Part shown: piece after piece, positions 1 through 64,000 of the stretch
How the letters are laid out: each line of letters opens with the position of its first letter
How positions within the stretch are numbered: position 1 is the first letter of the stretch
Assembly (NCBI GenBank): GCA_035221665.1
Contig: CM069144.1
Location: 39,308,001 to 39,372,000 of the forward strand
Source: Okamejei kenojei
Taxonomy: Eukaryota
Reading direction: 5' to 3'
DNA: 64,000 nt
Notes under the pieces: model-generated
Seen by the model: only the letters and a program-made list of their open reading frames with translations
Told to the model about the DNA's origin: nothing
Databases searched by the model: none
Program-made: the position numbers and the translations under genes

Positions 1-639
1 CCTGCTGACCCTTTTGCCTATGAATTCCAATTTCATTTGCCAGCACGCTGTAGGGAGACAAACCTCCCTGGTGCTTGAACACTTGTTTGAAAAGGGTAGC
101 CTAGTACTCTTCCATTGGTACCTGCTTTTAAGTGATGAACTGAATGGGATGATGGAGGTGTTGCAAAAGCCTCCATACACCTAAACAACAATCGTGAAAG
201 GTCTCCTATAACTGCTAACTATGACAATGTGTGTCAGAGTAGAAATGGCAAATTGTAAACAACACTACAGCCTCTTGGAATTTAAAATGATAATAACACA
301 ACTCTGTCAAGGACTGAAGACCCTTCAGCATTAGATGGATAGGTGATGCGTTCATATGATACGCAGCATCAAACCATCAAATCAATTCTAAGTAAATCAG
401 ATGATAGCGTGATTAATAAAATAACATAATTGTATTCGTACTTCGTCTCAAGGCATCCTAAAGTACTTTCTGCCTATCTAAAACAGTGTGGCTTATGTTC
501 ATAAAGTTACATGTACTGAACAATGCTGAGGTGTATTTTGTGCAGGTCAGTCTCTCAGTAACTCTTCTGTCCTTGTAACCACATCCTGTCACTCCCCCTC
601 CCGGTGCTGCTTGCGGCCTCTCACAAGGGAAAGGAGGCT

Positions 640-1225
640 CCAATAATTCGTACTGATTTCTACACGTGCTCTGTAGAAAGTATCCTATTGGAATGTATCA
701 CAGCTTGGATTGGCCACAGTTCTGCCTGAGACAGCAAGCTATTGCAGAGAACTGTGGACGCTATGCAGTCCATCGCACAATTCAGCCTCCCACCCCCACT
801 CTCCACACCTCCATTGACCATCTACACTTCGCGCTGCCTCGGGAAAGCAGCCAATAAAATCAAGGACCATTTACACCCTGATCATTCCCTCTTCCCTCTT
901 CTCCCTTTGAATAAAAGATATGAAAGCTTGAATTCATGCACCACCAGACCGTGGAATAGCCACTTCCTCTTTGTTATCAGACTACTGACTAGTCCTTCCA
1001 TAAACTAATGGTGTATTCCCAATCTCCCAACCTACATTTTCCTTTTTTAATCTGCACGTTCCATATGGCTGTAATCCTGTAGCACTATATTCTGCACTCT
1101 GGTTATTTCTTCTTGCACTACTTGTGCATGGTTTCATTTTACTTGTGTATAGTATCATTTCACTGGTTAGCCATCAAGCAAAGCGTTTCAATTTATTCCA
1201 ATACACATGACAATATTAAACCAAT
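640..1225 (+). mobile_element. Degraded 3' end of a Rex1/Babar-like (L2-superfamily) LINE
   Basis: Interrupted reading FYTCSVESILLECITAWIG..LQRTVDAMQSI..IKDHLHPDHSLFPLLP..KRYESL..TTRPWNSHF resembles the Rex1/Babar ORF C-terminus. Tail ends in ...catgacaatattaaacc. Boundaries approximate. Confidence 0.7.
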
Positions 1226-1520
1226 ACCACGCTATGAACTGAGTGTCTGACTGAAGTAAAAAAACCCCAGTTTATTGACCTTCTCAACCACTGTGCTCAA
1301 TGCTGAATTGCCTCACCCCACCCCCAACCTCGCCCAAGAGAAAAGAAAATATGTGCAGGCAATGATCTCTTCCTGAAGGACAAGAGTGAATCGAGCTTTA
1401 CCGTAAACAGTTTGTTTTTGAACATGTTTTGGTGGCTGCAAGTTACCAGATTACACTTAGTCATGCTGCTATTCATTTCAGAAACTCTGGGCTGATTTCT
1501 TCCATATAGAAGAACTGGCT

Positions 1521-4010
1521 GACATATAGATTGGGTGAATCAAATTGGCAGGGGTGCTGAGGAAGAGGATTTCTTGGAATGTATGCGGGATAGTTTTCTA
1601 AACCAACATGTGGAGGAACCAACGAGAGAGCAGGCTATTCTAGACTGGATACTGAGTAATGAGGAAGGGTTAGTTAGCAGCCTTGTTGTACGTGGCCCCT
1701 TGGGCAAGAGTGACCATAATATGGTTGAGTTCTTCATTAGGATGGAGAGTGACATTGTTAATTCAGAAACACGGGTCCTGAACTTAAAGAAAGGTAACTT
1801 TGAGGGTATGAGACGTGAATTGGCCAAGTTGGACTGGCAATTGATTCTTGAAGGGTTGACGGTGGATATGCAATGGAAGGCATTTAAAGACTGCATGGAT
1901 GAACTGCAACAATTGTTCATCCCAGTATGGCAAAAGAATAAATCAAGGAAGGTGGCGCATCCGTGGATAACAAGGGAAATCAGGGATAGTATCAAAGAAA
2001 AAGATGAAGCGTACAAATTAGCCAGAAAAAGCAGCCTACCAGGGAACTGGGAGAAATTCAGAGACCAACAGAGGAGGACAAAGGGCTTAATTAGGAAAGG
2101 GAAAATGGAGTATGAAAGAAAACTGACAGGAAACATAAAAACTGACTGCAAAAGTTTTTATCGATATGTGCAAAACGCAAAAGATTAGTTAAAACAAATG
2201 ATAGGTCCCTAGCAGTCAGAAACGAGTGAATTGATCATGGGGAACAAGGACATTGGCAGACCAATTGAATAACTGCTTTGGTTCTGTCTTCACCTAAGGA
2301 AGACATAAATAAATTTGCCGGAAATAGCAGGGGATCGCGGGTCAAATGAGATGGAGGAACTGAGTGAAATCCAGGTTTAGCCGGATAGTGGTGTTAGATA
2401 TAAATTGAATGGATTAAAGCCGATAAATCCCCAGGGCCAGATTAGGCTGCATCCCAGGGTTACTTAAGGAAGTAGCCCAAAAATAGCAGATGCTTAGTGA
2501 TAATTTTTCAAAACTCTTTAGATTCTGGAGTCGTTCCTGAGGATTGGAGGGTAGCTAATGTAACCCCACTTTTTAAAAAGGGAGGGAGAGAGAAAACGGG
2601 GAATTAGACCAGTTAGTCTAACATCGGTAGTGGGGAAACGGCTAGAGTCAGTTATTAAAGATGGGATAGCAGCGCATTTGGAAAGTGGTGAAATCATTGG
2701 ACAAAGTCAGCATCGATTTACGATGGGTAAATGATGTCTGACGAATCTTATTGAATTTTTTGAGGATGTAACTAGTAAAGTGGATAAGGGAGAAGCAGTG
2801 GATGTGTTATATCTGGACTTTCAGAAGGCTTTCGACAAGGTCCCACACAAGAGATTGGTATACAAACTTAAAGCACATGGTATTGGTGGTTCAGTATTGA
2901 TGTGGATAGAGAACTGGCTGGCAGACAGGAAGCAAAGAGTAGGAGTGAACGGGTCCTTTTCAGGATGGCAGGCAGTGGGGTGCCGCAAGGCTCAGTGCTG
3001 GGACCCCAGCTATTTACAATATACATTAATGATTTGGACGAGGGAATTAAATGCAACATCTCGAGGTTTGCGGATGACACGAAGCTGGGGGGCAGTGTTA
3101 GCTGTGAGGAGGATGCTAGGAGGCTGCAGGATGACTTGGATAGATTGGCTGAGTGGGCAAATGCATGGCCGATGCAGTATGTTGTTATAATGTGGATAAA
3201 TGTGAGGTTATCCACAATTGGTGGCAAAAACAGAAGGTAGACTATTATTTGAATGGGGAACGATTAGGAAAAGGGGAGATAATGCAGCGAGACCTGGGTG
3301 TCCATGGTACACCAGTCAATTGAAAGTAGGCATACAGGTGCAGCAGGCTGTGAAGGAAAGCGAATGGTATGTTGGTATTTATAGCAAAAGGATTTGAGTA
3401 CAAGAGCAGGGAGGTTCTACTGCAGTTGTATAGGGTCTTGGTGAGGCCACACCTGGAGTATTGCGTACAGTTTTGGTCTCCTAATCTGAGGAAAGACATT
3501 CTTGCCATAGAGGGAGTACAGAGAAGGTTCACCAGACTAATTCCTGGGATGGCACGAACTTTCCATATGAAGAAAGACTGGATAGACTTGGCTTGTACTC
3601 GCTGGAATTTAGAAGATTGAGGGGTGATCTCATAGAGACTTACAAAATTCTTAAGTGGGTTGGACAGGCTAGATGCAGGAAGATTTGTTCCCGATGTTGG
3701 GGAAGTCCAGGACAAGGGGTCACAGTTTAAGGATAAGGGGGAAGTCTTTTAGGACTGAGATGAGAACATCGTTTTTCACACAGAGTGGTGTATCTGTGGA
3801 ATTCTCTGCCACAGAAGGTAGTTGAGGCCAGTTTGTTGGCCATATTTAAGAGGGAGTTGGATGTGGCCCTTGTGGCTGAAGGGATCAGGGGGTATGGAGA
3901 GAAGGCAGGTACAGGATACTGAGTTGGATGATCAGCCATGATCATATTGAATGGCGGTGCAGGCTCGAAGGGCCGAATGGCCTGCTCCTGCACCTAATTT
4001 CTATGTTTCT
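1521..4010 (+). mobile_element. 5'-truncated CR1 LINE (end of endonuclease, RT, 3' UTR), frameshifted
   Basis: ORF pieces carry CR1 motifs: [82 protein letters not shown]. Ends in ctcctgcacctaatttctatgtttcta. Confidence 0.95.
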
Positions 4011-4384
4011 AAAACTCCTACCTCTCACCTTTAAATCAATGTTCTCTTGTCTTTGCTGTTCCTATCACGGCAGACAGGTTTGGACCATGAGGCCTTTCTA
4101 TGTCTTTCATCATGTTTTATACCCATCTGGTTAACCCTTAGCCTTCACTCCAAAGGTGTTGGCACTGGTCCACATGGTACGCCACTGGTCACAAATTTCC
4201 ATCCACCACCCACTGCAGCCTAACAATAAGCACATTTTGGATCCAATTAGCCTGCTTGTACTAGGTCCCATATGCTTCAAATGTCTAGATCAGCTGGAAT
4301 CCTGGAATTTCCTCCCAACATCACTTTGATAGCACATTCATCACAAACACAGCAGTGGTTCAATATTCAAAAAAATAGTTTTCT

Positions 4385-4520
4385 CTCTTTCCCAGTCTGA
4401 CAAAGGGTCTCAGACCTGAAACATTAACTGTTTTGCTTCCGAACGATGCTCCGTAACCTGCTGAACATTTCCATCATTTTCCGTTTTTATTACGGATTTT
4501 CATCAGCTGCATGTTTTTGT
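4385..4520 (+). mobile_element. Old Penelope-derived terminal-repeat unit with a degenerate hammerhead-like core
   Basis: cagtCTGACAAaGGGTCtcaGACCTGAAAcatt followed by the gatgct..cctgctga..tttcca body shared with the younger copies. Confidence 0.65.
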
Positions 4521-5084
4521 GTTTAATAAACACTGGGTTTTCCAATAATGTCCAGGCCCCAAAAAAATGAGTATATAAAATAAACCTGCTTAATTTCAGA
4601 TTTGATAGATGTAATCCATTCCTTACAGATCTGTGCAGGCTTCCACTGATAACTGTTCAGTTTGATATGGTGTTCAGTTATTCCAACCTTAATTAGAGAC
4701 TAGCAATAGACTAACAATGTGCTTAAATAGGGGTAATATATACAATCTTTCAACCAAAAGGAGTGGTCCCGGAATTATGAGAGACTCGTACTCAAAGTAT
4801 CTATCATTCCTCCACCTACTCACTTTACCCCGACATGGATACCAGTGTTTACATTAATGTTAATATCACCATAATCCTAATCCTAATTCAGTGTTTCTTC
4901 CAGTTGGGTGTTCAGATGTAATTTTTCCTTTGCTGTTAAGATTGGTGCAAAAAAACCCCCAAAAACGTAGAGTCGTACAGCAAAGAAACTGACCTCTGGC
5001 TGGCTGGGTCCTAGCCAGTCATCAAGTACCATTTTCCAGCACTTGGTCGACATCTTAATGCTTCTTGGGTTGTGAGACTTTCTG

Positions 5085-5500
5085 GATCCTCCCTGGAATT
5101 CAACCACCATCTGGGTGAAAGAATTCTTCAAATTTCTTCAAATCTTTTGCCCCTTAACTTAAACCTTTGTTTTGTGTATTTAAACATGCTTACTACTGTC
5201 CAGCCAACCTCTGCCATTCATTTCATAAATGCTTTCTCTGCTGCAAGGAACATCAGCTATCCAGCTTCTCCTCACTACTGAAAGCAACATCCTGCTTTCT
5301 GCAGGATCCTGAATCTGCTTTGAATCCTTTCTAGAAACAAGGAACTCCAGATGCTGGTTTACATAAAAATGAGCAATTTGTGTTCTTTAGCATTTACTTC
5401 ATTCTAAAGGTGTGGTGACCACGACTGTCCAGCAGTGATCCAACCAATGTTTTATATTGTTGTATCATAACATCACTGCTCTTATAGTCTATGCCTCAGT
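5085..5500 (-). mobile_element. Old CR1 3' fragment containing a short Penelope-tail piece (about 5335-5365)
   Basis: Reverse-complement similarity to the CR1 3' end (ORF 4883..5131 starts KNSFTQMVVEF). aaggaactccagatgctggttt matches the Penelope tail. Confidence 0.55.
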
Positions 5501-6420
5501 TAATGAAGGCAGTTATCGTATATGCCTTGCATTTCATTTGTTTCAATGCTCGAGAACAAGCTGCGATTGTAAAAGGTACAACGTTGCGAAAGTGTTCTTG
5601 CTTGTTTTCCTGCTCAAGGAATTACCCCTTCCATAGAACCCTTTATCAATTATCTCTGTCACCTCTGTTAGACCCTCCTTTTAGCCTCTGTTTTGGACTG
5701 AGATTTTGAGCACCCCTCTTGATGTTTCATGCTTTGGCAATGTGCCTCGCCATAGACCTAGGTATATTTCTACAGTTTAATGACTACGACACCCTCGCCC
5801 CTTCATCCTTCGCCCTGAAGGTATGTGGTCCAGTATCAGTTGGACCCAGAGTCAAAGTTGGCAGAATTTGGTTGAGGATTTTGTCAATTAAGAGGTGGAT
5901 TCAAATCCATCCTTCTGAATAAAAGTACAGTCTAAAACTCCTAACCTAACCCCAGCACTGTCAGTCGGGGATGATTGCTCTGGCTCATTAATGTGATGTG
6001 GAAAGACATCTTTATTGAGCCTGATATTGTGGGAGCTGAGAGTGGGACACCAGTCAGAATGCCCTAATCCTCAACCTGCTGCATAATGTAAAATGTTGGC
6101 ACCTCCTGATTGTAACTTTCATTTAACCACACATGAAAAGGAGAATGAACTAATGACAGTGAATTGAAATGCAACATGCTGTGGGTCCACTTTCTACACT
6201 TGCTGGTCATGATGTCCACAGTCATCCCATTACCTAGTGCAGGTACAAGGGACTTTGATGATGCTAGGTGAGAAATATTAGCCTTTTACCACTGGACAGT
6301 GAATGAAAGACTATGAATGAAGGTCGCACTCAATCGAGCTGCAAACTTGGACTCCTGCCATGCTTGGGCATCTTCGTATATCTTCCCATCCAGTGCAGTC
6401 TAATCGTATATTATTCTAAA

Positions 6421-6511
6421 GTAGACAAAAATGCTGGAGAAACTCAGCAGGTGAGGCATTATTTATGGAGAGAAGGAAATAGGCAATGTTTCGGGTCGAC
6501 ACCCTTCTTCA
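6421..6511 (-). mobile_element. 91-bp Penelope-derived hammerhead-core unit with 15-bp TSD
   Basis: Reverse complement starts at the (C)TGAAGAAGGGTGTCGACCCGAAAC core. GTATATTATTCTAAA occurs at 6406-6420 and 6512-6526. Confidence 0.85.
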
Positions 6512-6814
6512 GTATATTATTCTAAAACTCTTGGGATCTAAAGGAGAAAGAAAAGGTCAAAATTTCTTTGGCAAAGAGGTGGTATCTGTAGAGAGGGTAA
6601 TAGATAACATCAGTAGTATTTCCACTGAACTGGAAAACTATTATGAGGCGGAGAAGGGGTGTGGGGAGAAAAGAGAGCAAGAGTAGAATTGTTTGGAGGG
6701 CAAGAGATCTTAAATGATGGAATGATAAATAGGATGTCAGAAAATAAAAATCCATCTAGAAAAGATTTAAATACATAATTATCAGAATTTGATTAATAGT
6801 CTCTCAGTCCTGCA

Positions 6815-7050
6815 GCTCTGACAGTGAGTCACTTCCTCAGCCCTGCCCTTCCAATAGTAGGGTGTGCACTTATCACTGTGCCTCTGACAGTATAACACTC
6901 ACTCCGTAATGCCTCTTTAATAGTCTGACCAGTGCTCAATGTTATCCCTCAGAGTGTGATGCACCCTCCATGTATCTCTGACATTGCAGCAGCAATTGGC
7001 GCCATACTAAGGCAGTAGCTTAGGTTCGATGCCCAAGTCTCTGAAGCGGA
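6815..7050 (-). repeat. Degenerate ~30-bp tandem units related to the 5' part of a Deu-domain SINE
   Basis: Recurring ctctgacagt..cactc..ctcag motif ending in gcccaagtctctgaag. A related stretch lies in the opposite orientation at about 45930-46010. Confidence 0.45.
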
Positions 7051-10000
7051 TTGTATACAGAGTATGTTTCCTTCTGTCTCCCCTCATGAAAATGGCCTTA
7101 CGAAAATAGTCATTCACCCCTCTGAGTATCAGTAAGATGATTGTCGATCACGACAATCACGATTGTCGATTGTCGTTGAGTTTAAATCACTGCTTCACGT
7201 GTAATTTACAGGAGCAGGGCATTGGGATTGTGCTTCTGCCGATTCTTTGAAATGTTTATCTACTTTGTCTGCCCTCTCCCTTTTTCCTCATAGATCTACT
7301 GTTTTTTCCCTTAAAATATTTGTCAACACTCTTGGCAGTTCCTGTTGCATCTGCTTTCAACATCATTCATGCATCTCAATCCAAATCACAGCCACTCACT
7401 ACTAAAATTCTCAAATCCCTCTGCTGTCTCTAGCAATCACCTTAAACCTCTAGTCACCAACCTCCAGCCTCTGAAAGTATTTTTCTGCATCTACAGTATC
7501 TGAATATAACACCTCCATTAAAATCATCTTTGAACCATCTGAGGTTAAGCATTGGAGTCATTATTTTGCGTGTGGTTATTTGATTTGTACTGCATTGCAA
7601 GTCGATGTGAATCTGTAAATTTTTGCTTGCTGTGAATTCTGCTGCTGCATTAAAAGGATGGGAGTGAGAATAAAGGGAGTGCCTCTAGCCTACATTTTTG
7701 ACAGATTAACTAACTACAGCAGCACAACCGTGCAGGGGAACACCCATGAGTAGATGCTTTTGTTGGAACTGTCTCTGTCTTCAGTGATGTGTGGGACCAA
7801 CAAGGAGGGGTACAGTCCAGCAGGGTCACAGGTAGTTCCAGGGATAAACTGCTAAAACGCACAAATGCAACTCTGGAATGTAACTGCTTGTTTGTCGATG
7901 ATTTGAGTAAATATAAGTGCTTAGGTATAACATTAGCCGATGCATTCAGTTCTGACTGGAGATATGGTTTATCTTGCCTGTGCCCCTCACAGAGTGGGGG
8001 CTAAGTGTACAGTATACCTCAGTGAGTGAATACATGCCTTGGACTTATGAATAACTTGAGGTATAAGAGCACAGGTCAGAAGCTGGACTCTACTATGTTG
8101 ACAACCTCAGGGCTGGAGTGCCAGTGGTGCTCATTCCAGAGTTTAGGATGAGGAGATTCAATGTCTCTAACTTAAAGATATTGAACCTTGAATCAATTCT
8201 TCAGTGGATAGCTCTTGTCCTGTTTGGACATTGGATCTGTACGGGTTAAGTGCACGCGCCTTCCATTGAAAGACTTGCTGACTTTCACTGCGGTGAGATA
8301 TATTTACTGCAGCGAGGGTGAGGACAGAAAGCAGCAAGTAACAGGTTCAGTCCTGATCATTGTTGGGAGAGCGACCAGCAAATTCTTTGATGTCTGACCA
8401 TTCAGACTAACCAAGGATTTGCAATGTTAAGTATTTCTGTGTACGCCTCCCTCACCATGAGCTGTGCCTTGCTTGCTGCCTCTCCATTTTCATTCTTTAG
8501 TGGCCACGGCTGAATGAGCTGCTTCCAAATGGACCAAATATGTGGCTTTCTATCCTACAACAGTGTTACGCCTCTTGGTGCTGGGATCTTGCTTTGCTTC
8601 ACTTGCATCTTAGTTAGAAACCAATTCCTGGATTCATGAAAATTGAGAATGCTGGACATATTCAACTGACCAGGCTGCAGATGTGGAGAGAGGAAGATAA
8701 TTAGTGGGTCATTTTGATGGCCCTTCATTAGAATTGTCTTAAACATTGGAATATTTTAATTGTTTTCTACACTTTTTTTACAATACAGGTTGGGGTTGTA
8801 TTGAAGGAAGTCCTAAATTGATGTAACCTTTTTTCTGAGTGTCTGTAGTCAGCAAACTGGTGTATGTGAAAGACAGAGACGCTGTGCGCACCCTGTACAC
8901 ATCACATAGCCTTTGATTGACCTTGTAAATTACTTTGCCACACTAGAAATCAGCAATTAAAAATTGCATAGTAGTTGGGAGCTCCCCATTTGACTAAAAT
9001 TATCTTAACAATTCAAGCAAGTGAGTTGATCATTGTCTCATTGCATTGGTCCTTTACACTTTTATTTCTCAATGTCACTTTCTCATGGACTGCTCTTTGA
9101 ATAGAGTTAGTGCAGGCTTCTTGCTATGTTTATTCCATAAAGTTATATTTCCACAAACCCTTCCTGATATCATCCATCCCCTCCATCAATGTTCAGCACT
9201 TGCTTCATCAGTTAACAACAACTTGTTTGCTTGGTGCCAAATATGCAATCTACTTCCTGTGAATTGTGTATTTGTTGACTGTGAAGTAGATGGTTAGTTA
9301 GCTGGTACCCTCTTTATTTTTGAGCTTTGGTGTTTAATTTCCAATAACACAAGCAAAATTTTCAGAGAACTAGCCCCAGACCCTTGCCCACCATGGATGG
9401 AAATAACCTTGATGAAGATTGAAGGACTATGAAAGGTTTGGACATCATGATGGTTTTACAGAGAAATGCAGCAACACAATGTTTTCAGGTGCTCATTTTT
9501 ATTTCCGTACTTGTGATTTTGAAACCATTGTGGATGACTCATTTCTTGCAGAACATTTCATCTTCAACTCATAATGGTGTCACCTTCCTGTCTCAGAGTC
9601 ATCTTTACAATTCAACATTTTTTGGGGGAGTGTGGCTTTTCAAATATTTTATTGTGATTATAGCTTTTTTTTGTCTTCACCATTCACTGGTCCCAGATGT
9701 GTGCCAATTGACAGCTGAGGTGTGCAGCTTCTGCCACAACATACCATATTCCCTGCTGCCCTGTTCTGTTCACCAGCAGCTCAGCGATGTGGCTGAGTTC
9801 TAGAACCAATGTCACTGCCCTTCCGCACCGTGTCTCATCACTTCTCTCACATCCACTCCTTTTATCACTGAGCCTTGGATAATCCAGACTACAGTTTCTC
9901 GTTTATGAAATCGTGTAGCAGCTTAATTGAGAATGTTTAAATTTGAACACGAAGAGGCTACAGCCAATCATAAATTGTAGAGCTGGGGACCAATTCAAAC

Positions 10001-10729
10001 TGATGAGCTGCAGTGTGTGTGGAAGAAAACCTGTTTTCATATTGCTGTTGTGTAAAATAGATACACAGTTCATTAAAATTGAATTGAAGTGGAAAATGTT
10101 GATAATATCCAGTCAGCATGTTAATAAGTTCTAACAGTTGAAAAGGATGATGCAATGAAGGGGTTAATATACACATTTTCCCTGACTGATCAGTTTGAGT
10201 TCGGGAATTTCTAATTTAAATGACTCCCAAGTTCTTGCTCGTGTCTATTACCTTTTCACTTGACGGCCATAGTTGTACACCTGTATATTACTCCTTAATT
10301 GTGCCTTAACCACATTACGGCTCTAACCAGGTTTACAATAAGTATCTCCAGAGCAAGCTTCAGTAAATGTACTAAGTGCCTGGAGTAGGGCAGAGAGCAG
10401 AGGTCACTGTGTTATTATTGTTGTCAATTAGCCGGTTGATTCTACAGAAGCGGGAGGTGAGGCGGGAAGGAGCACTGCTACAGTGGGGAGCTGTGATTTT
10501 GCTAATTAGCAGCTGCATTTATTGTCAAAGATCTCCTCCTATTAACCCCCCCCCCCCTCCCACCCCACACTCCAATCTAGTTACAAATGACAGGGAAACA
10601 TCCTAAAGTCACGTTGATAATAAGTAAGCTGCAGCGATAATTAATCTTCATGAAGGAAAGAGAAAGTTTGGGAAAAGTAGGAAGTAAGGAAAATAATAGT
10701 GGGGGAGAGGCTGATATGTAGATTAGCTA

Positions 10730-10972
10730 CTGGAGAATTCCATTGGTGTAAGTTTAAAAGTTTCAGGTGGAACTTTGGGAAAGATTGGCTGGCAGCTGGT
10801 TTGGCGATCCCACCCCTTTGCACTTTACCTGTTCAACCAGGTCTGGATATAAGAGAATCTGCTTTAAAAACACACACACTCACTCAATCTGAAGTAAAGG
10901 ACCCACCGTACACATAGCACAAATCTGGAGCCAGGGGACGGCACAGAGGTGCTCATCAACATAGCTGCAAAC
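10730..10972 (+). promoter_or_regulatory. TP63: deltaNp63 internal promoter and 5' UTR
   Basis: Two inverted CCAAT boxes (ATTGG 10742-10746 and 10784-10788) flank an E-box CAGGTG (10764-10769). A CACCC box lies at about 10811 and TATAAG at 10848-10853. The UTR motif aaatctggagccag precedes the deltaN ATG. Confidence 0.85.
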
Positions 10973-11014
10973 ATGCTGTACCTAGAGAATGCAGCCCAGT
11001 CACAGTACAGTGAG
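10973..11014 (+). CDS. TP63: deltaNp63-specific first coding exon (exon 3'), MLYLENAAQSQYSE
   Basis: ATG in a caaacATG context, 14 codons matching the deltaNp63 N-terminus (human MLYLENNAQTQFSE), then a perfect donor GAG|gtaagt in phase 0. Confidence 0.97.
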
Positions 11015-13599
11015 GTAAGTAGATCAACAAGTATACAAACCTCGCATCCACCGCTTCAGGACCTCTACAGATTGGCTCCTAGTATGATTTATTCGGCAAG
11101 TTATCCTTCATAAGGGCCTCCTCGGAGTAAAGCTTCCAGACTCTGAACTACAATTGAATTAATTACATTTGTGATTTTCTAAATAGACATTTAAATAATT
11201 TAACACCTATCTTAAATTAAATAGATTAAATCACAACTGTCACTTTGAACAGCCAAGTTCAAGATTAGCAACTATTAAGAATGACAACTTTACAGATTGC
11301 TGGAGTTAATTTATTTATTGAAACATCTTTATCAAAACCCTGAGCTAGTTCAGAGAATAGAATGAAAAGTTGCAATAATGTTGTGATTGTAATAGGGCTG
11401 ATGTTCAAAATCTTGACCATCATTTCTAGTCTTTGGATTATGGGTAGTGAAGAACTTGACGTTTCAGTTCTATTAATGTTGGAAACTTCTAGACAACGTC
11501 ATTGGATTGAAGAATTTTGTTTAAATGTTTATGTTTTGTGATGGCAGGTAATGGATTGAAGTACGTACAAAATTATGTGCTGTACAATGGCAGCTGACTT
11601 TTACGAACTGTATTGTCGATAACTCATTGATTCGTACAAACTTTTTCAAAATGTTCATCCAGTGTTTCAAAGTAGTCCAGGTGAATGGGTTGAAAATGTG
11701 CAAATGTCTGTTGCAAGGGAAGTGCGCTGAAAATGACCAGCAAAGAGGGAAATGTGACACTTGAAGGTGTGGGTTAACTTATTAATAATGCAGGAATCTT
11801 AGTCAAATTGTTCTCTCTTGAAAGAGAAGCTGTCTTCTTCAAATGAAACAAAAGTATGCGGTCTCCCCAAATCATGGAGTAGTCCCGGATGCGTTCAGCT
11901 GCTAAAAGACAGCCTCAAAATAACATGTTCAGTTTCCTGGACTGTTTATTTGAAGCTCAAACACTGCTAATTTTCAACATTTTTGGGGGATAAAAGGAAC
12001 TGTTTACATGCCATTTCTGCAAGCATACGACGCTGTTGTTTTTTCACTTGATTCTTTCCTTTCTTGAAGTACACAAGCTGTAGAATAGAATTGTCAAATC
12101 TGTGTTTGGGGAAATCACAGTCGATGGTAATCCAGCAGAAAGTACTTGTCCATCGTCATAACACAGCTATTCACTCAGGGGGGACACAGCTTACTGATGT
12201 GTTACACCCTTCTTAAATGTTTGATGTGTAAAGGTGACAATGAGAATTCACTGAATTCTTTAATCCTGCTTCTGCAAAAGCAAGTAAGGACACAGATACT
12301 GAGAAAATGATGAAGAATCTTTGAGTTAAATTCATTTATGAATCTCTACCTTTTTTTGCAATTTGTGGTTATGTGCATAACTTGATGAAAATTCCAAGTC
12401 ATTGTTGAACAGAATTGCTAAATTATTGAATAATTTGAATTGTGAAGGAAGCCACACCAAAATGGAAAATTTGATATAAAAAATATGAAGTGAATTTTCA
12501 TCTGCAACTTTGTTCTTGAAATTTTGCAAAACTCTTCCATTATTGGAAGAATTAAATATGTAAGGAAAAATTGCCTGCAGGATCTAATACACTCTTCTTC
12601 CGGGCACTTATCAGGAAGGGGTTGCATCGAGGAAGGTTTGTATTGTCATTAGGAAGCTTCTCCAAGTAAGAATTCTGTTCGGAAAGATTTGTAACGAATA
12701 TGAGCAAGGACACACAAGTGTGCTTCAAATCAGTAAGCAATATGAAGGAAATATTATGTAAAAGCACTTAAGATTAATTTCTTCAGCACAGCAGACCTTC
12801 AGGGTTTGGCTCACAAACCAGCTGACTGGGACCACAACTTGTATGCCTCTAATTTCCATGTGCATCCTTAGATATGCAACAGTCTATCTTTGACAAAGCA
12901 CCTAGGCCATATTATATGATTTATTCATTCGTGACTAGACAGATTGTTTTATTTTATGAAACTAATGGCTGCAGGGAGCTGCAACGAGTGAGAGATATTT
13001 CCAAACTGTGGAGACTTTAGGAGAAGCTGCTTCATCAGTTTAAATAATATATCAGTATCTTCAGATGCAAAGCCTGGTCCTGAGATATGTAATAAATATA
13101 GACAAGAGCAAAGATGCCATATAATCACATTGGTGAAATGTTAGTAACACTATTTTACTGGTGCTTTTTAAACACTCTGTGCATTAGGCATGGATCTTCG
13201 CTCAGCCACTGCAAGGAGTTAACTGTGCAGTTGAGGCCTGGATTCCTGATGTGCTCTGGATTTCCAACACATTGGCAATTACAAACTATTTTGATCACCA
13301 GCTGAGAGAGGTTGAGTATTCTACCTAATTGCAGTGTTCAATCAGGCTAAAGAGAACAAAGTTAAACCCTCACCTAGGCTGCATGTTGCTGCTCTTTAAT
13401 GTTGATCAAAGCACTGTCGTAGTCTAGGGAAGTAATTTATGGGGGTTAGTAATTCCCCACCTGTCCAGTGTCTCTGACAGTCCTTATGGGAATGCAGTGC
13501 AAAGGTTATCAGGACTTATGGTAGTTGTGAATCAAGTACTAGGTAAAACCCTGGTCCTTCCATAAAGTATATTTAGCAGGCTAGTTATAGTGATCCTGG

Positions 13600-13653
13600 A
13601 AAGGCACAAAGTGCTGGACTAACTCAATGGATCAGGCAGCAACCCTTCTTCAG
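13600..13653 (-). mobile_element. Internally deleted Penelope-derived unit
   Basis: cacaaagtgctggactaactcaatggatcaggcagc joined directly to acccttcttcag. Confidence 0.7.
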
Positions 13654-13904
13654 TAGTGTCCCTGTTGGTCACAATTGAATTGTATAAAGTTATTTTTCAA
13701 TTTGCTTTTGACAGAACTCTAATGGATTGAGGGGTGGAGCTGGCAATGCTGTGCCGAGGACAGATGTAGGGGAAAAGGAGTGACAGTTAAACCTACGAGA
13801 GATCAGAGAGTCTTGCATCAGTAGTGGGAACATTATTAGAAGGGATTCTGAGAAACAAGATTTATTTTTGCTTAGCAAAGGAAGAACTGAATAGAGATAG
13901 TCAG

Positions 13905-14560
13905 CACCTTCTCAACACTGATGATCCTCAGATTTGTGTTCTCTGTGCCTTGCTCCTCTCCCTGTATGCCCATGGCTGTATGGCCAAGAATAACTTTGTT
14001 ATTAGGTCAATCTTTATGTTCGCCATTGTTGCCGGATGGATATACAACAATGATGAGACAAAGTACAGGAAATAGATTCAAAACCTGTGTCATGGAGTCA
14101 GGACAACTTCCTGGCCATTAATGGCAGCAAGACAAGAGAATTGTTTGTTCATCTAAGGAAGTGGAAGAGGTGAACAACCCTGTCCTCATCAACAACTGCT
14201 ATGGAGATGGTAAGCAGCTTCAAAGTCCTCAGCATCCACATCACATCAACCTGGTCCCTTCACATTGATGCAGTGATCAAGAAAGCAGACCAGCTTTATC
14301 TTGGGCGCCTATGAAGATTCAACATGTCCACAATGATTCTCTTGAACTACTACAGATGCGGGATATAAAGTATTCTGGTGGAATGCATCTCAGCTTGCTT
14401 TGGCAACTGCTATGCTCTTGACTGCCTGAACCTGCAGAGAGCAGTGGATGCAGCCTAGTCCATCACAGGCTCGTCACTTCCTTCTATCCAGTGCATGTTT
14501 ACAGTGTATTGCACCAGGAAGGCTGGAAGTTAAGTTCGATCTGCCATTTATTTTCCCACT
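13905..14560 (+). mobile_element. Old Rex1/Babar-like LINE RT and C-terminal fragment
   Basis: Degenerate LCALLLSLYAHGC..IYNNDETKYR..EMVSSFKVLSIHI..ILLNYYRC..SIL..CISACFGNC..LQRAVDAA. Confidence 0.65.
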
Positions 14561-14574
14561 GTCCACATTATCAT

Positions 14575-14780
14575 CAAGAGTAGTTGGTATCTAGACTGTA
14601 CAGCCAGAGGAGGTGGTAGAGGCAGGAACAGTAATGACATCTCAGAGGCATCTGGACAGGTACTTGAGTGAGCAAGGCCTTGCAGGTTATAGAATTAATA
14701 CATGCAAGCAAGATTTAGGTAGGCAAGCTGGTTAGCATAGACACAATAGACCAAAGGGCCTGTTTCTATGCTGTATATCT
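14575..14780 (+). mobile_element. Old CR1 3' tail; a second similar tail lies at about 15090-15240
   Basis: gccagaggaggtggtagaggcagg..aggcatctggacaggtac..ccaaagggcctgtttctatgctgtat. Confidence 0.65.
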
Positions 14781-15274
14781 ATATGATCCACATCACTTAG
14801 TGTACTTCCCATTTGTAAGTGCTCTGGGGATGAACGTTAAAGCAGAGGGGCCTCTCTCTGTGTGATCCACATCTCAAAGTAAATAGAGAAAAATAATATC
14901 TTAGAGACCATTTTCTGGCGAAATTGGTATGTGCAGTCGCTCTTTTGTTTTGAGAGGCGTGGCTCCCAACATTTCAGATCTTGCCCAGTGCACCTAAAGC
15001 TGCTGAAAGCAAAATAAAGAAACTTGCATTTATGAATTGTCCTTTGCAGCCCTTTCAGGATGTTCCAAAGCACTTGACATTTCTAAAGTAGAATCAGGAA
15101 CAGTAACAACAAACAAGAGGCATCTGGACAGATTCTGAACGAACAGGCATAGAGGGTACAAGGCATAGATGGTGGTGTGGAATTGTTATAGATCATGATG
15201 ATCAGCATAGATGCAATGGGCCGAAGGGCCTGTATCTACGTTTCCAAAGGGAGTGTAGATGGTACTAACATTCA

Positions 15275-15440
15275 TATGAGATGTTAAACCTCGATCTCAT
15301 CAGCCATTTTGGGTACAAATAACAGACTTCCTGGCACTGTTATTTAAAGCATCCCTTATCCTAGTGTTCGGGGGAACATGTATGTCTCAATATAACCCAA
15401 ACTAAGTGAATATCACATTGCCTTTCGTAGCAAACTATCT
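15275..15440 (+). mobile_element. Deu-domain SINE remnant; a minus-strand tail lies at about 15012-15075
   Basis: atgagatgttaaacc..cctggcact..atcacattgc resembles the Deu domain, as in the copy at 33220. Confidence 0.45.
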
Positions 15441-15799
15441 TAATGTTCCTGTGTACTATATTACCTCCAATAAACTAATCCCAATAGTAATGCATTAAAA
15501 TGTCACCCTAGGCTTTTGTAATCTGGTCTTTCGATTCTTGCTTGGACCTAGAAGAGTTGAAAGCAATACCACAGAGCAACAAAGAGAACGGAGAAAGTAT
15601 TGTTCCAAATAATATTTTAGATTTTGAAATATTTGCAATGATTAATATCCAAACCCTTGACCAAGAAGTTTGGTTGCTTTGAAGGCTCTTTTAGTGAGTG
15701 AAGCTTTGGCACACCTGTCAGATTAAACCTTTCCTTCCTTTTTTAAAAAATTGCCATTCATTCTATTTTGGTGCCCTTGTGATATTTAAAAGCAGTTAG

Positions 15800-16930
15800 G
15801 ACCGCTGGATACAAAAAAGGCGAGAGGACCAGACAACATCCTGACTGTAGCACTGAATAGCGGCTCATGGCCCAACCAATCTGTTCCAATACAGTTACAA
15901 TACTGGCATCTATCCGACAATGTGAAACGTTGTCCAATTATGACCTGTTCACAAAAAGCAGGACAAATCGAATCTTGCTAACTACCTGCCTATCAGTCTA
16001 ATCTTCGTTATCAGCAAGGTGATATCTACTATACATGATAGTTACTTACCAATAACTTGCTTGCTGATGCACAGTTTTGGTTTTGCTAATGCTGATCTGT
16101 TCCAGGCCTCATTGGCATCCTTGGTCCAGACACAGACCAGAGAGCTGAATTACAACAGTGAGAAAGGAGTGACAGTCCTCCACATCCCCACGGGCTTGTT
16201 GTCGCCACATTTGACAAAATGTGTTCCATGGAATTACAATCACTGTATACACCACCATCAGTCTCATAGGGATCACCTTTGATCTGAAACTCAATGGGAC
16301 TAGTGACATAAATATTTGTGGGTGTTCGGTAAGCTTTGGCAAATGTTTTGGACCCGACATCCCTAATGGCCATTCACAATCTGTAGGTCAAGAGTGTAAT
16401 GGGCTTCTCTCCCCATTGGCCAGGTGAGCACAATTCCAGCAACTCTCGAGCTCAACACCATCTAGACAAACCAGCCCACTTGTGTTTGGCTTTTAGGTTT
16501 AGGTTTATTACTGTCATGTGTACCAAGGTACAGGGAAAAGCATTGTTTTCCATGCTATCCAATCAGAACAGATAATACTATACCTAAATACAATTAAGTC
16601 AAACCTGGGTACAGTAGGTAATGCCTGGTCTGGTGATGCGTTGGGCTACATCTACAACTCTGCAATTTCTTGATTCCCATCTACCACTCTAAAATGTGTT
16701 CCCTCCACCATTAGCACGAAGACTCTTCAGTCTGTACCTGCTACAAAAATCAGTGCAGTCATTTTCCCAGGACCAATAACACCTCCAAATCTGCATTCTC
16801 TATGATCATGAAGCACCAGGGCTTCAGGCAGATTGGGATGCAACCACCAACAAATTCCCCTCCAAGTTGCATACCATCCTCAGAAATACATTACTGTTCC
16901 TTCATCACCACAAGGTCCAAATCAGTCATA
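15800..16930 (+). mobile_element. Ancient CR1/L2-type LINE RT fragment, with a nested minus-strand LINE tail at about 16490-16670
   Basis: Degenerate GPDNI..LFQYSYNTGIYPTM..PVHKKQDKSNLANYLPISL and later AFD-type motifs. Confidence 0.7.
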
Positions 16931-18669
16931 ACAACAGATAATTCAGGAAGCCCAGGGTCACCCCTATGGACTGAATGTAGATAATCCCCAAATAGGTCAC
17001 CCAATCTGCGCTTGATCTATGATGAATAGGTTTTAGTACTTCAATCTCCTTACAGTCGAGGTAAAAATGGATTATAGTTGCCTCCTAATTGCTTTCTGTA
17101 TGGAGGTAATACTTTTGTACTTCATGAACCAGCACACCCAAATTTTTTTGTTTCACACCATTTTAAAAAAAAAGGCTGTTTCACATTATCTTTCTCATTC
17201 TCTGGCATGTATATATACTTGACCTATATCCCTCAGCAGCATCTGCATCTTTCTCGAAGCTCATTCTCCCTCCCAGTTTTGTATCATTGGCAACCTTGAT
17301 GTCACAGAATATTTCACTAAAACCTGGGCCTAGTACTGATTATTGACACACTACAGGAATAGGCTGCCAACTTGAAAAATACCAGATTGGTCCCACTTTT
17401 TTTTGTGCTTTAACCAATTATCCATGCTCGGTGATGAAGTCCACACGTATTATATTACGAGCCTTTCTATGTCATTTCATGCATTTTGAAAATTGAGATG
17501 TAATATATCTGCTGGTTCCTCCTCTTATCTTGCGATTTACATTCTCAATTAAAATTCATTTGTCAAACACATTTGTTGAAATCATGCGAACTCTGTCGAA
17601 TCTTATTTCTCTCCCCTCTGAGTTGTGGTGGTAAATTTGCTACTTTCAATTGCACATGACCTGTTATAAAAATTAGGGCATTTTGGATAATCCTCATGAA
17701 CCCATTGTTCCCTCTGCATGTCTTGGTGTAGTGTCCTCGATGTAGGCCCACCAGGCTTGGGGCTCTTTCAAATGTTGGTGTTCTGAATTTCTCAGATGCT
17801 TTTTCTGGACTACTGGCAATATGCCATTTATTTTATTCATAGGTAAACCCTTTAGTTATAGTTTCCATTTTGAGATGAAGTGCGAAGCGTTGGGATGGCA
17901 ACAGAGGGTCTGTGCAGCTTTAAAAATCAAGGTGATTTGGTTAGAAAGTTGACAAGTAAAGTAAAGTTGAGGAATAGATATACCTGGCAACCCAGTGTCC
18001 CTGGCTGTAACGCTGTTGACTGTCTACGCGAATCCCTGGGGCGACCCAAATTCCTTAAAAACAGCGGCTGGTGATATATTTGACGTTTATGGGAGCTGCA
18101 TATATTACCCTTGAGCATGAGCAAGTGAGGCTTGCATTCGGGAAAGGTTAGGAACAACTGGTTTAAACTCCTGTTCCTGGTACATTTTTGTCATCTTTTG
18201 TGAAAATTTATATAAAATGTTGTTTTATTCCTCGTCCATATTGGCCTAGGTAACACCTGCACTAGACATGCAAACCTAGACTAAACTCTGGTGCTCTAAA
18301 TCAACTTGCTCTCTCAGAATGCTGCTCTCTAAATCTTTGTTCAGAAGCTATAGTTCTTGAAGTTGTTTTCTTCACGAAGCATTGTGGTGGGTGGATTTTC
18401 TTGTTGCATGTGGTGTGAACATGAATGCCTGGTTGGTTACAGCCCTCCTCTTATCATGCTCTGAGCAAACCTGCACAATGGTATTTCTCTTAATTCCACT
18501 CCTGGGGACTCCCGTTGTTGATCATTGGGCAGATTGGTGCAGGTGGCAAGGGAGGACGGGGTGGAACAGTGTCACTTTTAATTTAATCCTGTATTGTTGC
18601 TCATTCAATTACTGCGAAAAGACTCAGTTCAAATGGGCTACTCCAAAATGGCACAAAGTGCATGATGCC

Positions 18670-19145
18670 TTCATAGAACATAGGACAAGAACAGACCCGT
18701 CAGCTCAAGATTGTACTGACTATGATGCCAAATACAACTGATCCCATTTGCCAGCACATGAATCCCTCCAATACCGGAATATTCATGTGCCTGTCTGAAA
18801 GCCTACTAAACATCACTATCACATCTGCTTCTACCCTTTCCCTCGTCAGCAAGTTCCAGGCTGCTACGACTCTCTGTAACAAAAAGAACTTGTGTCTCAC
18901 ATCTCCTTTAAACGTCTCTTTCTCACCTATCTATGCCACTGATAATTTTATAAACTTCTATCAGGCCTCCCCTCATTCTCTGATGCTCTAAAGAAAACAA
19001 TCCAAGTTTGTCCAATCTCTCCTCATAGCCAATACTGTTTAAACCAGGCAGCATTCATGTGAACCTTTTTTGTACCCTCGTCAAAGCCTCCACATCCTTT
19101 CTACAATGGGATGACCAGAACTGCACACAATACTCCCAAAGTGTC
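18670..19145 (-). mobile_element. Old CR1 3' end
   Basis: Minus strand reads [22 protein letters not shown]. Confidence 0.75.
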
Positions 19146-19779
19146 TTTAGGGTCCAGTTCTTCATTTAATGGGATGCATCTTGAACCCTTTTTCCCCAAC
19201 AATTTTTATTTTAACATGGTTACTTGTAGAAATTGAGTATTGTTACTGAATATTTGAAAACTCCATGCTCTATGCTGACCAACAACTTGTATATAACATG
19301 TTTTAATGGGGCTGGCGATCTTGTGACTTTAAAGATATCAAAGTCATGAGTGATCAAATATTTCCCAGAAAGCCTTGATACATCATTGTGGGAGCTGTGT
19401 CTTATTCCAAGTAAAACCATATTCTGATGAAACGTGCATTTGAGTAATTACTAAAATATCTTTTCCCACAAAGTTCCTTGTTTGTTTGCAGCGCTGCAGG
19501 CGAACAGCTAGTATACTTGCTGCCTCATTAATGGATCTCTGTCCCCCAAGGTTCTGGAAACGTGCTGTAGGGTTAAGCCCAGCATTATGATAAGATGCTG
19601 ATAGTTTCCCGATTGCACAATGCATATAATGATATGTGGTGATCTGTGATTACTTGTTAGTAAATGCTTACTGTTGGCTAGATCTGAAATATTTTGGAAA
19701 AACCAAATGCTGAACTCTTCATCAGTGAACATATGAAACTCAAAAGAAATTCATGACAGTTACACACCCAAAGCTGTAC

Positions 19780-21170
19780 ACACTGTCTATATGGACTTCA
19801 GCAAGGCATTTGATAAGGTTCTGTGTGGTAGACTGCTCTGAAATATTAGATCACATGGGATCAAGGAGAGCTTGAAACATAGAAACATAGAAAATAGGTG
19901 CAGGAGTAGGCCATTCGGCCCTTTGAGCCTGCACCGCCATTCAATATGATCATGGCTGATCTGGAGACTGGATAGAGAATTGGCTTCATTGAAGTATGCC
20001 GAGGGTGATGGTGGAAGATTGTTTTTCAAACTGAAGGCCTATGATTAGTGGTGTGCCTTAGGAATTGGACCCATTGCTGTTTGTTGTTTATCTCAACGAA
20101 TTGGGTGTGAATGTGGAAGGAATGATTGGTAAGTTTGCAGATTACACTAAATTTGGCGGGATTGTAGATAGTGATGATGGTTATCAAAATTACTGCTTGA
20201 TCAGTTAGACAAGTGAGCCGAGGAATGGTTAATGGAGTTTAATGCAGATAAGTGCAAGATGTTGCATTTTTGGAAGTGAGGCCAAGGCAGGACCTTCACA
20301 GTGAATGGCAGGCCCCTGGGGAGTTTTGGAGAGCAGAGAATTTAGAGGTGCAGATACATAGTTCCCTGGAAGTGGCGTCACAGGTAGATACGGTGGTCAA
20401 GAAAGCTTTCAGCACATTGGCCTTCATCAGTCAGAGTATTGAGTATAGGATGTTATGTTACATGTGTAGGAAGGAACTGCAGATGCTGTCTTAAACCGAA
20501 GATAGACACAAAAAAAGTGGTGTAACTCTGCGGGTCACAGCATCTCTGGAGAAAATGAATAGGTGACATTTAGGGTCGAGACCATTCTTCAGACTGTGAA
20601 TGTCAGACTGTGAACTGTTATGTTACGGTTGTACAAGATGTTGGTGAGGCCACATTTGGAGTATTGTGTTCAGTTTTGGTCACCCGGCTATAGGAAGGAT
20701 GTTGTTTAGCTCTAAAGAATGCGGCAAAGGTTTACAAGGATGTTGCAAGGACTTGAGAGCAGAGCTAATAGAAGAGATTGGGAAAACTTTATTCCTTGGG
20801 GCACATGAGCCTAAGGGGTGATGTTTTAGAGGTGTATAAGATCACAAGACGAAGAGACAGGATGAATTATCCAGGCTAGGGGAATCAAGAACCAGAGGAC
20901 TTGGGTTTATGGTAAGAGGGGAAAGAGTTAATGGGAACCTGAAGGACAACTTTTTCACACTGCGGGTGGTGGGTATTTGAAATGAGCTGCCAGAGGAGAT
21001 AGTTGAGGTAACTACTATAACAACATTTAAAAGACATTTGAACAGTATATGAATAGGAATGATTTAGAGGGATATTGGCCAAATGCAGGCAGGTGGGAAT
21101 AATGTATAAGGGGCGTGGTTGGTATGGGAAAGTTGGGCTGAAGGGCCTGTTTCCCTGCTGTATGACTCAA
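19780..21170 (+). mobile_element. Older CR1 RT and 3' end with two nested insertions
   Basis: [48 protein letters not shown]. Interrupted by a minus-strand CR1 tail (about 19874-19960) and a Penelope unit (20462-20615). Confidence 0.85.
20462..20615 (-). mobile_element. Penelope-derived unit with tail and 11-bp TSD, nested in CR1
   Basis: TGTTATGTTAC at 20451-20461 and 20616-20626. Body runs aaggaactgcagatgctg..gggtcgagaccattcttcagact. Confidence 0.8.
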
Positions 21171-23185
21171 TGGCTATGTCTGAAACCAACTGATACCAGA
21201 CATAACATGATGATTAAATATTTTATATATCACTGAGATGATATGATGCTGTGAATTAGGGAGGAAGAAGCAGGAAATATCTGAGAGTTTCAGGTTATGT
21301 GACAACCTGTAAATCGGGTTAGATGGCCTTGTTGCATTCAGATTTTATTTTACTTACTTACCTGACATGATAAAATTGACATACTTGACAATTTGTGGGC
21401 ACTATCACATCTGTAGCATTAATCATAATTGGCTGACTTAATGAATGACCAAGTATTAACGATCCTGAAATAATCCCTGTTGTTAATGTGCATGATGTGA
21501 CATTACTGGTAATACACACATTATAGGTTCCCAAATTGGGAGTGGCATTGCTATTGTAAGATCACTTCTTACTATCATGACCTGAGAACTTTGAATTTTT
21601 CCAGCGTATTCCTTTCAGATCATCTTTCATCAAATAAAGATCTCTGGGCTTTCCAGTGGACAGATTGCCCTGAGCTTCGTTAAATTCTATTCTTACTTTT
21701 CCAATTTGTCCATCTCCCTGCCGTACTACACCTATGCAAATGCTTCCAGCCACCAGAGACCCTGAATCTAAATAGTTACCAGAGGCAGCAGTGCTGTATG
21801 TCCTTGAAGCACTAAGCACTGGAGTTCCGAGCCTAATCTCACTATCGCTCACTTCTTTTAGCCAATTTTTTTATAATCTACCTCCAACCCCTCAATTTCA
21901 ACTCTATTAATAACATTCATGTGAGGCACCATTTTACCCTGTTGAGGTGTTGATTATGAAATGATATTGTTCGGCCTATATTTATTCTTCAAGCAGTGTT
22001 TTAAAAAGATCAATGGGCATTGCTGTGTTTGGGAATTGTTATGCCCAAATTGGCTACTGTATTTCCAAGATAATAGTTGTGATTTTGCTTTAACACGTGT
22101 TACTTTGGCAGTACAGCGCTCAGGAACAGCCTGAGTTTGCAAAAGGCATTCTATTAGTGCAAGTTTAGTCCTTCAGGTTGGTGTTTTTAGCCTCGGAGCC
22201 CTTACTCTGCCTGTCTACTTGAGGGTAATGCTGTGTGTTGGACAATGCAGTTGACAGGATTGGTTCCTTGTTATCATGGAACATTTGGAGATCTCACTGC
22301 CCTTTTTGTGTCAATGAATATGTTTTTTTATTCCAGCTTTTCATATATTCTTGACATTCTTTGCAGTCCCTGAGTTTGACCTTTAAGAATTTTTAATTTT
22401 TTTTTGTTTTGCTTTTGTAATCCTGGGTGTAAGAAGTAGAATGATTCATGGGGACAGGTGGTTGGGCTGAGAAATGATGATTATTCAGCCTGAGGCCAGC
22501 TTGTTGACTAAGTCTGTTTCATAGGCTAAACTGACTGAGTGTTCCACTTCATTTAATGTTGTGTTCATACTTTCCTTTGGCTGTTTTTACTTGGGAGTGT
22601 ACAATTCAGGGCACACAACTGATTGGTGAGACTTGTGTTTCTTGTGAACCAGTTGTGGTTTTGAGGGAAGCAGAACAAGGTGTGTCAGAGGTGCATGCAT
22701 GCAAGTTGTAATACACAGAGTTCACCAGTGAGCCCAGACACCGAGACTTGGGCAAAGCTGTAAAAGAGGCTTTCCCGTGATTAGAGACTGTCGGCTGTCA
22801 GCAAAAGGGCTGAAAATGAGTACGTGTTCCCATTCCAGGCTGGGAAATTAATAGTGCAGTGGGCTCGAAGGGAGGTGTGGAGGAAAGGACCACATCCAGA
22901 TCCGGTCAAGAACCTACCTGCTAATCAGACCCTTGCTAATGTGAATTGGTGACATTTTACTTTAAACAAAGTGTTTATTTTTCAAACAAATGTAACTTTA
23001 TTTTCAACTCACTAGCACCATGTATATCAATTGTTGTCCTACAAAACTTCCATCCTTAAATACTGTTTTGGCTGACTTATTAAAGAAGTCCAGTTATGCT
23101 AAAACAGTTTTGTACAACTGATTTTATCTAATCCTTTTACCTTTCTATATCCAGAAAGCACATAATCCATTCCAGTGAGAATATG

Positions 23186-24094
23186 TGTAAGAAGGTACTG
23201 CAGATGCTGGTTTAAACGAAAGATAGACACAAAAAGCTGGAGTAACTCAGCGCGACAGGCGGCAAGTCTGAAGAGAAGGAATGTGTGACGTTTCTGGTCG
23301 AGACCCTTCTTCGGACTGGTTAGGGATAAACACCTAATCCTCCAAAATTTCCGCCACCTCCAACGGGATCCCACCACTAGCCACATTTTCCCATCTCCAC
23401 CCCTTTCTGCCTTCCGCAGAGACCGTTCCCTCCGCAACTCCCTGGTTAACTCATCCCTTCCCACCCAAACTACCCCCTCCCCAGTACCTTCCCCTGCAAC
23501 CACAGAAGATGCAACACCTGTCGCTAGCCCTCCTCCCTCGACTCTGTTCAGAGACCCTGACAGTCCTTTCAGGTTAGGCAGAGGTTCACTTGCACCTCCT
23601 CCAACCTCATCTGCTGTATCCGTTGTTCAAGATGTGGGCTCCTATACATCGGCGAGACCAAACGCAGACTGGGCGATCGTTTTGCGGAACACCTTCGCTA
23701 AGCCCGCGTGAACCAACCTGATCTCCCAGTTGCTGGACACTTTAATTCTCCTTCCCCTTCCAACACAGACCTTTCTGTCCTCGGTCTCCTCCATTGTCGC
23801 AGTGAGGCTAAACGCAAATTGGAGGAACAGCATCTCATATTTTGCTTGGGCAGCTTATGGCCCAATGGTATGAATATTGATTTCTCTCACTTCAGCTCCC
23901 CCTCCCCCTCCCCCTGTCCTTTATCATCCTTACTTTTTTGCATATCATTCATTCTTCATTATCTCTCCACATCATTTCCCGTTTCCCTTATCCCTAACAG
24001 TCTGAAGAAGGGTCTCGACCCGAAACATCACCCATTCCTTCTCTCTAGAGATGCTGCCTGTCCCGCTGAGTTACTCCAGCTTTCTGTGTCTCTC
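23186..24094 (+). mobile_element. 5'-truncated Penelope-like element: inverted pLTR, GIY-YIG endonuclease remnant, direct pLTR; 15-bp TSD
   Basis: Reads RQRFTCTSSNLICCIRCSRCGLLYIGETKRRLGDRFAEHLR..PVAGHFN..EEQHLIF..LWPNGMN. 23186-23328 is an inverted copy of about 23985-24094. TCCAGTGAGAATATG occurs at 23171-23185 and 24095-24109. Confidence 0.92.
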
Positions 24095-24284
24095 TCCAGT
24101 GAGAATATGCCTGGTCTAGAACTCATGGAGTGAGGGAGTTGGGGAACGTAGGAACAACCTTCCTATGTTCCTGTTATTGTTACCTCCAGTGTAGCAAATG
24201 CCTGTCTGTGGGTCTAGCCAAGCTGAGTGGGCTTGGTTGTGGCTCTTTCAGCAAGTGAACATTGACCATCTCATTGAGACAGAT

Positions 24285-24410
24285 GAAAAGTTGAGTTCTG
24301 ATTAAGGTCTTTGATCTGAAACATTGATTGTTTCTCTCTCCTGGCCTACTGAGTGTTTCCAGCATTGTCTGCTTAATATCAGATTTTCATGATCTGCAGG
24401 TTTTTTTTCC
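24285..24410 (+). mobile_element. Old Penelope-derived unit
   Basis: CTGATTAAGGTCtttGATCTGAAAcatt..ctgagtgtttccagcatt..atctgcag. Confidence 0.6.
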
Positions 24411-24469
24411 CATTTTCATTTTCAGGGGTGTTGCAGCTTGAAATAATTTATGAATGTCGCACAGTAGAG

Positions 24470-24850
24470 ATGTAGAGTCATACTGCACGGCAACAGGTCC
24501 TGGGCCTACACGTCCATGCTGACCAAGATGCCCCCATCTATGCCAGTTCTGTTTGCTGCATTTGGCCCATTCCTATCCATGTACCTATCCATCCCTGTCC
24601 AAATATCTTTTAAATGTTGTTATTGTATCTGCTTCAAATACTTAATCTGCAAGTACTTTCCATATGCCCACTACCCATAGTATACAACAGTTTCCCACGG
24701 TTTTCTGTTAAATATTAAATCTTTCCCCTCTCATCTTAAACCTTATGTCCTTAATTCCTTCTTGATTCCCCTACCCTACATAAAAGATTCTGTGCATTTA
24801 CCCAGTCTATTTTTGTCATGATTTTGTATACCTCTATAAGATCATCCCAC
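24470..24850 (-). mobile_element. Old CR1 3' end
   Basis: Reverse complement of a CR1 tail (agagtcatac..caacagg..tatcttttaaatgttgttattgta..ctataagatca). Confidence 0.7.
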
Positions 24851-25257
24851 AGTGGTTCACTGTCCTAATATAGAGAGAAGGAACAGGTACATTTGGTAGG
24901 TGGGCATACAAAATTTAAGAACTAAATCTGTTCAAATAGTGCATTTGCCTTTAGGCCCCAGGAGTTTAAAACCAATGCAGGCGACACTTCTCCTGAATTT
25001 GAGGAAAGCTTAGAGCCATTAAAGATGTTGTGACTCCAATGGCAAAGTAAAATATACTTGTTCCTTGATAAATCCAGCCCATTTGACCAGAAATGGCAAC
25101 ACATGGACCCACCAACATGCTGGCAGAGCCCCTGGATCACCTGCTCGCACTATCAAATCCACTTTCTAGCTGGTGTTATTCTTGCAGTTTATGTCGTGTT
25201 ATTTCATCTCTTAAAGTGGTTTTAAATTTACAGACATACACATTACAAGAGTCTTTG

Positions 25258-25762
25258 TGAGCAGTTCTAGTCACCTCATTACAGGAAGGAGGCTTTAAAG
25301 GATGCAGAAGACACTCACCTGGATGCTGCCTGGATTAGAGGGTGTTAGCTATAAGGAGAGGTGGGAAATTTTTGATTTTTTTTTTTCTCTACAACATTGG
25401 AGCTATTGGAAGAGTTGATATAAATATATAAAATTATGAGAGGCTTAGATCGAGTAGACAATCAGAATATTTTTCTCAGGGTAGACATATCAAAGACTAG
25501 AGGCATAGCTTTAAGTTCAGAGTGGGATAGTTTAAAGGAGATGTGTGGGGTACGTTGTTTTACACAGAGTGGTGTTGCCTAGAACAGCTGTTCGGGGTGG
25601 TGGTGGAGTTAAATATGATAATAGAGTTTAAAAGACATGTGGGGAAAAATGGAGGGACAAGATCTCATGTGGGCAGAAGAGATTAGTTAAATTTGGCACC
25701 GTGTTCGGCATGGACATTGTGGGCCGAAGGTCCTGTTCCTGGACTGTACTGTTTTGTGCTAC
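25258..25762 (+). mobile_element. Old CR1 3' end
   Basis: cagttctagtcacctcattacaggaagg..aaaattatgagaggcttagat..gggccgaaggtcctgttcct. Confidence 0.75.
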
Positions 25763-25763
25763 A

Positions 25764-26198
25764 CGACTGGATAGACTCGGCTTGTACTCGCTAGAATTTA
25801 GAAGATTGAGGGGTGATCTCATAGAGACTACAAAATTCTTAAGGGGTTGGACAGGCTAGATGCAGGAAGATTGTTCCCGATGTTGGGGAAGTCCAGGACA
25901 AGGGGTCACAGTTTAAGGATAAGGGGGAAGTCTTTTAGGACCGAGATAAGAAAATCGTTTTTCACACAGAGTGGTGAAACTGTGGAATTCTCTGCCACAG
26001 AAGGTAGTTGAGGCCAGTTCTTTGGCCATATTTAAGAGGGAGTTGGATGTGGCCCTTGTGGCTGAAGGGATCAGAGGGTATGGAGAGAAGGCAGGTACAG
26101 GATATTGAGTTGGATGATCAGCCATGATCATATTGAATGGCGGTGCAGGCTCGAAGGGCCGAATGGCCTGCTCCTGCACCTAATTTCTATGTTTCTAT
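25764..26198 (+). mobile_element. Young CR1 3' end, near-identical to 3575-4010
   Basis: Direct match to the 1521-4010 copy; antisense ORFs 3727..3993 and 25913..26179 are almost identical. Confidence 0.93.
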
Positions 26199-26954
26199 GA
26201 TGTACAGTGACCAGCTCACATTAATCATACAATGACATTCAATCATCTACTGTTCAGAACTGGAGCAGAAGCAAGTCAACGTTGATAACGAGGTACTACC
26301 GAAATAAAACAGCAGCATTTATTCCATGGGAAGGAAGGCGTGTCATGTTATTTAATCTCTAAAGTGGCTTTAAAATTGCTGACATACACATTACAAGTGT
26401 CTTTGGGGTTAGTGTGTATTAAGTCGTCCTTTGTTAAAAATCTGGGTGTTAGCTGGTTTGGGGTTAGGGTTAACTTGTGTTGTTACGTGACCGACTGTTA
26501 AAGTCCCATTAGTAGATCAAATTAGAGCAGGAATAAAATCTTAAAATATAAGAAACAAGAGCAGGATTGCCCCCACAAGTTTGTTCCACCTTTCAGTAAG
26601 ATCATAACTGATCCAATCATGGCTTCAATATCACTTTTCCATACCCTCCCCAATGCACTCTGACACCCCTGGAGTTTAAACATCTGTCAGTCTTTTCTTG
26701 AATATATTCAATAACTCTTCCTCCACTGTTCTCTGCATAGACCTAAAGATTCTCGGCTCCCTGAAAGAAGTTAATTCTCATTGCTGAATGAAAGGAACGA
26801 TCACATCTTCCTGATACAATGCCTGTAAGAAATGTATGCAGTTCTTCATGTCTGCTCTCAACAGCACGCTGTAATGTTGCAAAAAGCATCACTAGTTGTA
26901 GACTCCTTTACCTCTTGCAAGAAAAAACATTTCCACAGCATTCCTAACTACTTA

Positions 26955-27522
26955 AGGGCCTGTCCTACCAACGTGCGACTCCATGTGGTGAGCGCGACCT
27001 AAAGTGGTCGCTTGGGCTGTCCGGCCTCGCGGGGCTGGTCCCACTTCGATCGCCGGAGCCATGTGGAGTTGTGCGGAGCTGGTCCCGACATCGCGCGGGG
27101 CTCCGAAAAACTGACCGTGTTCAAAGATTCCGCGCGGCAACGGCCTGTCGGCCCGCAGTCGCCTCGACGCATTATGCACCGCCTCGACGTCATGCCTCCG
27201 TGACCCTCTCTATATGTGCCTCCGTGACCCTCTCTGTGTGTGCCTCCGTGGCCCTCTCTCTGTTTGCCTCCGTGCCCCTCTCTGTGTGTCCCTCTCTGTC
27301 CTTGAGAACTTACCTTGCGGAATTCGCTCCAACTTCGCGCCGCGTCGCGCCACTCACCCGACCTCCGCGCGGACCCCACTGCCGGTTTGGTCGCGCTCGC
27401 CGCATGCAGGCGCATGCTGGTGGGGTCGGCACTGTACAGGGATCACTCGACCTCTGCGCGGCCCCCGCTTCCAGTTTGGTCGCGCTCACCGCATGGAGTC
27501 GGATGCTGGTAGGACAGGCCCT
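26955..27522. mobile_element. Non-autonomous PIF/Harbinger-type DNA transposon (MITE), 568 bp
   Basis: About 50-bp imperfect TIRs (AGGGCCTGTCCTACCA.. / ..TGGTAGGACAGGCCCT). TTA on both sides (26952-26954, 27523-27525). CpG-rich, no transposase. Confidence 0.85.
27193..27288 (+). repeat. 24-bp minisatellite, 4 units, inside the MITE
   Basis: tgcctccgtgNcccTctctNtNtN units start at 27193, 27217, 27241 and 27265. Confidence 0.9.
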
Positions 27523-27634
27523 TTATTAGACCTTTACGCTGACATTTTGTGTTATGCACTAGAACCCACAAATCTTTGCCCTGCAATAATTCATAGTCTC
27601 ATTCTGTTTCAATAATAATTTGAATAAATAATAA

Positions 27635-27810
27635 TAATCTTTCCTCGTTCTCACATTTCTTTCATTTTATCTTCTGCCTGCCAGCATCCTGCCCGCTGAC
27701 GTAACCTGTCCATATTCTGGTCTGAAGAACTGTCCCGACCCAGAATGTCACCTATCCATCTTTTTCAGAGATCTGCTTGACCCCTATTACTCCAGCACTC
27801 TGTTCCCTTT
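27635..27810 (+). mobile_element. Degenerate Penelope pLTR unit
   Basis: gtCTGAAGAactgtcccgacccagaatgtcacctatcc..ttactccagcact. Confidence 0.7.
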
Positions 27811-29022
27811 TGACTATATTCCTTGTGTTCTCCTCATCAGTTACTAACCCACCCTTTGTTTTGCATCATCAGAAAAAATTAGTCCCTTCATCAACATGGA
27901 TTCTAAATATTTGAGACCCCAGCACTGACCCCTCTGGCATCTCACTATAAACTGATTCCTAATCTAAAAATTGTATCCTGAACCCATTCATCCTGACTCT
28001 GTTAGTCAGCCAATTTCCCCCCCCCCCAGGTTTCCAGGCCCTCCAGTTATAGACACTTTGGATAGGATACAGAGTGAAACACGTTTCCCCTTATCCTCCA
28101 CATAAATTTTAATGCCTCTGCCTTTCAAGTCTCTCCTGGCAACCGAAGTCTCTCCTTGCAGTTGAACAATCCGGCAACATCCTGGTGAAACTCTTCTACA
28201 GCCTTTCCATCCCTCTTGTAGTTTGCAACTAAAATGCTGGCAAATTGTTAAACATTATTTCTATTTCAAAAAATCATCCTGACTCTGTTTGATTGACTGC
28301 TGTAATAATAGTTTGTAGCCTTTCCCAGCGACAGGTGTCAAACTGATTGACTTGAAGTTTCCTTTGCTTCTTTATATAATTTCATTTGCAGTTTCTATGC
28401 AATCTCTCTGAATGCAAGGAATTTTGACAGTTAACAATCAATGCATAATTCCATATTCTGTAGAGGATCTAGTTCAGTTGTTTTTCATAATTCATTGTGA
28501 AACTAATTGTTTTTATTTAAAAAACAGAATATTACCCAAGCTTCTTAGGTGTTTTTTATATATCTGAGGAATCTTTCCTTTGAAGGGCTAAATAGGGACA
28601 CCATTTAGGACCTTCCACTGAAGATGATATGGCCTGGGATACCTGCAGAGGTTCAGTCCTTGCTCTTTCTGTGTCGTTGACAGACTATTCAACAAGAAAA
28701 AGAAATCAGACGCTCGGACATCCAACAGCAAAGTATTTTCAAGTATAGTTTCCACTGTTGAAAATAGGATAGATTTGGCCTCACATTTTGGTCCTTGAAA
28801 GCTTGTCTTCCATTTTGAACATAATTTGATGGGCTCGCTAGATCACTGATCAAAATAAATTTAACCTGAGGGAATTTAAATATCAAAGGGTGAATGTAGC
28901 TCAGATTCCAAATGTTGGAGAACATACTCTCAAGAGCTAGTCTAGTGGTCAGAAAAATCTACAAAATTGCCTGTGCTGTAGATTATGAGGCTCCAATTCC
29001 GATATCCAGCATATTATGTTTT

Positions 29023-29156
29023 GAGTCAAAAGGAACTGCAGATGCTGGCTTAAACCGAAGATGGACACACAAAGCTGGAGTAACTCCGCGGAACAGGCAG
29101 CATCTCTGGAGAGAAGGAATGGGTGACGTTTCGGGTCGAGACCCTTCAGTGTGTCT
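29023..29156 (-). mobile_element. Penelope-derived unit: inverted pLTR with tail plus a 7-nt direct 3' end; 12-bp TSD
   Basis: ATATTATGTTTT at 29011-29022 and 29157-29168. The insert ends ..acccttcag followed by tgtgtct. Confidence 0.82.
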
Positions 29157-30009
29157 ATATTATGTTTTAATGTTGTGATGGATGTTTGCACCATACCAAC
29201 TGGTTCGGAAAGTGTCTTGGCTTTTGAATGCATGAGGTTCGTTAAATATTTGGTTACATTTTTCTGTCATGATTTTGTCACTTTTTAAGTTTTAGATTTC
29301 TATCCTTCTAGAATCTTTATAAGGATTTTAGAATCCTTCTACTTGGGTCTTCTTGGACCTGCTCCCTGGTCCAAGATTCCTGCTAAGACACATTTGAGCA
29401 GTATACCTGACCTTCATCCCTGACCTTCATTGCTCAGATGGAAACCAACACGTACTAGGTACAACTCACTTCATTGTGCTGGCTGCACTTCACCATGCCG
29501 GCTGCACTTTAAATAATACTGGTTATTGTGAAGAGGTCTTATCTCTCAGTTCTGTGTTCAGATTGTACAGTTCAGTAAAGGAAATTGACAGTTTTAGCAA
29601 GTGCCTGGCAGGCTCAGTTGCTTCATGTCCTTCTGTGAATTCACTACATGATACAAGATACATTTATTTGTCACATGTGCCAATTGGTACAGTGAAATGT
29701 GTGGTCGCCCAGGAACCTGTGAATGTGGCAATGCAAGGGCAACTTCCCTAATGGCATTAAAATACAGTGACCAAACAGAATTATGGAAGCGAACCAAAAA
29801 TCGGCTCTGGAGATCTAATTATGTCGGGGGTTTATCACTATTTAATGATCGGGTGCGATGCCTGTCTCTCTCCATGCTGGGGTTTGAAAGGTATAATAAT
29901 AACACCGAACTATGAGCCGCCATAGGAACCTCGAGCAGTAAACATGTCAATTTCCAGGCCTCCCAGTTTGGGACTCAACCAAAAAAAATAGGTAATTGAC
30001 TAAAAATCC

Positions 30010-30330
30010 TTTCCCCCTCCCTTTCCTGTGCCCCCACCTGGACTTGCATCCATTTTTCCCCTCCGTCTCCCCTTCCACCTACATTGTCTTTTCACCTCTG
30101 GCGTATGTCCGACCATCTACCTATCAAAACCCCTCCTCACTTATATCACTTGCCAGGATTTATCCTGTCCCTCCTCTCTTCAAGCTTTCCATTCACCCCC
30201 ATTACCACAAGAAGGGTCCTGACCCGAAATGTCACCAATGCATGTTCTGCAGAGATGCTGCCTGACCCATTGAGTTATTCTAGCACTCTGTCTTTTTTTG
30301 GACATCAACATCTGCAGTTCTTTGTTTCTT
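30010..30330 (+). mobile_element. Penelope 3' region and pLTR remnant
   Basis: Pyrimidine-rich stretch, then aagaaGGGTCctGACCCGAAAtgtc..gatgctgcctgaccc..catctgcagttc. Confidence 0.75.
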
Positions 30331-30904
30331 CTTCTTATCTACACTCTTTTTTTCGATCTCTCTGCTTAGTTCTTCCGAGGCTATAACTCACTTGCAATCT
30401 TATTGCTCCTCCTGTTTAAAAAGAACTGTGTGGACTAAGAATTAAGTTTGTAACCATCCTGCTGTAGTTTTTGCTATACTATCTGTAGTGCAATGTAGTG
30501 ATGATTAATCACCGTAGATAAAAGGTAATAGTGAAAATTGATTCCGGTGGTAGAATGCCATGAAGGGAAAATGGAGTGTATTAAATCTCAGACGTTAATT
30601 AACCTGACATTTTGTCAAAGGAATACTACTGAGCATGGTGCCGGCACTACATCCTGACATTCTGTCTCTGTATCAAAGCCGGGTTTCTTGAGCCCAGTAA
30701 CATATGGTGAGGTACCTTACACGGTGGACCTTTGTCCCTTGGATGGAGCATGGATTGCTCCATTTGTAGAGAATTAACCACGTGCTGTGAAAACCATGAA
30801 TGAGTAGATAAAGGAGCTTGTGAAGCTTAAAATAAAGTTGAGGAATACGCGCTAGCAGTTGATTTTTATTGTCTGTTTAAGGCATGAGGCAGTCTAGATT
30901 GTTA

Positions 30905-31470
30905 ATGCTATTGGTGTATTATTATCATGTTTGCATGCAAAGAGAAAATGATCAGAGTGCAGAATATAGTGTTACAACATTATAGCATTACATTTACAGA
31001 GAAAGTGTAGATAAAAAAATAGTGCATTGTTCACAATGAGGTAAATTGGGAGATCAGGACTACACCCTAGCTTATGAGAGAACTGTTCTGTAGTTTTATA
31101 ATAGCGGGGAAGAAGCTGTTGTTGAGTCTGGTGGTGTGTTCTTTCAAACTTTTCTATCTTCTACTCAACAGGAGAGGGTTGAAAATAGGATCACCGAGAT
31201 GAAAATGATCATTGGTTCTGTTGGCTGCTTTCTCGAGGCAGTGTGAAGTATAGATTGGGAGTGGTGGTGGTGTTAGTTTGTGTGGACTGGGCTGTGTCCA
31301 CAACGGCCTGTAATTTCAATTTCTTGCAGCTTTAGGCAGAGCTGTTGCCAAACCAAGCTGTGATGCATCCCTGTAGGATGCTTTCTCGAGTGCATCTGCA
31401 GAAACTGGTAAGTCTTGGAGACATGCCAAACTGTTCTGAGGAAGTAAGGAATTGGTGTGCTTTCCTGTCA
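30905..31470 (-). mobile_element. Old Rex1/Babar-like LINE 3' end
   Basis: Reverse-complement similarity to 640-1225 (gaagaagctgtt, ttggctgctttctcgaggcag, caggatgctttc-like motifs). Confidence 0.7.
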
Positions 31471-32424
31471 TAGCTTGCACCTTCCATTTCCAATTTGGCC
31501 CTCTAGCATGGTGTGGTTTCCCCCATCTTCACTGCCTCCCACAATGTCTAACCCCTCTCCAAACCCAAACCAAAACATGCATTTTTAAAAAATATTGTGG
31601 GGTTGGACTGTAAAGATAATGTAATTCTGTCCTTAAGAATTGACAAAATTCTACTTGGCACCTGCAGTTTATTCCATTGATTGTTTAGGTGTCACACAGC
31701 ACGTAGCTCTGAAAAGATTAGCCACGGTTTAATGAAGAATATGTTCAGTTCCCCATCCCGTTCCAAACCATACCCTTAACCTTCAATAGGAACAGTCATT
31801 GCAATGGCTTTTTCCGGACTTTGTGAGTGGTGTTTCCAGGGCGCATGATCATTTTAGGTGTGCGTCTCTTACCTGAAAGTTCACCACCTGCTGAGGTAAT
31901 GCAAGAGCGACAGCTGCACAGGCACTCAACGTTATGATGGGTGTAGACAGATTAATAGGTGTTTGGAGAGTGAGTGGGAGACAGCAGCCATCTGAGGAAT
32001 GTGTGCACTGGAATGAGTATGGTGGTGTTAAATGTGTGCAGTGCCTCACAGAGATTTACCGCAGTTTGATTGGGGATTAGTAAAAGAAGCAATGTTATGG
32101 AACAATGCAGAATAACTGTGTCATGTCCAGCTATAATTTCTAGGGACAGGACCCGTATGGGGGAGATATGGATTACAATGACTGCATTGGGCAAGGTTTT
32201 AATTTTTTAGGGCAAGGGCAAGGTTTTAATTTTTTTTTACCATTGTTTTAACCAGATTTTTTTGCTAGGTTTTTGCCATCCACACAAGAGGTACCTAAAT
32301 CTCTTACCCCTCCTATCTCCTTTGAATACATTTTAGTACTTGATCAAATCTTTAGTTATCTGTACTACTGCACTGTCAATTTATTGGGCTCAACGTCAAA
32401 TTCTATTTTGATAATTAAAAAAAA

Positions 32425-32635
32425 GGAAATGTTAGAAATACTCAACAGCAAAGGCAGCAACAATGGAGTGTGAAACAGTTAATTTATCAGGTTGATGGTC
32501 TTCATCTTCCACCTGATGAAAGGTGACTGACCTGAAATGTTACCTCTGTTTCTCTCTCCACTCATGCTGCCTGTGCTGCTGATGTTTCCACCATTCCGTT
32601 TTTTGATTTCCAGTAGCTGCAGTAATCTGATTTTT
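32425..32635. mobile_element. Old head-to-head inverted pair of Penelope-derived units
   Basis: The left arm (gaaatactcaac..caggttgatggtcttcatc) is an imperfect reverse complement of the right arm (ctgatgaaaggtgactgacctgaaatgtt..gctgatgtttcc). Confidence 0.6.
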
Positions 32636-32884
32636 GAAGATATTAACATGAACCACCCTCAGACATTGTTTTGTTAGGGGTAAAAATAATTGATTAATTT
32701 CCAAAGTGGTGTAGCATTTGAAGATTTGTTACCCTGTCTGCTTACTGAGCATTCTTATGAGACTCAGAGTTATGCAGCCCTTCAACTCAATTCATCCATG
32801 CTGAGCAAGATGGCTCATCGAAGCTAGTCGCATTTGGGGCCTTTCCTCGCCCCCACCTTAATTTTTTAGCTTTCACCTCAAAAA

Positions 32885-33005
32885 CCATCAGTCTAAAGAA
32901 GGGTCCCGACACGAGACATCCTCTGCCGTTTCCTTCCACAGATGCTGCCTGACCTGCTGAGTTCCTCCAGCATTTTAGTTTTGCTCAAGATTCTGCAGTC
33001 TCTTA
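32885..33005 (+). mobile_element. Penelope-derived unit
   Basis: cagtctaaagaagggtcccgacacgagacatc..gatgctgcctgacctgctgagttcctccagc. Confidence 0.75.
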
Positions 33006-33219
33006 TGCCTTGGTTCTATTTTACACTTGACTAATCAAAACTCAGAATTTTAACCATTGATTTGATACCTAAATCATGTTAAATTGCAAAACTTGGACCA
33101 CATGACAAATTTGGAAAGGTTGTTTGTTTAAAACTGGGCCAGAATCAATATAAAATGTGAACTGAGAGTGATGAACACCAGGGTCGTGGGCAAAACCATT
33201 CACGTGGACAATGTTAAAG

Positions 33220-33510
33220 AGGTGCAGCACTGTCTGGTCATTTTTCAGAAAAGATATTAAACAGAGGCTCTGTCTGCTCACCTTGCTAGATATGAATAAT
33301 CCCAGATGAATATTTTGAAATACTGGAGTTTTTCTCGGTGTCCTGGACAATTTCCCTTGACCAACACCACAAAACATTATTTATCTGTTAGCAAATTAGT
33401 TGCTGTTTTCACCGCTTTTAAATAATTAACTAAATGTCAAAAGTACATCAATGTAAGCATTTACAAGATTCCTAGTTTGTGAAAGGTGGTAGTTAAATGA
33501 AAGTCATCTT
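33220..33510 (+). mobile_element. Deu-domain SINE (SacSINE1/AmnSINE1-like)
   Basis: agatattaaacagaggctctgtctgc..ctcggtgtcctggacaat..accaacaccac..gcaaattagttgc..caaaagtac..gtgaaagg follows the Deu-domain and tail order as I recall it. Confidence 0.65.
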
Positions 33511-34574
33511 GTATTAGTGTAAATATTTAATTGCATCTTTTTTATGGTGATCTGTAAATCAAGCATGTAGTAATTGATTGCGGTGGCGAGTTGCCACCTT
33601 GCTGCAAAATTCTGTTTAAGGAATTTTTTTAAAGTAGTTTCTCTGATAGTGCACATGGCCATACAGATTCCCAAGAGACATCCATCGGTTCAACATATTA
33701 TCAACATTTGTCTGCTGTTCAGGTCTTTCTGGTGGATTGTTTCATTACCTGAGGAGTTTCAGAGAGAACTGAACCCTGATATTATCAGCGAACCTCCCAC
33801 TTCTGACTGATGGTGAAAAGATCATTTTTAAAGCTGCTGAAAATGTGGGCCAAGTAGGCTGCTCCAAGCAGCCCAGGATCGTAACAGTGTCCTGGCTAAG
33901 ACAGTTTGACTCCAACAATCACATTTGTCTTCCTCGACGTACAGTGTGACTGTAGCCAATGGAATGATTTCCCTTTGATGCGCATTCACCTCATTAACAC
34001 ACGGACATTACATTTGCTTAAATACAATTTTAATGTCAAGCTCAGTTGTTCTAATCTCACCTCTACGATTTGTTGAGGTAGTTTTCCACCTTGCTGTTAG
34101 TACATCTGATGCTGGCATTCTTGGGGTTTGATCCTGGATGGTAATTATATCGTGTGTAATAGGTCAGGCTATCAGCTCGCAGATGGAATACATTTCTGCA
34201 GCTCCTGACTGCCCACAGCTAGTGACACATTCACTTGAATAAAAGTTTAATTATATTTTCAAACTTGGAAATCTCTGCTCTAATTGGTAGTTATATACCG
34301 AGAAAATGGCGTGCCTTCTTGAGGATGAGAGTCGATATGTTGGTGGGAAAACTCGAGCTAGTGTTAGTAAGGACAGAGGTGATAAAGGGTGGGCAGGGCA
34401 TGGTGAGAATAGATGGACTTCATGTTAAACAGATAGAATGATAGACTTCATGTTAAACAGTGATTTAGATTATTTTCCATGCTGAGGTTGTATTTTCAAC
34501 ATGCACGCCGTCAGAAATAATGGTTGCACTGTTTGAAATAATTTTAAATTCTGTTCTTTTTCTTTGACATTCAG

Positions 34575-34619
34575 TATTCGCCACCGGCTGGACAGCATCT
34601 TTCAACTGACGGGTGGAAG
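34575..34619 (+). CDS. TP63: Candidate alternative cassette exon of TP63 (YSPPAGQHLSTDGWK)
   Basis: Strong pyrimidine tract and CAG acceptor (ttctgttcttttttctttgacattcag), 45 nt with no stop in phase 0, donor AAG|gtgcgt. In frame with exon 3' and exon 4. No transcript evidence. Confidence 0.6.
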
Positions 34620-35364
34620 GTGCGTAAGGGGGTGGGGATAGGTTTTTCCATTGTCTGACTTAGTCATTTGTGTAAAGTGTCAGAAGGTTGATGAATCAGA
34701 ATTGAGAAAAAAAATTAAAAAACGGGATAGATTGGTGCAGGGATGTAATTGAGCTAATGTGTGTGATGCTGTGAGTGTTTGCATGGTTATGCTCCAGGCT
34801 CAGAAATCAACCACTTTACTGAGCACCAATGTTTTGCTCAGCACCACAACCGCTCTAGGAAGGGTGCAGGCCAGTGTGACGAGGACGCTGTAAGGGCAGG
34901 TGAAGCGCAGTGTGAGGAATGAGACCGAGATAAGGTTGTTTGCTCTCTAGCAGAAGATTCCAAGGGGAAATGTAATTGAGCTGTGTTGGTAATGGGGGGC
35001 TTGGATAGGAGGGATCCTGTTTCTTTAGTGGTGATGTCAGTGTCTGGAGGGCATAGCTAGATTAATGAATGGATTAGAAGGAATTAGTGGAAGGATTAAA
35101 GGGGAGTCCGGATAATTCATGTTGCATCCAAAAAGTATGGGTGCTCAAACCCACATTATAATCAGATGGTACTTGATGAATACTTGAAGAGTCATAACCT
35201 ATGAAGTTATGGATCAAGAACTGAAAGTGATCTCCTTTGGCTACAGTAGACATAATGGTGCAATTGGCATTTTGATATACTAGTATAGTATTCACTAGTA
35301 ATATATTTGCTATACTAAGCCTATGAATAGATGTATGCAGTCCCAGTGATATTTAAAATGGCAT

Positions 35365-35532
35365 AGGCACAAAGCACTGGAGTAACTCAACGGGTCAGGC
35401 AGTCTGAAGAAGGGTCTCGACCCGTAACATCACCCATCCTTTTTCCCCAGAGATGCTGCCTGACCCACTGAGTTACTCCAGCACTTTGTGTCATTCTTTA
35501 TTATAAACCAGCATCTGCAGTTCCTTGTTTCT
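35365..35532. mobile_element. Penelope-derived unit with terminal inverted arms and a degenerate 16-bp TSD
   Basis: cacaaagcactggagtaactcaacgggtcaggcag is inverted relative to ctgcctgacccactgagttactccagcactttgtg. Flanks are atatttaaaatggcat (35349) and atatctaaaatgccat (35533). Confidence 0.8.
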
Positions 35533-37379
35533 ATATCTAAAATGCCATTGGATAACCTTGCTAATGTCCATTAAATTGATTAATCAAGTCACCTCAGTAG
35601 TTCAGTTTGTATCCATATTCTTTAGGTTATTTCCCAGAAGAGTCACCTTCTAGTTTAACATACAATATGCAGCTTTTTGGGTGCTGTGGTACATTTGCTG
35701 TAAGGATCTGGCTCACTTAAGGCATGAAGAGTCGATTACTATTATTGCAGCTGCAATTTGAAAATTTACATTTACCAGACGATGATCTCTTGAATAAAGA
35801 CTACTGTTGCAGGGAGGGTCCCGAGTTTTTTAGATGGTTACTGTCGACTTGGATGGAGGTGAATTACTGAGCCAGTAGTTGACCATGCTTGCTGATGTTT
35901 TATATAGTAGTACTACACACCAAATTTGTGCCGGGAGCATTACCTGGAGATGTGTTTAAGAAAGATGTGCAGATGCTGGAAAAACCTGGAGATTTTCTTA
36001 TTTCTCCATTTTGTAAACGGATACATTCTGTAGCTGTAAAATATTTACTAAATCAAATATCCCGTTAATGCAGTAAAGGAGCCGGATTGTCTGAGGAGCC
36101 ATAGGTTCTGGTTTTGTTCTCTGAAGGCAGGTGCATGGTACAAAGGTATTATTTGCACCATTGGGTTGTAAGGGTTGAAGTTAGATGTCTGTTTATTGGT
36201 ATCATTGTTCTTACTGATTAACTGCAGTGATCCTTGTATACCAATGCTATGTGAGGAACTGTATAATCTACAATAATGCATCAAGGCAAATTTTTTTTTC
36301 CTCGGGAGGTTTTATCAAAGTCCTTTAATAGACATCACAGAGAATCATTTAATTGCCTGACTAGGTAAACTGAACCAGTTGTTGTTGATACACATAGGAG
36401 AGCTAAGGGAAGCAACACAATGGACAAGTTTGTATTAAACAGAGTGATAAAACTCTGGGAAAGTAAGGAAAATGTTTTTGATGTAAGCTGTTATTGATAG
36501 GTGTCAAAGGAAAGGCTGGCACAAATCACAGCTGCTCCACGCAGAGACTGTGCCTAATGTGTCTGTCAAACATTTTGCTGTATTATTTATGTGTCATTGT
36601 ACTTTAATAGGTGCCTATCGACCATGATTATGTCACACTTTATCTGCTTGTGAGGTGTGGTGGGCAAAAGTGATAAACTCATTTCAGTGTAGAAAACTCC
36701 AGATGCCAAATTTTCTTTATATGCCCATAAATTGCATAGACTATACAACAGAACAGTACACCACAAGAACAGGCCCTTCAGCCCACATTGTCTGCGCCAA
36801 ATATGATGCCAAGACAATCTGCCTTATCTGCCTGCATGTAATCCATTTGCCTATGATATGAATAAAAGACAGCTTTAAACATGCAGGGAATGCTCAGCAG
36901 TCAGTCAACATCTAAGAAGATGTTGCTGACCATTCATCAAAGTTGATTGGTACTAAGATTCAGGCTAGTTGACCAAATGGCTTTGGATTTTGAACCATGC
37001 ATTTGAAACAGAAACATCTGAGCAACAATTCGATTCTGCCCCATAGGAGTAATCTTTCCTCAGAAAACAGAGCAAACATTTTCAGCATTGTAAACTGCAG
37101 AATGGAAGGTTTGATCAGTGGAGCTGTTTAACTCTTCTTAGAGCAGACGATGAAAATAATTTCTGCTAAGATGCTTCATAATAGTGCTTATAATTGCTTC
37201 ATAATAACTTGTGCTTTGGTGAATGAAATGTTTGAATTTTGAAAACCATATCTTAGGTGGTTAGATTGTGATTTATTTCGCTGATGCTCTTAAAGCACTG
37301 TAAAAAATATATATAAATTCCCTTTCCATAAAATAATGTGGATATCCTGATCAGTCATTAAACAGGATGTGCTGATGTG

Positions 37380-37515
37380 NNNNNNNNNNNNNNNNNNNNN
37401 NNNNNNNNNNNNNNNNNNNNNNNNNNNNNNNNNNNNNNNNNNNNNNNNNNNNNNNNNNNNNNNNNNNNNNNNNNNNNNNNNNNNNNNNNNNNNNNNNNNN
37501 NNNNNNNNNNNNNNN
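37380..37515. other. Assembly gap or masked stretch (136 N) covering the exon 4 branch point and pyrimidine tract
   Basis: The N run ends one base (G37516) before the exon. Confidence 0.98.
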
Positions 37516-37516
37516 G

Positions 37517-37768
37517 CCTCAGTTCACGAACTTGGGGCTCCTCAACAGTATGGAGCAACAGATACCGAACGGATCATCCTCCACCAGCCCCTACAACAAC
37601 GACCACACTCCCAGCATCACAGCACCCTCGCCATATGCTCAGCCCAGCTCCACCTTCGAGGCTCTCTCACCCTCACCAGCCATCCCGTCAAACACAGATT
37701 ATCCAGGCCCACATGGGTTTGATGTGTCATTCCAGCAGTCCAGCACAGCCAAGTCTGCCACGTGGACA
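37517..37768 (+). CDS. TP63: TP63 exon 4 (proline-rich region and start of the DNA-binding domain), 84 codons
   Basis: [84 protein letters not shown], donor ACA|gtaagt. Only the G of the acceptor AG is visible. Confidence 0.97.
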
Positions 37769-39219
37769 GTAAGTTATCTCAACCAACGATTTCCTGGTGC
37801 ATGCACTGAATTTGATGTTCACCATATATATGACAGCTTTAATAGCATCCAAGCCAGTGGATAAGCGTTGGTTTCTAATCTTGGAAAATACATCTACCTT
37901 GAAGGTTTGGTCAAGTTTGTGAAATGGGCAAAAAAGGACTAAAAAAAATATATATTTTAAGATGATACATTTTGGAAGGTAGGAACAGGGGCTGGGAATA
38001 ATCAATAGAAGAAGTATGGAGAGATAGAACCAAGTGTTTACTTGTTGTACAAGTGTCAATGCAAGATTCAGATCAGTGTATTGTCATATCCACCAGAGTG
38101 CAATGAAATTCCATGTTCGCAACAACAGATTCCAGCTGAAATTTAAAACTTAGAAATATTGAAGAGAGAACAAAGAAGGAATTATAGGTTTGAGCATAAT
38201 GTTATACCATACTTGGAGTTTTGAGGTTACCACCATCCATGAGTGAGTGGATTGGTAACAGAGTTACGTGGGATAATGGTGTTTTTTTACAGTAGAAGAG
38301 GAGTGGCAGTTTCCAAAGCTGAAGCATTTTGCTAATATGAATAGGAAGGATATTCCTACTCTGGAGAGAGAATAAAAAGGGATCAGACGTTTGTTTATTT
38401 GTTTGAGTATTGAGACCTTGCTTTGGGAAAATCTTTTTAATTGATTCATCTCCCTGCCTTTTTTTGGCCTGCCTGGTTTGTCATATAGCCTGTGCTAAAG
38501 CTGACAGGCTATTTGTACCTTCCCCTATGCAATCACTGTCTTAATGTGATAATGAGCTAACTGGTCAGTAAGCATTCTGAATAATGTAATCCCTGATGAT
38601 ATTATGGCCCAGATTCACAGCAGATAGCACAGCAAAGACGTGAAGGGCCGAATGGCGTACTCCTGCACCTATTTTCTATGTTTCTACATTTCTATTTGCA
38701 ATGCCTGTTTATGTTTTTACAAGATGTATGGTTGTTACTGGCAAGGCCAGAATGTGTAGTCCCTCTAATGTGCCTAGAACCATTCCTGGCATTGGTTACG
38801 ATCGGGCATCAGTTAAGCTGTGTCCTTGGTGTCCAGATGACATTTAAGAGCTCTCACAGACAGGAACATGGACATTTTCATTACTTTAAAATATACATTT
38901 TTTTATGTAATTATTTTTATAATAGCCAATCTACAGTGTATATTTTTAAATGGTAATTAGAGCCAGATGTTGAAACTGTGACTATACATTATAAACTCAG
39001 TTGGATCTTGTGTACTAAGCACAACATTATCAGGCCATGAGAAGAAACGACCCACAACAGGTTGCAGACCCTCTTGTGCAGTGAAAGCAATTGATAATAG
39101 TTTCACAATTTTTGCAACTACAGTAATTCTGCTCAAGCAAAAAATATTTTTTATTCATCAGAACCGGTGAGCCGTCAAACCACGTGAGAAACAGCAATAT
39201 CAAACAGAACCAGATCAAA

Positions 39220-39339
39220 TGTAATGAAAAGGAACTGCAGGTGTTGATTTAAACCAAAGATAGCCACAAAATGCTGGAGTAACACAGCAAGTCTGGCGGC
39301 ATCTCTGGATAGGTGATGTTTCGGATTGGGACCCTTTTT
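39220..39339 (-). mobile_element. Penelope-derived unit with 15-bp TSD
   Basis: CAGAACCAGATCAAA at 39205-39219 and 39340-39354. Confidence 0.8.
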
Positions 39340-39891
39340 CAGAACCAGATCAAACATTGTTTTCAGCTAAATTTCTTGTGCTCACATTCTTTAAAGATCG
39401 GTGCATGTTAGGGAAAAGACAGATGTGGATATAACAATGAGTGATGCTGAATCGGTGTACGTAGATGAGCATTTCATAAATACAGTGCAATGACTTGGAT
39501 TGCCGATGGAAAGGTAGAAGTGAATGGAAAGCTCAAGTCTCTGTAGCATCATTGGAATTGCAGTAATGTGATGTGATAACTAAATCAGAGATACTGGAAA
39601 TCCTTAGCAAGTTAGCATTGATGTCAAGTAAACTAGAGTGAATGGGATTGATCACTGGACTTCCATCAGAATGATCAGCATTTGAAGAAAGATGAAACCT
39701 TAAATCTGTTTCCTTCTCCACTTAGAGGTAGAATGTTTCCAGTGTCTGAGGATTCAAGGATAGAAAAACTTAAGGGATTGAGAAGAGGGAATAGAAGAAA
39801 CTTCCTGACTCAGAACCATGAGTCTGTGGGATTAGAGTCATAGAGCTGTACAGCATGGAAACGGACCATGGGCTGGTCTCATATGTCTGCA

Positions 39892-40551
39892 GGGTACACA
39901 AAAAGCTGGAGAAACTCAGCGGGTGCAGCAGCATCTAAGGAGCGAAGGAGATAGGCGACGTTTCGGGTCGAGACCCTTCTTCAGACTGGTCAGGGATCAG
40001 GGAAATGAGAGATATAGACGGTGATGTGGAGAGATAAGGAACAATGAGTGAAAGATATGCAAAGAAGTATCGGTGATAAAGGGAACAAGCCATTGTAAGC
40101 TGTTTGTGGTGTGAAAATGAGAAGCTGGTGCGACTGGGGTGGGGGAGGGAGATGGAGATGGAGGGAATGCCAGGGCCCGAGGGCTGAGGGAGAGGTGGGA
40201 AGGGGAGGAGACAGCAAGGGTTAACAGAATTGAGAAAATTCAATATTCAAGCCCAAAGGATGCAGACTCCCCAAGCGGAATATGAGGTGCTGTTCCTCCA
40301 GCTTGCGGTGTTGCTCACTCTGGCCGTGGAGGAGGCCCAGGACCGAGAGGTCGGATGTGGAATGGGAGGGGGAGTTGAAGTGCTGAGCCACCGGGAGGTC
40401 GGGTTGGTTATTGCGGACCGAGCGGAGGTGTTCGGCGAAGCGATCGCCAAGCCTCCGCTTGGTTTCACCGATATAGATCATTAGGAGAGCTGAGTTTCTC
40501 CAGCTTTTTGTGTACCCTCGATTCTCCAGCATCTGCAGTTCCTTCTTTAAA
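39892..40551 (-). mobile_element. Young 5'-truncated Penelope-like element (GIY-YIG C-terminus, pLTR with intact hammerhead core, inverted 5' piece); 13-bp TSD
   Basis: IYIGETKRRLGDRFAEHLRSVRNNQPDLPVAQHFN..EEQHLIFRLGSLHPLGLNIEFSQF. Core at 39957-39984. TCATATGTCTGCA at 39879-39891 and 40552-40564. Confidence 0.93.
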
Positions 40552-41479
40552 TCATATGTCTGCATTTGTCTTGGCTCTTACTAAACAGCAAACTTAAATT
40601 CCAAAATATACAGGGATTTATTTGTAGTGCACCGTGTTTATGGTCTAAAGAAATTGTGTATTGTTTCCATTGAAAATGCTTCGTGATAACATAACATATG
40701 ACAGAGACATCACCAATGGACAAAGTACCGAAGAATTTAATTTTTAGTCTGTTCCTTGTGTGCCAGTGGTATATCGGTCGGTGCGTGGCAGACAGTACTC
40801 TGGTTTACTGCTTTCACATTGGTTGTGAATCGATGAGAACACTTTTGGAATCAGTGCAGCTGGTTCTATGAGCTGGGGTTTTGGACCTTCACAACCCTGC
40901 GGCAAATAGCTTGGCTCTTTGTTCTCCATTGATTCTAAACTGGGATGCCCAGGAATGATTCTGCTTTAGACTATTCTGTCTTGCTGTGTGTGAGTGGCTA
41001 ACCCTATCTCCCCAGGATACCATATTTGAGTCCAGACTTTATAGTTTTCATTCAAATACTTGAGCTAAAGCAAGATGCAGCATGCACAGAACATCTGCTA
41101 CCAGCCCATTCAACATGTGACGAGGCACAAACTTGTTTCTGTGCCAAGACCTGTTACGACTTGTTTTTCACATCAAGTACTTCTAAACATCAGGCACACA
41201 CAGTACCTGGGATTCTATAGATTTCACAATGTTTTGGAATGCCTGTGCACTGAGGAAAAACCTCTGAAATGGAAATCAGAAAAGGTTGAAAATCAATCAA
41301 ATGCGACACATTTACAGTATCGCTCTACAGCATGAAATGGGCCTTCCTTTGGACCACTTTGTCCATACTGATCAAGTTGTCACACTGTATACAGCATGGA
41401 AACAGGCCCTTCGGCCCAAATCATTCATACTTAGTAAATTTGCGAATTAAACAAAAAATATTGCTGTAGTGGTAGTACA

Positions 41480-42130
41480 CAAGGTTATCTCAGGTTACAA
41501 AAGGATATGATCAACAGGGCCAATGAACTGAGAATGGTAGGTGAATGCAAGATGGAGTACTTTGGTGCGACAAACCAGGGAGGACTTGCACATTAAATAG
41601 TAGGGCCCTGGGTAATGTTGTACAACAGGAAGGCCGATGAGTTCAGGTACATAGAAGGTGTTGACACAGGTGGACAGGGTGGTGATGCAGGCGTTTGGCG
41701 CACTTGCTTTCATTGATCAAGGTATTGAATTCAGCACTTGGAACATCATATTATATCAGTGTAAGACATTGATAAGGCCAGTTTTGGGGTATTGTGTACA
41801 TTTATGGTTGCCCTGTAGGTAGGATGTCATCAAACTGGAAAGGGTGTAAAGAAGATTTATGAAGAAGTCCGGGTCCAGAGGGTTTGAATTATGAGGAGAA
41901 GCTTGATAGGCTGGGATTTTTTTTTTTACCTGGAGCATTGGAGGCTGAGGTGTGATGTTATCGAAGTGAGGGGCATAGGTAAGGTGGATTGTACCTGTCT
42001 TTTCCCCAGGGTAGGAGAGTCTAAAACTTGTTGACGTAGATTTAAAGTGCGAGGAAAATTATCTGAAGGGGACCTCTGGGTACACTTTTCACACAGGGTG
42101 GTGAGTTGATGGAACATGATGCCAGAGCAA
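41480..42130 (+). mobile_element. Old CR1 RT C-terminus and 3' end
   Basis: Degenerate LYQCKTLIRPVLGYCVHLWLP..DVIKLERV..FTQGGELMEH. Confidence 0.7.
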
Positions 42131-42139
42131 GTGTTAGAT

Positions 42140-42560
42140 TCAAGAATTTATCACATTATGCACGTACAGTAAAGTACATGTGCAATGAAATTCTTGTTTC
42201 CAACAGTTTTACACACACAACATAAATTATCCATAACTTATACAAGAAAGTGAAGTTAAAAATATGCAAAACAAATCAGTAATGATAAATGTAAATAGAA
42301 AACAAGTCTAGATAGTGCAAGAGATGGTCTGTAGTGTTCCCTTGGGTTAGGGCTGTGCAGGCTGGGTTCAAGAACCTGATGGTTGTCGGAAAGTAGCTGT
42401 TCCTGAACCTGGTGGTATGGGACTTCGGACTTCTGTACCTGATGGTAGCAGCGAAAAGAGAGCATGACCCAGATAGTGAGGATCCTTGATGATAAATGCT
42501 GCCTCTTTGAGGCAGCGCTTCATGTAGATGCTTTAGATGGAAGAGGTGGCTGTACCCGAG
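42140..42560 (-). mobile_element. Old Rex1/Babar-like LINE 3' end
   Basis: Minus ORF contains RYRSPKSHTTRFRNSYFPTTIRFLN. Confidence 0.75.
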
Positions 42561-42882
42561 CAGAGAAACACTCCATTGGATTGTGTCCCGTAAATCTTCT
42601 GCTCTCATTAAAAGACAGGACTACTTGCTTCGAGAAATGTAATTAACAGATAGAATCTTTGTCATGCAAGCAGGAACTACCTGTTCACATCCCATATTTC
42701 CTTCTGTTCCTTCACCCCTGTAATATTTTGCTTTGTGCCCCTCCAGGCTGAGGCTTCCAACTTTTAGGCATCAGCAACAATGCCCAGGGATGTTATTTGG
42801 GTATCGCTCACCACCACTCCTTCCAGATTGTGGGCTCTCCCTCCAATTGTACTTTAAACCCTTTCTGGTTACACTGAAATGG

Positions 42883-43008
42883 AGAAACAAGAGACTACGG
42901 ATGCTGGAATCTTGAGCAAAAAAAAACAAACTGCTGGAGGAGCTCACCGGGTCAGGCAGCATCTGTGGAGGGATATGGGCATACATTGTTCCGGGTCAGG
43001 ACCCCTGA
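42883..43008 (-). mobile_element. Penelope-derived unit
   Basis: gatgctggaatcttgagc..ctgctggaggagctcaccgggtcaggcagcatctgtgg..cgggtcaggaccc. Confidence 0.75.
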
Positions 43009-43188
43009 CTCCTCACATCAGTTTGTCAGCTCACGCATCCAGTGCAGAGTCCTAACTTCAGAAACCACACTATAACACCATGGATATGAGATAGGTACTG
43101 GGTACCGTGTGGCCTTGGCTTCCCTGTGCCCAAAGTCATGTGGAAAACATATCTTGCATCCAATTTAATATCCCCTGTTTTACCTGAA

Positions 43189-43374
43189 GCAAAAATTATC
43201 ACTTTGGCTGAAGCGGCACTGAAATGTTAAATATAACTGAAAAACTGTAACCGAAGGGCAAGAGTTTTGAATAAATAAAAGAATGGCATTATTTATTCAA
43301 AACTCTTTTCCTTTGGTTGCTGATTCTCAGCTATATTGCTGAAGTACTGCTTCAGTCAAAGTGATCATTTTTGC
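43189..43374. repeat. 186-bp imperfect palindrome (long hairpin)
   Basis: Perfect 19-bp inner arms at 43260-43278 and 43289-43307 with a 10-nt loop. Pairing continues out to gcaaaaattatcactttggctgaagc / gcttcagtcaaagtgatcatttttgc. Confidence 0.9.
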
Positions 43375-44562
43375 CCTTTCCCCTTACCTCTGTGAACCGG
43401 TGTTGTTTTTTTCCAGACACCAGGCAGGTGTGTGTGTTTTTTATAGTTTGAAAGAAAGGCTCTATCTGCCTGACACATGAAACAGATTTCAGACTTTGCA
43501 GGACATGACACTACTTGCAAGCTATGCAAGAGAGGCAAGACCAGAGGCGCCGGAGAGCCTACCAACGCGTCCGTTTGTGTTGTAACTTGCCTGTGTCTAT
43601 CGCCCACAGCGTGAGTCTGGGCGAGGGAAGCCACCTCCATTCCAAAAACCTACCTGATCAAACCTGTCCTGCCCTGGCTGAGAAACTTTGAAGTAAACAG
43701 GAACAATTACTCACCATAGTCATGTGGCTTACTGGAAGATTGGAGCATTGATAATCCAGTAAATGTTCCAAAGAAAACCCATCATTGCCACCAATGACGT
43801 TTCTGTGTGATACTGATCTTTGCAAACATTCTGGGGTCTTTCCTACCGATAGGTTTAAAACTGTGTCTACAGGTTTCTTTTTGGAAAATATTCCTTATTT
43901 TAAAAGAAATTGCAAGTATTTATGGTGTGTCCAGGTCACTGTTTTAAGTGTAAGACATCTTTTACTATTTGTTCATATCAGCAACACATCCACTTTTTCT
44001 TCACAAACATTGCATGACCGACAAGTCCAAGAGGGTTTTACATGGTTCCAAATGCTCATTGTATAAAGGTGGAAGGTCCTCTCCCTGTGGCCACTCTCTA
44101 TGGAGCCCTAACTGGCCTGTACCCAGCTTCAGAGTATTCCTGAACAGAGAGCATAAATGTGCCAGTCTGCCACATTTGGTTGTGGTCAGCTCCAGAAGAT
44201 AGCATGTTTCAGAGAAACCAGAAGCAACTCAATCGCCTTGCTGTTCGTCTAGCAGCAGTCATTGTTTGTCTCTGGATGCAACCCTATGAACGTATCATGG
44301 AGCAGAGTCCTGCTCAGGATAGAGTTCCATAAACACCACCACTTCCCTTTCCAGCCTCACTAGACAAAAGAATAATCCCAAAGGAGATGTATAACGGTCT
44401 CATCCCCTGCACAACCGTCTCAAGGACAGCGTGTGATGATGCTGTGTATGAAGGACCTTACAGGAGGAGCCTTTTCACCATCAGCCAACTTAGGTCCTGG
44501 TGCTTGTTTGAAACGTCTGGTGACAAGGCATTGCATGAGATCACAGAGTGCTCATGGAATAT

Positions 44563-44710
44563 TTAGTTTAGAGATACAGCATAGAAACAGGCTCTTCAGC
44601 CCACCGAGTCCACGCCGACCAGCGATCACCTATACACTAGTTCTATCCTACACACACGAGGGACAATTTAACAAAAGCCAATTAACCTACAACCTAATGT
44701 TTGAATGTCT
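44563..44710 (-). mobile_element. 3' half of a V-SINE (HE1-like)
   Basis: agagatacagcatagaaacaggc..gagggacaattta..agccaattaacctacaa is the reverse complement of the SINE tail seen at about 52250. Confidence 0.65.
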
Positions 44711-46747
44711 GACTCGAGATCCACTTTCTCCTTTTCCTGTAGGCCTCCAGAGAATTCCTGGGTCATTAGGGTAGGGACAATGCTGGCTACATTTTGTTCA
44801 CCCCTTCTCAGGAGGTTTGTACAGAGCATCTCTGCAGATGAGATTCATTTTGGATCTGCAAGCCAAGTGTGTGACTGCATCAACAGAGAAGTGGGGAATG
44901 AGTTGCACCAGTACTGTACAGCAACAGCATCTGGCCTCTGACAACCAGTTTCTTCCCCACCATCGAGAGGGAGCAGATCATCATTCCCACATTCTCTTTT
45001 TCTGCTTTGTTGGCTTTGAGCTGCACCCATTTTTTGATGCTGCCTTGGCAACTGCACTCCCTCCCAGCACCCTCACAAAATCATCTTCAGCTGCAGGGTG
45101 TGCTGCAGGACTGGATGTTCCTGCCTGGTTTCCAGCTGTCATTTTAACCTTGGCCTTGTAAACTTTAGAAAACACTCCCAAGCTTAGAAGTTCTGAAGAA
45201 TAAAAGTCTCACCTTTGCCTTTTAAATCCAGATGTCTGTTGTATGACTTGCTTGACTGTGGATGGTTTAAGTCTAATTACTAATATTCAAAACAAGCAAG
45301 GAACCAGAAATACAAGTATTGCCATTGGATCAGATGTGACTGTGCTTACTTTCCTACACTTTAGGGAGTATTTAATATTTTAACAGGCTATTTTCTCATG
45401 TCATGTTTTCCTAACTGACTGGACACATGAACCTAACTCTTTGTCCTTCATGTACTAATTGCCCAGTTCACAGCCTTCAGTTCTATAATTTCTCTTCATC
45501 TCCAGCATTTGCCCAAAACATACCCAAAATAACTTGTCACCATGCCGGCATTGTGGCTACCTGGGACTGAGGGATGGTAGGGACTGAGGGAGCATTGCAC
45601 TTTTTTTCCCCCAGTATAAATATGACATTTATTTCCCTCAGCAACATAAATCGTTCTTTCCCAAGTTTACGGCAGTGCTGATTACACAACAAACAGGCAT
45701 GTTAACATGAAGCAGAGAATTATTATAAACTGTGATCACTCTCCTCCCCTTCATACCCTTAATCGTGCAGCCTCCCCAGGAGCATCTGTGGATCAGTACA
45801 TCTGAATTTAAAGGTTTACTGATGTGCGGATTGAAGGAGTTTGGAGACTCAGACGGTCAAGCTCTGCGGGGAGCTGTTGACAGCTCCCCCAACTGTGGCA
45901 GGTCAGGGGCGAGCATCGCACTATGCGAAGGGCAGTACTGAGGGAGCGCCGCTGTGTGAGAAGGACAGTGAGGGAATGCGGTACTGTGGGAGGGGTGGTA
46001 CTGAGGGCTGAAGAACAGATAGGTTTTGAGTTCAAGGAAAGTAGGAATCCTGGACTCCCAGGATTTCAAATAGTTTACAAATAGGTGTTTCTACATTTCT
46101 TGCTCATTCTGGGTTTTCTGTACACATGGTCCTTGTGTATAGTCACACCCTTTCAAACACCTCATCTGCTGTCCATTCTACCAGTATCACTGTCCTGCTT
46201 TGTCTATCCACTAATGTGGGAATTGTATCCTGCACAGCTTTATTTAACTTACCAATATAGAGCAATGAAAGCAGTGGTCCTGCCATTGATCCCTCAGGAA
46301 TACTAGTGAACACTGCCAGTCTAAAAATTGTTTGCAACGACTCTGCTTTTGGTCAGAGGCAGTTTCTTCTCGGTGGAACCGCTGATCGTTTAATACCACG
46401 GACTTCAATGTTGCTTTTTGAGTGGGTCTATTAACCACAAACAACAAATCAATGTTAACTTCAACCTTTTCTGTGAGGCAATATGGCTAATTAACCTTGT
46501 GTGACAGAATTCCACAAATTCGCCACCACTGAACAATTTCTCCTCGTCAGTGCTAAATGTTCTTCTCCACATTCAGAGACCGCGATGCCTGGCTCTACAC
46601 TCCCAGCCTGGGGAAGGATCGTGTCACAATGTGTCTTTTGATGAGATTTCCTCTCATTCTTCTAATCTGGATTTGATTGCTGGTGACAATCTCTCCTTGT
46701 GTGGCGGTCTGCTATATCTGGATAGAATCAAAAAGTTCAGATAGAAT

Positions 46748-46815
46748 CACTCAGCAGGTCAGGCAGCATCTCTGGAGAAAAGGAATAGGTGACGTATCGG
46801 GTCGAGAGCCTCCTA
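46748..46815 (-). mobile_element. Penelope-derived unit fragment
   Basis: actcagcaggtcaggcagcatctctggagaaaaggaataggtgacgtatcgggtcgagag. Confidence 0.75.
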
Positions 46816-47289
46816 CCTGGGACTGCTTTGGGGAACCTTTGCACTCACTGGATGGCAAGTTCAGGTTGAAACACTAGCCTACCATTCCATGGTACGATGT
46901 GCTTTGAATTTGTAGTATAGATCTGTACTAAATAACAAATTCTATTTAAGAACAGCACTAGTTAACCTAGCAGGGCAATTTCTACCATCTCAGCCAACGT
47001 TGTTGCCAACTTACAGAATGTTTGGATGATAGACCGTTTTCAGAAACCTGCGTGACCTGGAGAGTGTTTACACTTAAAGAGAACCGATTCCCTGGTCAGA
47101 GGAAGATGATGGGGTAATTTCTGTGGTCCAGCACCACTCCGCTCCCAAGCGAGCCAGATTAGAGTTCTAACCTGTGTATTCTTCTTTAGATCAGCATATG
47201 GGAATTGCAGAGTACTCCAGATGTGGTCTCACCAAGGTTGTGTATGGATGTAGTAAGCCTGCTGCATCGTATCCTGTGACACCTGGTAG

Positions 47290-47545
47290 GAAAACAAAGT
47301 GCTGGAGGAACTCAGCGGTTCAGGCAGCATCTGTGGAAGAAATGACAATAGACAAAGGAGTAGGCCATTCGAGCCAGCACCGCCATTCAATGTGGTCATG
47401 GCTGCTCATCCACAATTAGTACCCCGTTCCTGCCTTCTCTCCATATCCCTTAACTTCCCTATCCCTAAGAGCTCTATCTAACTCTCTTGAAAGCATCCAG
47501 AGAACCAGCCTCATGGACAGATTATGTTTCGGGTAAGGACCCTTA
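47290..47545 (-). mobile_element. Penelope-derived unit split by a CR1 tail (about 47346-47512)
   Basis: The unit halves ..catctgtggaagaaatg and atggacagattatgtttcgggtaaggaccc flank a minus-strand CR1 3' end. Confidence 0.7.
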
Positions 47546-48549
47546 GGACGTGGAAATTGAATGAGAAACAGAGTATGCTTAACTAGAACGTGTACCAAAC
47601 TAATCCCATATTAGCTCTCTCAGTCAAGACCCACAAGCATGTCCTGACCACTAATAAGGCAGTTCCAGGCACTTAGGAAAGCTAACTCTGGGCAAGCTTT
47701 TTAGAGAATGAAAGTACCAGCAACTGTCTGATGTGCTGCTACTGCTTTGTAGCTCCTGCCATTGAGTTGGAGACTGCAATCAGGGTTGTTGCTGAGTCGC
47801 CCACTTTCTCAGCACTTGCAACTGGTAAACCGGTCTGTAGCCACAGGGAACTGAGCAAGTTGGAGTTGGGTGAATTCAGAAGCTCTCTCCATAACACCAC
47901 CTCCTGGATTGAGTTTGCATTGCAATAGTTTCACACAGCTATTTCCCTACAGACCAAAAGGCATTTTTGTGGTCATTTCTAAGCAATGTTATTTATTTTT
48001 TTAATGTAGCCAAAATAATAGAATTAAAAGCACAGTAATAACAACATTTAAAAGACATTTGGACAGGTACATCGATAGGGATGTTTAGAGGGATACGGCT
48101 CACAAACACAGACAAATGGGCCAAATGTAGATGTGGTATGGAAGGTTAGGCTGAGGGGGCAGTTTCCATGCTGTATGACTATGACTAATGCCATATTTTT
48201 AATGATATGTGGATCCAAAAGGTTTTGATCAGAGAGAATGGTAATGTCAGCTAGAGATCAAGGGTCTATTGTATTCAGTTTTTGTAATTTGCCAGCAAAG
48301 TCAGCATTTCATGGCCATTCTTTTCATTTATTTAATGGCCATTCCCTGCTAACATGGTATAAATTGCTTCCTCGAACCATTTAAATTCTAATGAAGCTAC
48401 ACCCCAGGACTGATGGGAGAGGGAGTTCCCCGATGACAAGATTATGTTAGATTTCCAATTCATGGGCATTCTGTCTATGTCCTCCTATGGTTGGAGGTTT
48501 GAGGGCTGTTATAGATAAGTCTAGATAAGAAATAAACAAATGAATTGTA

Positions 48550-49405
48550 CAGGAATACAATCGATATTACCGCAGCTCCGCTCTTGCTCCCCCTCCCCCT
48601 TTCATAACAAGGACAGAGTCCCCCTTGTCCTCGCCTTCCACTCCATCAACCGTCGCATACAGCAAATAATCGTCCGACATTTTTGCCACCTCCAACGGGA
48701 TCCCACTACTCGCCACATCTTCCCATCTCCACCCCTTTGAGCTTTCCGCAGAGACCGTTCCCTCTGCAACTCCCTCCGCAACGCGTCCCTTCCCATCCAA
48801 ACCACCCCCTCCCCAGGTACGTTCCCCTGCAACCGCAGGAGATGCAATACCTGTCCCTTTACCTCAACTCCGTACAAGGACCCCAACAGTCTTTTCAGGT
48901 GAGGTAGAGGTTCATTTGCACCTCCTCCAACCTCTTCTACTGTATCCACTGTTCCAGGTGTCAACTCCTGTATATCGGCTAGACCAGGCTCGGCGATCGT
49001 TTCGCTGAACACCTCCGCTCAGTCCACCCAAACCTACCTGATCTCCCGGTTGCTCAGCACTTTAACTCCCCCTCCCATTCCCAATCTGACCTTTCTGTCC
49101 TGGGCCTCTTCCATTGTAAGAGTGAGACCGAAAACAAATTGGAGGAACAGCACATCATATTTCGCTTGGTTAGCTTACACCCCAGCGGTATGAACATTGA
49201 CTTCTCTAACTTGAAGTAGCCCTTGCTTTCCCTCTCTCTCGATCCCCTCCCCATTCCCAGTTCACCTACCAGTCTTACTGTCTCCGATTATATTTTATCT
49301 CTACCGCCCATTCCCCTGACATCAGTCTGAAGAAAGGTCTCGACCCAACACGTCTCTCGAGATGCTGCCTGTCCCGCTGATTTACTCCAGCATTTTTGTG
49401 TCTAC
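48550..49405 (+). mobile_element. 5'-truncated Penelope-like element (RT thumb/linker, GIY-YIG remnant, pLTR); 13-bp TSD
   Basis: NKDRVPLVLAFH..QIIVRHFCHLQRDPTTRHIFPSPPL..YIG*TRLGDRFAEHLRSV..EEQHIIFRL. CAAATGAATTGTA at 48537-48549 and 49406-49418. Confidence 0.9.
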
Positions 49406-51254
49406 CAAATGAATTGTATAGATGGCACAGAATACACCTAGTGATTGGTGGTGGTGGAGGAAATTAATATTTAGGTTGAATCAATATTTAATTAAACTTG
49501 GTTGCTTTATGAGATGAGAGTTGGTCGTAACGTAATTAGTTAACATAATTTGACATTAGTGTCAAATTTCTGGTGTCGTTGGGACTATACTCATCCAGGC
49601 CAGTGTAGTGTATTCCAGTGCTTGCTGCAGACAATCCAGCATCTGAACTGCTTTTGAAGGTCCAATTGAGTTCCTGGTCATTGGTGATCCCGAGGGTATT
49701 GTGATGGGAGAATCAGTGATGGTAATGTCTTAATAGCCAAGTAGTTTAGATTAGTAGATGTAGGTGTTAGAGTAGGTGTTTAGATTTTCTATTAAGTGAG
49801 CTGGTACTTTTCTGTGGTTCAAATGTTACGTGCCACTTGCCATAGATAAGCTGTGAGTTGGTGTTTACCCATTCAGTTCCGAGGCCACCATCGGAAAGAA
49901 GTGAGGAGTCATGCTTGCCCTTAGCCAGTAATATTCCATAAAACGGCGTCACTGAAAGAGCAGACATGGGGAGCTGTAGATGGTGGTTTACAAAAGTGCA
50001 GTGTACTCTCACATTATGGCAGTTCATGTCGAAGAAATTCACCCTTCAAGCATTCACAAATAGCCAGCAAAAATTTGAGAATTAAAAACAATTTTCAGGA
50101 TTTGTGTGAAAAATTAATAATCTCTAAATATTTACGGAGAACTGAGCTAATTTATCAAGAACAACAATCTCAGGCTGCAGGTTCGCAGCAGGCCACTTAG
50201 AATAGCTTTGGAAACAGACAAAGCTATCGTTTTCATAGATAATCGTACAACAATACCTTACCAAATAACTTGGCATCCCTTTCTAGTTAATTACACAGCA
50301 TTTAAACATTCACTTTCTCTTCAGCCTACAAGGCAATTGGAATTTCTTGCATTTAGATTGCACACCCATGTGGACATTACTGTCGAGAGAGTGTATAACT
50401 TCCCATACAAGCACCTCGTTAGTTATAATATGATTCAATGAGGAAAAAGCGTTCACCTTATTGAAACGTGATACAGGCAAATTTCTAGCAATGCAAAACC
50501 TCCGTAATGTGGGTGTAAATTGGCTATCGTTATTTATTAGTTGCTGTTAATGGGTGCAGGCTAACAAAAGACATTGGAGTAATTAAATATCATTTTTGTC
50601 TTTCCATTGCTATCAATCCATGAGTAGTAAAACTAACAAGGTGAAGTATGTTGTAAACGTGGAGAGATTTGAGCGGTGTTGGTGTTGTTCAGAGGGAACA
50701 CATCTTTGCACACAAAACATTAAAAGTTAATAAGATAAACAAGGAACTGCAGATACTAGTTTTTAAAAAAAGACAAAGTGATGGAGTTCATGTCTCCAGT
50801 TAGGAAAACAGTACATTGCCATATAGTGCCGTATTGTGGACAGAAATGAGGAATTCTTGTTTTAACTAAATACAACCCTAGTGAAATTGCAACTGCAATA
50901 TTGTGTATAGGTCTCTCTCACTACCTATTGCAGGGTATATCTACAATGGGGTGAGTGCAGTGAAGCTATACCAGATCACTTCTTGGGATGGCATGTTTGC
51001 TCCTCTGAGCAACGATGAAGCAGACTGGGTCATTAGCTCTTTTTAGAAGAATGAGGGGTGATCTTATTGAAATATAAAAGAGGGGTTTAATGGTATAAAT
51101 AAAGGCACGTGCTGGTAGTCAGTTGGGGAAAGAGAAGTGGAACTAACAACAGTAGATGGGACGCGATTGATAGAAGTGACCAGATGATGCATTCCAATGA
51201 GATAGGACGGTGAAACAAATAAGAGAGGTGGGGATGAGCGAAGTAGGGAATCGT

Positions 51255-51570
51255 GGAGGGAGTGGCTCCTGCGGAAAGCAGAAAGACTTGGGGATGGCAA
51301 GATGTGACTGGCAGGTGGGGATTGTGTTGTAGCTGGCGTAAATGTTGAAGAATAACGTGCTGGATGCCAAGGCTGGTGGGGTGAAAGCTGAGGACCTGGG
51401 GCACTCTATCCCTGTTCTGTTTGCGGGGAGGCAGGTTGAGAACAGATGTGCTGGAAATTGAGTTGCGGGAAGCTGGACCACCAGTCACAGTGCGGGGGGA
51501 AGCCCATTTCCTGAAGGATAAGGACAGTTCCAAGGTCCTGGTGTGGAAGATTCATCTCGAACAAATGCGA
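51255..51570 (-). mobile_element. Older Penelope-like ORF fragment, nested in CR1 debris (about 50640-52050)
   Basis: ORF 51087..51533 contains NRDRVPQVLSFHPTSLGIQHVILQHLRQLQ, homologous to the 48540 ORF. Confidence 0.75.
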
Positions 51571-52094
51571 TGATCCATGATCTTTAAAGAAACAAAACGA
51601 GCCCCAAGGTCTTCCTGATGGGGAATGGAAGTGAATTGGGTCTGGGCATCTGTGGTGAAGAAGAGTGGAGGGGGCCAAGGAATTAGAAGTTGGTGAAATG
51701 GTGGAGAACGTGAGATGCTCTAGATGTTGGTATGAAGGGACTGGACAAGTAGGGAGACAAAATAGAGGATTGATATGAGAAGATGAGTTCAGTGGCAGAC
51801 TGCCAGGGCTGGTGTGTGAGTTGGATATGAAGTGGGTGGGGAGGTGGTGTGACATGCCATGGTCAGAGACAGGGGGAGAGCTGTGGCACCCAGCAGCATT
51901 CGAAGTCCCGTTCTGGGGAGCAGTGAGATTGAGGTGGGCATTGGATCCAGGATGATGATGTTTCCCTTGGTTGATATGATCAGAACAGGGTAATGATTTC
52001 AGAATAAGGGACTGACCATTTGGGGTAGAGATGAGGAAAATGGTTTCAAGCATCGGTTGGTGAGGTTATGAAACTTTCAGTAGTTGGGTGCAGT

Positions 52095-52345
52095 GACTGC
52101 CGAGTGTTAGTAGAGCTGCTGATTCACAGCACAGACGAGCCGGTTTCGATCCTGACCTCCACTACCATCTGTGTGGAGTTTGCACGTTCTCCCAGCGACC
52201 ATATTGATTTTCCCAGGGTTCTCCAATTTCTCCCATATCCCAAAGACCTGCGGGTTGGTAGCTTAATTGGCAGCTGCAAATTGCTCCAGCTCTGCTGGTG
52301 AATGGAAGAATCTGGAGGTCATTGACGGGAATGTAGGGAGAATAG
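52095..52345 (+). mobile_element. tRNA-derived V-SINE (HE1-like)
   Basis: B-box-like ggtttcgatcc followed by the V-domain tgtgtggagtttgcacgttctccc..ctccaatttctcccatatcccaaagac..taattggc. Confidence 0.8.
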
Positions 52346-52369
52346 ATTACATGGAACATGTACTGGGAA

Positions 52370-52730
52370 CAAGGGCTGGACAAGCTAGATGCAGCAAAAA
52401 TGTTCCCAATGTTGGGCGAGTCCAGAACCAGGGGCCACAGTCTTAGGATAAAGGTGAGGCCATTTAAGACTGAGGTGAGAAAAAACTTTTTCACCCAGGG
52501 AGTTGTAAATTTGTGGAATTCCCTGCCACAGAGGGCAATGGAGGCCAAATGACTGGATGGATTTAAGAGACAGTTATATAGAGCTCTAGGGGCTAGTGAA
52601 ATCAAGGGATATGGGGAGAAGGCAGGCACGGGTTAGTGATTGGGGACGATCAGCCATAATCACAATGAATGAAAGTGCTGGCTCGAAGGGCTGAATGGCC
52701 GCCTCCTGCACCTATTTTCTATGTTTCTAT
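52370..52730 (+). mobile_element. CR1 3' end (second subfamily)
   Basis: GLDKLDAAKMFPMLGESRTRGHSLRIK..RKNFFTQGVVNLWNSLPQ, with tail ctattttctatgtttctat. Confidence 0.9.
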
Positions 52731-52824
52731 AGGATACACAAAAAGCTGGAGAAACTCAGCGGGTGCAGCAGCATCTAAGGAGCGAAGGAGATGGGCGACG
52801 TTTCGGGTCGAGACCCTTCTTCAG
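52731..52824 (-). mobile_element. Young Penelope-derived unit with intact hammerhead core
   Basis: Nearly identical to 39891-39984; it ends exactly at the CTGAAGA core (52824). Confidence 0.88.
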
Positions 52825-53289
52825 GGTCTGTTATTATGTGCTCAGCTACCAAGCTAACTTGTGTCTGCTCTTGCATGCAAAGCATAGCATTGGCAGGCTT
52901 CACAAAGAGCATTTAAGCAGAGATTAACCTGAAATCAGTACTTTCAGACATTCAAGTGAAGAGTTGTTAGCTCACTGATCCTTTGTGTGTAAACTTTGAG
53001 ACCCATTCTGTGACAAGAGTGGTCATATCAAGCCTGTACAAAGCTTTTATATTGCAGAATATGTTTGCACACCAACTCTTGCTAATAGTGTGGAGCAGAT
53101 TAAAGAAAAAAGTTGTTTTTTTAATGTTATACTCTTTTTAAAAACTTGGTTAGTGTTTACTTATGGAATAAAATTTATTGTAAACTTCCAGTTTCAACTA
53201 ATATCAGCTTATTTCTAAAATAACTGGAGAACCCAACAAGTATGTTGTAAGTTGAAACACCTTCTCACAAACCTTCCACAAAGTATATT

Positions 53290-53612
53290 GAATTATGAGA
53301 GGTACAGGTGGGTAGATAGTCAGTCTTTCCCCCCCCCCAAGGTGGAAATATTAAATATTAAAGCACATGGATTTAAGGTGAGAATGGAAATGTTGAAAAT
53401 AGATTTATGAGGCATTGATAGGTGCCTGGAACGGGCTGCCAGAGGAAATGGTGGAGTAGATACTATAGGGAGAATTAAGAGGCATTAGACAGACACATGA
53501 ACAGATAGAAATGGAGGGAAATAGACAATGTGCAGGCAGATGTGCAGTTAAATGAACAGTGTAGATGTCAAGGCTGAAGGACCGGTTTATGTGCTGTACT
53601 GTTCTATGTTCT
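53290..53612 (+). mobile_element. Old CR1 3' tail
   Basis: aattatgagagg..tttaaggtgaga..tgcctggaacgggctgccagagg..gtgctgtactgttctatgttcta. Confidence 0.7.
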
Positions 53613-53867
53613 ACCCATGGGCCATGGCAAAGGCAAACTTTAGATTCTTTAGGATGTCCCCCAGTCTTGGTGTTGTGTATGAGCTGTGTTCATGAGTGTG
53701 CAATGTGTGTTTCATCTGTGTTTCATTGTTTTGTTTGCCTTGGTTAAATCCAACACTTCAACCTTGTATCAGTGCTACTTGTCCTCAACATCCAGCCCTC
53801 CCGTTTATGTCTTTCCGGGACTGGAATTGTGTTCATTTGAGGGGTGCTGGGGAGCTTCCCAGAAACA

Positions 53868-54748
53868 TGAGGGAATTGAATGCAACATCTCAAAGTTTGC
53901 GGATGACACGAAGCTGGGGGGCAGTGTTAGCTGTGAGGAGGATGCTAGGAGGCTGCAAGGTGACTTTGGCGGCAAAAACAGGAAAGTAGACTATTATTTG
54001 AATGGTGGCTGATTAGGAAAAGGGGAGATGCAACGAGACCTAGGTGTCATGGTACACCAGTCATTGAAAGTAGGCATGCAGGTGCAGCAGGCAGTGAAGA
54101 AAGCGAATGGTATGTTAGCATTCATAGCAAAAGGATTTGAGTATAGGAGCAGGGAGGTTCTACTACAGTTGTACAGGGTCTTGGTGAGACCACACCTGGA
54201 GTATTGCGACAAGTTTTGGTCTCCTAATCTGAGGAAAGGCATTCTTGCCATAGAGGGAGTACAGAGAAGGTTCACCAGACTGATATATGAAGAAAGACTG
54301 GATAGACTCGGCATGTACTCGCTAGATTTTAAAAGATTGAGGGGGGATCTTATAGAAAGTTACAAAATTCTTAAGGGGTTGGACAAGCTAGAAGCATCAC
54401 AAGCTAGATGCAGGAAGATTGTTCCCGATGTTGGGGAAGTCCAGAACAAGGGGTCACAGTTTAAGGTTAAGGGGGAAGTCTTGTAGGACCGAGATGAGAG
54501 AAACATTTTTCACACAGAGAGTGGTGAATCTCTGGAATTCTCTGCCACAGAAGGTAGTTGAGGCCAGTTCATTGGCTATATTTAAGAGGGAGTTAGATTT
54601 GGCCCTTGTGGCTAAGGGGATCGGGGGGTATGGAGAGAAGGCAGGTATGGGATACTGAGTTGGATGATCAGCCATGATCATATTGAATGGTGGTGCAGGC
54701 TCTAAGGGCTGAATGGCCTACTCCTGCACCTATTTTCTATGTTTCTAT
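53868..54748 (+). mobile_element. Young CR1 RT C-terminus and 3' end with internal deletions
   Basis: [33 protein letters not shown]; same subfamily as 1521-4010. Confidence 0.93.
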
Positions 54749-55139
54749 GAGTGTCCTCACGAGTTTAAGCAATGAGCATTATCTGCCATGGGAATCTCCA
54801 GAGTTTTAACATCAAAGAATGAAAAGTAAATTTTATCATGAAAAATCTGGATTTCCAGCAGAAGGGGTGAAGTTTGAGGCTGGATTGTCTTCCCAGGAAA
54901 TGGGAGACTAAAATCCCATAATTTAACTTCAAGAATTTGAACTTGTTTAAACATCTCAGTAGCGTTTAAAGACTACTTGGAAGTGTGGTTAAAGGACCAC
55001 GACCTACAGACCAAGTGCTGGAGGATGTGATTCAGCAGTTGACTCGTGGTGCTCGGGTACAGTGGGCTGAATGGCTTTCTGTAATGTAAATGTTCTGTGA
55101 TTCTGTGGCTAATGGCCATAATTGAACTTTAGTAATAGT

Positions 55140-55547
55140 TGGAGGAACAGCACCTCATATTCCGCTTGGGGAGTCTGCATCCTTTGGGCTTGAACATTGA
55201 ATTTTCTCAATTCTGTTAACCCTTGCTGTCTCCTCCCCTTCCCACCTCTCCCTCAGCCCTCGGGCCCTGGCATTCCCTCTCTCTCTATCTCCCTCCCCCA
55301 CCCTAGTCGCACAAGCTTCTCATTTTCACACCACAAACAGCTTACAATGGCTTGTTCCCTTTATCATCGATACTTTTTTGCATATCTTCCATTCATTGTT
55401 CTTTACCTCTCCACATCACCGTCTATATCTCTCGTTTCCCTGATCCCTGACCAGTCTGAAGAAGGGTCTCGACCCGAAACGTCGCCTATCTCCTTCGCTC
55501 CTTAGATGCTGCTGCACCCGCTGAGTTTCTCCAGCCTTTTGTGTACC
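55140..55547 (+). mobile_element. Young 5'-truncated Penelope-like element; 13-bp TSD
   Basis: Near-identical reverse complement of 39892-40300. CTTTAGTAATAGT at 55127-55139 and 55548-55560. Confidence 0.93.
55456..55483 (+). ncRNA. Minimal type-I hammerhead-ribozyme-like motif, sense to the TP63 pre-mRNA
   Basis: CTGAAGA-a-GGGTC-tc-GACCC-GAAA-CG-TC: core boxes, stem II, and a palindromic ACGT in place of stem III. Stem I is weak (about 2 bp). Confidence 0.65.
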
Positions 55548-56418
55548 CTTTAGTAATAGTCCATTGGGTTCATTGATGGCCACAAGGGAAATAAACGAAG
55601 TAGCTTTGCAGATCAGGACCATGTGCAACTGATTCCACACATGGTGTGACAGCTCCCCTCTTCAACATCCCTCGGTTACCCCAGGGTTTATCCTTCCCTC
55701 GACACCCAGGGAGGGGCAATAAATGCCAGTTTTGCCAGACTGTGTATGAAACAGTTTAAATGATGTGAAAAGACAGTTGATAAATGTAGGAAGTTGAGAA
55801 ATAATAGAAACCTCCTTGGAGGCTTATGTAAATAGCCCTCTCGCTTTCCTCTCTCCCCCCCCCCCACCCCCCACTTCCTATGTCTCTCCACCATCCGCTC
55901 CAGCATACATCTGTAACCTATCCCAGAGCCCACCTCCGCCCCCCAGCCCACCCTGTTCTGTGCCTCAACGTCCACTACCCAGACCTCCTCTACCATTCTG
56001 CCCCATTTACTCCGCATACCTTCTCCCTACCTCCTCACTCTCTTGTCTGTGACTATCTCACCGTGAGTAAACGGCTGTATTTGGCTGCAGTTGAAGTTTG
56101 GGTGGCTTCTGCATTCCTCATTAGATTGGGAGCGTGGCTGGAACGTGGCCAGACCTCAGGGTGAGGCTTTGCCTGAAGCAGAGGGTGTGTACTCAGCAGC
56201 CAACTGTTAACCCTGTGTGTACCGCACTGGAAATAGATGGCTGTTTTTTCATCGACTCTAGGTCTAAATCCTGGCACTTGTTTTGCCTGCAGAACCTGTG
56301 GAGCACCTTCGCCAGAAGGACTGCAGCGGGTTGCAAATTGGCATAAAGCCTCCTTCCTGAGGACAATAAATGTTGGCCACCATGCCAACAATGCTCAAAT
56401 CCTGAAAAATATTGAAAT

Positions 56419-56454
56419 AAACAAGACCTGGCAAGTTTATCTCTACGCAAGTTT
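56419..56454. promoter_or_regulatory. Candidate p63/p53 response element
   Basis: AAACAAGACC-TGGCAAGTTT is an 18/20 match to RRRCWWGYYY x2 with no spacer. A third half-site ACGCAAGTTT lies at 56445-56454. Confidence 0.45.
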
Positions 56455-57270
56455 GCCAGTCCTTCTAACAAAACCATGGCTTCTTCCAGCCACTTCCCTG
56501 ACTTATGTTACTTCTCCTCAACTGCTGATATGCTGGAGCTGGTTTCTCTGCTGAGTCACTTGCAATAAACTGTTAGTGGACAGCCCAGTAGTGGGATGGC
56601 CAAGACCAGCACACCAGGGCATGGGGGGATCCCACAGCCCACGGCACTCCCCGGTTGCCTGGCATGGCACCATGTGTGCTTTCAATCTTTTCCACAGATT
56701 TACCGAGTTGCTGATACTGTCCCCATTATCAGTACAATTAATAAAACTATCAGGATACAGCCTGAATTACAAAACCAAACATTGTTTGAGGGACTTAGCG
56801 AAATGCACAAACCTTAATCCCCTTACGCGTCTTAGTTCCCTTTCCTCTCTCTTCACAACATTCCTCTTGCTTTCTAGAGATAGATTTCATAACAGCTCCC
56901 CTCTTCAATACTCTGAAAACAAGTCACACACCTGTGGGTGTGAACTTGTGTTACGCACTGGCTGAAAGCCCCTGCTGTTCTGCTCTGCTGAAAGCAGTCA
57001 ATGGAATGTACCTGTGTTGTTTGTTTGTTTTCTTTACGGGGTCTATGAACAAGACAAAGTCTCAACAAATAGACTCTTTCTGGTCTGTGTTTCGGTGCAG
57101 ATATCCTGCCATAACTTGGAAGGGATCCCATCGTGAGCCCTGTAGCCCACTTTTACCAGAGAACATAAGGACAGCTGGAATGGAAGCAGGAGTACTCCAT
57201 TGTGCCTGCTCTGCCAGTCACTGTGACTGTGGATGGTCTTTTGCCTCAGCACCACCTTCCTGTATTAACT

Positions 57271-57479
57271 GGAAGGACATAAAATGCTGGAGTAACTCAG
57301 CGGGTCAGGCAGTGTCTCTGGAGAGCATGGATAGGTGATGTTTCGGGTCGGGATCCTTCTTCAGACTGAAGAAGAGTGCCGACCCGAAACATCACCTATC
57401 CATGTTCTCCAGAGGTGCCGCCCAAAGAAGCACTTTGTGTCCTCCTTTGTAAACCAGCATCTGCAGTTCCTTGTTTCTA
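57271..57479. mobile_element. Palindromic head-to-head Penelope-derived unit with degenerate 13-bp TSD
   Basis: Centre cttcttcag-a-ctgaagaag at 57365. Arms 57316-57351 and 57379-57414 are 35/36 complementary. Flanks are cttcctgtattaa and cttcctatattaa. Confidence 0.88.
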
Positions 57480-58432
57480 CTTCCTATATTAATTCATGTT
57501 TCTTGATTCCTATATTATCCAAATCACTCTGTCTTGCCCTGGACTTGCTCACTACAAGGCCTGTCTCCATCCTCTGAAGCTTCTCTGCAGTCTCCTTGTA
57601 AACAGTTTTCATCACAAGTGGATGTGGATGTCTTGCAATTCATTATATGTTTGTGAATAGCTGGGGCCCTCAGAATCAACCCCTTCAGCAGCCCCAGTAG
57701 TTTTTGGAAAGTTCAAATACACCATCCAACACAGTTGCTTTTATCTACTATATATCAACATTTTTCACTTTCATAAATTCAATTGTTTATTATTTTCCTC
57801 TCGCCACTAATTTGGTAATAAATTCTGCCATTTTCCTTATTACTGATGTTGAGCTTACTGCTGTTTTTCTCTACTTTTGAACATCACCTGCTATCTTCCA
57901 GTCGGTGGGAGCCATTCTAGGATCTGTGACAGTGACGGGTGGCAACCATGCCTCCACTGTTTTCATGATTGCCTTCAGACCCCACAGATGCAGGTCGTTC
58001 GGTCCTGGAGATCAGTCAGCCTTCAGGCTCATTAGGTTCTCCTCCATCATATTTTTTTAAGCAATGCAAATGTCTTTGAACTCATTCATTCCAGACCTGT
58101 TATACTTCAGTATTTCCAGGAAATTGTCTGTGCCAGCTCTGTTATGACAGGCAAAGCGTTTGTTTAATTTCTCGGCCATTTCCTTATTCCCTAGTTGTTT
58201 TTTCCCCATCTGATTCTGAGTGGCAAAACAAGGTTGCCCTTTTCTGTTGCTTAACCCAATATTGCCTTCCTCAAGTACTTGCGAATGAGTGGGTAATTCA
58301 TATTTGATCAAAAAGGTTGTCAGTGATGTATGTTTGTGAGTGAGTGAAGTATGGCTATAGCTAAAAGGGATTTTTGTTTTAACCTTAGAAATGTTTCAGG
58401 AATTTGAATCTAGGGTCAAATTGTCCTTCAGA

Positions 58433-58480
58433 ACACACACAGACACTCACACAGACACTCACACGGACACTCACAGTCAC
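58433..58480 (+). repeat. Short (acacagacactc)n microsatellite
   Basis: About 4 copies visible directly. Confidence 0.8.
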
Positions 58481-61400
58481 TAAATTAGTTTAAAGTACGA
58501 CTTTCTAATCTGATTAGCAGTCTCACTAACTTTTCCTTGTTGGAGACTATGTAAATGGGAGTGTTTGCTGTGTGCAGCTGTTTGGGAGTGCAGTATTACC
58601 AGTGTTTAGCAATTCTTGCCCTGAGGGTTTGGCATGTGCATTAATTCTTTTGTGGTTGGTTTAATGGACATATCCTGTCGCGTGGATACTGACAAGTTAG
58701 CCGTGTCCAAGACCCACCTGTCTGATGTCAGCACCTGGGAGTATCAAGAACGCTGCAGCTTTGAAGTAATTTATCGAGAGACTGACAGCTGGCAGCAGCT
58801 GTGAGCTCAGTAGAAAAGAGCTAAATGCTCTGAGGGCATCTGATCCAACATCAGCACAATTGTTCAGCATTTTTTGGGAGCAGCACACCTTGACTGGCGG
58901 CGCATTGCGCAAGAAGGCAGGTGTTAGCTGACAGGAGTTGGCACACACACATGCGCACAGGCAGAACTTGCAGACAAAAGCATTTTCTGTAACCCAGTGT
59001 CAAAGGGCATGAGGTGCTTGTGACCAGGGTCTGAGGAAAACAGGGGGTCAGAAACTGAGGGGACAAATGAATGAGCAGCGGGGTGGAAACTGAATAACAC
59101 AGAAGTGCAGTAAATAAACAGAAAAAATAACACAGTACTGCGGTTTGAATCCTGATAATGGGACTAACAAGGGACAAGTAGTGCTATTGCCCCACAAAGG
59201 CCTGGAGCATACATGGAGTGGTAGGCAATGTAAGGAGATAGCCATAGAAACTTAGTCAGGGAATAGGATTTTCTGGGAGTTGGTGAGACTCTATGACACA
59301 ACAAGGCTACTGTCTTCGTTCTATGATTATCTGGAAATGTTATAAAGATTGCAGAGATCTGAGGCGGACAGATCTGGGTGTTCTTGCCCATGACGTTCAA
59401 ATGGCTGGTGCACAGGTGCAGCAAATAATATGGATAGGTTTTCATTTATCACTGGGGAATTGTACACAAAGTATTGAGGTGACACTACAGTTACCTGGGG
59501 CATGGGGAGACCACATATCAGTCGAGTTACTGAGGAAAAATATTAATGAGTTGGAGGTAATTCTGAAACCTGGAATGGGCAGGTTGTCTGATGAGGAAAG
59601 GCTGGACACTGGAGGCATGTATCTACTAGCGTTTAAAAGAGTGAGAAGGGATTTATGTGAAAGTAGCAACTGACCAGTTCCATTTATCTGGGACAGTGGC
59701 CTGAGAGCAAGCCAGAAGGGTAAAAACACGGGAGGAAATGGGATGGAAAACTCATGAACTGCATGACTGAGTGTAAGAAATTGAAGATGGTGGAAGATAC
59801 AATTATGGGAAAACCGGAAACAGTTCATAGATCCTGCAGACTTGTCCTGTCTGTGGTCATCGTCAGATTATAGAGCACCCATGAATAGACAATTCACGTG
59901 CCAGACAATAATGATATCCAACAGGAGAAAATCCCGTGTTTGAGAGTGACCTGTGACACATTAGTAATTTGAGAATATAGCCACTTCCCTCAATTAATGC
60001 CCTGAGCAATGTTACTGCCCGTTTAGCTAATACCATGAGTGGGACGAATGCTATAAATGGTCAACATGGAGAGTCTGCAAATATAAAGTTTTCTTTTTGA
60101 ATTGTTTAGAAAAGTTCTCAGTGGATTTAACCCGTTATCCTTCCAGTCACTGCAATTTGTTGCATCTCTGGACTGAAGGTTTTCAGCAAAGAAAATGTTA
60201 CCAAACATTAATTAAAAAGCAAAACATTCAGCTCTATTTTAAACACATCTCAGTCTGTGAAATTAATTTAATTTGAATTATGTAATGTTAGATTTGTTGA
60301 CTTTAAATCATTTATGTACCCAAGTCCTTTGACAGCCTTTCACTCAGTCACGAGCCAGTGACTGGATTCCTCAGCGTTGAATGAAAATCTGTCTGAAGTA
60401 AATCTGCACAAGTAAACAAGTGACACTGCTCAGAGAGCAGTGTTAGACCCTTGTTTAGTAAAAGATTATGGAACAAGCAAACCATAATGAGGTCAAACTG
60501 AGGTATAGAATTACAGGCACAGCCAGTAGAGCAAGAAACTTTAATTGGCACAACCACTAATCTCATCCTTGCCGACAGACCCAAGTGTGGCAATGCATTT
60601 ATTGGTGAATGTTATTGAGTCAGCACAATAAATGCAAAAACGCAGGGTGCTATGGTGTTACAATTGAAGCACCACTTCTTGCCTGTGTGTGTCATTGGAC
60701 AAAACTGATGTTAACTAATTGTCCACAACGTGCACAGGTAGCTTGGGTAACTCGTGCACTTGACCAGCGTGTCACCGCTCTGCGGAACTGGCAAGTTGTC
60801 AGCTGTTGGACCCAGTCCGGAAACCATAACTCTGTGACCAGTTCCTGCCAATGCTTTGTGATCCCACAGCAGAGTTTGTGTCTGGAAGAGGCCGAGGGCA
60901 AATTGAAATTCATGTTTAGTTATTAATCCACGATGTGGACCATGCAGTTAATGCCAGATTTACTGTCTATCTCTCATTGCTCCTGAATTTAGAAGTTAAC
61001 TATATTATGTGACTTGATTACTGTGAAGATTTACCTCCCTCAGGGCTGACCTTGTTCTCATTGTCTATGCCATGTGAAGTTGTGCTTTTAAAACTGGTTA
61101 GCCTTGGCCAGAGATTACATTTAGGATCTCTTCACTGAACAGTTCAAAACAGAAACACCACCCAACATTCTGCATGTTTACTCAACGGCAGTCTGACCAA
61201 TTATAATACTATTGTTGCCAACACATCTGACCTATACCTGTGTAGCTCAGTTACAAGTTGGCATTGCCAACAGTATCAAACATGTGGTACCCATGTGGCC
61301 ATTGAATTGGCTGTGAAGGTTTACACTCTCCAGATCTCTGAATGAGTTAGTGTGTTAATACAAACCAGCTACATGATTAAATCAACGCACATCAGGCTGC

Positions 61401-61824
61401 AATTAGAGTCACACAGTGTGGAATCATGTCCTTCAGCTCAACGTGCCTACGCCAACCAACATGCCCCATCTACACTAGTCCCACCTGCCCATATCCCTCT
61501 AAGCCTATCCTATCCATATAACTGTCCAAATTTCTCTTAAACATTATGTTAGCACGTGCCTCAACTACTTCGTTCAGCAGCACATTCCATATACCCACCA
61601 CCCTTTTGTGTGAATGCTATAATCTGGAGCAAAAAAACAAACCATTGGAGGGACTCCACTGGTTCGAGTATCTCTGGAGGCAAAACATTTCGGGACAGAA
61701 CCCTACATCGGAATTAATTCAAGGTTTGAGCTCAAGTAGTTAAGGTGATTGCCAAACAGTTTTCTTAGTATTTTCACACCTCCTGCCAGCCTTTCATTTA
61801 TGAACCACACTAGATCCTAAATGT

Positions 61825-61935
61825 AATAAAAAGGAGCTGCAAATGCTGCTTAATACCAAAGATTGACACCCAATGATCTCCAGAGATGCTGCCTGACCTA
61901 TGTTGAGTTACTCCAGCACTTTGCATCTGTCTTTA
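61825..61935. mobile_element. Penelope-derived unit (inverted tail plus direct 3' end)
   Basis: aaggagctgcaaatgctg..agattgacac followed by ccagagatgctgcctgacc..gagttactccagcact. Confidence 0.65.
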
Positions 61936-62014
61936 GGTCCTGAATATGTTGTTTTGCCATATTCACACTCCCTGGATCATTCCAGGCCGGGGTAGAGAAA
62001 CCACAGTTACAACA

Positions 62015-62317
62015 GAGAATAGACAATAGCTGCAGGAGTAGGCCATTCGGCCCTTTGAGCCAGCACCGCCAATCAATGTTATCATGGCTGATCATCCCCA
62101 ATCAGTACCCCGTTCCTGCCTTCTCCCCATATCCCCTGACTCCGCTATTTTTAAGAGCCCTATCTAGCTCTCTCTCTCTATCCAGAGAACCGGCCTCCAC
62201 GCCCTCTGAGGCAGAGAATTCCACAGACTCACTACTCTCTGTGTAAAAAAGTGTTTCCTCATCTCCGTTCTAAATGGCTTGCCCCTTATTCTTAAACTGT
62301 GGCCCCTGGTTCTGGAC
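62015..62317 (-). mobile_element. CR1 3' end
   Basis: tgcaggagtaggccattcggccctttgagcc..gaattccacag..tggcccctggttctggac is the reverse complement of a CR1 tail. Confidence 0.88.
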
Positions 62318-63053
62318 CATGACTGAAACACTCTACACCTCTACCCCCTCGCACACACAGGCAGAGAACCCTGAGAGAACACCTGCTGCTACGATGGATT
62401 TAGGTTTTCTGCAATTGAGAGGTGAAGCATTGATTGCATGCACAGGAGACGGGGCAGGTCAACCACGCAATGTTGACAGTGGGTATATCAGTGACTAGGA
62501 TGCAGCCTCACTGACAGGCAACCTCTCCCCTCCCCAAGCTTCTGCCGCCACGCGCAGCTCGTCGGGAGTTTCTGACACCCGTAATGGAAGGGTAGTACTT
62601 CACATGAAGAAAGTTGTACTCCATTTCATCCTGTGTCTTTACACCAATCCTTTACTCCTACAGACTCTCTGCTTCTGTACACAAGCTTCCAGCCAAGCTC
62701 ATCCGCAGCTTGCAGTGTGTGGAACCTAAACACATTGATACAGTTATCTGAGCTCCTGGTGAAATTGATTATTGACACTGTATGTGCTTGTTACGTTTTA
62801 GCTCAAATACAATGAAGAATGTAGAACAGTAAGCATTGAAACAGACGCTTCGGCCCATAATGTCCGTGCCTATAAGAATATTGAACAGTGCAGTGGAATT
62901 TATAAACTCTTGTACTTTTTGAAATATTGTGTACTAATGCAAGTTGGTGTGATTATCGTTTGTGCTCATTCAGCAACAACGTTGGAGATTCGGCGAATGA
63001 GCTGCTGTCGGTGCTTCTCAATGACCCATCCCTGTCGTTCTCCTTTCCTGCAG

Positions 63054-63240
63054 TATTCTCCAGAGCTGAAGAAGCTGTACTGTCAGATTGCCAAGACTTG
63101 CCCCATCCAGATCAAAGTGATGACGCAGCCACCACAAGGAGCTGTGATCCGAGCCATGCCCGTGTACAAGAAGGCGGAACATGTCACGGAGGTGGTGAAA
63201 CGTTGCCCGAATCATGAGCTCAGCAGGGAGTTCAATGATG
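63054..63240 (+). CDS. TP63: TP63 exon 5 (p53-family DNA-binding domain, including the zinc-binding Cys and His of RCPNH), 187 nt
   Basis: Acceptor ttctcctttcctgcag| then [62 protein letters not shown](G) and donor |gtaatg. Phase 0 to 1, p63-type residues. Confidence 0.98.
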
Positions 63241-64000
63241 GTAATGCCCTGACCGATTCTTTAAATCAGCTTCTGAGAGGTGTTTGGGAATGTTAGGTCA
63301 TTCAGAATGGCACGCACTAGAATGTCTGGAACTTCCAATCACATCCTTTACTTGCACGTCATGTGGAGACCAGACGATGGAGTGCTACTGCTGAAACACA
63401 CCACCTCAAAGGCCAAACGTTGGCAATACTTGCATAGGGACCGCTGTTCATCCAGTAAGTTCCCGTCTCAATAGGTTCAGTCGCACCAAAGCAAATAAGA
63501 CATAGAGTGACTGCTGCTGCTTCAGAACTTGAGGTGGGGCAGAAAATAGTGAAAGGTTTCCAATTCATGATAAATTTTGATGCCATTGACTCCTTACTAT
63601 CAGGTCTGCTCTCCACATGGAGTCACACAAATCATTTTGGGGACATTGAGATTGTGACATTACAGGCTGCACGTACGAGCCCACAGTGTTGCGGATATAA
63701 TCATTGGACACTGAGCAGAAAGTAGTTGATGCTTCGACATTATGTCCACACTAACTCAAGTGCTTACGAAGAGTTTCCAATAGCAAATCAGACTTGACTG
63801 TAGCTGCAGCCAGCGTTTAACCAGTTTGTATAACTACACTGAGGAGAAGTCTTCTGATCCATTGAATGCACGGAGCATGCTGCATGCATGCATTGGAGCC
63901 ACTCCTAAGGCTGTTCTGCCTCTCACCTTAAGCTCTTATTATATCAGGGCAGTTGTAGATTTGATTTTCACAAGCACTGTTTATTGAGGGGAAAATATTA

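Follow-up and report, generated by a model that had tools for sequence, protein, structure and literature searches.

The question raised by this locus was whether a short open stretch in the 26-kb intron between the deltaN-specific first exon (exon 3') and exon 4 of skate tp63, a gene of skin development, is a true cassette exon and, if so, what it adds to the protein. We analyzed a 64,000-nucleotide (nt) stretch of genomic DNA from Okamejei kenojei (the window), to which all coordinates refer and in which all features described lie on the forward strand. The peptides of exons 3', 4, and 5 matched p63 of Leucoraja and Amblyraja except where the translations read through exon boundaries, and the window was therefore assigned to skate tp63. 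The coding part of the deltaN first exon, which begins with MLYLE (MLYLENAAQSQYSE, 10973 to 11014), ends in phase 0 at the donor GAG/GTAAGT. Exon 4 (PQFTNLG...SATWT, 37517 to 37768) is common to the TA and deltaN forms; the end of the intron before it reads N in the window, and its acceptor carries no splice score. Exon 5 (YSPELKKL..., 63054 to 63241) is the first exon to lie wholly within the DNA-binding domain. The window is preceded by the TA exons, the last of which (exon 3), located about 9.5 kb before the window start, also ends in phase 0. The orthologue contains the P53 DNA-binding, tetramerisation, and SAM domains, and the Pfam families P53, P53_tetramer, and SAM_2 were found on P0126, a full-length deltaN form from Logan that includes the insert. 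The same layout, with TA exon 3 or exon 3' joined in phase 0 to exon 4, is given for mammalian TP63 (TA, deltaN, and deltadeltaN forms) in the accessible text of two studies (PMC9091270, PMC5843667). Two more p53-family genes matched p63, at G000:C32:1332262-1424304 and G000:C42:13516274-13519810; judged by identity alone, they are probably tp73 (46 to 86% by exon) and tp53 (52 to 68%), respectively.

The sequence elements listed in the preliminary description were all present. The acceptor region (34515 to 34574) is an AG-free zone with a pyrimidine tract and closes with CAG; 45 stop-free nt follow (34575 to 34619, encoding YSPPAGQHLSTDGWK), then the donor AAG/GTGCGT (34620 to 34625) and, just 3' of it, two G-runs (34628 to 34637). 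Being a multiple of three without a stop and with canonical AG and GT borders, the segment is a symmetric, frame-preserving exon; it is in phase 0 on both sides with either upstream exon (exon 3' or TA exon 3), and the joined product reads as had been predicted. Splice sites were scored with a crude matrix of generic frequencies, which is not MaxEntScan. By this matrix, the cassette ranked first among 1214 in-frame, stop-free intronic AG..GT pairs of 21 to 300 nt and third among all 28177 AG..GT pairs in the intron, and 3 of 1564 intronic GT sites scored at least as high as its donor. The splice signals of the cassette thus exceed chance. The acceptor zone showed no good branch-point consensus, with weak candidates at 34520 and 34541. 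The G-runs are a candidate intronic splicing enhancer, and a TGCATG located 161 nt downstream (34780 to 34785) is a candidate Rbfox site; the former would act as hnRNP H/F sites and the latter through Rbfox. Each of these features arises by chance about 1 time in 10: two G-runs were found in 820 of 10294 intronic 45-nt windows, and TGCATG has 22 intronic copies in the window, with 0.13 expected per 300 nt. The three CpGs that had been put forward as support for the exon are present, but the argument is weak by itself, because 1010 of 26321 intronic 45-nt windows (3.8%, in 38 regions) have at least three. Among the in-frame pseudo-exons of the intron, those at 12615 to 12665 (51 nt) and 31336 to 31407 (72 nt) came next in the crude score. 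About 115 nt upstream of the cassette, two 21-nt copies that are 28 nt apart and 95% alike form a small tandem duplication (34412 to 34460).

Splicing of the cassette was examined in contigs assembled from sequencing runs of related skates, which are not necessarily of the window's species. Sixteen runs matched, none of them recorded as RNA and 10 guessed to be RNA, and five (X1, X3, X5, X6, and X8) were examined; those left out included X11 to X16, which are of unrecorded kind and richest in matching words. The joint between the cassette and exon 4 was present in all four runs that covered the cassette (X1, X3, X5, and X8), each of which had one contig whose fit to the compared region (34400 to 35280) was confined to the cassette. 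Both junctions anticipated in the preliminary description, 11014 to 34575 and 34619 to 37517, were recovered in three of these four runs, from two organisms and two studies. The X5 (3385 nt) and X8 (2157 nt) contigs, from organism B in study P2, covered 34573 to 34619 with exon 3' before and exon 4 after it. The X3 contig, from organism A in study P1, had the same arrangement, with exon 4 represented by only 9 letters, and the X1 contig started inside the cassette and showed the 3' joint only. Because the joint spans 23.5 kb of intron, the contigs are considered to be of transcript origin, although their RNA status is only guessed. In X5 and X8, the cassette-bearing contig accounted for all depth on exon 4, and inclusion was the assembled path; such contigs yield no inclusion percentage. 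Run X6 (study P3) had no cover on the cassette, and its exon 4 contig carried 97 letters before 37516, the identity of which was not displayed; this run was left out of the evidence on inclusion or skipping. The Logan-derived protein P0001 carries the same included product. These results confirm that 34575 to 34619 is a real, spliced, in-frame exon of skate tp63. The skipped form is annotated in models of all three skates (P0129, P0132, and P0136) and is known from these models, not from reads. Elsewhere in the intron, the segment 35400 to 35530 belongs to an abundant short repeat that matches many other places in the window, 55452 to 55544 among them, and it had very deep contig cover in the four runs compared there.

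The contigs also bear on a second GT at 34624 (GTAAGG), which overlaps the used donor and had been suggested to give a 49-nt form. The site is present, whereas all four runs ended the exon at 34619 and none contained the longer form, and the site scored -0.6 compared with 5.4 for the used donor in the crude matrix. If it were used, the frameshifted product would stop inside exon 4 after 98 amino acids (aa), and the cassette could act as a regulatory switch that sends the message to decay; decay would also conceal the 49-nt form from contigs. Even so, the uniform end of the exon and the low score of the alternative site make this explanation most improbable.

The exon had further been described as unannotated and as a feature of the deltaN form, and neither description applies. 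Automated RefSeq predictions already carry YSPPAGQHLSTDGWK in Leucoraja erinacea X1 (XP_055501849.1), Amblyraja radiata X2, X3, and X5 (XP_032887580.1, XP_032887581.1, and XP_032887583.1), and Rhinoraja longicauda X1 (XP_078266711.1). These tumor protein 63 models have the same 15-aa insert at the same junction as the window, with no difference at the protein level, and three of the five (Amblyraja X3 and X5 and Rhinoraja X1) are TA forms. The exon is therefore known at the level of automated annotation; it is ordinary in kind. Overall, the peptide was found in 5 of 9 skate models and in all three skate species, each of which also has a skipping model, and the 15 residues are identical in two families, Arhynchobatidae (Rhinoraja) and Rajidae (Amblyraja).

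The spread of the exon was then assessed among 62 elasmobranch models. The peptide occurred in none of the 20 models from other batoids (Narcine, Pristis, Mobula, Hemitrygon, and Hypanus) and none of the 33 shark models; among all 191 proteins compared, it occurred in six, namely, the five RefSeq skate models and P0001. Two model clusters were seen in part (15 of 20 and 15 of 27 members), and absence here refers to the protein models listed, not to DNA. The peptide recurred in other skates but not in the listed shark, other ray, or amphibian models; the comparison contained no chimaera or gar model, and its sole coelacanth model has an aberrant N terminus. Because the peptide is absent from all 53 listed models of other rays and sharks, the exon is likely of the skate lineage and not ancient. 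Insert-directed searches of protein cluster representatives returned just P0001 and two insert-less fragments, and the search of 50% representatives gave six matches, consisting of human p63 and five unrelated proteins, of which the three inspected were all repeat-rich. A search of openly available full texts turned up no publication on this exon or on a skate p63 isoform, and the literature yielded no date for the Rajidae/Arhynchobatidae split. The available main text of the little skate genome paper does not contain the term p63 (PMC10115646).

Next, we compared the skate insert with p63 forms of other vertebrates. For mammalian TP63, the accessible text of one study (PMC5843667) and of a p53-family isoform review (PMC11551734) covers the choice of promoter, re-initiation at Met26, and splicing at the 3' end but does not mention an exon inserted ahead of exon 4. 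A 36-aa in-frame insert at the same junction is present in Carcharodon carcharias and Cetorhinus maximus (XP_041038631.1 and XP_078420533.1), with skipping models alongside, and it was seen in deltaN models only. This shark insert is Trp/Phe/Lys-rich and identical in the two species (P0151 and P0003 in Carcharodon; P0154 and P0137 in Cetorhinus), with a single difference over the 614 residues of the whole proteins. Unrelated inserts at this junction were also seen in single-species models of Mobula (P0167, 50 aa), Heterodontus (P0149, 19 aa), platypus (P0049, 24 aa), Leptobrachium (P0099, 31 aa), and Camelus ferus (P0015, 28 aa), some of which may be prediction artefacts. The six inserts compared with the skate peptide gave shuffle P values of 0.13 to 0.82. 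The shared junction and phase, together with a loose likeness between STDGWK and STHKGWQK, could point to an older elasmobranch exon that is homologous to the 36-aa shark insert and was lost or left unannotated in other rays and sharks. However, the skate-shark alignment score was matched by 39.5% of 2000 shuffles (P = 0.40), the shark, Mobula, and Heterodontus inserts gave only chance-level tblastn hits in the window, and no listed model outside skates carries the peptide; common descent of the two inserts is accordingly quite unlikely.

The simplest reading of its origin appears to be that the exon arose in the skate lineage out of unique sequence of the intron. The cassette had one match in genome G000, in a search that skips very common words, and it lies within a 2369-nt stretch that is free of repeats by self-comparison. 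A transposon or repeat origin was tested and found no support: a profile of the best look-alike repeat, built from 16 to 30 copies in three rounds, did not match the exon at E ≤ 100. This test used no repeat library and may miss a very old origin. The repeat copy at 20928, chosen after the fact, scored highest among 4236 tiles (32, compared with 30 and 29.5 for the next). A duplication of exon 5 likewise found no support. The cassette and exon 5 both start with CAG/TATTC, and the anchored score ranked 4th of 8587, but the signal was gone after shuffling (P = 0.03 to 0.17 with the first 9 nt and 0.30 to 0.95 without them). Many young exons are transposon-derived and minor forms; the skate exon differs in that no repeat origin was found and in being the assembled path in the runs that cover it. 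Symmetric cassette exons that are confined to one lineage and fall in disordered parts of transcription factors are a known class, with which the skate exon shares its short length, a multiple of three, phase 0 on both sides, a long host intron, and a position in a linker of low structure.

The consequences of inclusion for the protein were examined in both N-terminal contexts. In deltaNp63, the insert adds one Ser-Pro and one Trp, as had been predicted, together with a Leu and the sole Lys that precedes the DNA-binding domain; this terminal Lys may merely follow from the AAG of the donor. Gain of a YxxP motif, which we take to be linked to c-Abl sites, was rejected as a consequence, as inclusion adds YSPP and removes the junction YSEP and the deltaN form keeps three. 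The c-Abl sites on p63 are named as Y55, Y137, and Y308 in the accessible text of one study, which gives no consensus there (PMC3032504). The deltaN form has 14 unique residues in place of the first 69 TA residues (PMC9091270). Its N-terminal region is active in transactivation, and a second start lies 26 residues into the protein (PMC5843667). Inclusion shifts this Met26 to Met41 and separates the 14 unique residues from those of exon 4. In TAp63, the cassette follows the W69-equivalent residue, that is, inside the segment of residues 64 to 119 that can be deleted from human TAp63alpha with the closed, inhibited dimer intact (PMC4876613). The first 39-residue window changed from a net charge of -3 with six W/F/L residues to -2 with eight on inclusion, and no window in the four skate forms passed a published acidic activation-domain rule (39-residue window, net charge ≤ -8, W/F/L ≥ 6). 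According to the available text of one preprint, human p63 does not uniformly meet this rule either, and its N termini are predicted to be disordered (bioRxiv 10.64898/2026.04.19.719484).

To what extent the 15 residues are maintained by selection was estimated from nucleotide changes. Relative to the window, exon 4 carried 5 differences among 253 letters in organism A (runs X1 and X6) and 3 in organism B (runs X5 and X8); the six displayed positions were all synonymous, and one of the five in X1 was not displayed. At the exon 4 synonymous rate, 4.6 to 5.3 changes would be expected in a neutral 45-mer over three lineages, compared with the 0 to 1 seen in the cassette (combined P [≤1 change] = 0.03 to 0.06; neither organism was significant by itself, P = 0.11 and 0.10). 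This rough and borderline test suggests purifying selection on the cassette, and it cannot tell protein constraint from splicing constraint; splicing signals in so short an exon could explain the conservation. Identity of the peptide carries little weight by itself, since only 8 of 563 residues of p63 differ between the skate families. The exon could be nearly neutral, spliced and tolerated in frame within a dispensable linker, with 15 functionless residues whose conservation reflects slow evolution and splicing signals. Such a reading is in keeping with the dispensability of residues 64 to 119 (PMC4876613), the absence of any gain by the activation-domain rule, the borderline constraint, and the occurrence of six other inserts (19 to 50 aa) at the same junction, none significantly similar to that of skates. 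In contrast, inclusion is the assembled path in every run covering the cassette, the exon has 0 to 1 nucleotide changes and keeps its three CpG sites, all 15 residues are identical in two families, and transactivation by deltaN uses the region of the insert (PMC5843667). We regard near neutrality as possible but doubtful.

We favor the reading, at a probability of roughly 0.6, that the cassette is an optional in-frame spacer, born in skates from unique intron sequence, that tunes the disordered N terminus and is not a new domain. The strong donor and the good AG-free, pyrimidine-rich acceptor would define the exon, and the G-runs and TGCATG may help, so that inclusion would be common. In deltaNp63, the added Trp, Leu, Ser-Pro, and Lys would modestly alter cofactor contacts or modification, and in TAp63 the insert, sitting in a linker that the inhibited dimer does not need, is probably tolerated. 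A modest tuning role for this insert, in a region predicted to be disordered, seems somewhat more probable than its absence. A bolder proposal, which we consider rather unlikely, holds that skates have remodelled the N terminus of their chief epithelial p63, with the 15-aa form as a dominant, tissue-regulated deltaNp63 that has a cofactor or modification site of its own, and that the lamniform 36-aa exon arose independently at the same junction. If this were true, the exon 3'/4 junction would be a repeated site of evolutionary tuning in a highly conserved vertebrate developmental regulator.

Repeated exon gain at this junction, in a region that accommodates insertions, is mildly interesting, and the pair of including and skipping forms offers a natural experiment on a short disordered region whose working remains unsettled. 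Work on the evolution of fins, skin, and jaws uses the little skate as a model. For the cloning and probing of skate deltaNp63 and the raising of antibodies against it, it matters that the commonly assembled form is 15 residues longer in the region to which deltaN transactivation is attributed. The general view of p63 function is unchanged unless the two forms differ in activity. A further variation was observed on the exon 4 side of the junction. Carpet-shark models (P0147, Hemiscyllium X2; P0146, Rhincodon X5; P0142 and P0144, Stegostoma) are without the first two residues of exon 4 (PQ), which would fit the use of an acceptor located 6 nt further downstream.
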